This document shows, one piece after another, positions 1 to 64,000 of a stretch of DNA of 64,000 nt. The notes under the pieces are model-generated. The model was given only the letters and a program-made list of their open reading frames with translations, had not been told where the DNA came from and did no database searches. The stretch covers positions 11,887 to 75,886 of the forward strand of contig JAFGND010000035.1 of NCBI GenBank assembly GCA_016927185.1, given 5' to 3'. A program made the position numbers and the translations under genes. Origin of the DNA: Candidatus Coatesbacteria bacterium (lineage in GTDB: Bacteria; JAFGND01). Position 1 is the first letter of the stretch. Each line of letters begins with the position of its first letter.

Positions 1-429
1 AAGCATTTTGGAAGGAAAGTTTTTGTTCATAGAAAAGGTGCAACAAGAGCATTACCAGCTTTTCACGAAGACTTGCCCATACAATTCAGGGAAACAGGTC
101 ATCCTGTGTTAATGCCAGGAAGTATGGGAACTTCAAGCTATATATTAGTAGGAGTTGAAGGATCTTTGAGAAAATCAATTGGTTCATGCGCTCATGGAGC
201 TGGCAGGTTGATGTCAAGAAAGAGGGCGAAGCAGACAATAAATCAAAATAAGCTAGTTAATGAATTGAAACAGAAAGGAATAGAACTGAAGACTCCTTCA
301 TTGAAGGGAACTCTTGATGAAGCTCCTGAAGCATATAAGGATATTGAAGAAGTCGTAGAAATCTGTATTCTAGCTGGATTAGTAAAACCGGTTGCAAGGA
401 TGATGCCTGTTCTTGTAATAAAAGGATGA
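1..429 (+). CDS. rtcB: RNA-splicing ligase RtcB, C-terminal fragment; the 5' end lies outside the window
   Basis: The reading frame is open from nt 1. Its translation (KHFGRKVFVHRKGATRALPAF...SCAHGAGR...EAPEAYKDIEEVV...PVLVIKG) matches the conserved RtcB C-terminus, including the HGAGR motif. The track ORF 73..429 is only the part downstream of an internal TTG. Confidence 0.8.
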   Translation, partial: KHFGRKVFVHRKGATRALPAFHEDLPIQFRETGHPVLMPGSMGTSSYILVGVEGSLRKSIGSCAHGAGRLMSRKRAKQTINQNKLVNELKQKGIELKTPSLKGTLDEAPEAYKDIEEVVEICILAGLVKPVARMMPVLVIKG

Positions 430-567
430 AAGCATAAGAATTCAATTCAAAGACATTGATTAATAATAATCTTACCTGCAAATCTTTAAAATGCTTATTA
501 TGAGCACATTAGCACAAACATAATTCAAAAAAAGCTTGCTAGAAATGTCTGAAAATCATACTGTGTT

Positions 568-1419
568 ATGAAAATGAGAAAGATATCTAATGTTGTCGGG
601 AAATGTAGATTCCTGGTCTTGGTTTTAATTTTTATTGGCATATTGAATGCCCAAAAACCTTTAAACAATGATATTATAAGAGAACTGGAGAAAAGCAGCT
701 CTAAAGGGCTAAAAACCAGGACAACCAATAAAACTCACCCAAAGAATAATGTAAAAGAAAAATCAAGGATTAAAAAAACAAAAAAGAGGATTTCAAAGAA
801 GAACAAAATAAAAAGAAGAAATAAATGGAAAAAGAAAAAAAGAATAAAGAAAAAACTACCTTTCAAAGCTTTCAAGAAAACTGCTTCAGGGGCACTAGGG
901 CAGCCATTTAGAGGCAGATTAGCAGTCAATTATAAACTAAGACCTTCAAGGAATTATATCATAAAGAATCCTGAAAGACATTTCAATTATGGAACAAGAT
1001 GGTTGATTTCTACAATTGTTACTGCTTCTGCAAGATATAAAAGATCATTGGGAAAATCATTTACCAGAATTGTAGTTGGAGATTTATCGAAAAAAGGTGG
1101 AGGACCTTTGGGAGGACATAATAGTCACCAAAATGGACTTGATGTAGATATAGGGATACCCGCAAAAGGACTTCATTTGAAGGGTTTCACCAGTCTTCCA
1201 AACTCAAGAATTGATATGAGAAAGACTTTGTTATTACTAAAAAGCTTTATAGATACTGGAAGAGTACAAGTAATATTCATTGATTCAGGAATAAAAGCTG
1301 GTTTGTATAAATATATAAATGATAATGGTTTAACGCGTTACAAGAAGTATCTTAATAAGTTATATCATGAGCCCGGTCACAGAGATCATATGCACGTAAG
1401 ACTAAGAAATCCGGGTTAG
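568..1419 (+). CDS. mepA: Penicillin-insensitive murein endopeptidase (MepA, peptidase M74-like) with a signal peptide and a Lys-rich low-complexity insert
   Basis: The N-terminus is hydrophobic. The motifs GGHNSHQNGLDVDIG and HEPGHRDHMHVRL resemble the MepA metal-binding signatures. A K/R-rich tract (KKTKKRISKKNKIKRRNKWKKKKRIKKK) is encoded by an A-rich DNA stretch at ~760-860. Confidence 0.5.
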   Translation: MKMRKISNVVGKCRFLVLVLIFIGILNAQKPLNNDIIRELEKSSSKGLKTRTTNKTHPKNNVKEKSRIKKTKKRISKKNKIKRRNKWKKKKRIKKKLPFKAFKKTASGALGQPFRGRLAVNYKLRPSRNYIIKNPERHFNYGTRWLISTIVTASARYKRSLGKSFTRIVVGDLSKKGGGPLGGHNSHQNGLDVDIGIPAKGLHLKGFTSLPNSRIDMRKTLLLLKSFIDTGRVQVIFIDSGIKAGLYKYINDNGLTRYKKYLNKLYHEPGHRDHMHVRLRNPG

Positions 1420-1433
1420 AACATTTATAAAAT

Positions 1434-3392
1434 GTGACTTATTCAAACAGTAATTTAATAATACTTCTATCATCCATAAGAAGGTTTCAGGAACAGATAA
1501 ATATTCTTGGTAATTCTCTGGGATTTGAAGTTAAAACTATCTCGGAAATTAACCAGCTATTCTCACTTCTCAAGACTACTGCAACGAAATTGATATTTCT
1601 TGAAAGTGAGATGGTTGAAGATAATTGGTTTGACATACTTCCATTCATTGCAGATCAGGATGTAATATTGATCGGTAAGCCATCCATTAATATTGGAGGA
1701 ACTTGGGAAATATGGGAGAAGAATTTAGAACCAGATAGAATTTATCAATATCTAAAGCAGCATTTAAATTATATCGAAACCAAGAAATCAAAGAAATACC
1801 TGGATCTGATTTTTGAAAATGCGAGAGATTCAATAGTTTTTACAGAACTCGAATCCAAGAAATTATATGTGTTGAGCAGAACAAGCACAAGTTTGTTAGG
1901 ATGGACTAAGGAAGAACTTGAGAATGCTGATTCTGAAAAATTTCTTGCTTCAGTTCATCCAGAAGATAGAGATATTATAATAGATGCGAGAATAAGGATA
2001 AATGAAATTCTTGCAAGGAGATATAAAACAGGTTTCTCAGTAACATACAGGATTTTTTCAAGAAATTTCAAGAAAGATAAAACCAATGAATATATATGGA
2101 TAAATAACATTGTCTCACCTGTTTATTCAGAAGATGGAAATCCTGCAGGTTATTTACAGATTTCAAGAGATGTCACTGAGGAAATTGGCAGAAGAATTGA
2201 GATCGATACGCACAGAAATTTAGTACAGACAATGATGGATGCATTACCGGTTGGAATAGTCTTGCTAGACAGTAAAGGAAAATTGATAAGCTGGAATGCG
2301 AGTTTTTCGAATGTTTCTGAGCTAAAACCAAGAATAAATGCCAGTTTTTTTAACTGTATTGGAATAAATCCTCAAAATATACTTGATGCGAATGAACTTA
2401 AAAGAATCCTTGAAATAATTGAAAATCCTGATTCATTAACAACAAGCAAGGAGTTTCATTTCTCTATACCATTTATTGACAGTGAAAAAGAGGAAAAGAA
2501 TTTATGCATGACTCTTTATCCTGTGAATAAACAAATCCTTGTGGTTATAAAGGATGAAACAAGAGAAGTAAAGCAGCAGAAAGCTACTGAAATGCAGAAA
2601 GCACTTCTTATAGAAAGCCAGAGACTGGCATCAGTGGGAGAAATGGCAGCAGGAATAGCACATGAAATGAAACAACCATTGAATGTTGTCAGATTGAATG
2701 TTCAATTGCTTATGAGATTAATAGAAAAAGGGGAAAGGCTTGAAGATCATACTAAGGATATTTTAAATGCTATAGAACAATCAGTATTAGTACTTTCTTC
2801 AATCATTGATAGCGTAAGAAAACTGACAATTAATAGTACTAATTTGATTTCTGATAATATAGAACAACCATTGAGAATTGTTCATGTCAATGATGTATGT
2901 AATGAAATCTTGAATATAATGAACAGGCAATTGAAACAACAACTTATAGAACTAGAGATAAAAATCGAAGAAGATCTAGCTGTATATGTAGTAGCTGGCA
3001 TTCTAGAACAAATACTTACCAATCTTATATTGAATGCAAGGGATGCACTTTTAAATGTGTCACCATCAAAAAGAAAACTCAAGATTACAGCATGTAAATG
3101 CAACGAGAGTTATCTCGCTTCAGTAAGAACTGCTGATATAATTGGAACAGATTATGCCTTAATAACGGTTACGGATACTGGAAGTGGTATTTCAGAGAGA
3201 ATTCGCGACAAGGTATTCCTTCCCTTCTTTTCAACAAAAGATCCAGCCAAGGGAGCAGGTCTTGGTTTATCAATATCATATAAATTAGCTAAGGATAATG
3301 GTGGAGATTTATGGTTTGAAACAGGAAGCTCATACACAGCATTCTATCTCATTTTGCCACTAGCAATTCTGAAGCAGCAAGTATCTATTTGA
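1434..3392 (+). CDS. Sensor histidine kinase with N-terminal receiver-like region, PAS domains, HisKA and HATPase_c
   Basis: H-box AAGIAHEMKQPLNVV. ATPase G-boxes DTGSGISERIRDKVFLPFFSTK and GAGLGLSISYKLAKDNGG. The start codon is GTG in the track and no cognate response regulator is adjacent. Confidence 0.7.
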   Translation: MTYSNSNLIILLSSIRRFQEQINILGNSLGFEVKTISEINQLFSLLKTTATKLIFLESEMVEDNWFDILPFIADQDVILIGKPSINIGGTWEIWEKNLEPDRIYQYLKQHLNYIETKKSKKYLDLIFENARDSIVFTELESKKLYVLSRTSTSLLGWTKEELENADSEKFLASVHPEDRDIIIDARIRINEILARRYKTGFSVTYRIFSRNFKKDKTNEYIWINNIVSPVYSEDGNPAGYLQISRDVTEEIGRRIEIDTHRNLVQTMMDALPVGIVLLDSKGKLISWNASFSNVSELKPRINASFFNCIGINPQNILDANELKRILEIIENPDSLTTSKEFHFSIPFIDSEKEEKNLCMTLYPVNKQILVVIKDETREVKQQKATEMQKALLIESQRLASVGEMAAGIAHEMKQPLNVVRLNVQLLMRLIEKGERLEDHTKDILNAIEQSVLVLSSIIDSVRKLTINSTNLISDNIEQPLRIVHVNDVCNEILNIMNRQLKQQLIELEIKIEEDLAVYVVAGILEQILTNLILNARDALLNVSPSKRKLKITACKCNESYLASVRTADIIGTDYALITVTDTGSGISERIRDKVFLPFFSTKDPAKGAGLGLSISYKLAKDNGGDLWFETGSSYTAFYLILPLAILKQQVSI

Positions 3393-4182
3393 AAGATAAT
3401 GCTTTATTAATAAAAGAAACACCATTTTCATAAAGTAATTCTGCAGTATATTCCAATTCTTTTTCAATAATTTCTGCGATTTTTCTTACAACCAGAGATA
3501 CAGCATAAGGTTCATTCCTTTTCCCCCTGAAAGGATTTGGGGTCAGGAATGGACAATCAGTTTCTACCAGTATTTTTTCTTCAGAGATCTCCTTGATAAG
3601 CTCATTTAGTTTATTATTTTTATAGGTTATATTTCCTGCAAATGAGATGAAGTAATCCATGGACAGACCTGTTTCTAAAAGATTCAAATCGCCCTGGAAA
3701 CAATGTAAAATTCCCCAATGAGGATATTTCTTAAGCAAACTACTCATCTCTTTTCCAGCATCCCTGCAATGGATGATAACAGGTAATTTTTTTTGTCTTG
3801 CAAACTCAAGCTGTTCTATGAAAGATCTTTCTTGATCGGTTTTTGGAGAAAGATTCCTGTAGAAATCAAGACCTATTTCTCCAATCGCTATCATTTTTTC
3901 TTGCTGCAAGAAATTCTCGAGTGTACTTAACCATGAGGATTTGAATTCACTTGCTTCATGTGGGTGTAATCCTGCAGAGCCATAAATTCGCTCAAATTGC
4001 TTTGTCAGGAATACAGTATTTAATGATGTTTGAAAATTGAAACCAATATTTATAAATAGATTCTTTTCATTAGCTGAGTATTTCTCATAAACACTTATCC
4101 TGTCATCATTAAAATCATCCAGATCAAGATGACCATGTGTATCAAACAACGGGAAGCTATCGTTCCATTTTATATCAAGCAT
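3385..4182 (-). CDS. tatD: TatD-family metal-dependent hydrolase
   Basis: Translation MLDIKWNDSFPLFDTHGHLDLDD contains the TatD DTHxHLD motif. I place the start at the ATG at 4182 (MLDIKW), 2 nt after the GT4 stop. The track's longer ORF to 4254 would overlap the upstream gene. Confidence 0.65.
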   Translation of the reverse strand: MLDIKWNDSFPLFDTHGHLDLDDFNDDRISVYEKYSANEKNLFINIGFNFQTSLNTVFLTKQFERIYGSAGLHPHEASEFKSSWLSTLENFLQQEKMIAIGEIGLDFYRNLSPKTDQERSFIEQLEFARQKKLPVIIHCRDAGKEMSSLLKKYPHWGILHCFQGDLNLLETGLSMDYFISFAGNITYKNNKLNELIKEISEEKILVETDCPFLTPNPFRGKRNEPYAVSLVVRKIAEIIEKELEYTAELLYENGVSFINKALSFK

Positions 4183-4184
4183 TT

Positions 4185-5294
4185 TCACTCCAAAGATCTG
4201 TAAATTCCAATATGCTCTTTTGCCGCTTTTTCCCAGTTGAATTTTCTTACCCATTCAATTCCGTTTTTTACAAGTAAATCCTTTTTTTCTTTAGATGTTA
4301 GTAACTCATTGATGCATTCTGCTAGTTCCTCATGCTTTCCTGTCTGGAAATACAAGGCTCCGTTTCCTCCCGCTTCTCTTAGAGACGAATTATTACAGGT
4401 AATAACTGGACAACCGCATGACATAGATTCTATTACAGGTAAACCAAATCCTTCGTAAATAGAAGGAAAAACCAACATTTCAGAACTATTATATAAATTA
4501 AGCAAATCTTCTTTATTCACTACATTCAATAGCATTATTCTAGATCTTTCCTTGCTTTTTTCAAGATAATCAAGAATCTCTTTCGATTTCCAACCAATAC
4601 CTCCAACGCAGATAAGCAAAAGATCATGTTTTTCTGAAATAACTTCAAAAGCTTTAAAAAGAGTCTTATGATCTTTTCTTGGTTCTATTTTCCCTACATG
4701 CAGTAAAAAAGGTTTTTCTATATTCCATTTCTCTTTTATAAATTGTCTTGCTGATTTCCTGTCTATTATTCTATAGAAGCTGTCTAATCCATAATTGACT
4801 ACGAAAATCCTGCTTTCAGATTCAGGCATTAGTTCAATAAGATCATTTTTAGTAGAAACTGAAGGGGTGATTATGATTGAAGCTCTATTCCAGATCTTTC
4901 TGTAATTAGAATAAATTCTTGAAATCCTCTTTGAAGATGTCTCAGGATAATGGATAAATGCTATATCATGAATAGTCACTATTGTTTTTATTTTTTGTGA
5001 TGGTGGAACAAAGAAATTGGTATTATGGTAAATTTGTCTGTTAACTGTAAAGCAATCTAGTTCGGGTTTGTTGAAAAATGACCAGTATCTGTAGAAGGGA
5101 TAAGCGGGAAAAGGAATACGTTTTTTTGAGAATTCTTCTTCAGTTCCTGAGGATTCAAATTTTCTGCCAAAATATAAAAAGGATAGTTCTTCTGAGGACA
5201 GCTGCTTCATCAACTCTCTTTGAAGACTTCCAGTATATATTGCTATACCTGTATCAGGATCCTGAAGAGGCGTAATGTCAAGTACAAGATTCAC
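4185..5294 (-). CDS. Glycosyltransferase family 4 (GT-B fold)
   Basis: C-terminal signature FPSIYEGFGLPVIESMSCGCPVI, which matches the E-x7-E / EGFG pattern of GT4 enzymes. Confidence 0.75.
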   Translation of the reverse strand: MNLVLDITPLQDPDTGIAIYTGSLQRELMKQLSSEELSFLYFGRKFESSGTEEEFSKKRIPFPAYPFYRYWSFFNKPELDCFTVNRQIYHNTNFFVPPSQKIKTIVTIHDIAFIHYPETSSKRISRIYSNYRKIWNRASIIITPSVSTKNDLIELMPESESRIFVVNYGLDSFYRIIDRKSARQFIKEKWNIEKPFLLHVGKIEPRKDHKTLFKAFEVISEKHDLLLICVGGIGWKSKEILDYLEKSKERSRIMLLNVVNKEDLLNLYNSSEMLVFPSIYEGFGLPVIESMSCGCPVITCNNSSLREAGGNGALYFQTGKHEELAECINELLTSKEKKDLLVKNGIEWVRKFNWEKAAKEHIGIYRSLE

Positions 5295-6199
5295 AATAAA
5301 CCTTCTTTTTGTGCAGCTTCTAATCCTTTTTTATGGTGATAATTCAACAAGCCTCTATATGCAAAAAAAAGAAACCAGTTTCTCTTTGTTTTATTCTTTG
5401 CAAATCTGAACCATAAATTAATCGTATATTTATTGAAAAACAGCGTTTTAGCAGATTTTTGAGTATCAAGATTAAGGAATTGACTTGTTTCAGGATGTAA
5501 ATGGGATAAAAAAGCAGCATAATAACCTCCATCAACTAGTCTTTTGCAGAAGTCTCCCAGTACAGGTTTATGTATATGACTAACTGATGCTTCTTTTGCA
5601 AAGACTATTTCTGGCGATTTCTTGCTCAAACGGAACGCCCATTCCGTGTCTTCATATATTGCTTTTTTAAACCGCTCATCCAGTAATCCAGCTTCAGCTA
5701 TTATTTCCTTATTAACTAGTAAATTGGAAGTACTTACTGCATAAAAGGGGATTGTCTTTCCTTCATATTTATCGAAATAATTCTGAACAGGAGACATCTT
5801 TTCCAGAAAATATGTAAAATTGTCTTTCAACCATTCTTCAGGATATTTTATGTTTCCCTGAATTATATCATACTTGTCAGCATAAATAAGCATTTTTTCC
5901 AGACAGTCTTTTTCTACAATGCAGTCGTCACCAAGAAACCAAAGTAATTTGTTTCTTGAACATTTTATACCATTATTTCTAGCTTTTGCTGGACTTTCTT
6001 TTTCTTGGGAGATAATTTTCAAGGGCAATTGATCCTCCCATTTATTTAGCTCATCGAATGTTTTTTCACAATAACCATCCATAACAACTATCACTTCATC
6101 CAAACCTGATTTCAGCGATTCTTTCAGGCTGGAGCAAAGATCAGATATTTTCTCTGCCCTGTTAAAAGTAGGGATTATTGCGCTTACGAGGTAGATAAT
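5291..6199 (-). CDS. Glycosyltransferase family 2; start codon uncertain
   Basis: The track ORF starts at TTG 6103 (MDEVIVVMDGY). The conserved GT2 N-terminus (VSAIIPTFNRAEKISDLCSSL) is encoded in frame upstream, with no ATG, GTG or TTG before the in-frame stop at 6227-6229. The gene therefore probably initiates at ATT or ATC (6199 or 6196) and overlaps the 3' end of the LpxL-like gene. Confidence 0.55.
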   Translation of the reverse strand: MIYLVSAIIPTFNRAEKISDLCSSLKESLKSGLDEVIVVMDGYCEKTFDELNKWEDQLPLKIISQEKESPAKARNNGIKCSRNKLLWFLGDDCIVEKDCLEKMLIYADKYDIIQGNIKYPEEWLKDNFTYFLEKMSPVQNYFDKYEGKTIPFYAVSTSNLLVNKEIIAEAGLLDERFKKAIYEDTEWAFRLSKKSPEIVFAKEASVSHIHKPVLGDFCKRLVDGGYYAAFLSHLHPETSQFLNLDTQKSAKTLFFNKYTINLWFRFAKNKTKRNWFLFFAYRGLLNYHHKKGLEAAQKEGLL

Positions 6200-7113
6200 T
6201 CCCTCCAGTTTTTTATAAGTGGAGTTTCATCAAAGGGAGCTCTTTTTATAGATTCATATAGAAAAGGTATATACTGCTCTGGATACATTTCTATATAACT
6301 TGCCAGTATATTATTGAAATCCTGAAGAGGAGTCTCTTTATCAAGTTTCTTATGGATGACGAGTTTATATGTTTTGCCGTTACGTATCACGAAACATGGA
6401 AGAATAGGACTGTTAGTGAATTTTGAAATACTTTCCACTCCTTTTGAGATATTCAGAACTAGATTTCCTATTTTTGTCTCTATCCATTTATTTCCTGCTC
6501 TTCCATCAAAGGCAAAGACTACTATTTCTCCATTTCTTAATACTTCAATAACCGGTCTTATGAAATTATCTATATATATGAAATTTGCTGGAAGTTTTTT
6601 CTCATAACTGTCTTTAAGATTCATAATAGTTCTATCAATTAAACCGATCTTCCTTTTTACAAGATGGTGCCATGTATATGGTCTGGCAGCCAATTGGTTT
6701 ATCTTGATATCCCTGTAGCCCAATATTGGCATTATACCCTGGTTGAATCCAAAATGAGCACATAGTAGTATGCAACCTGATTTGCTTTTAATGATTTCTG
6801 TCAGATTTTTTTCCCCCTCCACTTCAGTTCTATTCAGAATATTTTCTTTATTATATTTGGGATATCGAAAAAACTCGAGAGTGTCCCAGATTTTATTCCT
6901 GTATGCCTTGAATCCATTCTTTGTATGAAAATCCTGTTCTTTATCTGGGAAAATCGCTTCTGAAATCCTGCAATAGTTTTTAAATGCATTTCCTTTAAAG
7001 TTTGAAGCTATTTTGCTAACAAAATCAGCGAAAGCAAATCCAATAGATAGAGGAGTATTTTGTACAAGGAATCTGAAAGGGAACCAGAAAAGTAATAATA
7101 TCAACTTTTTCAT
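6184..7113 (-). CDS. Lipid A biosynthesis lauroyl/myristoyl acyltransferase family (LpxL/HtrB-like)
   Basis: N-terminal membrane anchor followed by an LPLAT-like core (LLCAHFGFNQG ... FAFDGRAGN), ~309 aa. Its start overlaps the tsaB stop by 4 nt. Confidence 0.5.
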   Translation of the reverse strand: MKKLILLLFWFPFRFLVQNTPLSIGFAFADFVSKIASNFKGNAFKNYCRISEAIFPDKEQDFHTKNGFKAYRNKIWDTLEFFRYPKYNKENILNRTEVEGEKNLTEIIKSKSGCILLCAHFGFNQGIMPILGYRDIKINQLAARPYTWHHLVKRKIGLIDRTIMNLKDSYEKKLPANFIYIDNFIRPVIEVLRNGEIVVFAFDGRAGNKWIETKIGNLVLNISKGVESISKFTNSPILPCFVIRNGKTYKLVIHKKLDKETPLQDFNNILASYIEMYPEQYIPFLYESIKRAPFDETPLIKNWRELSTS

Positions 7114-7787
7114 ACTTTCTTTGGATTTCCTGGAATCACTGCATCTGCATCTCTCAGATACATTGGGTAAACTAGCGAAGGTTTTTTATTGTTTTTAATC
7201 TCCCTGAATGCCATTTTTCCTAAACTGCAGGATATATTACTTACTTCCATTCTGTATATGCAATGCTTGAGATTTGTTTTTATTATGTTATAATGATAGT
7301 CTATTTCATTACCAATAATTAATGTCTCTTTGTCAATGTACCTGACAAGATACTCAGCATTTAACACTGTTGGTTTAAGAATTTCTTCTCCTTTTTCATC
7401 ATATACAGATGCATAAATCTGACCTTTTCTTGCATTAATTACTGGGATCTTTATTAAAGGAAGATTGAGAAAATTCATTACTATTACCTCAAGAGTATTG
7501 AATGCATATAAAGGAATCATCAATCCTTTTGCCAGAGCATAGGAAATTGACATTCCTATTCTGATCCCAGTGAAAGTACCAGGCCCTTTACAAACAGCAA
7601 GAAAATTGATGTCGGTTATATTGTAACCAAGGGAATCAATAAGATACTTGATATAAACTACAAGATTTTCAGATTTCATTTTTTTTATTGAATAATTTAA
7701 GGATGCTATGCAGTTTCCATTTTCCAACAAGGAGATCCCAGAACAATTAGTTGCAGAATCTATTGCTAATAATAATACTTCTTCCAT
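7110..7787 (-). CDS. tsaB: tRNA threonylcarbamoyladenosine biosynthesis protein TsaB (YeaZ-like)
   Basis: Translation MEEVLLLAIDSATNCSGISLLENG ... GPGTFTGIRIGMS. I place the start at the ATG at 7787, the standard TsaB N-terminus. The track's longer ORF to 7823 is less likely. Confidence 0.65.
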   Translation of the reverse strand: MEEVLLLAIDSATNCSGISLLENGNCIASLNYSIKKMKSENLVVYIKYLIDSLGYNITDINFLAVCKGPGTFTGIRIGMSISYALAKGLMIPLYAFNTLEVIVMNFLNLPLIKIPVINARKGQIYASVYDEKGEEILKPTVLNAEYLVRYIDKETLIIGNEIDYHYNIIKTNLKHCIYRMEVSNISCSLGKMAFREIKNNKKPSLVYPMYLRDADAVIPGNPKKV

Positions 7788-7883
7788 CAAAGTGAAAAGG
7801 CTTTTTGAGTAAAGTTTTGTCAAGAGGCTAATTTACTTGACATAAACCATATATAGACTTGGAGTATAGCAAGTATTGATAAT

Positions 7884-9623
7884 ATGGAACTAGATAATTG
7901 TATTGTTTCTTATGGTGGTTTGAAAGAAAATCCCAGTTTGCACGTAAACATTACTGCAGTAGAACCATTGAAGCATTTCTTCAAGAGGCTTGAGGTCCTT
8001 GATTATGGAACAATGTATATGGCTAAGAAACCTGCTAATGATAATTATATCGAATTAATGAAGCAATTCAAGGATTACTATCTGCTGGAATATATATATG
8101 AAAATCTTCTTTATCCTTCTTCCTTACTTCAGGCACACAAAAACATGAAATTTTCAATGATATTTCTAAGCGATGATGATTGGCAATTTCATATTTATTC
8201 AAGATTTCTGGGACATTATTATAATCTTTGCTTGACTACTTATGAATGGAGACTGAAGGATTTCAAGAGAGCCGGTTTAAATGCTTATCACATGCAATGG
8301 GCAGGAAACCAGAATGTTTACAGGAAAATGGATCTTGAAAAGGAATTTGATGTTACATTTATAGGTTCTATTTATGGTCAAAGATACGAAATTATAAAGT
8401 ATCTTATTAATAATGGTGTCAAGTTAAGAATATTCGGGATAAAACCCAGGCAGCAGGATTTGCTTGATTATTGGGGAGGTTATGTTTCAACAGAGGAATC
8501 TATAGAAATAATTAACAAATCCAAAATAAATCTGAGTTTTTTGTCAGCAAGTGTAAAGGAATATACTTCCATAAAACTCAGGCTTTTCGAAATCCCTGTC
8601 TCAGGAGGTTTTCAGATCTGTGATGACTATGAATATGTATACAAGTATTTCAAGAAAGACAAGGAAATCATAACTTTTACGGACAAAAAAGATCTTCTAA
8701 ACAAGATAAAGTTATATTTGCAAAATAGCAGGAAGAGAGACTTAATTTCAGAAAGAGCTTATAAAAGAGCAATTAGTGAACATACCTGGGAAAAGAGATA
8801 CAAAGGATTATTTGATTATATTAATGTTAATAATGAATTGCATAGAAAGGTTATCAAACCTCCAATCTCTTTTTCAAAAATACTGGTTTTTTATAATCTA
8901 AATATGCAGAATCGTCCAAATTATATAACCTTGAAAGCAATTGAATCGCAAATACTTAAGCCATACCAGATTTATTACTACAATCAGGGAAATGCGGTTA
9001 ACTGCCCGGCAAACTGGAAAGAGATATTTGACAAAGAAGAAATGAAAGATATAATAGAAGGAAATGAATATGATTATCTGACCTTTATTAAGGATGAAAC
9101 TCATATGGAACCAGAAAAGATTTGTTTCCAGGCTTATGCACTTGATCTAGACAGGGAAGAAAATATTGAAATTAATTTTGCAAGTTGGGGGCTTTACAGG
9201 AAAAATCATGGAGAAATCGCTTCCTATCTGCTAAGAGAACAAAGAGATTACAGAAATGAAGAAAACCTGGTATGGAAATCAGTCTTTCCGGATTGCGTTA
9301 TGGTATCGAAAAACAAGGCTTCAAAGGAAAGCGAATTAATTACTGAATGGCTTTTAAAGGGTGATGATAATTGGGTGAAGTACATTTTTTCAGATAAAAA
9401 AAACTATAGATATATTGATATACTTGTATCTCTGGTCTGGATTCCTGATAGATGGGCTTTTGAATTATTTGATAGTTATGGAAAAGACTATGCTAACTAC
9501 CTGATAAAAAGTGGAATCTTGCTTTTAAACAAATCTTTCTATAGAAGGTTGCTTTTAAAAGATGCTGATTTCAGAAGCTATAGTAAAGAGATTGTGAGAG
9601 CAATCAAGCGGAGGATTATTTAA
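7884..9623 (+). CDS. CgeB-like (DUF3880 plus GT1-type) glycosyltransferase-family protein with a ~250-aa C-terminal domain of unknown function
   Basis: The N-terminal 330 aa resemble spore-maturation CgeB / Glyco_trans_1_2 proteins (FIGSIYGQRYEIIKYL ... FEIPVSGGFQICDDY). The C-terminal half has no motif I recognise. Confidence 0.45.
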   Translation: MELDNCIVSYGGLKENPSLHVNITAVEPLKHFFKRLEVLDYGTMYMAKKPANDNYIELMKQFKDYYLLEYIYENLLYPSSLLQAHKNMKFSMIFLSDDDWQFHIYSRFLGHYYNLCLTTYEWRLKDFKRAGLNAYHMQWAGNQNVYRKMDLEKEFDVTFIGSIYGQRYEIIKYLINNGVKLRIFGIKPRQQDLLDYWGGYVSTEESIEIINKSKINLSFLSASVKEYTSIKLRLFEIPVSGGFQICDDYEYVYKYFKKDKEIITFTDKKDLLNKIKLYLQNSRKRDLISERAYKRAISEHTWEKRYKGLFDYINVNNELHRKVIKPPISFSKILVFYNLNMQNRPNYITLKAIESQILKPYQIYYYNQGNAVNCPANWKEIFDKEEMKDIIEGNEYDYLTFIKDETHMEPEKICFQAYALDLDREENIEINFASWGLYRKNHGEIASYLLREQRDYRNEENLVWKSVFPDCVMVSKNKASKESELITEWLLKGDDNWVKYIFSDKKNYRYIDILVSLVWIPDRWAFELFDSYGKDYANYLIKSGILLLNKSFYRRLLLKDADFRSYSKEIVRAIKRRII

Positions 9624-11672
9624 TTGATTGTTACCTTGATAATCATATTACTGTTTTTTAGTTATAATAACTTGTTCGCATATGTAGGACCTGGAGCCGG
9701 TTTTGCGTTTGTTGGCAGTTTTTTCATATTATTTATAAGTCTTTTTATTGCATTTCTTGCTTTATTATCTTTGCCATTGAGACTTCTATTTAAGAGGATT
9801 TTTGGAAAGCGATTGGTAAAAAAACCAAGATTCAAGAAGATAATAATAATAGGTTTTGATGGTATGGACTATGGCTTGACAAGTGACTGGATTGAAAAGG
9901 GATATCTTCCTCACCTCAAAGAAATAGCTGATAAAGGGAGTTATCTTCCACTCAGGACAACAACTCCTTCCATCAGTCCTGTCGCATGGTCATCGTTTCA
10001 GACTGGAGTACATCCAGCAAAGCACAATATATTCGATTTCTTGGCAAGAAATCCTCAGAAATACGAGATTGATTTATCATCTGCAAGAGTTTTCAGTCCT
10101 TCGAAACACTTTAAAATAGGGAAGTATAGAATCCCCAGGAATAAAGGTGGAGTAAGATTACTGAGAGGTTCCAAACCATTCTGGATTTATCTGGGAGAAC
10201 ATGGAATATTAAGCCAGATTATAAGAGTTCCAATTACATTTCCTCCAGAATCTTTTGCTGGAATGTCTCTTTCAGCAATGTGTACTCCTGATATTTTGGG
10301 GACACAGGGAACATTCTATTATTGTTTTGAAGAAGAAGAAGGATTAGAATATGGGAGATCGCTTAGAGTAAGAAGGGATAATAACAAGGTTTCTTTCTTG
10401 CTGGAAGGGCCTCAGAATCCTTTTTCTGATAACGGAGATATCCTGAAAGTCCCAGTAAGTCTGATTCTTGGAACGAAGAATGCTGATATGCATATCAACG
10501 GAGTCTCATATAAACTTGAAATCAATAAGTATTCTGAATGGATAAGAATTAATTTCAAGATGCCTTTTGGAAAGAAATTTTCAGGTATTGCTCTTTTTTA
10601 CTTGATTTCAGTAAAGCCATTCAAGATGTATATTTCTCCAATTCAGATTGATCCTGAAAATCCTGTTTTACCTATATCTGCCCCATTGTACTATTCTAGC
10701 TATATAGCCAAGAAGAATGGTCTTTTTTCAACGCTAGGATTAGCAGAAGACACATGGGGATTAGAGAGTGGCATTTTGACTGAAGAAGCATTCTGTAATC
10801 AAGTCCAGATAATTCATGAAGAGAGAAAGAAGATGTTCTTTGACGCTCTTGATAAGAAACATGATGGACTGGTTTGTTGCGTATTTGATTTTACTGACAG
10901 ATTACAGCATACTTTCTTCAGATATATTGATGAATCGCATCCTCAATTCAGGGAAAGCAAAATCAATGTAATACTTGAATCCTATAAAGAAGCCGATAAA
11001 ATAGTTGGAAATGTCATAAAGCATGAGAATAAAGACACTCTCATCATGATAATTTCCGATCATGGATTCAAGAGTTTCAGAAGATGTGTTGATATAAACA
11101 GATGGTTATCTGATCAAGGATACCTGGTTTTGAAAGAAGCTGAAAGCAAGAGTGAATATCTGCAAAATATTGACTGGGAAAAAACAAGAGCGTATGCATT
11201 TGGATTATCAGGTTTATATATAAATCTCGAAGGAAGAGAAGGAAAGGGGACAGTAAAAAAAGAAGAATATTACATATTGAGACAGGAAATAAAAAACAAA
11301 CTTGAGAAACTTATGGATAAAGAGAAAGAGTGTTACGCAATAAAAGAAGCTATACTGCCAGATGATATTTACAAAGGTCCTTACATTAAGAATGCTCCGG
11401 ACATTATTATTGGATACAATGAAGGATATAGAATAAGCTGGACTTCTGTTGTAGGGGGAATTGGCAAGAAAGTATTTGAAGATAATAACAAATATTGGTC
11501 TGGGGATCATTCAATTCATCCTGCCCTTGTAGACGGGGTATTTTTTTCAAGTAATGAATTGAATGCAGAGACAATTAAAATGATAGATATAGCTCCTATA
11601 ATCCTTGATTTATGGGGTATTAAAATACCTGATTATATGGATGGAGAAGTGCTAAGTTTTAAGGAGAAATGA
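9624..11672 (+). CDS. Membrane-anchored alkaline-phosphatase-superfamily enzyme (type I phosphodiesterase / nucleotide pyrophosphatase-like)
   Basis: Two N-terminal TM helices, then IIIGFDGMDYG ... TTPSISPVAWSSFQTG ... IISDHGF, which are typical metal-binding motifs of the AP / phosphodiesterase fold. Confidence 0.55.
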   Translation: MIVTLIIILLFFSYNNLFAYVGPGAGFAFVGSFFILFISLFIAFLALLSLPLRLLFKRIFGKRLVKKPRFKKIIIIGFDGMDYGLTSDWIEKGYLPHLKEIADKGSYLPLRTTTPSISPVAWSSFQTGVHPAKHNIFDFLARNPQKYEIDLSSARVFSPSKHFKIGKYRIPRNKGGVRLLRGSKPFWIYLGEHGILSQIIRVPITFPPESFAGMSLSAMCTPDILGTQGTFYYCFEEEEGLEYGRSLRVRRDNNKVSFLLEGPQNPFSDNGDILKVPVSLILGTKNADMHINGVSYKLEINKYSEWIRINFKMPFGKKFSGIALFYLISVKPFKMYISPIQIDPENPVLPISAPLYYSSYIAKKNGLFSTLGLAEDTWGLESGILTEEAFCNQVQIIHEERKKMFFDALDKKHDGLVCCVFDFTDRLQHTFFRYIDESHPQFRESKINVILESYKEADKIVGNVIKHENKDTLIMIISDHGFKSFRRCVDINRWLSDQGYLVLKEAESKSEYLQNIDWEKTRAYAFGLSGLYINLEGREGKGTVKKEEYYILRQEIKNKLEKLMDKEKECYAIKEAILPDDIYKGPYIKNAPDIIIGYNEGYRISWTSVVGGIGKKVFEDNNKYWSGDHSIHPALVDGVFFSSNELNAETIKMIDIAPIILDLWGIKIPDYMDGEVLSFKEK

Positions 11673-13087
11673 TGAATTGCCTTCTCGTTTTATTGTTGTC
11701 TTCTTTCCTTATTAATGAAACAGAATGGTCACCATTAATAGATATCAGCCAGGGATGGTTCGAAAACTCATTACCAACAGCAATATCTGCTAATTCTGAC
11801 ACAGTATGGACTTTTTTTCAGGAGATGTATAATGTACAGTCTTCTGGTGATGTTTTTGGAATTACTTATACTGTTGAAGATGTTTTAGGACAAAAACAGA
11901 ATATAAGCAGGAAGGAAGATAGGTATAATGGACATGCAATAGGTTGTATTGATGATTTAAACAGGATATGGGTTGTATGGAATGAGAATTACAATTATAT
12001 GACTTCTATCCATGGAAAATATAGAGATGGAGGAAACTGGAGTAGTGACATAAAAATCTCAGGAGATAATATAAAATGCTGGTGGCCTTATGCACAGATA
12101 GATTCCACGAAAAGACTTAATATAATCTACTGTAACGATTTTTCCAGTACAATCCAGAATATAGTACTTGTAACATATAAATCCACAGAAGGTTTTAGTA
12201 ATCCTTTGTTCATATCAAATGAATCATATTATGATCATGATCCTTCATTGACACCAGGTAATAATGGAAAAGTAATGATAGCATGGGAAAGGCATTTTGA
12301 TTCTGATAATTGCAAAATTTTGTACTCTATAGGTGAAAAGGAAGCTTTCTCTATACCCGACACGATAGCAGAAGCTCCTTCCGGAATAAAAGATTGTGAG
12401 GTTGATATAAGTTATTACAAGGGAAGATATCATGCTTTCTGGACAAGAATGAATAATGCAGGTGAACAATATTTGCTATGGAGTAATCTGGATCCCCAGA
12501 CAGCCAAATGGACAAATCCCCAGAGAATTGATGATGGCTACAAGGAACAGAGAGCAAAATCACTAAACAGTTCATATTCTGGAAGGCTTTATGTTGCTTA
12601 TACAATTATTGAAAATGACAGGGCTTATAGAAGAATTGCAGTTAAATATTATGATGGAGAACAATGGTCTAACAGAGAATTTTTGACTGAAGAAGATAAA
12701 ACTTGTGATCATGTATATTTAACTAATTGGGGAAATTCAATATGGGCAGTATTCTGTCATCTTGAAAATAATAATAGCAGGATTTATGCAAGATATCTCA
12801 AGCAGAACGCTTCTTTCAATAAAAAAAGGATAATTAAGGCTGAAAAATCCCCTTGTACAATTTTATTTGAAAATCCAGTCAGAAGAAACTCACATATTAA
12901 TCTGGAATCAGTGAATGATGGGAGAATGATAATAATTGATTTGAATGGGAAAGTAAAGGAAAGTATTTATCTTGCAAAAGGTAAATCAAGAATTAGATGC
13001 AATTTATCAAGTGGTGTTTATTATTTTGTTTTTGAAAGCTCAGGAAGTGCTATCAAGACAGTAAAAAAAGCTGTTGTTATAGAGTAG
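11669..13087 (+). CDS. Secreted BNR/Asp-box-like beta-propeller protein with a T9SS C-terminal sorting domain
   Basis: Signal peptide. Several S-x-D-x-G-x-x-W-like repeats (KYRDGGNWS, YYDGEQWS). The C-terminal ~80 aa (IIDLNGKVKESIYLAKGKSRIRCNLSSGVYYFVFESSGSAIKTVKKAVVIE) has the T9SS CTD pattern. Confidence 0.5.
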   Translation: MMNCLLVLLLSSFLINETEWSPLIDISQGWFENSLPTAISANSDTVWTFFQEMYNVQSSGDVFGITYTVEDVLGQKQNISRKEDRYNGHAIGCIDDLNRIWVVWNENYNYMTSIHGKYRDGGNWSSDIKISGDNIKCWWPYAQIDSTKRLNIIYCNDFSSTIQNIVLVTYKSTEGFSNPLFISNESYYDHDPSLTPGNNGKVMIAWERHFDSDNCKILYSIGEKEAFSIPDTIAEAPSGIKDCEVDISYYKGRYHAFWTRMNNAGEQYLLWSNLDPQTAKWTNPQRIDDGYKEQRAKSLNSSYSGRLYVAYTIIENDRAYRRIAVKYYDGEQWSNREFLTEEDKTCDHVYLTNWGNSIWAVFCHLENNNSRIYARYLKQNASFNKKRIIKAEKSPCTILFENPVRRNSHINLESVNDGRMIIIDLNGKVKESIYLAKGKSRIRCNLSSGVYYFVFESSGSAIKTVKKAVVIE

Positions 13088-13214
13088 GTTTTTCACTGAA
13101 AGCATACAACATAATCCTGAATAAAATTCATAACCATCTTCAAATTACTTGACAAATTGACGTTTAAAATTCGCAAAAGCATGAAAAATCCCAATCAGAT
13201 TTAGGGAGGTTATT

Positions 13215-14660
13215 ATGTTTTCTGATACCATCAACAAGAGTGATTTATTATTCAAGGGATTGGTAGCATCTTTTCAGGATATTGCACTGCAAGGACTAGG
13301 CAAGGTTGCAAGTCATCACAGTGGAAAGATAGAGATAAATCTTGATGAAGCTTCATATGCCATAGATACATTAACAATGCTTCAGGAAAAAACAGTTAAT
13401 AATTTAAAGGAGGAGGAAGCCAGAGAACTTAATTCCCTGATTCACTATCTCAGAATGAATTATCTTGATGTATTGAAAGAAAACCAGAAGGATTCTGGAA
13501 ATAGCAGGAATTCTGAAGATACCAAACCTAACAATACAAATAATACTGAGAAGAAAGAGAATGAAATGAAAAGAACTCCATTTTATAAATTTCATAAGGA
13601 GATGGGAGGCAAACTGGTTCCGTTTGCTGGATTTGAGATGCCAGTCCAGTATGAAGGCATAAATCAGGAGCATTTGCATGTAAGAAATAAGGTTGGTGTT
13701 TTTGATGTTTCGCATATGGGTGAATTCTATATAAAAGGGGAGGATGCAGAGAAATTTGTTTCATATATTACCTGTAACAATCCTGAAGAGCTGGGTCCCC
13801 ATGGTGTCCAATATAGCGCATTTACAATGCCTCATAGTGGTCTGGTTGATGACCTGCTTGTATATAAAAGATCAGATGGCTTTCTTCTGGTTGTAAATGC
13901 AGCTAACATAGATAAAGACTGGCAATGGGTAAACAAGCAGAAAGATGGTTTTAAGGTAGAACTGGAAAATATAAGTGATAAAACAGCACAACTTGCTATC
14001 CAGGGACCTTTAGCTGAACCATTGACTGAAAAACTTACTGGATTAAAACTAACTGAAGTTCCTTTCTATGAATCTCGGGATTTCAAGATGTATGGCGAGA
14101 ACGTACTTCTTTCAAGAACTGGTTATACGGGCGAAGATGGATTTGAACTGTATTTCTCTCCTGAAATTGCAGATAAAGTATGGAGTGATTTATTTGAGGC
14201 AGGGAAGGAGTTTAATCTGAAACCGATAGGTCTAGGTGCAAGGGATTCCCTAAGACTTGAGATGAAATACTGTCTTTATGGGCATGATATTGACGAGACA
14301 ACATCTCCACTGGAAGCTGGTCTTGGGTGGATTGTCAAGCTTGATAAAGGTGATTTCATAGGCAAGGAAGTCCTGCTGAAGCAGAAAGATGAGAAACCAA
14401 AAAGGAAGCTTGTCTGCATCACAATGCTGGATAAGGCAATTCCAAGACAGCATTACAAGATTCTGTCGGTTATCAAGGAGGATATAGGTGAGGTTACAAG
14501 TGGCATAATGTCTCCTTCGCTTAACAAAGGCATAGCACTAGGTTATGTAAAGACTGAGTATTCAAAAATCGGTAATAAGGTTTTAATAGAAATAAGGGAT
14601 AAGCATTTTGAAGCGGAAATTGTAAAACCGCCATTTTGGAAAAGTGGATCACATAAGTAA
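13215..14660 (+). CDS. gcvT: Glycine cleavage system T protein (aminomethyltransferase) with an unusual 117-aa N-terminal extension
   Basis: The GcvT core begins at M118 (13566: MKRTPFYKFHKEMGGKLVPFAGFEMPVQYEG...). The ORF is open from ATG 13215, which is preceded by a strong Shine-Dalgarno sequence (GGGAGG-5nt-ATG). Confidence 0.8.
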   Translation: MFSDTINKSDLLFKGLVASFQDIALQGLGKVASHHSGKIEINLDEASYAIDTLTMLQEKTVNNLKEEEARELNSLIHYLRMNYLDVLKENQKDSGNSRNSEDTKPNNTNNTEKKENEMKRTPFYKFHKEMGGKLVPFAGFEMPVQYEGINQEHLHVRNKVGVFDVSHMGEFYIKGEDAEKFVSYITCNNPEELGPHGVQYSAFTMPHSGLVDDLLVYKRSDGFLLVVNAANIDKDWQWVNKQKDGFKVELENISDKTAQLAIQGPLAEPLTEKLTGLKLTEVPFYESRDFKMYGENVLLSRTGYTGEDGFELYFSPEIADKVWSDLFEAGKEFNLKPIGLGARDSLRLEMKYCLYGHDIDETTSPLEAGLGWIVKLDKGDFIGKEVLLKQKDEKPKRKLVCITMLDKAIPRQHYKILSVIKEDIGEVTSGIMSPSLNKGIALGYVKTEYSKIGNKVLIEIRDKHFEAEIVKPPFWKSGSHK

Positions 14661-14671
14661 AGGAGTAAAAC

Positions 14672-15073
14672 ATGGGTTATTCGATTCCTGATAATCTTAA
14701 GTATGCAAAATCACATGAATGGGTAAAGGTTGATGGAAATATTGTCACAGTTGGAATAACTGATTATGCACAACATGAGCTTGATAGTATTCAGTTTGTC
14801 GAGTTTCCTGGAATAGGTGAGGAAATTGAAGCTGGTGAAGTACTTGGGGCTGTTGAAGCAGTCAAGGCAGCTGAAGATCTAATTTGTCCAGTTTCCGGAA
14901 AAGTAGTTGAAATAAATGAAGTACTGGAAGAAGAAGGAAGTGCAATACATAAAGATCCTTATGGAGCTGGCTGGCTTGTAAAGCTTGAATGTGATCCTTC
15001 TTTACTGGTAAAAGAGCTCAAGGAACATATGAATGCAACACAATATAAGGATTTTATTGAAAAAGAAAGCTAG
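14672..15073 (+). CDS. gcvH: Glycine cleavage system H protein (lipoyl carrier)
   Basis: Translation HEWVKVDGNIVTVGITDYAQ ... GAVEAVKAAEDLICPVSG contains the lipoyl-lysine motif. Confidence 0.85.
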   Translation: MGYSIPDNLKYAKSHEWVKVDGNIVTVGITDYAQHELDSIQFVEFPGIGEEIEAGEVLGAVEAVKAAEDLICPVSGKVVEINEVLEEEGSAIHKDPYGAGWLVKLECDPSLLVKELKEHMNATQYKDFIEKES

Positions 15074-15093
15074 GAATTAGGGAGCGATCGATA

Positions 15094-15519
15094 ATGCTGG
15101 GTTATTTATTGATCGCTCTTTCTGTTATTTCATGGGGATTATGGGGATTTACTGGGAAGCTTGCCACCAGACATAATAATGCCCTGGTAATAACTGCAAT
15201 CACAAGTATACTTTCCCCTCTTGCAAGTATCGTCTTATATATTCTTATTAAAACAAAAGGGATTGAAATAAACATTACAGGCAGATCCTTTCTACTGATT
15301 GGATTGACCGCCTTGATGGGGATATTCGGAAGTATTTTTTTCTATATGGCACTGCAGAAAACTCAGCTGTCAGTCGTCATAGCTCTTACAGCTTTATATC
15401 CAGTTATAACAGTACTTCTTGCGATAATTTTCCTGAAAGAACCGTTTCCATTCTATAAATGGATCGGTCTTTTCATAATAATAATAGGAGCTATCCTTGT
15501 AACTTGGGAACATCAATAA
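15094..15519 (+). CDS. Small EamA/DMT-superfamily membrane protein (single EamA domain, 4-5 TM)
   Basis: Hydrophobic 141-aa protein with an EamA-like profile (LYPVITVLLAIIFLKEP). Confidence 0.45.
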   Translation: MLGYLLIALSVISWGLWGFTGKLATRHNNALVITAITSILSPLASIVLYILIKTKGIEINITGRSFLLIGLTALMGIFGSIFFYMALQKTQLSVVIALTALYPVITVLLAIIFLKEPFPFYKWIGLFIIIIGAILVTWEHQ

Positions 15520-15932
15520 AGTTACGTCCTCACCACATTCTTTGTCTTCACGGCTTCAAGGGACTTGGGTATAGTGAAGATTTCATAAAACAGATGCAGG
15601 AAATATCTGACAAGATAAAAAGAGAAAGACATGTAAAAATATCTTTCATATTTGATTTAGATATCTTGTGTCATTCCTGTACAGAAGACAACAGGAAGGC
15701 ATGTCTGCAACAGAATTCGCTCTCCAGGCTAATAGATAAAAGGCTCAAGAAGAAACTGAAAGGACTTCTCAGAAGAGAAACCAGCTTGACTTTTTTTCTT
15801 GAGAAACTTTATAAAACTATATCTGCAAGAAAAATGGATTATATTTGCAGAGGTTGTGAGTGGAAAAAATTCGGATATTGCAGGGAAGGATATTTGAAGA
15901 AGAGGTTGATGCTAGAAAAGGAGATCACTTAG
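15459..15932 (+). CDS. DUF1284-like Cys-rich protein
   Basis: Contains the LRPHHILCLHGFKGLGYSEDF motif typical of DUF1284, plus CxxC pairs. The true start may be TTG 15504 rather than ATG 15459, which overlaps the upstream gene by 61 nt. Confidence 0.4.
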   Translation: MDRSFHNNNRSYPCNLGTSIKLRPHHILCLHGFKGLGYSEDFIKQMQEISDKIKRERHVKISFIFDLDILCHSCTEDNRKACLQQNSLSRLIDKRLKKKLKGLLRRETSLTFFLEKLYKTISARKMDYICRGCEWKKFGYCREGYLKKRLMLEKEIT

Positions 15933-15933
15933 A

Positions 15934-17388
15934 GTGGTGAAATTTTACATTTGTATAGTTATTTTTTTATCTTCTGATGTTTTATTTTGCTCAATATGGC
16001 CTGTCTGGAGAGGGAATACTCAAAGAAATGGTTTCATGCCTTTACCAGCTATAGATAATCCTGTTTTAAAATGGGATCGAGATCTAGGTTATAGAAAATC
16101 ATCAATAGATATTAATAAGAGGATTTACACTTATGATGATGAAAACCTATTAAATTATGACTATAATGGAAACTGTAATTGGAAAGAAAAAAGAGACACT
16201 TCCGCAGTGATTGAATTTATAATGGCGGATAGTCTATATGCTTTGAGTTATCTTAGTTATAGCGGTACTAGTTATATTTCCAAATTGCTTGTTTATAATC
16301 CTGATCATGAAATACTCTGGAAAGATGGATTTTCAGGAGAAGCATCTTATGAGCTAATGTATTTTAATACTATATTAAGGAATAGAAATATTTGGGTAGT
16401 AGGCATTGTCAATTCACAGGACTTATATGAAGAGGGAATTATTTGTGCTTACAAGGATTCAGGAGAAAAAATTTGGAGTATTTGCTTTTTTGGATGTTTT
16501 AAAACTGGTGGAAATTCTAATCTTGAATGTATGTCTATCGATAAAAATAATACTGTATATATTGCTTTATGCATTGACAGGTATTCTGAGAAAAGACTGA
16601 TTTATGCTGTAGATAATGGGAGAATTGTTTGGCAAAAGGATTATGGCGAAAATGTAGTATTATTTGATGCTCCAGTTCTTGATGATAGTAATGAAGAAAC
16701 GTATGTTTATTTGACTTATAATGAATTGGAAAATAATAAGACTCTTCTTCAATGTATAAATGGATTTAATGCGAATATTCTATGGAATTTTGAGAGAGAA
16801 TTTTGTAATGAACCTCTACCACCTGCAATAGGAAAATCAGGTAATATCTACATTCCTGATGTTACTTTTTTATCTAAAACTAACAAATTAGGTGAGAAAA
16901 TCTCTGAAAAAGTATTAGCAGATACTATTATATCACCCCCTGTAATAGATGAAGATGAGAACATATATATAGTTACGAAAGAAAAAGTTATATCATTTGA
17001 TTTGAATTTTAAAGAAAGATGGGAATTATCAATTGATGGTTTTAGGAGAGGAGTTAATATAAAGCTAGGAGAAGGTAAAACAATATTTGTTGGTAATCTC
17101 TGTTGCATCAGAGATAAAACTGGCATAGAAGTATCATATCCCAAATCCTACTCTCTACCAATAAAGATATCTCTGTCTTGTTCCCCAAATCCTTTCAGGG
17201 ATAAACTGAAGATAGATTTACAGTCGTCATCTGATGAAGATCTGAAGATTTACGATATCACCGGAAGGTTGTTGCTGAACAAGAGCTTTTCAAAAGGCAA
17301 GCACAGTTTTGTCTGGAAAGCATCTACCAGCGGAGTTTTCATAATAAAATTCGGAAAGGAAGTGAAAAAAGCTGTCAGGTTAGAATAG
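15934..17388 (+). CDS. Secreted PQQ-like beta-propeller repeat protein with a T9SS C-terminal sorting domain
   Basis: Signal peptide. PQQ/BamB-like repeats (IYAVDNGRIVWQKDYGE). C-terminal CTD KIYDITGRLLLNKSFSKGKHSFVWKASTSGVFIIKFGKEVKKAVRLE. Confidence 0.5.
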   Translation: MVKFYICIVIFLSSDVLFCSIWPVWRGNTQRNGFMPLPAIDNPVLKWDRDLGYRKSSIDINKRIYTYDDENLLNYDYNGNCNWKEKRDTSAVIEFIMADSLYALSYLSYSGTSYISKLLVYNPDHEILWKDGFSGEASYELMYFNTILRNRNIWVVGIVNSQDLYEEGIICAYKDSGEKIWSICFFGCFKTGGNSNLECMSIDKNNTVYIALCIDRYSEKRLIYAVDNGRIVWQKDYGENVVLFDAPVLDDSNEETYVYLTYNELENNKTLLQCINGFNANILWNFEREFCNEPLPPAIGKSGNIYIPDVTFLSKTNKLGEKISEKVLADTIISPPVIDEDENIYIVTKEKVISFDLNFKERWELSIDGFRRGVNIKLGEGKTIFVGNLCCIRDKTGIEVSYPKSYSLPIKISLSCSPNPFRDKLKIDLQSSSDEDLKIYDITGRLLLNKSFSKGKHSFVWKASTSGVFIIKFGKEVKKAVRLE

Positions 17389-17394
17389 ACTTAT

Positions 17395-19470
17395 TTATAA
17401 GCCTATTTTATCAGAAACTTCCCTCATTCCCTGAAGAGCAATGCCTACGAACTCATCTAGCTTCAATCCAGCTTTTTCGCATTCCATAATGGTTTCACGG
17501 GAAACATTTCTTGCAAAATCCTTCTTGTTCATCCTTTTCGTAACACTCTTTACCTCAACACTCGCCACTTTCCTGTCAGGATATACAAGGGCAGTTGCAA
17601 ATATAAGACCTGTTATTGTTTCTCCTGCCGCAAGAAGATACTCCAGCCTGTTTTTTCTTGAAGGCAGATTCAGTCCTTCAGCATTGTGGGAAAGTATAAG
17701 ACTGATTATATCTTCTGAGAATCCCTCTTTTTTCAGAATCTCTGCTGTTCCTAATCCATGATTATCAGGTTCCTTGTTTGTCTCGAAGTCCAAATCATGC
17801 AGAAGTCCAAGGATAAACCATTTGGTCTCGTCCTGTTTCAGATATCTTGCAAGTGCTTTCATTACACCAGCACTTGATATGCAATGGTTCTTCAGGTTTT
17901 CTGAAAAAACATACTTGTTGAAAATTTCCCAGGCTTTTTCCAGCGAAATATCAAGATTTTCAAGGGATGGTATTTTCATTGGATCTTCTTCTGAAGATTT
18001 CTGCAAATTTTCTTTTTGAAGAGGCTTCATTAACGGGAAAAGAATGACATCCCTCAGATTTTCGCAGTTTGCAAGTAGTGCAACAAACCTGTCTATTCCC
18101 ATCCCCCAACCTGAAACAGGTGGTAGTCCAGTTTCCAGACACTTGATGAAATCATCATCCATATCTAGTGCGTCTTCATCTCCTTCTGTGCGAAGTTTTG
18201 CCTGGATTTCAAGCCGCTGCTTCTGATCAACAGGATCAATTAGCTCGCTGTAAGCATTAACTATTTCCCAGGAGTTGGCAATCAGCTGGAATCTGTCAGC
18301 GACATCAGGAATTAAATCATTTCTTCTTGCAAGCGGTGAAAGATCTATCGGATGATAAATAAGGAATGTTGGCTGAATGAGAGATGGTCTTACCACCTGT
18401 TTGTAAAGCTGGTCAATTAAAGAACCTCTTCCCAGTTTATCAGAGTCTTCAATAGTCAATCCCTTGCTTTTTATTGCATCCCCGAGTGATTTTGTGTCAG
18501 GATAATCATTGATATCAAGATCAACCCTTGATTTAATAAGCTCCTGGAAAGACTGTCTCTTCCATACTCCTGAAAAATCAAGAACATTATTCTTGAAAGT
18601 CAATGAAAGTGAACCTGTTACTTCTTTTATTACATGTTTCACTAATTTTTCAGTGAAATTCATATTGTCCTCAAAATCCCAGTAGGCACAATAATATTCG
18701 AGCATGGTGAAATCCTGAAGGTGGCTTGCATCGATGCCTTCATTCCTGAAAACCCTTGCTACTTCATAAACCTTGTCATAACCTCCTGCAATGCACCTCT
18801 TGAGATAAGTTTCTGGAGCAATTCTCAGGAATACCTCCATATCAAGTGAGTTATGATGGGTTTTAAATGGTTTTGCGAGAGCTCCTGATTTCTGGGTAAC
18901 GAGAACTGGTGTATCGACTTCTTCAAAACCATTGCTATCAAGGAAATTCCTTATTGAGCGAATGATTTTAGTCCTGAGTTTGAAAACCTGCCTGCTTGCC
19001 GGATTCATTATCAAATCAAGATATCTGTATCTGTAGCAACTTTCAACGTCTGTTAATCCATGCCATTTCTCTGGAAGCGGATGAAGTGATTTTGAAAGCA
19101 GAATGAAATCTTTTGCAAGAACTGTTTTCTCTCCAGTTTTTGTTGTAAAGATATCTCCCTTTACTCCGATATGGTCCCCCACATCATATATTTTCCTTGC
19201 GTAGTCAAACTGCTCTTTCCCCAGAGAATTCTGTTCAATAGCTATCTGAATATTACCTTCCCAGTCAGTTAGCTTGAGAAAGCTTAGTTTACCGAAATCC
19301 CTTGATGCAGTTATTCTTCCTGCAACAGAGACATCTTTTGTATCATCAGGAAGATTGGATGCTTCTTTCAGATTATAGGTTCTTTCAAAACGTGCTTTAT
19401 ATACTTTCTCGTTATATCCCTTCATTATTTCAATCTTGGATAATCTGCTATCTCTTTCTGAAAAAGACAC
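17395..19470 (-). CDS. lysS: Lysyl-tRNA synthetase (class II) fused to a C-terminal YqeK-like HD-domain phosphohydrolase module
   Basis: Residues 1-485 form a canonical LysRS (anticodon-binding OB fold, class II motifs FRNEGID, GLPPVSGWGMGIDR). Residues ~490-691 carry an HD-domain signature (NHCISSAGVMKALARYL ... ILGLLHDLD ... HGLGTAEIL ... ILSHN) that resembles the YqeK Ap4A-hydrolase family. Confidence 0.8.
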   Translation of the reverse strand: MSFSERDSRLSKIEIMKGYNEKVYKARFERTYNLKEASNLPDDTKDVSVAGRITASRDFGKLSFLKLTDWEGNIQIAIEQNSLGKEQFDYARKIYDVGDHIGVKGDIFTTKTGEKTVLAKDFILLSKSLHPLPEKWHGLTDVESCYRYRYLDLIMNPASRQVFKLRTKIIRSIRNFLDSNGFEEVDTPVLVTQKSGALAKPFKTHHNSLDMEVFLRIAPETYLKRCIAGGYDKVYEVARVFRNEGIDASHLQDFTMLEYYCAYWDFEDNMNFTEKLVKHVIKEVTGSLSLTFKNNVLDFSGVWKRQSFQELIKSRVDLDINDYPDTKSLGDAIKSKGLTIEDSDKLGRGSLIDQLYKQVVRPSLIQPTFLIYHPIDLSPLARRNDLIPDVADRFQLIANSWEIVNAYSELIDPVDQKQRLEIQAKLRTEGDEDALDMDDDFIKCLETGLPPVSGWGMGIDRFVALLANCENLRDVILFPLMKPLQKENLQKSSEEDPMKIPSLENLDISLEKAWEIFNKYVFSENLKNHCISSAGVMKALARYLKQDETKWFILGLLHDLDFETNKEPDNHGLGTAEILKKEGFSEDIISLILSHNAEGLNLPSRKNRLEYLLAAGETITGLIFATALVYPDRKVASVEVKSVTKRMNKKDFARNVSRETIMECEKAGLKLDEFVGIALQGMREVSDKIGL

Positions 19471-19589
19471 TTATACCTCCTGTTAACTGGAACCACTTCC
19501 AGTTATTTTGGCTTTTTAGACAAGGTAATAAATAAACTCTTGAAATCTTTAACTTGTTATTAATTGATGGCTTAAAAAGGAAAAAAATA

Positions 19590-20711
19590 ATGAAGGAAAA
19601 ATGGAGTATTGTAGAATTAAAAATAATGAGAAGGGCACTTGTGTTAGCAAGAAAGGGATTATACGGTGCTCATCCAAATCCAATGGTTGGCTGCGTGATT
19701 GCCAAGAATGGCAGAATAATTTCTGAAGGATATCATAAGGAGTTTGGCTCTCTGCATGCTGAAATCATGGCAATCAACAAAGTGAAAGACAAATCCATGC
19801 TTGAAGATTCTGACTTGTTTCTTACTCTTGAACCTTGTACGCATATTGGCAAACAACCACCCTGCATTGATACCATAAGACAAATAAGATGGAGAAATAT
19901 ATATATTGCATCAGAGGATTGTGACAAAAGAGTTTGTGGAGAAGGGATCAAGATCCTCAGGAAAGATGGTTTTAGCGTCAGATTTGGACTGCTTGAGGAA
20001 GAAGCAATAAATCTAAACAAGGTTTTTTTCACTTTCAAGATACAGAAGAGACCTTTCATTACTCTCAAGGCAGCTGTTTCAACAAACGGTTTTCTTGCAT
20101 GGAAAGATGGACATTCGAAATGGTTGTCATGCGAAAAATCATTGATTGAGGCACATAAGCTGCGTGCAGAAGCAGATGGAATATTGGTTGGAAGGGAAAC
20201 TGTGCAAAATGATAATCCAGAGCTGACAACAAGGTTATTCAAGGGACGTTCTCCCAAGCGATTTATTATCGACAGAAGGAATAAGCTTTCCCTCAAATAC
20301 AAAGTATTCGAGCAAAAATCACCTGTAACGTATTATATTACTACTAAAAGAAATCTGCATAAAGAAGCACAGTTGGCAAAAAATGGACACAAAATGATTA
20401 TCCTTAACGAATCTAATAATAAGATAAACATGGAAGAATTGATGTTCAAATTGCATGAACTTGATATTTCACACCTGCTTGTCGAAGGAGGAGGAAAAAC
20501 AATTAGCGAGTTCATCAATAACTCCTTATTTGACAAGCTTATTTTATGTGTCACTCCTTTCATATTACCGCAAGGAAGAGGTTTTGCTTTTTTCAATGAA
20601 AGTAATACCTCTCATCCTAGTCTGGCATTAAAGCTTATTTTCCAAAAAAATATCGGGCAAGATTTATGGCTTGAGTACCAGCTTTTAAAAGAACCTTACG
20701 AATTCGCCTAG
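19590..20711 (+). CDS. ribD: Bifunctional riboflavin biosynthesis protein RibD (deaminase/reductase)
   Basis: The CMP/dCMP-deaminase zinc motif HAEIMAI ... PCTHIGKQPPC, followed by a RibG reductase domain. I place the start at the ATG at 19590 (MKEKW). The track's TTG 19554 is an alternative. Confidence 0.75.
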   Translation: MKEKWSIVELKIMRRALVLARKGLYGAHPNPMVGCVIAKNGRIISEGYHKEFGSLHAEIMAINKVKDKSMLEDSDLFLTLEPCTHIGKQPPCIDTIRQIRWRNIYIASEDCDKRVCGEGIKILRKDGFSVRFGLLEEEAINLNKVFFTFKIQKRPFITLKAAVSTNGFLAWKDGHSKWLSCEKSLIEAHKLRAEADGILVGRETVQNDNPELTTRLFKGRSPKRFIIDRRNKLSLKYKVFEQKSPVTYYITTKRNLHKEAQLAKNGHKMIILNESNNKINMEELMFKLHELDISHLLVEGGGKTISEFINNSLFDKLILCVTPFILPQGRGFAFFNESNTSHPSLALKLIFQKNIGQDLWLEYQLLKEPYEFA

Positions 20712-21518
20712 ATTTCTTCTTTCAGGAATTGTTTTTGTTTCATCTGGATAACCCAGGGGAGTTATTGTTGCTATAAAGTGATGTGCAGGGATGTTCAGGA
20801 CTGTTTTTGCCTCATCTCTGTCCATTGCACCAATCCAGCAGGTTCCTAATCCATGATTATAGGCAGCCAGGATAAAATGATAAGCAGCTATAGCTCCATC
20901 CTGTTCAATTCGTTTTGTCTTGTCAGTATCTATGCATACTGCAACAGCACATGGAGCTTTTGCAATTGGAGCACTGCTTGATTCTCTCAATGATGCAAGA
21001 AGTGATAACACTTCAGGATTTCGTATGACTATATAATAAAACGACTGACAGTTTCTTGAAGTTGGAGAAAACCTGCATACATCAAAAATCCTATTCAATA
21101 AATCGTTCGAAATATCATTCTTTTTGAATTTCCTTATACTCCTTCTCTTGATTAGAGCTTCATCTATAATCTGATAACTGATAATGGGAGAAAGAAAAGT
21201 CTGAAATTCAATTGTTCTTCCTTCAGGATCTTGTGCAAAAAAATTATAGATATTATACTTCTCATTTATCTTGGGAGATGAAGTAGAAATAGTCTTATAT
21301 TTCTCATATAAAGAATCAACTTGAGTTTGTTCATCATAAAAGAATGTAATAATTCCTTGTTTGTCTATTTCATCTCTTTCACAAAATCCAAGGAGCATAT
21401 TGCCATGCTTCAGGATTGTACATTCCGCTTGTTTCAGCCAGACTTTCATGCCAATACTGAGATAAAAATCTCTTATCATGTTGAGATTTTTTGTTTTTAA
21501 GAAAACAATACCTGACAT
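20685..21518 (-). CDS. Fusion of a glyoxalase/VOC-like N-terminal domain with a nitroreductase-family domain
   Basis: The C-terminal half has nitroreductase motifs (RRSIRKFKKNDI ... SPTSRNCQSFYYIVI ... GLGTCWIG). The N-terminal ~110 aa are VOC-like. Confidence 0.5.
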   Translation of the reverse strand: MSGIVFLKTKNLNMIRDFYLSIGMKVWLKQAECTILKHGNMLLGFCERDEIDKQGIITFFYDEQTQVDSLYEKYKTISTSSPKINEKYNIYNFFAQDPEGRTIEFQTFLSPIISYQIIDEALIKRRSIRKFKKNDISNDLLNRIFDVCRFSPTSRNCQSFYYIVIRNPEVLSLLASLRESSSAPIAKAPCAVAVCIDTDKTKRIEQDGAIAAYHFILAAYNHGLGTCWIGAMDRDEAKTVLNIPAHHFIATITPLGYPDETKTIPERRNLGEFVRFF

Positions 21519-22400
21519 TTAAACCTCCTTGTTAAGCAATACATATTCATCTCTATATAATGGTAAAGCCCTATGAAAAAACTCATTCAAATCTATCCAT
21601 GAATTAACGATAAGGTCAGATTCATTAATCAGTACTTTGTCACTTCCTTTTATGGAAATTCTTAGTGAATTTTCTTTTCCAACCGCCTGCAAACCCCATT
21701 TAAAAAAAGATAAATCCTCTCTTGAATCACCAATCAAAATAAGATGGTTCTTGCTATGGATCTTTAACAGATAATTATGAATTTCTTTTACTTTATCCTC
21801 ACCCGTCAATATCTTTGGAGCTGAATTAATTGGATTTGCAATGCCTTTGACTTTTATATTGTGTGTTCCCAAAAGAGTTGCATATTGTTCTATTATTGGT
21901 TGAATTGTCTTGGATACTATTATTCCAGAAAAGTTATTCTGGGAAAGAGTTATAAATGTTTCCACAACTCCCGGATATATCCATCTTGTTATATTTTCAA
22001 GAGCATCATCAACAGTTTTCTCAGGGATTTTTGTAAGAATCTTGCTGAATTCCTCTATAAGGAATATATCTAGCTTCTTCCTTTTCTTGTTTGATATCAA
22101 TGAATCATCAATTCCAAGTTTTGTCCTGAATCTCCAGATTTCTTCTTTCAAAAACATATTAAGACAGCTTGAGTAAAATGAAAACCATTTTCCAGGAAAA
22201 ACAATTAATGGAAAAACAAGAAGCAATATCAAATCACTGTTTGAATAGCCATGAGTCAAGAAGGGAATAAAGCTTTTATGGATTGTTCCATCCAAATCAC
22301 TTATCCAGATGCCTTCACCAGACCATTTTGATAATCTGTCATATATTTCAGATATATCCTTTTTCCATATTAATCCCTTGAGTTTCTTCAACCTTTTCAT
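21519..22400 (-). CDS. HAD-superfamily hydrolase
   Basis: Motif I ISDLDGT and motif IV ILIGDSRED. Confidence 0.55.
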   Translation of the reverse strand: MKRLKKLKGLIWKKDISEIYDRLSKWSGEGIWISDLDGTIHKSFIPFLTHGYSNSDLILLLVFPLIVFPGKWFSFYSSCLNMFLKEEIWRFRTKLGIDDSLISNKKRKKLDIFLIEEFSKILTKIPEKTVDDALENITRWIYPGVVETFITLSQNNFSGIIVSKTIQPIIEQYATLLGTHNIKVKGIANPINSAPKILTGEDKVKEIHNYLLKIHSKNHLILIGDSREDLSFFKWGLQAVGKENSLRISIKGSDKVLINESDLIVNSWIDLNEFFHRALPLYRDEYVLLNKEV

Positions 22401-22637
22401 ATTAAGAAAGTATAGTTTCTATCTTCAAGCAAGATAGTCAAGCAAAAGTTTCTTGAAACAAGTTTAGTCTGCAAACCTAAGAACTCAGAATTCAAAGAAA
22501 ACAAATGAATCTTTGGGGGAGGGGATTCAGTTTTAAATATTTGCCAAGTTATGCTATATTATATTGCTGAATTGGTTCCTGTAAGTTTGCCTTAATGCTA
22601 CTTGACATATCCCTGTGTAATAAATTACCTGTTACAA

Positions 22638-23549
22638 ATGAGTATTGGAGAAATCTTTCAAGATAATAATAGTAACTATGCTTTGATTCCACTAAATTTG
22701 AGAATAGACAGTCCTTTAATAGTCAATACATTAATAGATAAGACATTTAGTGAAATATTTGATGAAAACAAGCCTTATAGAGGATTAGTATTTGGTGAAA
22801 GCAGAAAAATAAAAGAACTTCCATTCAAGGAGATTAATTATATTAAAGAAGTATATATTTCCAAAGGTTCTTCAAGATCAGATACAATAAGTAAAACAGA
22901 AAAGAAAGCAGGTAATTTAAAGACTCTAGCATATTTTCAGGTTTATAAAGACTGGAAGCAGTTCAAGAGAATGAATAAGAATTTCCTGCTATCTATTTCT
23001 GATAAAGTACCGTATTTCATAGCCTTGAATTCTGAAAAGAGAATAATCAGGATTTTCAAGATAAAGAAAGACAAACTGGTTTCAGGATATGGTCCAATAA
23101 TAATAACTTCAGAGGAAATCAGCAGGACTGGTTTCAAGATAATCAGATTGAAAGAGAAATCTTATCTTTTTATCAAATCCGAACTCCCTGATACAAAAGA
23201 AAGAATGTATGTAACCAAAATAAATATATTGAGAACTGAAACCAAGGAAACTATGTTTTATTCTTCAGTCAAAAACAAAACCCCTGAAACAGTGGATTCT
23301 CTTGTAATAAAGATAGATGATAATTTTATTGTAATTTTAGGAGAAAAAAAGGATCTTCTATCAGACCAGATTGACAAACCGCTTATAATGAAAAATGATC
23401 AGATTTTTGCCCCTTATGGCAAATGGATTGCATTCAGTCTTTCTGCAATAATAGATCTGGATAGTAATTTCAAGAAGATAGAGGAAGCTGCCAGGATGGA
23501 CTGGATTAGAATTGGCAGTTTTTTCGAAAAGCTTCTTGCTAAAAGTTAA
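22638..23549 (+). CDS. Hypothetical protein
   Basis: The ORF has no motif I recognise. The track's TTG start (22602) lies inside a TTGACA promoter-like hexamer, so the ATG at 22638 is the more plausible start. Confidence 0.35.
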   Translation: MSIGEIFQDNNSNYALIPLNLRIDSPLIVNTLIDKTFSEIFDENKPYRGLVFGESRKIKELPFKEINYIKEVYISKGSSRSDTISKTEKKAGNLKTLAYFQVYKDWKQFKRMNKNFLLSISDKVPYFIALNSEKRIIRIFKIKKDKLVSGYGPIIITSEEISRTGFKIIRLKEKSYLFIKSELPDTKERMYVTKINILRTETKETMFYSSVKNKTPETVDSLVIKIDDNFIVILGEKKDLLSDQIDKPLIMKNDQIFAPYGKWIAFSLSAIIDLDSNFKKIEEAARMDWIRIGSFFEKLLAKS

Positions 23550-25573
23550 TCAGCCGTTTTCTTTTGATTAACTTGATATATACTTACTTGATCCCCACCA
23601 TTTTGATGTGATAGCTTTAATGCTAGCTCAGCACATCTCAATAATTCGGTTATGGATAAATCCTTCATGTATGTTGTAACACCTGCACTTGCAGTCAAGG
23701 TTATTGTGGAATCTTCTGTTTCAAAAAGGTTATCTCTTATAGCTTCTATAAGATGGATAGCAACTGATTTTGCATCAAGGATTTTGGTTTTCTCCAGAAT
23801 AACGGCAAAAGTTGTTCCCTGGTATCTTGCTGCAAAATCCTCATTCCTGATATTTTTCCTTATCAGTCTTCCTATTTGCATAAGAATTCTATCCATTGTA
23901 TGCCTTTTATATGCATTAAGATCCAGTGAAACTTCATCGATTCCAATCAGAATTAATGAGAATGCCTCGGTAGAGATTTCTCCCTGAGAAACAAGATTAT
24001 GGAGTTTTTCTCTAAAGTGTCTATAAATTGCCAAACCAGTCAAACCATCCACTGTTGCTAATTTCATTAGTTTTGCGCTTGTCAATGCAAATACTATCTC
24101 TTTGTATATACCATCAATAATCTTTTTATCAGTTGAAGAAAATTCCTGATGATGCTTTTTATAACCTAAAACAAGAAATCCGAAAGGCTCATCGTCTTTT
24201 CTTAGCAAAGATAGCATAAGTTCTTTTCTTATGGTAGGTCCCACCTGCAGAAGATTATCTGTAAAAATAGTATTTGTTTCCCTGAAGGTTTTTTCCATTC
24301 TGAAAGAATCTCTAAGAAGGTTTTGAAGCAAGATAACTAGATTAGGTGGAATTTTTTTCTGAATCAAGGCTTTAAATGAATTGCTGGTTTCTTCATATAT
24401 CCATAGCTCTGCCGATTCTATTTCCAGATTTGAACATAATGCATGAATAATCTCAGTAGCGACACTTTCCAGATCGAGTCTTGAACCAATTATCTTTGCC
24501 AACTCATTGTGAATATTCATCTCAACTACCTGTGTCTTTAGAGTCCTGTATTGTATTATATTTTGCATTATTATTCCAATAGAGGAGGCAAAAGAAGAAA
24601 GAGCAGCTTGTGCTTCAGGGGATATGGATTTGAATTTTTTGTCAACAAGGTCTGCTGTTATAATTGCATAAGGTTCATCATCAATGAAAATAGGTGCTGT
24701 CAAATATTCTACGGATCTGTTTATATCAAATCTCCTTTTATAAAATTCGCTGAGCGTTTCGTTTTTTGATACTAGTATTGCTGTTCTGCCTGCAATTGCT
24801 GATTTTGTATAAGTATCCCAATCAAGGAGTATAGGAGTTGCCCTGAAGAACTCAGCTAATTTGTATGCATGGTTGCTACCTGGCCAATAAATATTATGAA
24901 ACTTCAAGGAATTATCATTAATAATAAACAACAAAGCTCTTGAAAAACCTAGCCTTTCAACAATATAACTGGTTAATTGTCCCTGTACGTCTTCCAGACT
25001 ACTGTCAAGGCGAAATCTGTTTGAAATTTCAATGAGAGTTGATAAATGAAGAATGTGCTCATAATAATGTTCCTGTTGCTCTTTTTCAATCAAACTCATA
25101 TCAGCTGTATTAAGCCCTTTATTTGTATCTATTTCCTTTACAAGGAGGTTAATTTTATCTGCGAGATTTTTGTTTTCTTCCTCAAGTTTTATAAATTCAC
25201 ACATTTCTTTTAAAACCATCATGGAAGTGAAAATTAAATAATTACTGTTATTCAAGAAATTTTCTGTATTTATCTTCAGGATATATCCTCTACCAAGAGT
25301 TTCTGGAAGCTCATCAGATTTTTCACTAAACAGAAATACAAAATAAGGAGTAAACTTGAAATTAGAAAGCCAATCTTTGAGTTCAGTTTCATTATCAGTA
25401 AAAATAAGCATGAAATTGTACCGCTTGATCTTCCTGATGATACTTTTATTTTTTGAGAATGAAATGTCAATTTGAGGTGCTAAATCTGGTATTGAAGAAA
25501 TAATCCTTGAAGCTGAATCACTTGATAAATTAGTAATAAATGTAAAATTTTCTAGGCATTCCATATTGAGCAT
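23546..25573 (-). CDS. GAF-domain signalling protein with a degenerate GGDEF (diguanylate-cyclase-like) domain
   Basis: The C-terminal GGDEF-domain profile is present (ATVDGLTGLAIYRHFREKL ... IGIDEVSLDLNAYKRH). The active-site GG(D/E)EF is replaced by RYQGTTF, so it is probably catalytically inactive. GAF-like regions lie upstream. Confidence 0.6.
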   Translation of the reverse strand: MLNMECLENFTFITNLSSDSASRIISSIPDLAPQIDISFSKNKSIIRKIKRYNFMLIFTDNETELKDWLSNFKFTPYFVFLFSEKSDELPETLGRGYILKINTENFLNNSNYLIFTSMMVLKEMCEFIKLEEENKNLADKINLLVKEIDTNKGLNTADMSLIEKEQQEHYYEHILHLSTLIEISNRFRLDSSLEDVQGQLTSYIVERLGFSRALLFIINDNSLKFHNIYWPGSNHAYKLAEFFRATPILLDWDTYTKSAIAGRTAILVSKNETLSEFYKRRFDINRSVEYLTAPIFIDDEPYAIITADLVDKKFKSISPEAQAALSSFASSIGIIMQNIIQYRTLKTQVVEMNIHNELAKIIGSRLDLESVATEIIHALCSNLEIESAELWIYEETSNSFKALIQKKIPPNLVILLQNLLRDSFRMEKTFRETNTIFTDNLLQVGPTIRKELMLSLLRKDDEPFGFLVLGYKKHHQEFSSTDKKIIDGIYKEIVFALTSAKLMKLATVDGLTGLAIYRHFREKLHNLVSQGEISTEAFSLILIGIDEVSLDLNAYKRHTMDRILMQIGRLIRKNIRNEDFAARYQGTTFAVILEKTKILDAKSVAIHLIEAIRDNLFETEDSTITLTASAGVTTYMKDLSITELLRCAELALKLSHQNGGDQVSIYQVNQKKTAD

Positions 25574-26721
25574 AACACCAATGTTTGATTGTGAAGCAAG
25601 TTGATTCCATAATCATTATTTTTCTTGAAAGGACCAAATTCTGCGAAAGTAAAGAAGCCTGCTATAGGAACATCTTCTGAAATAAACTCTCTTATATAAT
25701 TCAGTTCAAATGCCAAATCACATCCAAGTATAGCCTTTCTTGCACCACAAGAAAAGTAAAAAACTATCTCAGGTGATTTGGAGAAATGAGTTGTCTTTTT
25801 CATATATTCTGATACATCCCTTAACACTTCCATTTTATTAGCTTTGCTTACTCTCACGAAAGAGGTTTCAGGAGGTACATCACCTGCAAGTTTCAAACTG
25901 CCATCTTCCAGTATATGCATGGCAGCTCTTAATATGTAATCAAAATTATCTTTCTGATAAAGAGCTAGAGGATAAAATCCCAAATGCTGCTTAGGGATGT
26001 CCTTACCTAATATCTGTCTGTAAAAATCCTGAATAGTTAATCCATCTTTCAAAGTACTTACAATATTACCTTCATATTTTTCCAGATAACCTTCAGAACC
26101 TATCGGTTTCCATCCTTGTATAATATCAATATTAAATTCAAATGTTCCAGCTAATAGCAACAAGACAACTCCATTACTGTAACACGACCAGTTGTAAAAT
26201 TGATAAGCTTCTTTGAAATCAAGATTGTCTCCAGTTGTTCCTCCCGTTATAGGTGTTTTCCCTTTAAGTATATCATCTATTCCTTTCAGTACTGCAGAAC
26301 CATTTCCTCTGAAACCGTCACTATGAAGAATTCCCAAGATAGGTTTTGCCTTTTCAAGAGACTTCAGAGCAGAAAGTGCTGCATTGATCCCAGCTTCATA
26401 TGAATTTTCACCGACACCTTCAGAAAAACCAACTCCAAATTTCATTCCATTACTTAAAAAACCTATAAGAAGAATTGTTGAATCCTGGCATCCTTCCTGA
26501 GAGACAATTCCATAACCAGTTCCTCCAATTAAAGGAATGGTCTCATCTTCAAAGACGGACAAAATTCCATCGAATACTTCATTATAATCATATTTTACAG
26601 TTCCATATAGAATTAATAAATCAGGACGTTTCTTCTTAAGGTCTTCTCTTACTTTTTCTGCAACTGATACTCCAGCCTTGAAAGCATTAAAAAGACTTGA
26701 AGTTGAATATGATACTTCCAT
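25552..26721 (-). CDS. FIST-domain (FIST_N/FIST_C) sensory protein
   Basis: ~389 aa with the typical FIST architecture. It overlaps the downstream GGDEF-like gene by 22 nt. Confidence 0.5.
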   Translation of the reverse strand: MEVSYSTSSLFNAFKAGVSVAEKVREDLKKKRPDLLILYGTVKYDYNEVFDGILSVFEDETIPLIGGTGYGIVSQEGCQDSTILLIGFLSNGMKFGVGFSEGVGENSYEAGINAALSALKSLEKAKPILGILHSDGFRGNGSAVLKGIDDILKGKTPITGGTTGDNLDFKEAYQFYNWSCYSNGVVLLLLAGTFEFNIDIIQGWKPIGSEGYLEKYEGNIVSTLKDGLTIQDFYRQILGKDIPKQHLGFYPLALYQKDNFDYILRAAMHILEDGSLKLAGDVPPETSFVRVSKANKMEVLRDVSEYMKKTTHFSKSPEIVFYFSCGARKAILGCDLAFELNYIREFISEDVPIAGFFTFAEFGPFKKNNDYGINLLHNQTLVLCSIWNA

Positions 26722-26813
26722 ATTTCTTAATTTCGTTGAATTCCTTTGATTTAGATTTATTTAGTGTTATAATTTGTCAAGCAAAGAAAACTTCCAGAGA
26801 AAAGAAAATGAAA

Positions 26814-27548
26814 TTAGAATTTTCCTCTATATGAAAGCTGCAGACTCCTGTTCCAGGGTTTATTATTTGCTTCAAGCAGGTTGCGGAATTCGATAGATAA
26901 TGATGCAGAAGGAGAAAGCAGAATTCCGAACTCCATATTCCAATATCCATCTTTATTATTTTCAGGTTTGTCTTCATTTACTGCGAAATGATATTCTGTA
27001 GTAAACAAGAAAGCTCCTATCTCTTTTTCCAGTCCAAATGATGGACTAATTCCTTTTTTCCCTTCCTGCAATACATATATCAATCCACCATGTATGGCAT
27101 TATTTCCAATTAGTTTAAAGGATTTACTTACTATCCCATAGAAGTTATTTGGATAGTGCCTGTTGCCTGTATAACCACCCTGTCCAAGTAAGTCAAATCC
27201 ATTTGAATCGTACCCTAAAGAAACTGCAGGAGTCATGCCTTTTTCAGGAAGAAGCTGAGCCTTGACAAATACTTCAGGCCATTCACCCCAATCTGGATCT
27301 CCTGATCCTATAACACCTCCAGCTCTATAAGAGACACCCATGGAAAAAATTTCATTCAAGCCGATACCCACTCCAACAAATGTACCTCCTCCAGGATAAG
27401 CAAGCAACAAAGCCTCATAAGATCCTTTGCCATAACCTCCTGCTGTTGGTAAATCAACCAATCTTATTGGATTAGGCCATGTTCTGTTTTTTTCAGCATA
27501 AAGATTTAAAGACACAACAAAAAGAATTATAATAATCAATTTACTCAT
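26814..27548 (-). CDS. Small outer-membrane beta-barrel protein (signal peptide, C-terminal Phe)
   Basis: The N-terminal signal MSKLIIIILFVVSLNLYA. Amphipathic beta-strands alternate throughout, and the protein ends ...LQLSYRGKF. Its size (244 aa) is comparable to PorT-type T9SS barrel proteins, but no specific assignment is possible. Confidence 0.45.
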   Translation of the reverse strand: MSKLIIIILFVVSLNLYAEKNRTWPNPIRLVDLPTAGGYGKGSYEALLLAYPGGGTFVGVGIGLNEIFSMGVSYRAGGVIGSGDPDWGEWPEVFVKAQLLPEKGMTPAVSLGYDSNGFDLLGQGGYTGNRHYPNNFYGIVSKSFKLIGNNAIHGGLIYVLQEGKKGISPSFGLEKEIGAFLFTTEYHFAVNEDKPENNKDGYWNMEFGILLSPSASLSIEFRNLLEANNKPWNRSLQLSYRGKF

Positions 27549-27550
27549 TT

Positions 27551-30500
27551 CTACTCCTTACTATTCGCATTTTTCCCTTTAAAGACTGCACTATTTTTTC
27601 CAAGAAGTTTTTCCAGCTTTTGTTTCAATTCATTACTAGGATCTATCTTGAGATTCTTTGTTCTTACAAAATATTTATCACCTTTTTCTGTTATTATCTG
27701 GAATACGACTGGTATTTTTCCTTTGAACTCCTTGCATATTGCTTCAATTCTATCCAGCCAAATGTCTTCCAGCCCTAATGTATCCATTTTTATTAAAAGA
27801 GTTTTAACAAGATTCTTTACTGCATCTTCAAAAGGGAATATTTTATCAGCTTTAACTTGAAATAAATCACCATTATTATCTGCTTTTTTTGATATTTTTC
27901 CTTCAATGAAAACCAGCGTATGATTTTCAAGCAAGTTCTTATATTCTTCATATATTTTAGGCATTATTATCAATTCTACTGAACCTGTTAGATCTTCAAT
28001 TCTGCAGAATGCCATTTGTTCATATTTTTTCGTGATATGTGTCTTTTTTTCAAGGATAATCCCTCCAATGCCAACCTTGCTTTCATTAGGAAGAATATTA
28101 ATATCTTTAATCAGGTTAGGAATTATATTATTAAAGTCACATTCATGCTTTACCAAAGGATGGCCTGATAAATAGAAACCTATAACTGAAAGCTCTTCAG
28201 CCAATTCAGTATGTTCATCCCAGGAAGGATAATCAGGCATAATAAATGTAGTCAGTTTTTCTCTAGTGTTTTCCAATACATCATTGAATAAATCTTCCTG
28301 GGGTGATTTTTTATCTTCCTGAGCAGATTGTCCATATTTCAATATATTGTCAACCGAGGCTAGCATTTGAGCCCTGTTTTTTGAGAAACAGTCAAATGCT
28401 CCTGCCTTGATGAGACTTTCCAAAGCTCGCTTATTTATTACTCTGGTATTGACATTTGATACAAAATGAAGCAAATCATTGAATTTTGTTACTTTTTCCC
28501 TGTCTCTTACCAATTCCTCCATAGCCGATAAGCCTACATTTTTAATGGCAGCAAGACCAAATCTTATTCTATTATCTTGTACTTTAAATTCAGGTTTGCT
28601 TTCATTAATATCAGGAGGCAAAACCTCTATCCCTGTTGCCTTGATTTCCTGCATTATTATAGCCATTTTTTCAAAATTACCTATTTCTGATGTAATATGT
28701 GCTGCCCAGAATTCATGAGGATAGTGAGTTTTCAAGTAAGCTGTTTGATAACTTAAAAGAGCATATGCTGCTGAATGTGATTTGTTGAAACCATAACTTG
28801 CAAATGCTTCAATATCATTCCATATTTTTTCAGCCAATTCTTTTTCAATATGCTTAATTTTCTTGCATCCTTCAGTGAATTGTGTTTTAAATTTTATCAT
28901 TAAATCATGTTTTTTCTTACCCATTGCTTTTCTCAGGTTGTCTGCTTCAGCCATGCTGAATCCCGCAAATTTATTGGCAATCAGGATGATATGCTCTTGA
29001 TAAAGCATTATGCCAAGACAGTCTTTAAGGATTCCCTCTAAATCCGGATGATCATATACTATTTTTTCATGTCCATGTTTCCTTGCAATATAGTCATCTA
29101 TTCTTAGCATTGGACCAGGTCTATACAAAGCAATAGCAGCTATCAGATCGTCAAAAATATCTGGCTGCATTCTTCTGAGAAGATTTTGCATCCCAGATGA
29201 TTCAAGCTGAAATACTCCTATTGTTTCTCCTCTTGAAATAAGCTCATAGGTTTTGGGATCATCAAGAGGCAATTCATCAATATTTACCGGTTCCTTGCCA
29301 TTCTCTTCAATATTTTTTAAAGTATTTTCAATTACTGTTAGTGTTTTCAAACCCAGGCAGTCTAATTTCAGCAGCCCTATTTTTTCTGCCGAAACTCCAT
29401 CAAACTGAGTAATCCAGTCCTCAGCACTCTTATCGCCACTTCTTGCAAGGGGAATATAATCAGTAATATTACCTGGAGCAATAATAATACCTGCAGCATG
29501 CTTGCTTGAATGCCTTACTAATCCTTCAATTTTGCGTGCGAAATTTATAGCTTCTTTCCATTTATCATTACTCTCATATATAGACTTGAATTCAAGCGAC
29601 TCTTTCAAAGCATCTTCAATAGTCTCATTAACTGTTTCTGGAACTGCCTTGGCTATTTTATCTGCATCAGATAAAGATATCTTCAATACCCGACAAACAT
29701 CTCTTATTGCCTGTTTTGCTTTAAGATAACTGAATGTTATTATTGAAGCAACACTATCCTTGCCATACTTTTCTACAAGGTATTCAATGGCATTCGATCG
29801 TTTCTGATCCCCAAAATCCAGATCTATATCTGGCATTGATATTCTGGAAGGATTAAGAAATCTCTCAAAAAGAAGATTATATTTTAAGGGATTGAGTTGG
29901 GTTATACCAAGCGTATAGGATACAAGAGATCCAACAACACTTCCTCTTCCAGGTCCTACCGGGACTCCCCTCATTTTTGCGTTTTCCACCAGGTCTGATA
30001 CAATAAGAAAATAACCTGCAAAATCCATTTTCTCTATGGTCTTAAGCTCAGTATTAATTCTCTCTTCTATTTCTCTGGTTATATTATCGAATTTTTTATG
30101 AAGTCCAGTTTTAACTTTCATTTCAAGATATGCGTTCTCATCTTTTCCATACTCAGGAGGCAACTGAAAAGTAGGTAACTTGTAGTCCTTATTTATACTT
30201 ATATGACATCTTCTTGCAATTTCAGATGTAATTTTCAAGGATTGTGAATCTTTTCCAAAGAGTTTTTCCATTTCTTCGGTACTCTTGAAATAGATTTCAT
30301 TTGATGAAAATCTCATCCTGTTCGGGTCATCATAATCTTTTCCAGTCTGAACACATAACAAGATATCATGTGCTTTAGCATCTTCTTTTTTCAAGTAATG
30401 GGAATCATTGGTTACTACTGTTTGTATTCCAAGATGTTCAGCTAAACTGATTAATTTATCAAGCACTATTTCTTCATCTGCAATGAAGTGATTTTGCAGT

Positions 30501-31018
30501 TCTATGAAATAATTATCCTTGCCAAACAATTTTAACCAGAATTTTGCTCTTTCTTCAGCCTCTGCTTCCTTGCCTTCCAGAAGAAGCTGAGGTATTTCAC
30601 CTTTAAGGCATCCAGAAAGAGCAATAATCCCCTTGCTATATTTACCAAGCAGATCTGGATTTGTTCTTGGTCTATAGTAAAAAGCATCCTTGTCAAAAGC
30701 AAGTGATGATATCTTCAAGAGGTTAGAAAAGCCTGTATTATTTTCTGCAAGTAATGTCATATGATAATAATTAACATCTTGTTTCTTGCTGAAATCATTA
30801 TCAGGGCATACATAGGCTTCATAACCTATTACAGGATGTATATCATGAGCAACCATTGTGTCATAGAATTCTATGACACCATAAAGATTGCCATGATCAG
30901 TAATTGCGCATGAATGCTGATTATGCTTTTGAACTAACTTTGCAAGTTCATCAATTCTGCATGCACCATCTAATATCGAATATTGAGTATGATTATGTAA
31001 ATGTACAAATCCAGTCAT
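27551..31018 (-). CDS. dnaE: DNA polymerase III alpha subunit
   Basis: N-terminal PHP domain (MTGFVHLHNHTQYSILDGA), polymerase core and OB fold. Total length is 1155 aa. Confidence 0.9.
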   Translation of the reverse strand: MTGFVHLHNHTQYSILDGACRIDELAKLVQKHNQHSCAITDHGNLYGVIEFYDTMVAHDIHPVIGYEAYVCPDNDFSKKQDVNYYHMTLLAENNTGFSNLLKISSLAFDKDAFYYRPRTNPDLLGKYSKGIIALSGCLKGEIPQLLLEGKEAEAEERAKFWLKLFGKDNYFIELQNHFIADEEIVLDKLISLAEHLGIQTVVTNDSHYLKKEDAKAHDILLCVQTGKDYDDPNRMRFSSNEIYFKSTEEMEKLFGKDSQSLKITSEIARRCHISINKDYKLPTFQLPPEYGKDENAYLEMKVKTGLHKKFDNITREIEERINTELKTIEKMDFAGYFLIVSDLVENAKMRGVPVGPGRGSVVGSLVSYTLGITQLNPLKYNLLFERFLNPSRISMPDIDLDFGDQKRSNAIEYLVEKYGKDSVASIITFSYLKAKQAIRDVCRVLKISLSDADKIAKAVPETVNETIEDALKESLEFKSIYESNDKWKEAINFARKIEGLVRHSSKHAAGIIIAPGNITDYIPLARSGDKSAEDWITQFDGVSAEKIGLLKLDCLGLKTLTVIENTLKNIEENGKEPVNIDELPLDDPKTYELISRGETIGVFQLESSGMQNLLRRMQPDIFDDLIAAIALYRPGPMLRIDDYIARKHGHEKIVYDHPDLEGILKDCLGIMLYQEHIILIANKFAGFSMAEADNLRKAMGKKKHDLMIKFKTQFTEGCKKIKHIEKELAEKIWNDIEAFASYGFNKSHSAAYALLSYQTAYLKTHYPHEFWAAHITSEIGNFEKMAIIMQEIKATGIEVLPPDINESKPEFKVQDNRIRFGLAAIKNVGLSAMEELVRDREKVTKFNDLLHFVSNVNTRVINKRALESLIKAGAFDCFSKNRAQMLASVDNILKYGQSAQEDKKSPQEDLFNDVLENTREKLTTFIMPDYPSWDEHTELAEELSVIGFYLSGHPLVKHECDFNNIIPNLIKDINILPNESKVGIGGIILEKKTHITKKYEQMAFCRIEDLTGSVELIIMPKIYEEYKNLLENHTLVFIEGKISKKADNNGDLFQVKADKIFPFEDAVKNLVKTLLIKMDTLGLEDIWLDRIEAICKEFKGKIPVVFQIITEKGDKYFVRTKNLKIDPSNELKQKLEKLLGKNSAVFKGKNANSKE

Positions 31019-31019
31019 A

Positions 31020-31712
31020 TTATTCCTTCAATATAACACATTTATGTTTTGATTTTGCAACTTCCGCCATATCATTTAATTCTTTTGAGGTATATGGGGT
31101 AAGCTGCTTGAAATAATCTTCTTTTGAATTCCTGGGATAGAATTGCTGTAGAGAATATTTGACTTTGGAAGGTAAATATTGAACAATATCAGCAATATCG
31201 GTTTTCTCTACAAGAAATGGTACACAAGTTGTTCTGAATTCAGCTTTTTCTTTCATTGATCCGATAACTTCTATGCTTTTAAGTATATCGAATTTATTAA
31301 TTTCTGTTTTTGTGGCTAATTCATACTTACTGAAACTTGTCTTTATGTCCATTGAAATCCATTCTACTAAACGTGATTCAACTATTCTGCTTAATATATC
31401 CGGTTTACTCCCATTTGTATCCAACTTTATCTTAATGCCCATTTCTTTTAATTCATATATAAATTCTATTATGTCATCATTAATAGTTGGCTCACCACCT
31501 GAGATAACTATTCCATCAATGAATGATTTTCTTTCTGAAATCCTGTCCTTGATTTCAGCTAGTTTAAAACCTGGTATGTCTGTGCTTTCAAGAAGATAGG
31601 AATTATGGCAGAAACCACAATTCCAGTTGCAGCCCTTCAAGAACAAAACAGTAGAAATGCTAGCCGGCAGGTCTACCAGGCTTGTCCATACTATTCCTGA
31701 TATAAGTGGCAA
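31020..31712 (-). CDS. nrdG: Anaerobic ribonucleoside-triphosphate reductase activating protein (radical SAM)
   Basis: Translation SLVDLPASISTVLFLKGCNWNCGFCHN contains CxxxCxxC. The TTG start directly abuts the TAA of the upstream small ORF. Confidence 0.8.
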   Translation of the reverse strand: MPLISGIVWTSLVDLPASISTVLFLKGCNWNCGFCHNSYLLESTDIPGFKLAEIKDRISERKSFIDGIVISGGEPTINDDIIEFIYELKEMGIKIKLDTNGSKPDILSRIVESRLVEWISMDIKTSFSKYELATKTEINKFDILKSIEVIGSMKEKAEFRTTCVPFLVEKTDIADIVQYLPSKVKYSLQQFYPRNSKEDYFKQLTPYTSKELNDMAEVAKSKHKCVILKE

Positions 31713-31862
31713 TTAGCTGACGTCTTCTAGTTCTTTTTTTCCAATTGTAGCGTAAATATGTCTTTCATGGAATTCTTCTTTCTTTGCTGAATTCCATTGA
31801 TCTATCGGTCTAAAATATCCAACTATTCTTGAGTATACTTCACAAGGTATTCTCTTTTGCAT
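31713..31862 (-). CDS. 49-aa stand-alone glycyl-radical module of class III RNR (NrdD C-terminal fragment encoded as a separate ORF)
   Basis: Translation MQKRIPCEVYSRIVGYFRPIDQWNSAKKEEFHERHIYATIGKKELEDVS contains the NrdD glycyl-radical signature R-x-x-G-Y and the conserved N-x-x-K-x-E-E tail. The ATG is preceded by AGAGGAG 5 nt upstream. The ORF lies 15 nt after the nrdD stop and is separated from it by two in-frame stops. Confidence 0.5.
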   Translation of the reverse strand: MQKRIPCEVYSRIVGYFRPIDQWNSAKKEEFHERHIYATIGKKELEDVS

Positions 31863-31877
31863 CTATGCTCCTCTCTT

Positions 31878-33935
31878 TTATCCCACTTCAATTCCATAAA
31901 AATCAAGTTCTTCTTTAGAATGTTCATAAGGACAGAATTCAAATTCACCAGAAATATAACCATGTACAGGACATATACTGAAAGTTGGTGTTAATGTGAA
32001 ATAGGGTAAATGAAATTGCTCTGCTATTCTTCTAACAAGAAGTTTACAGGTATTCAGATCATTTACTCTTTCACCAAGAAATGCATGAAAAACAGTACCT
32101 CCAGTATATAATGATTGAAGCTTCTCCTGATGGCGTAATGACTGGAAAAGATCCTTATTCGAGTTTACTGGCAGATGTGTCGAATTAGTATAGTATGGAT
32201 GGTTTTTGCCAGCTGTCTTTATATTGTTGTATTTTTCAATATCCTTGTTTGCAAGCCTGTAGCTTGTTCCTTCTGCAGGAGTAGCCTCAAGGTTTAAAAG
32301 AATTCCATTTTCTTTTTGAATGTTGTTAAGCTTATTTTTTAAAAAATCCAGGGTTTTTTCTGCCAATGACAAACCATTTGTAGTTTCAATACTTTCATTT
32401 ATAAGGTTCAAGCAGGCTTCATTCATTCCAATTATTCCAATAGTGGAAAAATGATTATTCCAGTATGTTTTATCTCTTGAGCATATATTCCTCAGATAAA
32501 ACCTGGAATATGGATACAGACCTTGCTGTGTAAAGTTTTCCAGTAATTTTCTTTTGATTTTCAAGGAATCCACCGCTAATTCAATATGTGCCGAAAGCTT
32601 TTGAAAGAAACCTTCCTCACTTGTAGATGTATAAGCTGCTCTTGGTAAATTGATAGTAACAACACCTATTGATCCTGTTAAAGGATTTGCACCAAATAAG
32701 CCTCCTCCTCGCCTTAGGCTATCATCAGAATTTTCATCAACAAGTCGTAAGGATCTTTTCCTGAGTTCCCTGTTATCGAGTCTGAGTCTGCAACACATGC
32801 TTCTTGCATCTTCAGGATGCATGTCACTGTTTATGAAATTTGAGAAATATGGAATGCCATATTTTGCAGTCATTTCCCATACAAGATCAAGGTTTTTGTT
32901 ATCCCAATCAAAATCTTTTGTTATATTATAGGTAGGAATTGGAAATGTGAAGATTCTCCCTTTTGCATCACCCTGCATCATAACTTCTGCGAATGCTCTA
33001 TTTATCATATCCATTTCGTTCTGGAAAGCTGCATATGTTTTATCCTGGGGCTTTCCTCCAATAATAACAGCCATATTTTTTAAATAGGATGGACATACAA
33101 GATCGAATGTGATGTTTGTAAATGGTGTTTGAAAACCAACTCTTGTAGGTACATTAAGGTTAAAAATGAACTCCTGCATTCCCTGAACAACATCTCTGTA
33201 ATCTAGCTTGTCATAATATATGAATGGTGCCAGCAGGGTGTCAAAATTTGAAAAAGCTTGTGCTCCTGCAGCTTCTCCTTGTAATGTATAAAAGAAATTC
33301 ACTATTTGTCCAAGCAAGCTGCAATAATGTTTTGCTGGACCGCTTTCTATTTTTCCAGAAACTCCCTTCAAACCATTCATTATCAAATCAAGCAAATCCC
33401 AGCCACAACAATAAACTGATAACTGACCTAAATCATGTATATGGAAGTCTCCAGTTTGATGAGCTTCTCTTATTTCTGGGGGATAAACTTTCTCCAGCCA
33501 GTAATTAGAAGAAATTATTGAAGTAACAAAGTTATTTAATCCCTGGAGAGAATAACCCATATTAGAGTTTTCTTTCACACGCCAGTCCACTTGATTCAAG
33601 TAATTATCCACTAATCCAAGTGTATCGTCGAAAAGAGCTTTTGTGTTCCTGAGTGTTTCATGCTGTGCTCTATAAATGATATAGGCTTTTGCAACATCAG
33701 CTAGTCCCTCATTTATCAACATCTTTTCGACTAAATCCTGAACATTTTCCACAGTTGGAACTCTATTGTCTTTATAAATGACTCCTAGTATAGAAACTAC
33801 CTGACTTGATATTTTTTTTGCAGTTTCCATATCTTCTTTGCCTATTGCTTTCGTTGCTTTATATATTGCCTGAGTAATTTTTTCTTGATTGAAATCGGCA
33901 AGGGATCCATCTCGTTTACGAATCTGCCTGATCAT
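31878..33935 (-). CDS. nrdD: Anaerobic ribonucleoside-triphosphate reductase, large part (ATP-cone plus catalytic barrel), lacking the glycyl-radical tail
   Basis: ATP-cone MIRQIRKRDGSLADF. NrdD motifs CCRLRLDNRELRKR...GGGLFGANPLTGSIGVVTINLPR. The protein ends in a zinc-ribbon-like CPVHGY...CPYEH with no RxxGY. I place the start at the ATG at 33935. The track starts at an upstream TTG at 33965. Confidence 0.85.
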   Translation of the reverse strand: MIRQIRKRDGSLADFNQEKITQAIYKATKAIGKEDMETAKKISSQVVSILGVIYKDNRVPTVENVQDLVEKMLINEGLADVAKAYIIYRAQHETLRNTKALFDDTLGLVDNYLNQVDWRVKENSNMGYSLQGLNNFVTSIISSNYWLEKVYPPEIREAHQTGDFHIHDLGQLSVYCCGWDLLDLIMNGLKGVSGKIESGPAKHYCSLLGQIVNFFYTLQGEAAGAQAFSNFDTLLAPFIYYDKLDYRDVVQGMQEFIFNLNVPTRVGFQTPFTNITFDLVCPSYLKNMAVIIGGKPQDKTYAAFQNEMDMINRAFAEVMMQGDAKGRIFTFPIPTYNITKDFDWDNKNLDLVWEMTAKYGIPYFSNFINSDMHPEDARSMCCRLRLDNRELRKRSLRLVDENSDDSLRRGGGLFGANPLTGSIGVVTINLPRAAYTSTSEEGFFQKLSAHIELAVDSLKIKRKLLENFTQQGLYPYSRFYLRNICSRDKTYWNNHFSTIGIIGMNEACLNLINESIETTNGLSLAEKTLDFLKNKLNNIQKENGILLNLEATPAEGTSYRLANKDIEKYNNIKTAGKNHPYYTNSTHLPVNSNKDLFQSLRHQEKLQSLYTGGTVFHAFLGERVNDLNTCKLLVRRIAEQFHLPYFTLTPTFSICPVHGYISGEFEFCPYEHSKEELDFYGIEVG

Positions 33936-34177
33936 GCCCCATTTCCCCCTCTTTTGCAAAAACAAGCTTATAATTCCAAAAGAAATTTAGGTTTTTGCAT
34001 AAAACATGAAGGCAGGTTTGCTTCTCTTAAGACCATCTGTCAAGCAAAAAACGAAAAAAAATCTTCAAAATGTTAACGAATGTTATTAGGAAAGAATCTC
34101 TCTGTGCAATTAAAGAGATGGTGAACATGAATATATTGTAACACTATAATATTCAAGAATATATAAGAAAAGATAAC

Positions 34178-34897
34178 TTATTTATCAGCAGGTATCCCCT
34201 TTAATAACTTCATGATTTCAATATGGTTATTTACTTTTGCATAATCAAAAGCAGATAATCCACTCTTGTCTTTGAGTTTAATATCAGCTCCGTATTTGAT
34301 TAGCAATCCTGCAACTTTAGTGAATCCATTCTCACAGGCAATCATGAGAGTTGTTATACCTTCATTATCTTTTGCATTTATTTCAGCTTTGTTTTCAAGC
34401 AGAATTCTTACTATTTGAAAATTCCTGGCTGCAAGCATTAATGGAGTAGTACCATCATTTAATTTATGATTTACTGATGCTCCTTTCCTTATAAGAAGTT
34501 TAACTGCTTCTGTATGTTCATGGAGAATGGCAGACATCAATGGGGTGCCACCTCCAAGGTATTCCTTTTTGTTTACATCAGCTCCTTTTTTTGTGAGTAA
34601 CTCTATAATCTTTAATTCACCATTTGTACATGCTATAAGAAGTGGTGTACGTCCATCTTTGCTTGGTAAGTCAACTCTGGCTCCTTTTTCTACAAGCAAA
34701 ACAGCAATTTCAACAAACCCAAAACCTGATGCATAAGTTAAAGCACAAAATCCCATTTCATCAGAAGCTTCAGGATTGGCACCTTTTTGAAGGAGGGTTT
34801 TCACTGTTTCTATTTTATTCATCTTTACAGCTTCAAGTAATTCATTATCTAGAGGAGATGTGGAAAGCAGATAAATAAAGAGCATGCTTATATACAT
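34178..34897 (-). CDS. Secreted ankyrin-repeat protein (about 6 ANK repeats)
   Basis: Repeated G-x-TPL-x-A ... LL-x-GA-xVN ankyrin consensus, and an N-terminal hydrophobic signal. Confidence 0.7.
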   Translation of the reverse strand: MYISMLFIYLLSTSPLDNELLEAVKMNKIETVKTLLQKGANPEASDEMGFCALTYASGFGFVEIAVLLVEKGARVDLPSKDGRTPLLIACTNGELKIIELLTKKGADVNKKEYLGGGTPLMSAILHEHTEAVKLLIRKGASVNHKLNDGTTPLMLAARNFQIVRILLENKAEINAKDNEGITTLMIACENGFTKVAGLLIKYGADIKLKDKSGLSAFDYAKVNNHIEIMKLLKGIPADK

Positions 34898-35053
34898 TTA
34901 TTAAATCCTTGATAAAATGAAAAGGGAAGAACAATATCATATTACTATATGTCAATCAATTTTATATTACTTTTTCTTGACTATATTTGCTAAAATAGAA
35001 AACTGTTTACAGTTAGTTGATTTATTACAAACAATATAATAAGAGAGGGATTT

Positions 35054-36781
35054 ATGGATGACCAGAAACCTGTGAAAATGACAACAGCAGGAAAAATAAT
35101 TATTCTTTTTGTAATTGTTGCTATTGTTCTTGTTGGATTATATCTTGCCAGGAATATCATTTTCCCGAAATCATCACAAACATTATCTAAAGTGGATATG
35201 GACAAGTTCAAGAAAATGGAAGTTGAAAAGGTAAGTCCTCAAGGAATAACTACTGTTTCAGAATATAGTTATGTTCCAAGTTCAATCTTACCTCCTGTCA
35301 AGGGAACATCCAATTATAAATGGGACTCCAAGGAAAAAATAGTCAAATTCCCGATAAATGTCTGGATCGGCTGGCTTCCAATTGTTGCGGCTAATCATGG
35401 TTTCAAGGCAAACAAAGAATCGATTTTTTATCAGAAATATGGCTTCCAGGTTGAATTAACACTGATAGACAATCCCATTACCGCAAGGGATGCATTTGCA
35501 AGTGGTGAGACACATGTTTTATGGGGAACTCTTGATATGATGGTTTTATTTACGCCAGAACTCATGAAAGATTCTAGAACTGCCCCTAGAATATTTCAGC
35601 AAATAGACTGGTCTAATGGTGGAGATGGAATAGTATCAAGGGAAACCATAACCAGCATTAACGACTTGAAAGGAAGAACAATTGTTTTAGCCCAGAATTC
35701 TCCTTCAGAATATTTCTTATATAATTTATTGATATTTAGTGGTATCCAGCCTTCTGCGATCAAACCCAAGTATACTACTGACGCTTTCCAGGCAGCAACA
35801 GCTTTTGTTGCAGAACCTAGTATTGATGCATGTGTATCATGGGCTCCAGATATATATAATATAGAAAAGAAGGTTAAGGGGACAAAGATATTAACAACAA
35901 CCTCTCAAGCAAACAGAGTAATTGCAGATGTATGGGCAATGAGGGCAGATTTTGCAAGAGATCATCCTGAAGTGGCTAAAGGATTGGTTGCTGGTATATT
36001 CTATGCAATGGATCAACTGAAAGATCCTGTTTTCCTGGATAAGGCAATGAAATGGATGGCTACAGGATATAAAATGAAACCTGAAGAAATCAAAGGAATG
36101 CTCAATGATGCTCATTCCACTAACTTTGCCGAGAACAAGGATTTCTTCTTGAACAGAAATAATCCAACAAATTTTGAAAACACATGGAACAATATAACAT
36201 TGGTGTACAAGGAATTGAACAGGATTAAAGGGGATGTTACATTTGACAAGGTCATGGATTTCTCCATAATTCAACAGCTTGACAAAGATGGAATATTTAA
36301 GCACCAGAAAGACGAATATGTTACCAAACATGTATCAACATCTTACAGCAAACTCCAGGCAGAAAAACCTCTTCTCGTTCAGACAATAAGAATAAGCTTT
36401 TATCCTAATTCAGCAAATATTCATGAACCTCAGCATGATGAATTCGGCAAGCCTGTTGCTGATACAAAGTATGATCCTGAGGCTGATAAGATAATAGAGA
36501 CAGTAGGAAGACTTGCAAAGCAATATGACAGAGCTACAATACTTATTACTGGGCATACTGATAGTTCAATGAAGGGAACAGTCAATCCTATACTTGTACA
36601 GAAGTTGTCAGATGACAGAGCTAAAGCAGTAAAAGAAGCTCTCATAAAGAAATACAAATTTCCACCTGAGAAATTTGTTACAAAAGGATTGGGTTGGGAT
36701 CAACCTTCCAATCCTAATGATCCTCTTAATCAACCATTAAACAGAAGAGTAGAAATCTCAGTTTATCCAGCTGAACAATAA
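35054..36781 (+). CDS. Membrane-anchored ABC substrate-binding protein (NMT1/SsuA-like, NitT/TauT family) fused to a C-terminal OmpA-like peptidoglycan-binding domain
   Basis: An N-terminal TM helix. The central SBP has an SsuA/NMT1-like fold. The C-terminal ~110 aa (ILITGHTDSSMKGTVNPILVQKLSDDRAKAVKEALIKK ... NRRVEISV) match the OmpA/MotB C-domain pattern. The stop overlaps the permease start. Confidence 0.55.
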   Translation: MDDQKPVKMTTAGKIIILFVIVAIVLVGLYLARNIIFPKSSQTLSKVDMDKFKKMEVEKVSPQGITTVSEYSYVPSSILPPVKGTSNYKWDSKEKIVKFPINVWIGWLPIVAANHGFKANKESIFYQKYGFQVELTLIDNPITARDAFASGETHVLWGTLDMMVLFTPELMKDSRTAPRIFQQIDWSNGGDGIVSRETITSINDLKGRTIVLAQNSPSEYFLYNLLIFSGIQPSAIKPKYTTDAFQAATAFVAEPSIDACVSWAPDIYNIEKKVKGTKILTTTSQANRVIADVWAMRADFARDHPEVAKGLVAGIFYAMDQLKDPVFLDKAMKWMATGYKMKPEEIKGMLNDAHSTNFAENKDFFLNRNNPTNFENTWNNITLVYKELNRIKGDVTFDKVMDFSIIQQLDKDGIFKHQKDEYVTKHVSTSYSKLQAEKPLLVQTIRISFYPNSANIHEPQHDEFGKPVADTKYDPEADKIIETVGRLAKQYDRATILITGHTDSSMKGTVNPILVQKLSDDRAKAVKEALIKKYKFPPEKFVTKGLGWDQPSNPNDPLNQPLNRRVEISVYPAEQ

Positions 36782-37578
36782 TGGCATATATTACGGGAAA
36801 TAGAACTTACTGGGAGCGTTTCCTATGGGGAATGCTCCCTTTTATTATAGTACTGATTGTATGGTTTATTTTAACGCTAGGTAAGAATCCTGAAGACAGA
36901 ATATTAAGCCCGATTATTCTTCCAAGTCCACAAGAAGTTGTAAGGAGCATACCTAGTTTGTGGTTTGACCGTGAACTTACAAGAAATGCAATATGGAGTC
37001 TCCAGCGAGTCTTTTTTGGTTTTATTTTTGCTGCTATAATTGCAATTCCATTAGGATTGACAATGGCAGCATTTGGACAGATAAGGGCATTAGGAGAGCC
37101 TTTGATTGCAGTCACTTCATATCTCCCTATTGCTGCATTAGTACCATTAACTATGAGCTGGTTTGGAATGGATGAAACTCAGAAAATCGCATTCCTGGCT
37201 CTTGCAACTTTTATCTATTTAGCTCCACTTTCTTTTACTTCAGCAATGAAAGTGGATCAGGTTTATGTAAACACAGCTTATACTTTGGGAGCTAATAGAT
37301 GGCAGGTTTTGTATAAAGTTTTATTCATGATTGCAGCAGGAGATCTTTTCGATAATCTCAGAATGGCATTTGGAGTTGGCTGGACATACATAATTTTAGC
37401 TGAAATGGTTAATCTTGGTAATGGACTGGGAAGTTTGATATTGATTAGTGAAAGAAGAGGTCCAAGAGAGCATATTTATCTTGTATTGCTTAGTATAATT
37501 TTAATTGCATTTATAATTGATTATATCTGGAAAATGATAGGTAATGTTATCTTCCCCTACAGAAATCTAAAAAAATGA
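36781..37578 (+). CDS. ABC transporter permease (binding-protein-dependent, TauC/SsuC-like)
   Basis: 6-TM protein with the EAA-like loop of NitT/TauT permeases. Translationally coupled to both flanking genes. Confidence 0.75.
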   Translation: MAYITGNRTYWERFLWGMLPFIIVLIVWFILTLGKNPEDRILSPIILPSPQEVVRSIPSLWFDRELTRNAIWSLQRVFFGFIFAAIIAIPLGLTMAAFGQIRALGEPLIAVTSYLPIAALVPLTMSWFGMDETQKIAFLALATFIYLAPLSFTSAMKVDQVYVNTAYTLGANRWQVLYKVLFMIAAGDLFDNLRMAFGVGWTYIILAEMVNLGNGLGSLILISERRGPREHIYLVLLSIILIAFIIDYIWKMIGNVIFPYRNLKK

Positions 37579-38657
37579 TTATGAATGAAATAGAGAAGAA
37601 AGCTAATGAGCTTATGAAAAATGATACTCTCTTCAGGGAAGCAATTATCAAAATAGGAGATTCAAAAACCAGAGCAAAAGGTCAATCAGATCTTAATGCA
37701 TGGATAGATCAAACCAGGAATGTAAAAGATGCTGTAGAAATATCAGATTGGCTTTTCCCTGATAATTATAGAATATTAATAGATAATTATATGAATAAAA
37801 CAGAAAACAGGGAATGCATACAATCAACCTCAGAAATCGATGAAAAACCTCTTTCAATATGTATGGAAGCCAGGAATCTGGGAATGACTTTCGGGATTGG
37901 CACAAAGAAGGAATTCCGGGCTTTATATGATGTTAGCTTTGCTATAACTGATGTTCCTGACATTGGAGAATTAATATCTATAGTAGGACCTTCAGGATGT
38001 GGAAAATCAACATTACTAAATATTATTGCTGGTTTTGATGGGTATGTTCCACCAACTGAAGGAGAGCTGACAATACAGGGGAAATCAATAAAAGGTCCGG
38101 GTAAGGAAAGAGGAATGATTTTTCAGAAGTATTCATCTTTTCCCCATCTTAATGTTGAACAGAATTTATTGTTTGGATTTGAGGTTAATGAGGATTTCAG
38201 GAATATCTCCAAAATGGAGAAAAATGAATTAGTTAAAGAATGGTTGAATAAAGTTGGGCTTTTTGAACACAGATTCAAATATCCTTCACAACTTTCAGGA
38301 GGTCAACAGCAAAGAGTTGCAATTGCAAGGACTTTAATCCTTAAGCCAAGATTCATCTTGATGGATGAACCATTTAGTGCTCTTGATGAGCCAACGAGAC
38401 TTGAAATGCAGGAATTGCTTGTTAATCTTTATTTTGAAATTCAACCTACAATACTTCTAGTAACACATAGTATAACCGAGGCAGTTTACTTATCTGATAG
38501 AGTTTGGTTGATGGGGGGAAAACCTGGAACCATAAAAAGTGTCTTCAATGATATTATACCGCCTGTCAAGGGAATCAAACCAATTGTAGTACAGGAAGAA
38601 GCAAAATTCAAGGATTCGGTCAAGAAAGTGATGGAAGAATTCAGGAAAATTGAATAA
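37575..38657 (+). CDS. ABC transporter ATP-binding protein with a ~95-aa N-terminal extension
   Basis: Walker A GPSGCGKST, signature LSGGQQQRVAIAR, Walker B ILMDEPFSALD. The first ~95 aa have no recognisable domain. Confidence 0.8.
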   Translation: MIMNEIEKKANELMKNDTLFREAIIKIGDSKTRAKGQSDLNAWIDQTRNVKDAVEISDWLFPDNYRILIDNYMNKTENRECIQSTSEIDEKPLSICMEARNLGMTFGIGTKKEFRALYDVSFAITDVPDIGELISIVGPSGCGKSTLLNIIAGFDGYVPPTEGELTIQGKSIKGPGKERGMIFQKYSSFPHLNVEQNLLFGFEVNEDFRNISKMEKNELVKEWLNKVGLFEHRFKYPSQLSGGQQQRVAIARTLILKPRFILMDEPFSALDEPTRLEMQELLVNLYFEIQPTILLVTHSITEAVYLSDRVWLMGGKPGTIKSVFNDIIPPVKGIKPIVVQEEAKFKDSVKKVMEEFRKIE

Positions 38658-38659
38658 AA

Positions 38660-39544
38660 ATGGGATTTAAGAAATATTTCAAGGCAGCATTTAGTGGCTG
38701 GTTACCTCTTCCAGGATTAGGATTATTTCCAGTAAACTGGGTGTTACTAACAATTGTTATGCTTCTGACAATAATTGGTTTTTTTGCTGGAGGTCCTCTT
38801 GCGGGTTTGGGAATTTTTCTGGTGGCATCAGGTATTGATATAGGTTTAGTCCTTGCTTTAACATTTAGCAGCGGTTTTCAAAGGTTTATTGATAATATGG
38901 AACTTATATCAAGTGAAGAGGAAGAAGAAAAACATGGCAAGCAAAAACTTGATATGATGTTAAGAGATCTTGATGATTATTCCAAAGTCAAATTCCTTGC
39001 CTTGAAAAATAAAATAGATGAAGTGGTAAGACTTTTCAATCAGCTTCATCCTGAAGCTCAGGACCTTGAATTATCAAAGGTAAGAGGTTTGAATACACTT
39101 CTTAATACTTATTATCAACTTCTGTTTTCAAGGCAGTTAATAAATAACAATATAAAACCAAAGGAAGAAGAAGATTTGAATTCACAGATAGAAGCTCTGG
39201 AAAGAAGAAACTTGAAAGAAAAATCTGAGAGAGTGAAAAAGAGTTTTCAGGGAAGACTTGAAATACTAAGAAAGAGAGCAGAAAAGATATCTCAGTTGAA
39301 TGAAGTAGCAAGGCTTGTAGAAAGTGAATTAAACAGGATTCTTGATCAAATTGAACTAATAAAAGCAGATGCATTAACTGCAAAAGACCCTGATACTTTT
39401 TCTCAAAGACTAGATGCTGTTTCTGCTGAATTCGAGACAAACTCTGAATGGGCTAAACAGCAATACCAGCTGCTTGATGATTTGAGTTCTCTGAACCTCC
39501 AATCCAATGATATTATAGGGATTGAGAAAAAGCAAAAAGAATGA
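38660..39544 (+). CDS. Membrane protein (3 N-terminal TM helices) with a long acidic coiled-coil cytoplasmic domain; function unknown
   Basis: Hydrophobic N-terminus (LPLPGLGLFPVNWVLLTIVMLLTIIGFFAGGPLAGLGIF...), then an EEEEE linker and heptad-rich sequence. Its start is 3 nt after the ATPase stop. Confidence 0.4.
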   Translation: MGFKKYFKAAFSGWLPLPGLGLFPVNWVLLTIVMLLTIIGFFAGGPLAGLGIFLVASGIDIGLVLALTFSSGFQRFIDNMELISSEEEEEKHGKQKLDMMLRDLDDYSKVKFLALKNKIDEVVRLFNQLHPEAQDLELSKVRGLNTLLNTYYQLLFSRQLINNNIKPKEEEDLNSQIEALERRNLKEKSERVKKSFQGRLEILRKRAEKISQLNEVARLVESELNRILDQIELIKADALTAKDPDTFSQRLDAVSAEFETNSEWAKQQYQLLDDLSSLNLQSNDIIGIEKKQKE

Positions 39545-40431
39545 TTTCAAAATTCCTGATTTATTTTAGAGCAATAAGAGGATTGGAACTTTTCTTGATG
39601 CTTGGATCTCCTGTTTTAGGATTGCTTTTTGCCAGGCAATCTGAGGGACACAAACATTTTCATATTCTTCATTACTTGATTTTTCTGGTCTCAACTTATT
39701 GCCTTGCAGGGCATGTTTATGCATATAATAGCTGGGCAGGTTTGAAAGCTGACTTGAAGGATAGAAGCAAAGAGAAGTTCCCCCTTATGGAAGGCAAAAT
39801 ATCTATAAAGGAGATGTATACTCTATCTTTCATATTACTTCTCACAGCTTTATTAGGTTACTTTGTATTAAACAAGCATCTTGTTATAGTATCCCTCATA
39901 AATGCATTATTATGGGTTTTGTATTGTGATCCTCGTATTTTGTTTAAGTCAAAACCTATTTTAGGTTCATTAATTCACTTTTTTGCAGGCATATTAAATT
40001 TCCTGCTTGGATATCTTTTCATTAAAAATCTTGATATGAATGGAATTTTGTTAGGATTATACTTTACCATAATTTTCGTTGGAGGTCATCTAAACCATGA
40101 AATTAGAGATTATGAAGCAGATAAAATAAACAATTATAAAACCAATGCAATATGCTGGGGGAAAAAGCTGATTTTTATTATGTCTTTTTCACTCTTTTCC
40201 TATTCAAATATTCATCTCATTTTGTTAGCAAAAAACAAAATTGTTGACATTAATATCATTGTCCCTTTGTTAATTTTATATCCTTTATATATATATTTCT
40301 CATATATAACTATGCGAGAAGGGTTAAAATTCCAGGAAATGGATAATTTCAGGAATAGATATAGAATATTATATGCATTATATGGAATTTACATGGCAGT
40401 TTATTTATTATATAAACAAGTAATAATATGA
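39541..40431 (+). CDS. Polytopic membrane protein, UbiA-prenyltransferase-like with divergent Asp-rich motifs
   Basis: ~9 predicted TM segments in 296 aa. The first motif is degenerate (YNSWAGLKADLKDRSKEKFPLMEG compared with UbiA NDxxDxxxD...RPL). The second motif (RDYEAD) is retained. It overlaps the upstream gene by 4 nt. Confidence 0.4.
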   Translation: MISKFLIYFRAIRGLELFLMLGSPVLGLLFARQSEGHKHFHILHYLIFLVSTYCLAGHVYAYNSWAGLKADLKDRSKEKFPLMEGKISIKEMYTLSFILLLTALLGYFVLNKHLVIVSLINALLWVLYCDPRILFKSKPILGSLIHFFAGILNFLLGYLFIKNLDMNGILLGLYFTIIFVGGHLNHEIRDYEADKINNYKTNAICWGKKLIFIMSFSLFSYSNIHLILLAKNKIVDINIIVPLLILYPLYIYFSYITMREGLKFQEMDNFRNRYRILYALYGIYMAVYLLYKQVII

Positions 40432-41408
40432 ACTACTTCTCTGCATTGCATAATTTATTTATTAAAAGAAACCCAATCTTGATATATCATAAACCAACTC
40501 TTTCATGTAATTGCAAATGTGAAACCTGTGATACTTGGAGCCTGGATGATGAGAATATAATGTCACTAGAAATGATTTTCAGGTTGCTGGAAGATGCAAG
40601 GAGATCTGGAATACAGAATTATACCGCCTGGGGGGGAGAACCTTTATTATACAGTGATCTGGACAAAATATTCTATCATACCAAAAAAATGGGAATGAAG
40701 AATTCGATTTGCACAAATGCCTACTTGCTTAAAGAAAAAACAAAGGAAATTGCTCCAAATCTGGATTTAGCTCTAATATCAATAGATGCAATAGGTGAGG
40801 ATCATGATAGAATAAGGGGAGTGGAAGGATTATATAAAAAAATACTTGAAGGACTGGAGGAGCTGAGAAAGTATAGCAAAGTAAGGATTAATATCTGGAC
40901 AACAATCAATCCTGTAAGCAGATATCAAATTGAAGAAATCTTGAAAGTTGCAGAATTCTACAAAGTAATAGTAGAGTTTTTCCCTATTGCTCCAATAGAA
41001 GGTTATAATGATAAGATGATACTAAAAAAAGAAGAATTGATAGATGTTTTCAAGGAAATCAAGAGCTTGAAGAATAAGGATTATCCTGTTGGAAATACTA
41101 ATTACTACCTGGATTTGGTTATAAACCAGAAACCTTTCAAATGCAATTTCCCTCTCATAAGTTTGTTCGTAAATCCTGATGGTACTATTTATACTTGTGA
41201 AGAAGGTGGAGCAAGGATAATAAAGAAGTGGGGCAAGTATCCTGAACTTACTTTAGCAAAGCTCTTATCAAGTAATGAATATCATGAAACTGTTAAAAAA
41301 ATGGAGAATTGCAATAAATGCTTCTTACCTTGCGTAGGAGAAACATCAGGATTCCTCCCCTTGCAAATAATCAGGAAAAAGATTTCCATATTGAATTTAT
41401 CAAGCTAA
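40428..41408 (+). CDS. Radical SAM enzyme of the MoaA/PqqE-like family with a C-terminal SPASM/twitch-type Cys cluster
   Basis: The CxxxCxxC motif SCNCKCETC near the N-terminus, GGEPLL, and C-terminal cysteines (C-x18-C ... CNKCFLPC). It overlaps the upstream gene by 4 nt. Confidence 0.65.
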   Translation: MNYFSALHNLFIKRNPILIYHKPTLSCNCKCETCDTWSLDDENIMSLEMIFRLLEDARRSGIQNYTAWGGEPLLYSDLDKIFYHTKKMGMKNSICTNAYLLKEKTKEIAPNLDLALISIDAIGEDHDRIRGVEGLYKKILEGLEELRKYSKVRINIWTTINPVSRYQIEEILKVAEFYKVIVEFFPIAPIEGYNDKMILKKEELIDVFKEIKSLKNKDYPVGNTNYYLDLVINQKPFKCNFPLISLFVNPDGTIYTCEEGGARIIKKWGKYPELTLAKLLSSNEYHETVKKMENCNKCFLPCVGETSGFLPLQIIRKKISILNLSS

Positions 41409-41506
41409 AATAATCTGATAAAGCAATACATTTTAGTTCATATTTTCTGATTGACAAGAAAAATTCAATCTATCAAATAAGTTTATAGTTATATTAGGAG
41501 GTAATA

Positions 41507-43360
41507 ATGAAAAGAGTAATATCAACTAGTCTTTTCTTTTTGTTCTTCTTATTTTTGATTGATTTGAAATTATTATCAGCGATAGATTGGGAACTTTACA
41601 AGACAAGAATTGATATCAAGAAAAACAATAAAAAATGGACTGCATGTGAAACAAGTATTTCAAGATTGCCAGAAGAAATCAGGGAATATTGTCTTGGGGG
41701 GATAAAAAGAAGTCCAATTGATTTGACAGATGGCAATGAATTTAAAAGTTCCGGGAAATTTCCTGAAAAATTTGACTGGAGAAATGTAAATGGAAGGAAC
41801 TTTACTACTCCAATAAAGGATCAGAAAAATTGTAAAGCTGACTGGGCATTTGCAACATTTGCTGCTGTTGAAACTCAGATAAAAATATTCCTTGATCAAG
41901 ACTTGATAATGCCTGATTTATCTGAGCAATACGTTGTTTCAACTACTTTTACTAAAGGAGATTGCTCTGGTTGTGGATTTTATGAACTAGCTGAATGGAT
42001 GAAAACAAATGGTGTTGTCTGGGAATCATGTTTTCCATACGAAGCAAGAAATGCCAACTGAAGTGAGAGATGCACTGACTGGGCTTACTGTCAGCAGACC
42101 ATTTCACAGTTAACAAGAGTTCCTTCAGCAAATAACAATTTTGATTTAATGAAGGAAGCAATTGCAACAAAGGGTCCTGTTTTTGCTATGATGAAGTTTT
42201 TTAATGATTTCCAGTATTACAAAGGTGGAATATATGAATGTAATGAGAATTCTGGATACTTAGGTTTGATATCTGTTTGTTTAATAGGTTATGACAATTA
42301 TAGTAATTGCTGGATAGGGAAAAACAGCTGGGGAACTGAATGGGGTGAAAAGGGCTATTTCAGATGTAGAATAGGAGGAGCCGATAGTTTAGGTAATTTA
42401 GGTCAAACATTTGTAGAAATAGCGGATGTAACAAATCATTTATGGTATATGACACCACTACCAGCAAGGTATTATGTTTCAGGTAAAAAAACCAATATTG
42501 AATGGCATAGTCTTGGTGTAAACAAGATCAATATCTACCTGTCAACTGATGGAGGCACTTCTTCTTCATGGACTGAAATCGTAAAAGACATGGATGCATC
42601 AAGTCAGACATATGAATGGATAATACCTGAAGTTGAATCCTCACAATGCAAGATAAAAATTATTGATAGTGAACATACAAGGGAAGGTTCTAAATGTTCA
42701 ATCGGGGCAGCTAAAACTGATGGAGTATTTGGAATAGGAAAAGAAAGATCTGTAAGATTGATTTATCCAAAAGGAGGAGAGACTTTTTATAATTCTCACA
42801 GATATTATATATATTGGGATTGTACCAAAAATGTTAGCAAGGTGAATATATATGGATCAACTGATGATGGTTCAACATGGCTTGAAGAAAAAGTCATAAG
42901 TAATGGAGAGGCACAAAAAAAATCCTTCTTATGGACTGTGGATACAAGGAAATTTCCTCCCACAACAAAAGGGAGAATGAAGATTACTGATACAGAATAT
43001 GAGATTGATGTAAATGATATTAATGATGATATATTTACTGTTTCAGATGAAATAATTGGATTCAACGATACAAAGCATAATAAGCATTTACCTGAAGAGC
43101 TTTCTTTGACAGCAGATCCAAATCCATGCAGAAACAGGTTATTGAATATAAGATTTTCTCTTCCTAAGAATACTTGCATAAGCATTAAAATAATTAATCT
43201 GATTGGAAAAACTGTCACAATAATTTTGGATAAAGAGAATTATGGAAAAGGGAATTATATAATCCACTGGCTTCCAATCAATCTAGCATCTGGTATTTAT
43301 TTCATAGAGATGAAATCAGAACAAAGAATATTGAATAAAAGTTTCTTGTTTGTAAAATAG
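41507..43360 (+). pseudogene. Secreted papain-like (C1) peptidase homologue with mutated catalytic dyad, interrupted by one in-frame TGA (42059-42061), plus a T9SS C-terminal domain
   Basis: Track ORFs 41507..42061 and 42149..43360 are in the same frame, separated only by a TGA. The joined translation aligns along the papain fold (DWR...TPIKDQ...CKADWAF ... FPYEARNAN*SERCTDWAYC ... KGPVF ... YYKGGIY ... NSWGTEWGEKGYFRC). The catalytic Cys is Asp (CKADW compared with CGSCW) and the catalytic His is Ile (LISVCLIGY). The C-terminus ends ...GIYFIEMKSEQRILNKSFLFVK, a T9SS CTD. Confidence 0.55.
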
Positions 43361-43372
43361 AATTAAAGATAT

Positions 43373-43395
43373 AATCAATAGATATTGATTTTTCA
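43373..43395 (+). terminator. Weak AT-only hairpin plus T-run after the papain-like gene
   Basis: AATCAATA-GA-TATTGATT is a perfect 8-bp inverted repeat, followed by TTTTC. Confidence 0.3.
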
Positions 43396-43482
43396 AATAA
43401 AAAATCGTTTATAACTTGACAAAGAAACTAAAGAAATATTCATTGCACTTAAATCTAGTAAGGGTTTGTCAAGGAGGGATAA

Positions 43483-44298
43483 ATGAAGGGATTAATTGCA
43501 GTTTTTTTAATATTGATACCTGCTTTACTAAATGCAACAATTAAATGCCCGAGCTGTAATACCGAGAATGATGATAATGCAAAACTATGCACAAAATGCG
43601 GCAAGTACTTGATTGTTGTTTTGAAAGTGACTAGTGATCCATATCATGCTGCAGTATATTTGAATGATAAATTATTAGGGTATACTCCCTTGACAGAGAC
43701 AATTCCAGTGGGATCATATAAACTGAGAATACAGAAAATGGGTTATGATGTAGTAAATCAAAATATTACAATAGCTTATCTCACTGAAGCAAAGTCAGTT
43801 AAAACAGAAAACAGGCATTTTACATTATTTGCTAAGAGAGACCCTAATATTAAACAAGGAAGGTTTTTCTTTGACTCACATCCTCAAAGAGCTGATGTGT
43901 TTGTTAATGGTTCAACAATTGGACAGACACCTGTAATGTCAGAAATGCTTAATCCTGGTAAATATAAAATAAGATATTTGCTGGAACCTTACAAAATATA
44001 TGAAGCTGAATATAGATTAGAAGCAGGGGTTGAAAAGGATGTTTTTCACAAACTATCAGAAGGTAAGGAAGGAAAAAGCAGTTTACCCAAAATCACTAGA
44101 TATGGTGGAATAGGGATAACAGTAGTTGGAGCAGGTTTTCTTATCCTTGCTCAAAGTTCATATAATAAATACAAGGATGCCAAGATACAAAGAGATATAG
44201 ATGATTACTGGGATAAAACAAAACTCTACTCGACATTCAGTTATGTATGTATTGGCTTGGGAATAAGCTCAACAGGCATCTCATTTATTGTAAAGTAA
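43483..44298 (+). CDS. Zinc-ribbon plus double PEGA-domain membrane protein
   Basis: CPSCN...CTKCG ribbon, two PEGA-like segments (AAVYLNDKLLGYTPL, ADVFVNGSTIGQTPV) and a C-terminal TM helix. Its end is 24 nt upstream of the giant gene, whose start carries an AGGAGG Shine-Dalgarno sequence. Confidence 0.55.
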   Translation: MKGLIAVFLILIPALLNATIKCPSCNTENDDNAKLCTKCGKYLIVVLKVTSDPYHAAVYLNDKLLGYTPLTETIPVGSYKLRIQKMGYDVVNQNITIAYLTEAKSVKTENRHFTLFAKRDPNIKQGRFFFDSHPQRADVFVNGSTIGQTPVMSEMLNPGKYKIRYLLEPYKIYEAEYRLEAGVEKDVFHKLSEGKEGKSSLPKITRYGGIGITVVGAGFLILAQSSYNKYKDAKIQRDIDDYWDKTKLYSTFSYVCIGLGISSTGISFIVK

Positions 44299-44322
44299 TT
44301 TCAGGGATATAAAGGAGGAGAT

Positions 44323-47300
44323 ATGAATTTGCCCAAACGTTCTGTTGCTTGGGTAATTTTGCTTTTCAGTTTAGCATTTGTTATTACTTGTGCAAGAGAT
44401 AATCCTTTTGATGAAAATGGAGATAGTTACAAAGGTCCTTATGATGTACCAAAACTTGAAACACCTGCCAATGGGGCTACACTTGAGAGGAATTCTACTA
44501 CTTTAACATGGAAACTGAATAATCCTTCTGGCATGAAAGTCAGATATGAAGTATATCTTGGTACTGATGGAAATTTATATAAAGCTAATCAAGGCTTTCT
44601 CGATAGTACATATTTTCAAGTCAGTAATTTGGAGCCTGATGAGAAATATAGATGGCAGATAGTTGCTATAAGCGAAAGAGAAACTAATGAGAAAAGTGAT
44701 ATTTGGGAATTCACAAGCGGAAGACAAGCAGAAAATCAATCTCCGATTATTGAAATTACAAATCCAGGGGATCATGATGCATATGCAGTAACATATTTTG
44801 ATATAAGCTGGTACAGCGATGATCCTGATGGAGATACTTGTACTGTTACATTGAAGTATGATAAAGACAAGAATCCAAACAATGGATTTGAAGGAACTAT
44901 AATCGAGAATTATCCTGACAGGAAAGAATATAGATGGGATGTATCAAGTGTTCCTGAAGGGGGTTATTATATATACGCATTGATTGATGATGGAAAAAGC
45001 ACGAGATCCATAAGACCTGTAACAATCAATAATATTAAATCTCAAAATGTAAATTTGAAAAGTAATCTTAATAAAAAGGAAGTTGTTAATGAAATAAATG
45101 TCTTGAAGGATGGAAATGTAAGTAACCTTAACTATAAAAGAGGTAAACTCAATCCAACCAGAGCAATCCTAACACCTAAAAACAATACTGGTAATATTTC
45201 AACAGATATTAAAACCCCTGATAAAATTGGACTTACTGGAGAAAACTACAGTAATTCAAAGGTTATTGTTGACAGATCCAACAAGAATCACCCTCCAAAT
45301 CCACCTTATAATCCAAATCCCCGCGATGGATCAAGTAATAATGCTTTACAGCAGAGCTTGAGGTGGGATTGTGAAGATCCTGATGGGAATGATCTGACAT
45401 ATGATATTTTCTTTGGAAGAGAAGGGGATATGGTTAAGGTAGCTGACAAAGTACCTAATAAGAATTATGAAACTCAGAAACTTACCAAATCTACATCTTA
45501 TAAATGGCAAATTATTGCCTTTGATTCAAGAGGAGATTCAACTATTGGAAGAGTATGGACTTTTACTACAACAAATGCAGATTTTGAAGCATATGATCCT
45601 GATCCAGAAAATAATGCAATAGGTATTCCTCTTGATAAGTTTGTTTCATGGGATTGCAATGACATGAATGCAACATTTGATGTTTATATTGGAACTTCCC
45701 AGAATCCACAACGTCAATCAAGAAGACAATCGGATAAGGAATACGATCCAGTACTGGAACCGGATACAACTTATTACTGGAAAATAGTATCATTCTCTTC
45801 TGGAGATAGCATTACAGGACCATTATGGAGTTTCAGGACAAAAAGAGCCAATAATCATCCTCCTAATCCTCCTTATGATCCAGATCCCGAGAATAACGCT
45901 ACAGATATTCCATTGAACAAGGCAATGACATGGAAGTGTGAAGATCCAGACTCATTTGAAATGGGAGGTCTTCTTGGACAATCTTTGAGAAAAAACAGAA
46001 GGTATTTGAACAATGATCTTGATCAGAGAGATTCACTCTGGTATTCCGTTTATTTTGGAACAACATCCAATCCAGAATATGTCGGGAAAGTGGAAATAGC
46101 ATTTTACAAACCTCCTGAGGATCTTTCTTCAAATACAAAATATTATTGGAGAATAGTAGCGCATGATTCTCAAGGAGATTCTGCTAGTGGATCACTATGG
46201 AATTTTACAACAGGGACTCAGCGGGAATTATGGATAAGGGTAACAAAACCACCTGCTGGTGGAGCTGAAGCAGATTCATTATATACAATAGAATGGGAAT
46301 ATGATGCTCCAGGAAGTTCTTCTCCAAAAGTCAGCTTATATTATGATACTGATTCTACTCAAAACGCTAATGAAGTTTTAATAAAAGAAAATATACTGGC
46401 TCAGGATAAAGCTTATACATGGAATTGCAAGGAAATACCTGAGGGTTCATATTATATTCTGGCAATAATTGATGATGGCTTGATGAAGACAAGCAGATAC
46501 TATCTTAAGAAATCAAGTATCATAGATATAACAAAACCTATTAAAAAGCTTTTGAAGCCAGAAACTTCATTTGATTATTCTGATGGAGCTCTTAAATTAC
46601 AGCATTATACAAAACCGGGAATAACAATAACTCAACCTCCTGCAGAAGGGGCAACTGCTGATTCTGTCTATAGAATTGAATGGACATATAACACATATGA
46701 AGGAACTTCCCCAATTGTATATCTCTATACGGATAATGATTCAATTCCTGGAGGAGAAGTCCTGATACAAGCTGCTATCCCTACAGATAGTTTAGGATAT
46801 ACTTGGAATTGTGATTCTATGCCTAATGGCTCATGGTATATTAAAGGGGTGATTGATGACAGGCATACTGGAAAAACAACCAGGATTATCTTCAAATTGC
46901 ATAACAACGTGGCAAGACCTGATACTACTTATGACTATTCAGACGGAAAATTGACTATTGATCATGGTTATTATACACCTCCAACAATAACAGTTACAGA
47001 TCCTCCCGAAGAAGGGGCAACTGCTGACAGTACATATACAATAAAGTGGAATTTTTCAGCTAGCCAGGAAACCTCACCAGTTGTAGATCTTTATTATGAT
47101 AGTGATAATCAAAGGAACGGAAATGAAGTATTAATTCAAACAGAAATTCCTGCAGATAGTCTTGAGTATGAATGGGATTTGACAGGTCTTTCAGAAGGAT
47201 CATATTATGTATTGGCAGTAATTGATGATAAACATACTTCTTCATTCAAGTACTTACCAAAGAGGTTTATAGCAAAACCAGATTCTTCATTTGACTATTC

Positions 47301-49344
47301 TGATGGAACATTAACTGTTAGACGCTATACTCCACCTAATATCACTATAACAAGACCTCCCGCTCAGGGAGCAACAGCAGATACTTCTTATACGATAGAA
47401 TGGACTTATTCATCTTATCAAGGTACTTCCCCGATAGTCAATCTTTATACTGATAATGATGTATCTCCTGGAGGAGAGGTTTTAATAAGAGGTTCTATTC
47501 CTGCTGAAGAACTACTTTATACATGGAAATGTGATAGTATGCCCAATGGATCGTGGTATATCAAGGGAGTAATAGATGATGGATATACTAAGAAAACCTT
47601 TATATTGAATAAGACGAGTAAGTTTTTCAATTTCAGTCAGATTGTCAATAATATTGCCAGACCTGATACTGCTCATGATTACTCAGATGGTAGATTGACA
47701 ATAGATCATTACTATTATACGCCTCCAACTATTACAATAACGGCACCTCCAGCAGATAATGATACAGCTGATGCTTCTTATACAATAAGATGGAATTATT
47801 CTGCTTCGCAAGGAATGGAACCTGTAGTGGATTTATATTATGATTCAGATAATGTAAGAAATGGCAATGAGACCTTGATATCTTCAGGTATTCCTGCAGC
47901 TGATATCTCTTATGACTGGAATATCTCAAGTATGACAGAAGGAGATTATTACATTTTAGGTGTTATAGATGATGGTTATTCTAAATCAAGTAAATACTTG
48001 ATGAAAAACAGAATTGCCAGACCAGATAGTTCATTGGATTATTCTGATGGAACTTTGACTATTCTGCATTATATGCCTCCATCAATCATGGTAACAAGAC
48101 CTCCTGCTCAAGGGGATAGTGCGGATCTCAGCTACAGGATTGAATGGAATTATACCTCATTTCAGGGGACTACTCCAGTAGTGAATCTCTATACTGATAA
48201 TGATAGATCTCCTGGGGGAGAGATACTGATTGCAAGTAATATTCCTGCAGCAAATCTTAATTATACCTGGTCTTGTGATTCAATGCCAGAATGTGAGATT
48301 TATATAAAAGCTGTGATAGATGACCAGAGAACTACTAGTTTTACCAGGAAATTAACTGATGAAAATGGAGTTATTAGTTTCAATGCTTTATTTGAAGGTT
48401 TCATAAAACATCCTGATACAGCTTATGACTATTCAGATGGTACTCTTGAAATAATTCATGCTGGAATGAAAAGAATGTTTACGGGACATACTGATGAAGT
48501 CTATTCAGTAAGCATAAGTTCTGATAGATTATATTTCATGTCAGCAAGTTTAGACCGGACAGCAAGGTATTGGAGAATTTCTGACGGTTCAACAATAAGA
48601 AGTATATCTCATCCTGATGCAGTGTTAAGTGTTTGCATAAGCAAGGATGGAAATTTTGCATTAACTGGTTGTGCAGATGATTCTCTGAGATATTGGGAAT
48701 TATCGACAGGAAACCTGATAAGGACTTTTGGAGGAGATAACGGAAATGTTCTTTCTGTCGATATAAGCTCAAATGATCTTTATGCGGTTTCAGGCAATCA
48801 GAATAACAATGCTTCTTATTGGGATTTATCTACTGGTACGCTTATAAGGGATTTCACTGGTGGGCATACTTCTTATGTTAATCAGGCGAGATTCAGTTCA
48901 GATAGCAATTATATTATCACGGGTGGAGAAGACAATAGAATATGTCATTGGCAGGTGTCAAATGGTTCTCTCCTTGGAACTATGACTGGACATTCTCAAC
49001 CAGTTAATTCTGTCTTCTTGACAAGTGATAATATGTATGCATTATCAGGAAGTCAGGATAACACAGTAGGTTATTGGAATATATCCACTTATACAAATAT
49101 GAATTACTTCACAGGTCATACAAATTCGGTAAATTCAGTTTTTGTAACACCTAACAATAGATTTGTTCTTTCTGGCAGTAGTGATAACAGCTTGAGGTAT
49201 ATAGAAATATCTTCAGGAAACACTGTGAGAACTTTCACAAATCACACTGCTGCAGTCAATTCTGTTGAGATTAGTAATGATGGTAAATATGCTATATCTG
49301 GAAGTTCAGATAATACGATAATTTACTGGCGTTTACCATTTTAA
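44323..49344 (+). CDS. Giant (1673 aa) cell-surface lipoprotein: FN3-like modules, about seven ~115-aa tandem repeats and a C-terminal 7-bladed WD40 beta-propeller
   Basis: Lipoprotein-type signal (LAFVITC). Three HPPNPPY(N/D)P(N/D)P-prefixed FN3-like modules. Repeats carry the (A/K)RPD(T/S)xxDYSDGxLTIxHYxxPPxITxTxPPAxGATADxxYTIxWxY...SPxVxLYxDxDN...GxEVLI...YxWxCDSMPNGSWYIKGVIDD motif. The C-terminus has WD40 blades (GHTDEVYSVSISSD ... SGSSDNTIIYWRL). There is no T9SS CTD. Confidence 0.7.
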   Translation: MNLPKRSVAWVILLFSLAFVITCARDNPFDENGDSYKGPYDVPKLETPANGATLERNSTTLTWKLNNPSGMKVRYEVYLGTDGNLYKANQGFLDSTYFQVSNLEPDEKYRWQIVAISERETNEKSDIWEFTSGRQAENQSPIIEITNPGDHDAYAVTYFDISWYSDDPDGDTCTVTLKYDKDKNPNNGFEGTIIENYPDRKEYRWDVSSVPEGGYYIYALIDDGKSTRSIRPVTINNIKSQNVNLKSNLNKKEVVNEINVLKDGNVSNLNYKRGKLNPTRAILTPKNNTGNISTDIKTPDKIGLTGENYSNSKVIVDRSNKNHPPNPPYNPNPRDGSSNNALQQSLRWDCEDPDGNDLTYDIFFGREGDMVKVADKVPNKNYETQKLTKSTSYKWQIIAFDSRGDSTIGRVWTFTTTNADFEAYDPDPENNAIGIPLDKFVSWDCNDMNATFDVYIGTSQNPQRQSRRQSDKEYDPVLEPDTTYYWKIVSFSSGDSITGPLWSFRTKRANNHPPNPPYDPDPENNATDIPLNKAMTWKCEDPDSFEMGGLLGQSLRKNRRYLNNDLDQRDSLWYSVYFGTTSNPEYVGKVEIAFYKPPEDLSSNTKYYWRIVAHDSQGDSASGSLWNFTTGTQRELWIRVTKPPAGGAEADSLYTIEWEYDAPGSSSPKVSLYYDTDSTQNANEVLIKENILAQDKAYTWNCKEIPEGSYYILAIIDDGLMKTSRYYLKKSSIIDITKPIKKLLKPETSFDYSDGALKLQHYTKPGITITQPPAEGATADSVYRIEWTYNTYEGTSPIVYLYTDNDSIPGGEVLIQAAIPTDSLGYTWNCDSMPNGSWYIKGVIDDRHTGKTTRIIFKLHNNVARPDTTYDYSDGKLTIDHGYYTPPTITVTDPPEEGATADSTYTIKWNFSASQETSPVVDLYYDSDNQRNGNEVLIQTEIPADSLEYEWDLTGLSEGSYYVLAVIDDKHTSSFKYLPKRFIAKPDSSFDYSDGTLTVRRYTPPNITITRPPAQGATADTSYTIEWTYSSYQGTSPIVNLYTDNDVSPGGEVLIRGSIPAEELLYTWKCDSMPNGSWYIKGVIDDGYTKKTFILNKTSKFFNFSQIVNNIARPDTAHDYSDGRLTIDHYYYTPPTITITAPPADNDTADASYTIRWNYSASQGMEPVVDLYYDSDNVRNGNETLISSGIPAADISYDWNISSMTEGDYYILGVIDDGYSKSSKYLMKNRIARPDSSLDYSDGTLTILHYMPPSIMVTRPPAQGDSADLSYRIEWNYTSFQGTTPVVNLYTDNDRSPGGEILIASNIPAANLNYTWSCDSMPECEIYIKAVIDDQRTTSFTRKLTDENGVISFNALFEGFIKHPDTAYDYSDGTLEIIHAGMKRMFTGHTDEVYSVSISSDRLYFMSASLDRTARYWRISDGSTIRSISHPDAVLSVCISKDGNFALTGCADDSLRYWELSTGNLIRTFGGDNGNVLSVDISSNDLYAVSGNQNNNASYWDLSTGTLIRDFTGGHTSYVNQARFSSDSNYIITGGEDNRICHWQVSNGSLLGTMTGHSQPVNSVFLTSDNMYALSGSQDNTVGYWNISTYTNMNYFTGHTNSVNSVFVTPNNRFVLSGSSDNSLRYIEISSGNTVRTFTNHTAAVNSVEISNDGKYAISGSSDNTIIYWRLPF
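46240..48460 (+). repeat. Coding tandem repeat array (about seven diverged ~345-bp units) inside the giant lipoprotein gene
   Basis: A periodic ~115-aa protein motif is visible by eye in the translation (aa ~640-1380). Units are roughly 40-60 percent identical, so they are not recent exact duplicates. Confidence 0.5.
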
Positions 49345-49349
49345 TTAAT

Positions 49350-49382
49350 AGTCAGCAGGGATAACTGCTGACTATGCTTTTT
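49350..49382 (+). terminator. Rho-independent terminator of the giant lipoprotein gene
   Basis: Perfect 9-bp stem AGTCAGCAG / CTGCTGACT with loop GGATAA, followed by ATGCTTTTTACG. It lies 6 nt after the TAA. Confidence 0.7.
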
Positions 49383-49476
49383 ACGAAATTTTTCAGTAAT
49401 TGTGTTTTATTAAAGCAATTTCCCTTTTGGATTGACAAAAAGAGGACTCTATAGCAAGGCAACACAGAATTGACCT

Positions 49477-50394
49477 TTGAACAGGAATGGAATGCGTGCA
49501 GTAAAAGACATTCTTTTATACTACTGTCCCAGGATAGATACAGCACTTAATGAGATATTAGCTATTCCTCCTTCTGAGGAGTTGAATTATCTATATGAGA
49601 GCATGAAATATAGTGTTATGGCTGGTGGAAAGAGGCTGAGACCTATTTTATCGCTTTTATCATATCTAAGCTTAAACAAAAAAGAAGAAGAGAAATATAT
49701 ACCACTTCTTTGCAGTCTTGAATTAGCTCATACTTATTCCCTGATACATGATGATCTTCCATCAATGGATAATGATGATTTAAGGCGTGGAAAAGCAACT
49801 AATCATAAGGTATTTGGAGAAGGCAATGCAATTCTGGCTGGTGATGGGCTGTTAACTCTTGCATTCGAGAATATTGTAAGAAGTGGATGGAAAGCCGGAT
49901 TAAAAGACAGATGTATATTGAATATTATTATATGTTTTTCTGAAGCAATTGGTCCTGATGGTATGGTTGGTGGACAATCAATGGATCTGGCAAGTGAAAA
50001 CAAAATTATAAATGATTTGGATGTTATTAAATCTATACATCTTAACAAAACTGCAAAATTCCTGTCCGCAGCCTCTGTTATAGGAGGCTTGATAGGAGAT
50101 GCTAATGAAGAACAATTGGAAGCTTTGAGAAAATACGGGGAGAAAATTGGTCTAGCTTTTCAAATTATTGATGATATTCTTGATTTAATAGGAGATGAAA
50201 AGACTATTGGAAAGCCAATAAAATCGGACATTAACAAAAACAAAGCAACATATCCTTCAATAGCAGGTTTGGATGAAAGCAGAAAATTGGCATCTATTGA
50301 GATTCAACAGGCAAAACAAGCACTTACTTTACTGCCAGGAGATACTGGTGATTTGGTTTCATTAGCTGATTTCATTTTGGAAAGATCAAAATAA
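49477..50394 (+). CDS. ispA: Polyprenyl diphosphate synthase (farnesyl/geranylgeranyl diphosphate synthase)
   Basis: FARM LIHDDLPSMDNDDLRRG and SARM FQIIDDILD motifs. Confidence 0.8.
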   Translation: MNRNGMRAVKDILLYYCPRIDTALNEILAIPPSEELNYLYESMKYSVMAGGKRLRPILSLLSYLSLNKKEEEKYIPLLCSLELAHTYSLIHDDLPSMDNDDLRRGKATNHKVFGEGNAILAGDGLLTLAFENIVRSGWKAGLKDRCILNIIICFSEAIGPDGMVGGQSMDLASENKIINDLDVIKSIHLNKTAKFLSAASVIGGLIGDANEEQLEALRKYGEKIGLAFQIIDDILDLIGDEKTIGKPIKSDINKNKATYPSIAGLDESRKLASIEIQQAKQALTLLPGDTGDLVSLADFILERSK

Positions 50395-50402
50395 CAGGAG
50401 AC

Positions 50403-52292
50403 ATGGTGGAGAATATCAACTATGAGAAAATTGGTTTCCAGGCGGGATTAGAAATTCATCAGCAGTTACTCACAGATTTAAAGCTTTTCTGTCATTGTCC
50501 TTCATATATCACGAATGAAAAATGTGATGCAGAGATTGTAAGACATATGCGTCCAACTCTTTCAGAATTAGGTGAATATGATGGAACTGCACTAATGGAA
50601 TTTAAGACAAAAAAGAGAATAACCTATCAGCTTTACCATAAATATACATGTACATATGAGATGGATGACACACCTCCATTTCTTCTCAATCAACAAGCTC
50701 TTGATATTGCATTAGAAATAGCAGTTTTACTGGGGTGCTCTATAGTGGATGAAATCCATATTATAAGAAAACAATACCTTGATGGATCAATCCCTACCGG
50801 ATTTCAGAGAACAGCAATAATAGGAGTTGAAGGCTCAATACCATACAGGAACAAGAATATAAGGATAATACAATTGGGTTTGGAAGAAGATTCATGCAGA
50901 GAAGTAAAAGATGTTGGACATGATATAGTATTCAAGACTGATAGATTGGGAATTCCACTAATAGAAACAGTTACATATCCTGATATGTTGACTCCAAAAG
51001 AAGCAGGAGAAGTTGCTGCTTTAATAGGTGATATTGTAAGAGTGACACAAAAGGTTAGAAGAGGCATTGGAAGTGTCAGACAGGATGTTAATGTCAGTGT
51101 TAATGGTGGAACAAGAGTGGAAATAAAAGGAGTGCCAAGAGTAGGTTTAATTCCTGAATTGACACACAATGAAGCAATAAGACAAGTAAATCTTCTTTCC
51201 ATTAGAGATAAACTGCTTTCAACTGGTATTAATTCAATTGCTTTCCAGACATTCAATATCCCTCCAAACTTAAGAAAAGCAAATGGATTTAAGATTTTCT
51301 TCAAGGAAGATGATTCAGTAAAAGGGATCAAACTTAATGGTTTAAAGGAAACACTTGAGAAGCCCACACAGCCTGGTCTCAGATTCAGGGACGAATTATC
51401 TGGAAGAGTAAAAGTCATAGCTTGCCTTGATAGAAAACCTAATATAATGACTGAAGCAGATCTGAGATCTTATAATATAACCGAGGATGTAATAAAGCAA
51501 TTGAAGGAACTCATGCAAATAAGTGACAGAGATGGTTTTGTAATAATCTGGGGTCCTAAAACTGATGTTGAAACAGGTATAAATGAAATCGTCATTAGAT
51601 GTGAAGAGTTGCTTAAAGGCATTCCCAGGGAAACAAGGCAAGCATTGAACAACGGTAATACTGATTTTGAAAGAATTTTACCAGGACCTGACAGGATGTA
51701 TCCTGATACTGATCTGCCTCCAACAGTAATAAGCGAAGAAAGACTTAATAGAATTATTACCAATTTACCGGAACTTCCCTGGGCAAGGAGGAAATATCTG
51801 AGAGATCTTAGATTGCCTAATCATATGGTGGATTTACTAGTTTGTTCAATTTGGATGCCAGTTTTCAAAAAAATAGTAGAAGAGCTAGATATTAATCCGA
51901 TCCTGGTTGGGGTAGTTATTACTGAAATGCTAAAGAATTTAAAACGAAAAGGTTACGATACTAAAAACATAACCTCTGAAATGCTTTTTAATATTTTTGC
52001 ATCATATAAGGAAAAAGCTTTCAGTAAGGAAGCAATCCCGTTAATTCTATTGGAGTTTTGTCAGAAAAATCTGACCTTAAAAACAGTACTTGATAATTTG
52101 GGAATACAAATTGTATCAATAAATCTTGTTAAGATAATAATAAAAGATATCCTCGATAATGATACAAGGAATTACAAAGGAGATAACAGGAAGAAACTAG
52201 ATCATTTAATGGGAGAAGTAATGCAAAAGGTGAGGGGAAGAATAGATGGATCTATAGTATATAGATTGCTGGAGGGAGCTATTTATACCTAA
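50403..52292 (+). CDS. gatE: Archaeal-type glutamyl-tRNA(Gln) amidotransferase subunit E homologue (GatE-like)
   Basis: The N-terminus YEKIGFQAGLEIHQQL...LFCHCPS...RPTLSELGEYD...DDTPP...DGSIPTGFQRTAIIG matches the GatB/GatE cradle domain. A ~200-aa insertion (AspRS-like insertion domain) gives a total of 629 aa, typical of GatE and not of the ~480-aa GatB. The C-terminus is a GatB/YqeY-like helical tail (KLDHLMGEVMQKVRGRIDG). Confidence 0.55.
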   Translation: MVENINYEKIGFQAGLEIHQQLLTDLKLFCHCPSYITNEKCDAEIVRHMRPTLSELGEYDGTALMEFKTKKRITYQLYHKYTCTYEMDDTPPFLLNQQALDIALEIAVLLGCSIVDEIHIIRKQYLDGSIPTGFQRTAIIGVEGSIPYRNKNIRIIQLGLEEDSCREVKDVGHDIVFKTDRLGIPLIETVTYPDMLTPKEAGEVAALIGDIVRVTQKVRRGIGSVRQDVNVSVNGGTRVEIKGVPRVGLIPELTHNEAIRQVNLLSIRDKLLSTGINSIAFQTFNIPPNLRKANGFKIFFKEDDSVKGIKLNGLKETLEKPTQPGLRFRDELSGRVKVIACLDRKPNIMTEADLRSYNITEDVIKQLKELMQISDRDGFVIIWGPKTDVETGINEIVIRCEELLKGIPRETRQALNNGNTDFERILPGPDRMYPDTDLPPTVISEERLNRIITNLPELPWARRKYLRDLRLPNHMVDLLVCSIWMPVFKKIVEELDINPILVGVVITEMLKNLKRKGYDTKNITSEMLFNIFASYKEKAFSKEAIPLILLEFCQKNLTLKTVLDNLGIQIVSINLVKIIIKDILDNDTRNYKGDNRKKLDHLMGEVMQKVRGRIDGSIVYRLLEGAIYT

Positions 52293-53188
52293 TGAATATA
52301 ATTGTAGCAGTTGTAATATTTTTATCCGGAATTCTATATGCTTCTGAAGATATAGTTTTAAAGAATATCCTTAAAAAAGAAGTATCAGGCTATCAGGGTA
52401 TAGTAGGTATTTACTATAAAAATCTTAAAACAAGGAGTACAGTTGAAATAAATGCAAATACTCAATTTCCTGCAGCCAGCATAATTAAAATACCTGTAAT
52501 GATTGCCGCATTTGAAAAAATTAACAAGGGACAGGTGCAAAGAGACAAAAAAGTTACTATTACGAAAAAAGATGTAATTGGGGGAAGCGGTATTTTATAT
52601 AAACAAAGAAATCATGCTGTAGGTCAAGAACGCACTATACTTGATTTGATTACTTTAATGATAATCCTGTCTGATAATATGGCAACAAACAAGATAGTCA
52701 GGATTATAAGCAGGAATTATGTGAATTATATCTGTACAAAATATGGTTTATATAATACGAAAATGAATAGAATGATTTTGGATTTTGCTGCAAGAAATAG
52801 AGGCAGAGAAAACTGGACAACACCTAAAGATATGGGAAAAGCACTGGAGCTGATTCATTATAACAAAGTCTGCAATAGTAATATTTCGAGAGAAATGATG
52901 AGCATCTTGCTGCAACAAAAGATAAGAGGCAGGCTTCCTGGATTATTACCTGCTGGAACTCCAGTAGCTAACAAAACAGGAACTGAGAATTCAATTGTAG
53001 GTGATGTTGGAATTATTTACTCGCCTAAAGGTCCATATTTATGCTGCATTTTAATAAAAGGATTCCCTATAAACAGGTCTGGAAAAGCAAAAAGACAAAT
53101 TGCTGAATTATCCAAAATTATATATGATTACGTGATACAGGAGAAGAATAAATCTAATAAAGAGAACTCACAACTTATAAAGCATTAA
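52292..53188 (+). CDS. Secreted class A beta-lactamase-like serine hydrolase
   Basis: Signal peptide. SxxK (ASIIK), SDN (ILSDNMATN) and KTG (NKTGTE) motifs. The start overlaps the gatE-like stop (TAATG). Confidence 0.6.
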   Translation: MNIIVAVVIFLSGILYASEDIVLKNILKKEVSGYQGIVGIYYKNLKTRSTVEINANTQFPAASIIKIPVMIAAFEKINKGQVQRDKKVTITKKDVIGGSGILYKQRNHAVGQERTILDLITLMIILSDNMATNKIVRIISRNYVNYICTKYGLYNTKMNRMILDFAARNRGRENWTTPKDMGKALELIHYNKVCNSNISREMMSILLQQKIRGRLPGLLPAGTPVANKTGTENSIVGDVGIIYSPKGPYLCCILIKGFPINRSGKAKRQIAELSKIIYDYVIQEKNKSNKENSQLIKH

Positions 53189-53201
53189 AAAAGAGGTAAA
53201 G

Positions 53202-54938
53202 ATGCCTGAATTTCATGATGGTATAGAATTAACAAAGCAAGGAAATACTCATAAGGAAGCTGGTGAATATGAAGAAGCTATCTCTCTATATTTGCAAGCC
53301 AGAGAGAAGCAACCCGATTATCCTGAAAGTTACTATAGTTTAGCACAAACTTATGAAATATTGGGTGAATATGATAAGGCAATTGAAGAATTTCAGAAAA
53401 CAATAGCAATAAAATCTGATCACAGGGAAGCTTATTGGAATCTGGCAGATTTGTTTCTTTTTTTAGGCAGAAATGATGATGCTGAGCAGGTATTACTAAA
53501 GCAAGTCAAGGTGAGGTCTGGATCAATTGAAGCAAAAATGGGTCTGGCTAATTTTTATAAAGAGCAGAATAAATTACAGAAGGCGATTGATACTTATACA
53601 GAGGCAGCTGCTCTTTGGTCTGAAGAAGACGAGCCTTTTCTCAGGCTTGGTTCAACATATATTGATATGGGGCAGATCCAATCGGCTCTTGCAATTTATA
53701 ATGATTTATTAAGCAGAAGACCTGAATCAATAAATATTAGATTGGCATTGGCAAGAGCATATATTCTTGATAAATCTTATGATAAAGCAAGAAAAGAATG
53801 TGGTATTGTTCCAACTATAGTTGATTCTGAAACAGGAAAGAATGTTGCCAGTAATTTACAGATTGTTGAAGCTGAGCAAATTTTGGCTGAAATTCTGGTT
53901 TCGGAAGAGCAACTTGATGATGCAATAAATCAATACAAGAAAGTACTTGAACTCAATCCCAATTCTGCAAAAGCTTACAAGGGACTGGGTAATGTTTATA
54001 TCGCTTTGGAAATAGTGGATCAGGCAGTAGAAATGTATGAGAAATCATTCGAACTAGATCAGAAAGATGTAGAAGTCTGCTGCAATCTAGGGGAATTCTA
54101 TTATGCATTCCAGAAGTATAATGAAGCAGTTGACAAACTGCAGCATGCTCTTGAACTTAATCCAAATCATCCAAGGGTTCTATATGATCTCGGTAATATA
54201 CATTATGACAGACAGGAATATGACCAGGCTATAGAATACTATAATAGAGCTCTGCGAGCTAAAAATACCCGTCTGGCTTTGATTTCAGTTGCTCTTGGAG
54301 CAATATACACTGAATTGGATAGATATGACGAAGCAATTACTCTTTTTGAGAAAGCACTTGAAGTAGACACAAGATGTGAAGAAGCCGTAATTGGTCTTGG
54401 TTCAATATATATAGGACAGAATGAATGGAAAAAAGCAACTGATTTGTATCAGAAATACTTGAATATCATCCCGTATAATCCACAATTATGGAATGATTTA
54501 GGGGTAGTATTCATTTCTACAAAGAAGTTTCAGAGGGCAGAGAAATGCTTCAAAACTGCCATAGAACTTGAACCAAGTTACTCCAGAGCGTGGAACAATC
54601 TTATACAAACATATTTCTATCAGAACCAGCTTGAAAAAGTGATTTCAACAGTAGATGAATACCATAAGATAGGTAGAGACAGATCTGATCTGTTGAGCAT
54701 ACAAGCAGCAGCCCTGATTACAAAAGGTGATTTCCTGAGTGCAGAGAAGATATTGCTTAAAGCCTTGAAAAGAGAGCCCAAAGAGGTTATTGCATGGAGG
54801 AATTTAGCTGTATTATACACCAGATGGGGAAAATATGATAAAGTTGTTAGTACATTGCAGGCACTTGAGAAAATTGAACCATATTTCAAGAATAATATTA
54901 GAAGGAGAATAGCTTTATTTAGGAAGATTATTAGTTAA
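53202..54938 (+). CDS. TPR-repeat protein (about 12 or more TPR units)
   Basis: Recurrent W-LG-Y-A-F-P consensus throughout, 578 aa. Confidence 0.7.
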   Translation: MPEFHDGIELTKQGNTHKEAGEYEEAISLYLQAREKQPDYPESYYSLAQTYEILGEYDKAIEEFQKTIAIKSDHREAYWNLADLFLFLGRNDDAEQVLLKQVKVRSGSIEAKMGLANFYKEQNKLQKAIDTYTEAAALWSEEDEPFLRLGSTYIDMGQIQSALAIYNDLLSRRPESINIRLALARAYILDKSYDKARKECGIVPTIVDSETGKNVASNLQIVEAEQILAEILVSEEQLDDAINQYKKVLELNPNSAKAYKGLGNVYIALEIVDQAVEMYEKSFELDQKDVEVCCNLGEFYYAFQKYNEAVDKLQHALELNPNHPRVLYDLGNIHYDRQEYDQAIEYYNRALRAKNTRLALISVALGAIYTELDRYDEAITLFEKALEVDTRCEEAVIGLGSIYIGQNEWKKATDLYQKYLNIIPYNPQLWNDLGVVFISTKKFQRAEKCFKTAIELEPSYSRAWNNLIQTYFYQNQLEKVISTVDEYHKIGRDRSDLLSIQAAALITKGDFLSAEKILLKALKREPKEVIAWRNLAVLYTRWGKYDKVVSTLQALEKIEPYFKNNIRRRIALFRKIIS

Positions 54939-54948
54939 GGAGGAAAAA

Positions 54949-55944
54949 GTGAAAGCAAAATGGATATATCCTTTAATAATGATTGTTTTTATGACATCAT
55001 GCTATGAGAATTCAACAACAGACACTGGGATTCCTCCTGGAAATATCACATTGAATAATGCAACAGATATAAAAGCAAGGGAAGCTAAACTGACATGGAC
55101 AAAAAGCAAGGGTGGTGGTTTCCAGAACTATCAGTTATATAGAGGAAACTCATCAGGAATAGATATTGATAATGATCTAGTTGGTATATTCTTTGACAGA
55201 GATACAACTGAATTTATTGATTCCAATCTATATCCTGAAACGAAGTATTATTATAAAATGCTTGTATCTGACGGAATAGGGAATACAGTATGGAGTAACG
55301 AAATATCATTAACAACTGCCAAAGATGATTCAGGAGGTAATGATTATACATCCATTTATGAGATACAGTTTACAGAGGATAGTTCAGGGGATTCTCCCTT
55401 GAAAGATCAGGTAGTTACAACTACCGGTATAGTAACTGCCAATTTCTCTGATGTTTCAGGGCATCAGTATATTTTTATAGGTGAAAAACCAGGAGGTCCA
55501 TGGAGAGGTCTTTGCATTTTTTCCAGGAATGCTTCGGAATATGATTGTGCAGAAGGTGATAGTATTGTTGTAAAAGGACAAGTACAAGAATTTAATAACT
55601 TTACTGAAATGAGTAATATTGAGGAGTTCACAGTAATAGAACAAGGGCACAGCATTCCTTTTTCACAGGTAACAACAGGTCAGATAAATGCAAGCAGTAG
55701 TGACGCAGAAAAGTACGAGAGTGTCCTGGTGACTACAGGACAAGTGACAGTAGTCAATCCTGATATGGGTTACGGAGAATTTTCAATTTCAGATGGAAGT
55801 GGAGAAACTATTGTTAACGATTATTTTCAGTTCTCATATACTCCTGTAAAAGATGATGTTTTGAATTATGTAAGGGGAGTTGTTGATTATAGTTACAGTG
55901 CTTATAAGATAGAACCAAGATCTGATGATGATATAGGCAAATAG
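54949..55944 (+). CDS. Lipoprotein with an FN3-like domain
   Basis: Lipobox FMTSC. The FN3-like segment is NITLNNATDIKAREAKLTWT...YQLYRG...ETKYYYKMLVSD. Confidence 0.45.
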   Translation: MKAKWIYPLIMIVFMTSCYENSTTDTGIPPGNITLNNATDIKAREAKLTWTKSKGGGFQNYQLYRGNSSGIDIDNDLVGIFFDRDTTEFIDSNLYPETKYYYKMLVSDGIGNTVWSNEISLTTAKDDSGGNDYTSIYEIQFTEDSSGDSPLKDQVVTTTGIVTANFSDVSGHQYIFIGEKPGGPWRGLCIFSRNASEYDCAEGDSIVVKGQVQEFNNFTEMSNIEEFTVIEQGHSIPFSQVTTGQINASSSDAEKYESVLVTTGQVTVVNPDMGYGEFSISDGSGETIVNDYFQFSYTPVKDDVLNYVRGVVDYSYSAYKIEPRSDDDIGK

Positions 55945-55945
55945 A

Positions 55946-56881
55946 GTGTTAATTCAACTCAAGTATCTTATTCAGGAAATGCGTCCAAAGCAATGGACAA
56001 AGAACCTTTTCATTTTTGCAGCTGCCATGTTTACGAGAAAACTTGATGATATAAATATTCTTAAATCTCTAGGAATTGGTTTTTTTGTATTTTGTATGAT
56101 TTCAGGAGTAATATATATAATCAATGACTGGATGGATAAAGAAAAGGACAAATTGCATCCTGAAAAACGCTATAGACCAATTGCTTCAGGACTTTTAAAT
56201 TCTCATTTTGCATTAGTTTCTTCAATATTGATTGCTGTTTTCAGCATTTGCCTTGCATGGATAACATTATCTCGATTAACTGTTTATGTTATTTTTTCAT
56301 ATTTATTAATTAATCTGCTATATTCTTTCTGGTTGAAGCATATCGTAATTGTGGATATAAACAATATAGCAATAGGATTTGTTCTCAGAGTATTGGGAGG
56401 AGTTGTCATCCTGAAGAAATTTACTCCAGCTATTGAGGCAAGCCCATGGTTATTACTCTGCACTTATTTTCTGGCATTGTTTCTTGCAGCTGCCAAGAGA
56501 AGGCATGAATTGCTATATATAGATTCTGGAGTAAATCACAGGAAATCATTGAAAGATTATAGTGAGGAGTTAATAGATTCGATTCTTTCAGTAGCTGCTT
56601 CAGCATCAATAATTTGCTATTCATTGTATACTGTTTTTATTGAATTCGCATTTCCAAAATTGAAATCCTCTCCAGAACCAATACATAATTTGTATTTTAC
56701 CGTTCCCTTGGTAGTAGTTGCCATTCTGAGGTATAAATTCCTGATTTTCAATAGACAAGAAGGAGGATCTCCTGAAAAAGTTCTTCTTACTGACAGGCCT
56801 CTGCAACTGGTTATATTTATCTGGGTACTTATGGTTGTAGGACTCGCTTACATGCAACCTTATGTCCAGGAAATGGAGTAA
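55946..56881 (+). CDS. UbiA-family decaprenyl-phosphate phosphoribosyltransferase-like protein (DPPR synthase homologue)
   Basis: Translation RPKQWTKNLFIFAA ... INDWMDKEKDKLHPEKRYRPIASG closely parallels the actinobacterial Rv3806c-type motif (RPRQWVKN ... NDxxDxxxDxxHPxKxxRPIAxG). The start may be GTG 55946 or ATG 55979. Confidence 0.55.
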   Translation: MLIQLKYLIQEMRPKQWTKNLFIFAAAMFTRKLDDINILKSLGIGFFVFCMISGVIYIINDWMDKEKDKLHPEKRYRPIASGLLNSHFALVSSILIAVFSICLAWITLSRLTVYVIFSYLLINLLYSFWLKHIVIVDINNIAIGFVLRVLGGVVILKKFTPAIEASPWLLLCTYFLALFLAAAKRRHELLYIDSGVNHRKSLKDYSEELIDSILSVAASASIICYSLYTVFIEFAFPKLKSSPEPIHNLYFTVPLVVVAILRYKFLIFNRQEGGSPEKVLLTDRPLQLVIFIWVLMVVGLAYMQPYVQEME

Positions 56882-56911
56882 AGGTTTTTAACAAGAGAAG
56901 GTTTCTCGATT

Positions 56912-57745
56912 TTGAAAATAATTAGAGAGATTAATGAAATTAGAAGGATTTGCAGAGACAAGAAGTCTTTAGGCTTTGTTCCTACAATGGGAGCTCTTCA
57001 CAAAGGTCATTTGAGTCTTGTTGAAACTTTACAAAAAGACTGCTATCCAATTGTTATGAGCATATTTGTTAATCCAAAGCAATTCGGCAAAAATGAGGAT
57101 TTTGCCAAATATCCCAGAGATCTTGAAATTGACATCAAACTGGCAGAAGAAGCCAAAGTAGATATGCTATTCATACCTTCTGAAGAAGATCTTTACCCAG
57201 ATGATTACAGAACCTATATAGATGTAGAAGAATTATCTGACAAGTTGTGTGGAAAATCAAGGAAAGGTCATTTTAAAGGTGTCACTACAATTGTATTGAA
57301 GCTGTTTAATTTAATAAAACCCAAAGTGGCTGCATTTGGTTGGAAAGATGCTCAACAAGGCATAATATTGAAACAAATGGTCAAGGATCTTAATTTAGAT
57401 GTAGAAATAAGAATGTGTGATATATTGAGAGATAGTGATGGTTTAGCTCTTTCCAGCAGAAACAACTATTTATCGAACGAGGAAAGAAAGAATGCTCTTT
57501 CAATTTCCCAAGCTTTGCAATTATCTTCAAAAATGTTTGCTTCAGGAGTGAGAGATTTTTCAGTTATAAAGAAAAAACTTGTTGAACATTTCAATAGTTT
57601 CAGTAATACTAATATAGAATATATAGAAGCTTTCAGGATAGAGAATCTTCAAGAGACAGATTTTCTTGAAAAAGGAGTTATAATTGCAATAGCTGCCAAA
57701 GTAGGGAAAACAAGATTGATTGATAATTGGCGGATAGGCGAGTAA
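56912..57745 (+). CDS. panC: Pantoate--beta-alanine ligase
   Basis: Translation SLGFVPTMGALHKGHLSLVE plus the rest of the PanC fold. The start codon is TTG. Confidence 0.85.
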   Translation: MKIIREINEIRRICRDKKSLGFVPTMGALHKGHLSLVETLQKDCYPIVMSIFVNPKQFGKNEDFAKYPRDLEIDIKLAEEAKVDMLFIPSEEDLYPDDYRTYIDVEELSDKLCGKSRKGHFKGVTTIVLKLFNLIKPKVAAFGWKDAQQGIILKQMVKDLNLDVEIRMCDILRDSDGLALSSRNNYLSNEERKNALSISQALQLSSKMFASGVRDFSVIKKKLVEHFNSFSNTNIEYIEAFRIENLQETDFLEKGVIIAIAAKVGKTRLIDNWRIGE

Positions 57746-57906
57746 CAGTTTTTATTGATACTCAAATAGAACATAAATTTATATCAGAGGTAATGAGTTT
57801 AATTTACTTAAGAAGATTGTCATGATAAATAAATGTTTTGTTTAGGATTGACAAAAAAACTATTTTTTCATGAATTTGACAATCTAAATTTAAATATGCA
57901 ATTGAT

Positions 57907-57921
57907 AGGAGGTTAACTATA
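57907..57921 (+). promoter_or_regulatory. infC translation-initiation region: Shine-Dalgarno AGGAGG plus the non-canonical ATA start
   Basis: AGGAGG (57907-57912), a 6-nt spacer and an in-frame ATA (57919). The conserved IF3 N-terminal residues (KKEKTPSVRINEQILASEVRV) are encoded upstream of the track's GTG start. Confidence 0.6.
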
Positions 57922-58509
57922 CTAAAGAAAGAAAAAACGCCTTCAGTAAGAATTAATGAGCAAATTCTTGCGAGTGAAGTAAGAGTGATTGATCCGGATG
58001 GAAATCAAATAGGTATCTTATCAGTTCCCGACGCAATATTAAAAGCAAATGAATTCGGGATGGATTTGGTGGAAATTTCTCCTACTGCAAATCCTCCAGT
58101 TTGCAAGATAGTTGATTTTGGAAAATATAAGTATTTGTTGAGCAAGAAGTCTAAAGAAGCTAAGAAAAAACAGCATGTCTTTACTTTGAAGGAAATACAA
58201 CTCAGGCCTCATACTGATAATCATGATTATGATTTCAAAATTAAACATGCAAGAGAGTTTTTAAGTCATCATCACAAGGTTAAGATTTTAGTAAGATTCA
58301 GAGGTCGAGAACTTGTATATAAGGATAATGGAGAGGAACTTATAGGAAAAGCTGTTGAAGATCTGTCTGATATAGCAATTATTGAGACACCGATAAAATT
58401 CGAAGGTAAAAACCTAATTGTAATACTGAGCCCAAGACCAAGGAGTGGAAAACATGCCAAAAATGAAGACAAACAGGAGTACGAAGAAAAGATTGAGGAA
58501 GACAGCTAG
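57919..58509 (+). CDS. infC: Translation initiation factor IF-3, with a probable ATA start codon
   Basis: Translation INEQILASEVRVIDPDGNQIGILSVPDAILKANEFGMDLVEISPTANPPVCKIVDFGKYKY is canonical IF3. Atypical AUU or AUA starts are an established autoregulatory feature of infC. An 18-aa acidic C-terminal tail overlaps rpmI. Confidence 0.75.
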   Translation: MLKKEKTPSVRINEQILASEVRVIDPDGNQIGILSVPDAILKANEFGMDLVEISPTANPPVCKIVDFGKYKYLLSKKSKEAKKKQHVFTLKEIQLRPHTDNHDYDFKIKHAREFLSHHHKVKILVRFRGRELVYKDNGEELIGKAVEDLSDIAIIETPIKFEGKNLIVILSPRPRSGKHAKNEDKQEYEEKIEEDS

Positions 58510-58651
58510 TGGGCATTTGAAGCGCTGGAAAGCATATGAAAACCACTTGAGAACTTCTAAATCCAGAAAAAGGATAAGAAACTTGAGAAAATCAGAATTG
58601 GTTTCAGAAGCTGATTTTGAAAAAATGTCAACACTAGTGCCATATTTGTAA
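58454..58651 (+). CDS. rpmI: 50S ribosomal protein L35
   Basis: Translation [32 protein letters not shown]. The ATG at 58454 has an AGGAGTGGA Shine-Dalgarno sequence. It overlaps the infC 3' end by 56 nt in another frame. Confidence 0.85.
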
Positions 58652-58668
58652 AAATAAAAGGAGATAAA

Positions 58669-59043
58669 ATGCCACGAGCAATTAGTAGTCCAGTTAAAAA
58701 TCATAGACTGAAAAGAATAAAGAAACTTGCCAAAGGCTACTGGGGTGCAAAAAAGAAATTAAACAGGACGGTACAAGAAGCAGTACTTAGAGCACAAAGG
58801 TTTAGTCATTATGACAGGAAGAGAAAGAAAAGTGATTTCAGAAGGCTTTGGATAATGAGGATTAATGCGGCAGCTCGTATTTATGGTCTTTCTTATTCCC
58901 AGTTTATGGGAGGATTGGCAAAAGCTTCAATCGATCTGGATAGGAAAATACTTGCTGAAATTGCTGTTTCTGAGACAAAAGTATTTGAGGAATTGGCAAA
59001 CAAAGCCAAGGAAGCTTTAAATCAAACCTCAAATAAGGTGTAA
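58669..59043 (+). CDS. rplT: 50S ribosomal protein L20
   Basis: Translation [54 protein letters not shown]. Confidence 0.9.
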
Positions 59044-59048
59044 GAAAA

Positions 59049-59327
59049 ATGGATGATCTACCCAATCTGGAGCTTTTGCAGGAAAGGGTGGAATTGCTGG
59101 TAAAACAAATGGAACAATTGCAGGAAGAAAATATACTGCTTCGCCAGAAAATAATTCACTGCCTTAAGAATAATAATGAACTTACCAGTGAGAATACAAT
59201 ACTTGAGAATAAAATAAAGCAAGTGGAAGATCTGGAAAAAAGGGAGGAAATATTAAAAAAACGCTTGCAAAATATACTAGAAAAAATTAGAAAGGTAGAG
59301 AATGTTTACAAGGAGTTAGGAACTTAA
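59049..59327 (+). CDS. Small coiled-coil protein, possibly ZapB-like
   Basis: 92 aa, entirely heptad-repeat (LQERVELLVKQMEQLQEENILLRQK...). It sits immediately upstream of zapA. Confidence 0.35.
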   Translation: MDDLPNLELLQERVELLVKQMEQLQEENILLRQKIIHCLKNNNELTSENTILENKIKQVEDLEKREEILKKRLQNILEKIRKVENVYKELGT

Positions 59328-59330
59328 CTT

Positions 59331-59648
59331 ATGTCGAACAAAGTAAAAGTAACGGTTTATGGCACTGAGTACAATATTACCAGTGATGCTGATCCAGAAC
59401 ATATTTTAAGAATAGCCAAATACGTAGACCAACAAATGAAGAGAACTAGCGGATTAGTATCCTTTACTTCAACAACAAAGATTGCAATACTAACAGCTTT
59501 GAACATTGCCGATGAGTTGTATAGAGAAAAACTGCAGAACAGACATACTGCAAATGATCTTAATGAGAGAATTGGGATGATGGTTAAGAGTTTGGATGAC
59601 ATTTTAGAGAAATCTTCAACAAAAGAACCGATAAAGAAGAAGAAATGA
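59331..59648 (+). CDS. zapA: Cell division protein ZapA
   Basis: 105 aa. Translation KVTVYGTEYNITSDADPEHILRIAKYVDQQMKRT...ILTALNIADELY matches the ZapA family profile. Confidence 0.65.
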   Translation: MSNKVKVTVYGTEYNITSDADPEHILRIAKYVDQQMKRTSGLVSFTSTTKIAILTALNIADELYREKLQNRHTANDLNERIGMMVKSLDDILEKSSTKEPIKKKK

Positions 59649-59651
59649 TTT

Positions 59652-59836
59652 ATCCCTGCAGTGTTTGTGATGTTTCGGGTAATATTGAGATAACAGTTTG
59701 AAACTTGGGGATCTTTAAGTTTATATCTGTAGTGTTGAACCCTTTGTAAGGGATTACTGAACAGATAGACGGATACCCACCTGAGGTTTAGGTTTCAAAT
59801 TTCCGAACACACGGCACACGCGGGGATTTCTTTTGA
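59652..59836 (+). ncRNA. Candidate structured ncRNA (6S/SsrS-like?) between zapA and rny
   Basis: The 197-nt non-coding gap contains a 5' arm ATCCCTGCAGTGTTTGTGATGTTTCGG (59652-) and a 3' arm CCGAACACACGGCACACGCGGGGAT (-59827). These can form an imperfect ~20-bp closing helix (8 bp, 4 bp, 3 bp and 5 bp segments). The 3' arm is followed by TTCTTTTG. An internal helix AGTTTGAAACT/GGTTTCAAATT and a CCCTT-TGT-AAGGG hairpin are also present. Confidence 0.3.
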
Positions 59837-59845
59837 AAGGATTAA

Positions 59846-61396
59846 GTGGAATATATATATTATTTGATATCAGGGATAATTGGAGTTATTATTGGTTGTC
59901 TGGGCATATACTTCTATAATCATTTAAAGATTCAGGGAACAAAAAATCAAATTGCATTAATGAAGCAGGAAGCTGAAAGGGATCTCCAATCCAAGGAAAG
60001 AGACTATCTGCTAGAAGTTAAGGAAAAATGGTTTGCTGAAAAGGATATGCTGGAGAAAAAAATATTCAAGGAAAAAGAAAATTTACAAAATCTTGAAAAA
60101 TCACTTTTGCAGCAGCAATCAAAAATCGAAAGGAAGCAGGATTTCCTGAATAGAGATAGAGAGCAAATTTCCAAGAAAGAGAAGGAAATCAATTCCTTAA
60201 CAAAGAAACTCAAGGAAGAGGAAGCTAGATATCAAACTCTAATAAATCAGGCTTTAGCCAGACTAGAAGAAATATCCAATTTAAATCAAGAACAAGCCAA
60301 GAAGCTTCTGTTAGCTGATCTTGAAAATGAAGTCAGAAGGAATTCTGCTGATATGGAGAAGAGAATCATTGAAACAGCAAAAACAAATGCAGAAAGAGAA
60401 GCAAAGAATATTATTACATTTGCAATTCAAAGATGCAGCAGTGAGCAGGTAACTGAAACCACAGTTAGTGTTATCAGCCTTCCAAGCGAAGAAATGAAAG
60501 GGCGAATAATTGGAAGGGAAGGAAGAAATATTAGAGCATTTGAAAAAGCATCTGGAGTTAATGTTATTATTGATGATACGCCTGAGGCAATAACATTAAG
60601 TGCTTTTGATCCGGTAAGAAGGGAAATCGCAAGGCTTTCAATGGAAAAATTGATACAAGATGGAAGAATTCATCCTGCAAGAATAGAGGAAGTAGTCAAG
60701 AAGATAACTGAACAAATGGAAGTCAATCTTAAAGAAAAAGGTGAAGAAGCATGTTTTGAACTTGGTATAAGCAAGATCAATCCTTATATAGTTCGATTAT
60801 TAGGGAAACTCCATTACAGAACAAGTTATGGTCAAAACTGCTTATCACATTCAAAAGAAGTTGCATATCTATGTGGTTTTATGGCAGGAGAACTTGGATT
60901 GGATATAAATCTTTCTAAAAGAGCGGGATTGCTTCACGATATAGGTAAGGCAGTTGATTTAGAAATGGAGGGAACTCACGCAATAATAGGGAGTATACTG
61001 GCAAAAAAACATGATGAATCTAACAGTATTGTAAATGCAATCGCTTCTCACCATGAAGAAGAACCGCCTCTAATTGCTGAAGCAGTCTTGGTTCAGGCAG
61101 CTGATGCAATAAGCAGTGCAAGACCTGGAGCAAGAAGAGAAACTCTTGAATCATATATCAAGAGACTGACTCAGCTGGAAGATCTGGCGGAGAATTTCAA
61201 GGGAGTTGAAAAAGCATATGCAATTCAAGCAGGGAGAGAGTTAAGAATAATAGTCAAAAACGAAGATCTTGATGAAGCAGAGACATTCGTTTTAGCATCT
61301 ACAGTTGCAAGAAAAATTGAGGAACAGCTTGAATATCCGGGGCAGATAAAAGTCACCGTAATCAGGGAAATAAGAGCTGTTGATATTGCAAAATAA
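59846..61396 (+). CDS. rny: Ribonuclease Y
   Basis: N-terminal TM helix, a coiled coil, a KH domain ([26 protein letters not shown]) and an HD domain (LLHDIGKA). The start codon is GTG. Confidence 0.85.
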
Positions 61397-62229
61397 TGCG
61401 ATTACTTTTTATAGGCGATATAATAGGGAAACCTGGCAGAGAAGTTGTTGCTAATGTTCTTCCCAAACTAGTTTCTGAATATTCATTAGACTTGGTTGTC
61501 GCAAATGGAGAAAATCTTGCTGGTGGTTTTGGCATAACAAGAAACCTCTATGGCAAGCTTCTACATTATGGAGTGGATATAGTAACTTCAGGTAATCATA
61601 TATTTGACAGACAGGATGCAAGCGATCTTCTGGAAAAAGAAAACAGAATATTGAGACCAGCTAATTATCCTTCGGAAGTTCCAGGAAAAGGTTTCATTTT
61701 ATACCAGTCAATCAAGAAAGCTGATCTGAAGAAAGCAGCAGTTGTTAATTTAATCGGTAGAGTATATATGAATACATCAGAGTGTCCATTCAGGATCATG
61801 AAAGAATTGCTACCTTTGTTACAAGAGAACACAAGAATCATAATTGTTGATTTTCACGCTGAAGCTACAGCTGAGAAACAAGCTATGGGTTTTTTTCTTG
61901 ATGGATGGGTAAGCATTGTTATTGGCACACATACTCATGTACAGACAGCTGATGAAAGGATACTACCTAAAGGGACAGGATTTATTACAGATGTAGGAAT
62001 GACAGGTCCTTTTGATTCAGTTATAGGTATGCGCAAAGAAGGAAGCATAAAAAAGTTCATAACAGGCATGCCAGTCAGGTATAAAATTGCATCAGAGGAT
62101 CTCAGATTTAATGGCTTGATTGCTGAAATAGATGATGAAACAGGAAAATGCTTGAGTTTAAGCAGACTGAATTTCATATATGAGGGTCCTAAAATTTGTC
62201 TTTCTGGAGATAAAGATGATGAAGATTGA
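61396..62229 (+). CDS. ymdB: YmdB-family metallophosphoesterase (2',3'-cyclic-nucleotide 2'-phosphodiesterase, TIGR00282-like)
   Basis: Translation [18 protein letters not shown]...VANGENLAGGFGIT...IVDFHAEATAEKQAMG...GTHTHVQTADERILPKGTGFITDVGMTGP. The start overlaps the rny stop (TAATG), as in the Firmicutes rny-ymdB pair. Confidence 0.8.
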   Translation: MRLLFIGDIIGKPGREVVANVLPKLVSEYSLDLVVANGENLAGGFGITRNLYGKLLHYGVDIVTSGNHIFDRQDASDLLEKENRILRPANYPSEVPGKGFILYQSIKKADLKKAAVVNLIGRVYMNTSECPFRIMKELLPLLQENTRIIIVDFHAEATAEKQAMGFFLDGWVSIVIGTHTHVQTADERILPKGTGFITDVGMTGPFDSVIGMRKEGSIKKFITGMPVRYKIASEDLRFNGLIAEIDDETGKCLSLSRLNFIYEGPKICLSGDKDDED

Positions 62230-63109
62230 ACTTATGAATAAAATGATATTGGCAAAACCGGTAGTCAATATTCTTAAAGAGCATATATGTAATAGATTGA
62301 GCAGTATCTCATTCAAGCCGAAATTGACAGTAATATTTTGTGGAGATGATGAAGCAAGCTCAGTATATGTTGGCAAGAAAGAGATAGCTTGTAGTAAGCT
62401 TGGTATTGAATCATGCACTTTAAAACCGCAAGCTAATCAATCTGAGATTTTGAATTTGATAGACCAGCTTAATTCAGATCCTGCAATAAACGGGATATTA
62501 GTGCAACTCCCTCTTCCATCAGGTGTTGATGCTGATTTGGTTTTAGACAGGATTTCTCCATTGAAAGATGTTGATGGTTTTCATCCTGCTAATAGTGGTC
62601 TCTTGAATCAGGGAAGACCTAGATTCATTCCCTGTACACCTTTAGGAATAAGCTTTTTACTGCAAGCTTATGGAATAAAAACATCTGGAAAAAGAGCAGT
62701 CGTGCTAGGTAGAAGTAATATTGTAGGAAAACCATTATTTTCATTGTTATCATCCAAAGCAGACTATGGTAACGCAAGTGTAACATTATGTCACTCCTAT
62801 AGCAGGGATTTGAAGGAGATCTGCAAGGAAGCGGATATTTTATTCGCTGCAATCGGGAAACCAGCTTTAGTAACAGAAGAATTCGTAAAGGAAGGCTCAT
62901 TCGTAATAGATGTTGGAATTCATAGATTGGAAGAAGGAAAGATAATAGGAGATGTCTGTTTTGAACGTGTACATCCTGTTGTTGAAGGGATAACTCCAGT
63001 TCCAAAGGGAGTTGGTCCAATGACAATTTACTGTCTTATGTATAATACTGTAAAAGCAGCATATTTGCAGAATAATTTAGATTTTGAAGAACTATATTTT
63101 AAAAACTGA
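62216..63109 (+). CDS. folD: Bifunctional methylenetetrahydrofolate dehydrogenase/cyclohydrolase
   Basis: Translation GILVQLPLPSGVDADLVLDRISPLKDVDGFHPANSGLL ... VVLGRSNIVGKPL ... PVPKGVGPMT. The start is the ATG at 62216 or 62234. Confidence 0.85.
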   Translation: MMKIELMNKMILAKPVVNILKEHICNRLSSISFKPKLTVIFCGDDEASSVYVGKKEIACSKLGIESCTLKPQANQSEILNLIDQLNSDPAINGILVQLPLPSGVDADLVLDRISPLKDVDGFHPANSGLLNQGRPRFIPCTPLGISFLLQAYGIKTSGKRAVVLGRSNIVGKPLFSLLSSKADYGNASVTLCHSYSRDLKEICKEADILFAAIGKPALVTEEFVKEGSFVIDVGIHRLEEGKIIGDVCFERVHPVVEGITPVPKGVGPMTIYCLMYNTVKAAYLQNNLDFEELYFKN

Positions 63110-63937
63110 TTTCAAGTCATTTATGATATCATTACGTCCTCCAAGAGAATTCAGTTTCATTTGTAGATCCTTTTTAATGATTTTTTTCCTCTTGTTTAAT
63201 GATTTCGGCATGGTAGGATGTTCTTCACCTCTAATGTCTGTATGTACATGTCTTTTATAGATCTGGTTATAGCCGCAAAGCTCTGGAAATTCATTCTCTA
63301 TTTTCCATAATAGATGCATCAGCATCCATCTATCTTTCTTGTTTATCTTTTCATCGCCATTTATATCAATGAAATATCTTCCAGGATTACTTTCCTTGCA
63401 GATATATATATCTGCTGCTTTTCCGAATTGATGCATGGAGAATTTTGTCCTGTTTCCTATTTCATAATTTTCCTTTAAACTACGATATCCACTTGAAATG
63501 TATATTCCAGCAGCAGGATTAAGTTTTTTTATATACAAATAGAGAATCTCCATCTTGAGAACTAGTGCAGGATCAAGGAGTATTCCCTTGTTTTCTGATC
63601 TTGTTTTTTCGCAAAAGTTTTTCAACATGAAATGTGGAGATACTTTTTCTATTCTGGTCTTTTCATTAAGCAATAGCAGACTGTCTGGTTTAATGAATTC
63701 ATGGTTCTTATCTGCTTTCGGAAATCTGGTTTCATTTCCTGTCTTTGGAATCTGGTTTAAATTATCTTGTATTCTTTTTAGTATTATCTGCAGGATTTCT
63801 TTTCTATCTGAAACATGGCTGAACTCAGCAGGTTTAAGAATAACAACACAAAATTCCTTGAATCTTATCGATTTACTAGAATTGCTATTACAATTAGTAA
63901 AAAGCATCAAAAATATGACCAGCAAATACCGATGCAT
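63092..63937 (-). CDS. Peptidase M15-like (DUF882/YcbK-type) peptidoglycan hydrolase lipoprotein
   Basis: Lipobox LFTNC. The motif SGYRSLKENYEIGNRTKFSMHQFGKAADIY matches the M15A zinc-binding signature (SxHxxGxAxD). Its 3' end overlaps the folD 3' end by 18 nt. Confidence 0.5.
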   Translation of the reverse strand: MHRYLLVIFLMLFTNCNSNSSKSIRFKEFCVVILKPAEFSHVSDRKEILQIILKRIQDNLNQIPKTGNETRFPKADKNHEFIKPDSLLLLNEKTRIEKVSPHFMLKNFCEKTRSENKGILLDPALVLKMEILYLYIKKLNPAAGIYISSGYRSLKENYEIGNRTKFSMHQFGKAADIYICKESNPGRYFIDINGDEKINKKDRWMLMHLLWKIENEFPELCGYNQIYKRHVHTDIRGEEHPTMPKSLNKRKKIIKKDLQMKLNSLGGRNDIINDLKSVFKI

Positions 63938-64000
63938 TAAAGGAAGTTATACAGTTAGTAGACAACTAATCGAGGGTTATTTATCTTCCTTTACAAAAGT

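Follow-up and report, generated by a model that had tools for sequence, protein, structure and literature searches.

The window analysed here is a stretch of 64,000 nucleotides from Candidatus Coatesbacteria bacterium, in which zapA (59331..59648, + strand; Pfam PF05164, E 3.1e-19) and rny, the gene for RNase Y (59846..61396, + strand), are separated by 197 nt (59649-59845). The stop codon of zapA ends at 59648, and the start codon of rny is a GTG at 59846. An earlier note on this DNA had singled out this gap as exceptional in a gap-poor region, and this holds: the tightly packed genes around it (rplT, an ORF encoding a coiled-coil protein of 92 aa, zapA and rny, followed by ymdB and folD downstream of rny) are spaced by 3-18 nt or overlap. 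No ORF of 40 aa or more is found in the gap (59649-59845), which is overlapped only by mechanical ORFs of 21 and 28 aa. By exact-sequence look-up the ZapA protein is identical to NCBI entry MBN1232649.1, and YmdB, L20 and PanC correspond to MBN1232651, MBN1232647 and MBN1232644, respectively, of the same Candidatus Coatesbacteria bacterium MAG.

The coiled-coil ORF between rplT and zapA (59049..59327, + strand) is ZapB-like by position. It gave no Pfam match at E <= 0.001 and a weak match to NCBIfam TIGR02449 (E 2e-4). Since ORFs that hold the same position in other genomes (loci L013, L037, L020, L033 and L085-L090) match the ZapB family PF06005, it probably encodes a divergent ZapB-like protein. 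RNase Y is recognised by NCBIfam TIGR03319 (677.9 bits, residues 4-516) and carries the Pfam RNase_Y_N, KH and HD domains. In its public gene call (P0001, 478 aa) the protein starts at 59960, 38 codons downstream, and lacks the N-terminal hydrophobic segment. Because TIGR03319 is aligned from residue 4, the form of 516 aa starting with the GTG at 59846 is more likely to be correct than the 478-aa call.

The gap is occupied by a gene for 6S RNA. We assign with high confidence the segment 59650..59830 (+ strand) to ssrS of Candidatus Coatesbacteria bacterium, an identity reached with the Rfam family RF00013, with an nhmmer profile and with a covariance model of our own (R1). The possible 6S/SsrS identity raised in the earlier note, for which a cmsearch with RF00013 had been named as the check, is borne out by a full-length match (model positions 1-187 of 187) on the + strand that fills the gap, with 59.4 bits against a gathering score of 46.4 and an E-value of 3.1e-9. 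This E-value covers the whole 64-kb window and all 4227 families that were scanned at their gathering thresholds, and RF00013 was the sole Rfam match, on the + strand only. At these gathering scores the window (1-64000) is devoid of tRNA, rRNA, riboswitches and ribosomal-protein leaders, though an infC-rpmI-rplT cluster is present. The RNA is 181 nt long and non-coding, as expected for 6S RNAs (~180-200 nt). Its score is modest, since the homologues described below reach 55-112 bits and most of them lie above it. The model R1, built from a nine-sequence alignment that includes the window, scores the window at 115 bits, the window being one of its training sequences. Because the window had contributed to R1, a profile without it was sought: a leave-one-out nhmmer profile made from 17 homologues of other phyla recovered 59653-59827 with an E-value of 4.2e-11, the next best matches in the window having E-values above 6. 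The window RNA is thus a routine member of the 6S family that standard Rfam annotation would call, and, being recognised by the standard Rfam model, it is not a new kind of element.

The Rfam-aligned structure of the RNA is a rod composed of a closing stem, a central bubble (15 nt opposite 13 nt) and an internal stem with an apical loop, a rod with a central bubble being the defining shape of the 6S family (PMC8876501). Parsing of the RF00013 alignment gave 44 standard pairs out of 51, 4 non-standard ones and 3 opposite gaps. The closing (terminal) stem is an interrupted helix between 59652..59668 and 59811..59827 (+ strand), and 3' of it lies a U-rich tail, AUUUCUUUUG (59826..59835, + strand), which might be a weak terminator or a region of 3' processing; the long interrupted helix between the ends of the gap and the U-tract following it, both noticed earlier from the letters of the DNA, are confirmed. 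The downstream helix P2 is formed by a 5' strand at 59682..59691 (+ strand), with the core UUGAGAU, into which the predicted template of the pRNA runs, and a 3' strand, GUUUCAAAU, at 59792..59800 (+ strand). Positions 59686-59691 pair with 59792-59797 in the Rfam alignment, all as standard pairs, and 59682-59683 pair with 59799-59800. The central bubble, which the earlier note could not fold by eye, consists of AACAGUUUGAAACUU (59692..59706, + strand) opposite ACCUGAGGUUUAG (59779..59791, + strand), both unpaired in the Rfam-aligned structure. The motif CCCACCU (59776-59782, + strand) overlaps the first four bases of the 3' bubble strand. The internal (apical) stem extends over 59707..59778 (+ strand), with its apical loop at ~59744-59748, and the small GC hairpin that had also been pointed out corresponds to its apical CCCU/AGGG stem (~59740-59752, + strand).

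Folding of the gap RNA, another of the checks that had been proposed, showed a structure more stable than expected by chance: the minimum free energy (MFE) on the + strand is -59.4 kcal/mol, with z = -3.56 relative to dinucleotide shuffles, and 2 of 200 shuffles fold as well. The minus strand also folds well (z = -3.23), so that stability alone does not tell the strand, which is given by the + strand match to Rfam. The window folds poorly (-32.6 kcal/mol) when the consensus pairs of R1 are enforced on it, as the registers differ, and the parsed Rfam alignment was used instead.

To analyse conservation and covariation, the window and eight homologues were aligned with MAFFT (alignment A3, nine sequences). 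The invariant blocks of this alignment, CCCTG, GTGA, GG, CCCACCT (identical in 9 of 9 sequences) and C.CG.C, are all present in the window. RNAalifold, run on the nine sequences with no prior structure, produced two helical arms around an unpaired centre, with compensatory changes in 22 of the 37 consensus pairs. A search of 90 sources with R1 then rendered 19 copies; the Firmicute loci and L085-L093 had none. In the alignment of these 19 sequences, which was fitted to the model that included the window, 87.9% of the cells are standard pairs, as compared to 44-52% after shifting the 3' partners by 1-3 columns, and 25 pairs show changes on both sides, as compared to 10-18 with shifted partners; none of 500 column shuffles reached any of the observed measures. 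The helices of the closing stem are paired in 89.5% and 96.3% of the family alignment, with compensatory changes, and those of the internal stem (helices 4-7 of the consensus) all have changes on both sides. Helix P2 is paired at 56.6% in alignment A4, a figure to be read with the facts that R1 does not model P2 and that an extra U of the window shifts the columns. Of the 37 consensus pairs the window itself has 33, including 8 that are compensatory with respect to other sequences. This covariation is a property of the family across phyla, since the only other copy from the lineage (L004) is 100% identical. The outcome that, according to the earlier note, would have spoken against a structured RNA (no Rfam hit, and no conservation or covariation) is the reverse of what was found: an Rfam match, homologues in other genomes and covarying pairs.

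A sample of rny loci from other genomes, 35 from non-Firmicutes and five Firmicute controls, was scanned with Rfam. Full-length 6S RNA genes were found upstream of rny and on the same strand in 17 of the 35 non-Firmicute loci (for instance L013:2071-2252, L078:2253-2434 and L055:2015-2195) and in none of the five controls. The ORF directly before the 6S gene is ZapA according to Pfam in 14 of these 17 loci, rendering the order ZapA, 6S, rny, and in at least nine of the 14 a ZapB-like coiled-coil ORF is located just before ZapA. The loci bearing 6S belong to Desulfobacterota (in a broad sense), Acidobacteriota (L078), Myxococcales (L027), Nitrospirota (L007) and unclassified MAGs. The distance from 6S to rny in these genomes ranges from 66 to 1877 nt, sometimes with an intervening gene. 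In L033 this is the gene for 5-formyl-THF cyclo-ligase, which is the arrangement of E. coli. In L007, the Nitrospirota MAG, an ORF of 447 aa for an AAA+ ATPase (890-2233) separates 6S (254-435) from rny; by eye this protein looks RarA/MgsA-like, and rarA is known to flank the 6S genes of Lactobacillales/lactic acid bacteria (PMC8414754). The locus L022 has a fragment of a group II intron (D1-D4; RF02001, 88 bits) at 1332-1508, just upstream of 6S, and no ZapA ORF was found there, which points to a mobile intron having broken up the customary zapA-ssrS order.

The association with zapA has been described for beta- and gamma-proteobacteria, in which ZapB-ZapA-SsrS-(FAU1) is conserved and ssrS is found "always immediately following ZapA" (PMC7641849). 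The statement of the earlier note that ssrS of E. coli lies immediately downstream of zapA is correct, the order in strain K-12 being zapA, a gap of 41 nt, ssrS, a gap of 75 nt, and fau. Since the order zapA-6S recurs in other phyla and in E. coli, the 6S gene of the window holds the ancestral position after zapA.

The Coatesbacteria lineage is poorly sampled. The gap of L004 (Logan SRR13394437), being 100% identical to that of the window, carries no comparative information, and the nearest RNase Y proteins besides this identical copy are ~50-59% identical. A scan of species-representative genomes found at least 80 rny loci, with a best RNase Y identity of 54% and no Coatesbacteria relative among the matches listed. 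The top RNase Y homologues, P0002-P0004 (loci L001-L003), were discarded as sources of orthologous regions, because rny follows recA and recX in them (recA-recX-rny) and both zapA and 6S are missing. Loci L085-L091 were likewise considered as relatives carrying 6S and rejected: their RNase Y is 57-59% identical and synteny is full, but 6S is absent, the zapA-rny gap matching neither RF00013, whether at the gathering score or at E <= 10, nor R1. The gene order of these closest syntenic relatives is pheT-zapB-zapA-gap-rny-ymdB-folD, so that the slot between zapA and rny is not universally occupied by 6S.

In several of these loci the slot contains a conserved hairpin of ~107 nt (L085:2864-3000, L086:2803-3000, L088:2799-3000, L090:2813-3000). 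Its sequence has the form CCCCAC...GAUUUUGCUUUGG...CCAAAGCAAAAU...GUGGGG; the apex varies, and each side contributes ~10 nt to an internal loop. Next comes UUUUUCAUUUUUG, and behind it L086, L088 and L090 have another hairpin, which overlaps the ribosome-binding site of rny. The gap hairpin of the L085-L090 type could be a terminator/attenuator or an unrecognised small RNA that replaces 6S. Locus L093 (163-478; RNase Y 57% identical, 56% GC) has zapA and rny 37 nt apart, with no room for an RNA gene, and the slot is thus empty in some lineages.

The junctions of the 6S gene in the window are tight. The gene starts 1 nt after the stop codon of zapA and, with rny starting at 59846, ends 15 nt before the start codon of rny, in a spacer that also contains the ribosome-binding site AAGGA (59837-59841, + strand). 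Likewise, no more than 13 nt separate zapA from 6S in L020, L033, L065, L083, L076 and L072. A scan for sigma-70 promoters, whose consensus may not be that of this phylum, found no site upstream of the 6S gene. The two promoter-like sites that it did list, at 59833-59892, were taken as AT-rich chance matches, as transcription from them would start inside rny. Given the 1-nt and 15-nt junctions and the lack of a promoter-like site upstream, it is most likely that ribonucleases cut the 6S RNA out of a polycistronic zapB-zapA-ssrS-rny message. Cotranscription with zapBA followed by endonucleolytic excision is the simplest reading, and rny is probably included in the message. The 6S RNA of E. coli is likewise matured from a dicistronic ssrS-fau transcript (PMC7641849). 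As the enzyme that processes 6S, RNase Y is an obvious candidate, though a speculative one; in B. subtilis, no specific role of RNase Y in 6S turnover could be shown (PMC10578484).

The proximity of rny invites the reading that the element is a cis-acting structured 5' leader acting on RNase Y translation or mRNA stability, with an incidental resemblance to 6S. The element ends so close to the GTG that the ribosome-binding site abuts its 3' end, and L086-L090 hold hairpins in the same slot, one of them overlapping the ribosome-binding site of rny. We nevertheless consider a leader very unlikely, because the 6S covariance model matches over its full length and above the gathering score, and because the homologous RNAs lie 66-1877 nt away from rny, with intervening genes in L033 and L007, so that the conserved unit is the RNA together with zapA and not a leader fused to rny. 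Moreover, zapA and rny are 37 nt apart in L093 without any such element. The alternative of an rny leader as the primary identity, which had been put forward earlier, is thus unsupported. The structure could also be taken for an intrinsic terminator or attenuator of large size, in which a long hairpin with a U-run separates the zapBA and rny units and has no role in trans. The GC-rich base of the closing stem is indeed followed by UUUCUUUU, a U-run is present at the 3' end of several homologues, and the L085-L090 slot contains a hairpin followed by a U-run. However, a scan of 58900-60300 found no canonical Rho-independent terminator, only the closing stem with its U-run resembling one, and such a function would leave unexplained both the conserved motifs in the unpaired bubble (e.g. 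CCCACCU) and the covariation along a 180-nt rod with conserved internal loops. It is extremely improbable as an account of the element, and a 6S closing stem that doubles as a terminator would be compatible with the 6S reading.

There is finally the question of whether the Rfam match could be due to chance, or the gene be a decayed, non-functional remnant of 6S. The score of 59.4 bits is below that of most homologues, the central bubble prefers to collapse in silico, and there are syntenic relatives with no 6S in the slot. Against this, the E-value of 3e-9 applies to the window and 4227 families, an independent profile gave 4e-11, the helices are kept intact by eight compensatory pairs, and the RNA fills the gap precisely, in the right orientation and at the conserved site behind zapA. 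Chance is excluded by the two independent E-values together with the syntenic position, and the reading as a whole, remnant included, is hardly credible.

6S RNAs are small, widespread RNAs by which RNA polymerase is sequestered. They mimic an open promoter in the active site of the housekeeping holoenzyme and leave it as the polymerase makes a pRNA of ~13-14 nt on a template that runs from the 5' bubble into P2 (PMC8876501). The MFE fold of the window RNA lacks an open bubble: AGUUUGAAACU (59695-59705) is paired with GGUUUCAAAUU (59791-59801) in 11 contiguous bp, the stretch GUUUGAAAC (59696-59704) lying within the 5' strand of this helix. The duplex has an energy of -9.9 to -10.0 kcal/mol and z-scores of about -5.5 to -5.6, and 0 of 300-500 shuffles reach it. 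In the 6S-1 RNA of B. subtilis and the 6S RNA of Aquifex aeolicus, a pairing of this kind, between the P2 3' strand and the distal part of the 5' bubble, is termed "central bubble collapse helix" (PMC8876501), and the window resembles them in this predicted feature; the collapse helix of the window differs from theirs in that it beats P2 in silico even without pRNA. The potential for a collapse helix was significant in 6 of 18 homologues. A hairpin in the 3' strand of the bubble is weak in the window (-4.1 kcal/mol, z = -1.4), whereas E. coli 6S RNA, used as a control, showed the reverse: the 9-bp 3'-bubble hairpin that drives its release is strong (-13.4 kcal/mol, z = -5.5) and the collapse helix is absent (z = +0.4). 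Because the collapse helix is strong, the hairpin weak and the control opposite, we predict for the window 6S a release of the B. subtilis/Aquifex type, not one by an E. coli-type 3'-bubble hairpin. In silico the collapsed form of the free RNA is, as a thermodynamic prediction only, ~8 kcal/mol more stable than the Rfam-type open form, even in the absence of pRNA; if it held in vivo, the RNA would present no open bubble without help from the polymerase.

By homology with these systems, the RNA of the window would mimic an open promoter and bind the RNA polymerase holoenzyme containing the housekeeping sigma factor, and this binding would dampen transcription when nutrients are scarce. The 5' bubble strand and P2 may serve as the template of the pRNA, as they do in E. 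coli and B. subtilis (PMC8876501). When the RNA is aligned with the Rfam consensus, the putative equivalent of U44, at which the pRNA of E. coli starts, falls at about C59694. On recovery, a pRNA of approximately 5'-GUUAUCUCAAUAU would be made by the polymerase, which would begin near C59694 in the 5' bubble strand and proceed into P2. This synthesis would unwind P2 and free GUUUCAAAU to pair with the distal part of the 5' bubble, and the resulting 11-bp collapse helix could eject the RNA from the polymerase in the mode of B. subtilis 6S-1 and Aquifex.

A comparison with E. coli 6S RNA (ssrS, b2911, RF00013) shows a member of the same family, with the same rod and central bubble and a length of 183 nt as compared to 181 nt in the window. 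Both genes directly follow zapA in the same orientation and are themselves directly followed by a co-oriented protein gene, and both RNAs are likely matured from a polycistronic precursor (for E. coli, PMC7641849). In the window, however, the downstream gene is rny instead of fau/ygfA, and the spacings are 1 nt and 15 nt instead of 41 nt and 75 nt. As to processing, that of E. coli 6S RNA by RNase E/G is known, whereas the organism of the window encodes RNase Y next door. With respect to Firmicutes, the 6S genes of Lactobacillales are found near rarA (PMC8414754), while that of the window is near zapA. The zapA-ssrS-rny loci of Desulfobacterota, Acidobacteriota and Myxococcota (L013, L020, L033, L055, L065, L072, L076, L078, L083 and others) share with the window the order ZapB-like ORF-ZapA-6S-rny, the strand, the Rfam family and the motifs; several of them have the tight zapA junctions mentioned above and six the potential for a collapse helix. 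They belong to other phyla and differ in the distance from 6S to rny, which is 66-879 nt there and 15 nt in the window, and the window RNA is more AT-rich (41% GC) and lower-scoring.

A wider reading, which we offer tentatively and regard as doubtful, is that 6S RNA and RNase Y constitute a conserved functional unit in the didermic lineages that bear RNase Y (Coatesbacteria, Desulfobacterota, Acidobacteriota, Myxococcota). They would share a zapB-zapA-ssrS-rny(-ymdB) message, and RNase Y would mature or degrade 6S. If this were true, the level of a global brake on transcription would be coupled to the expression of the main endonuclease of mRNA decay, and this coupling would be extreme in the genome of the window, where the spacer of 15 nt contains the ribosome-binding site of rny. 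The unusually stable collapse helix would keep the free 6S RNA closed and inactive until RNA polymerase opens it.

Literature searches combining Coatesbacteria with 6S RNA, and ssrS with rny, found, in the library covered, no paper that mentions the first two together and no description of an ssrS-rny adjacency. Both the instance in the window and the zapA-ssrS-rny pattern are therefore counted as small additions to a known family. The present analysis documents a 6S RNA in the candidate phylum Coatesbacteria. It also extends to further phyla the ancient linkage between zapA and ssrS that was known from Proteobacteria, and adds to it a recurrent adjacency of ssrS and rny. Moreover, as a natural variant of 6S whose collapse helix is very stable, the RNA could inform the question of E. 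coli-type versus B. subtilis-type release.
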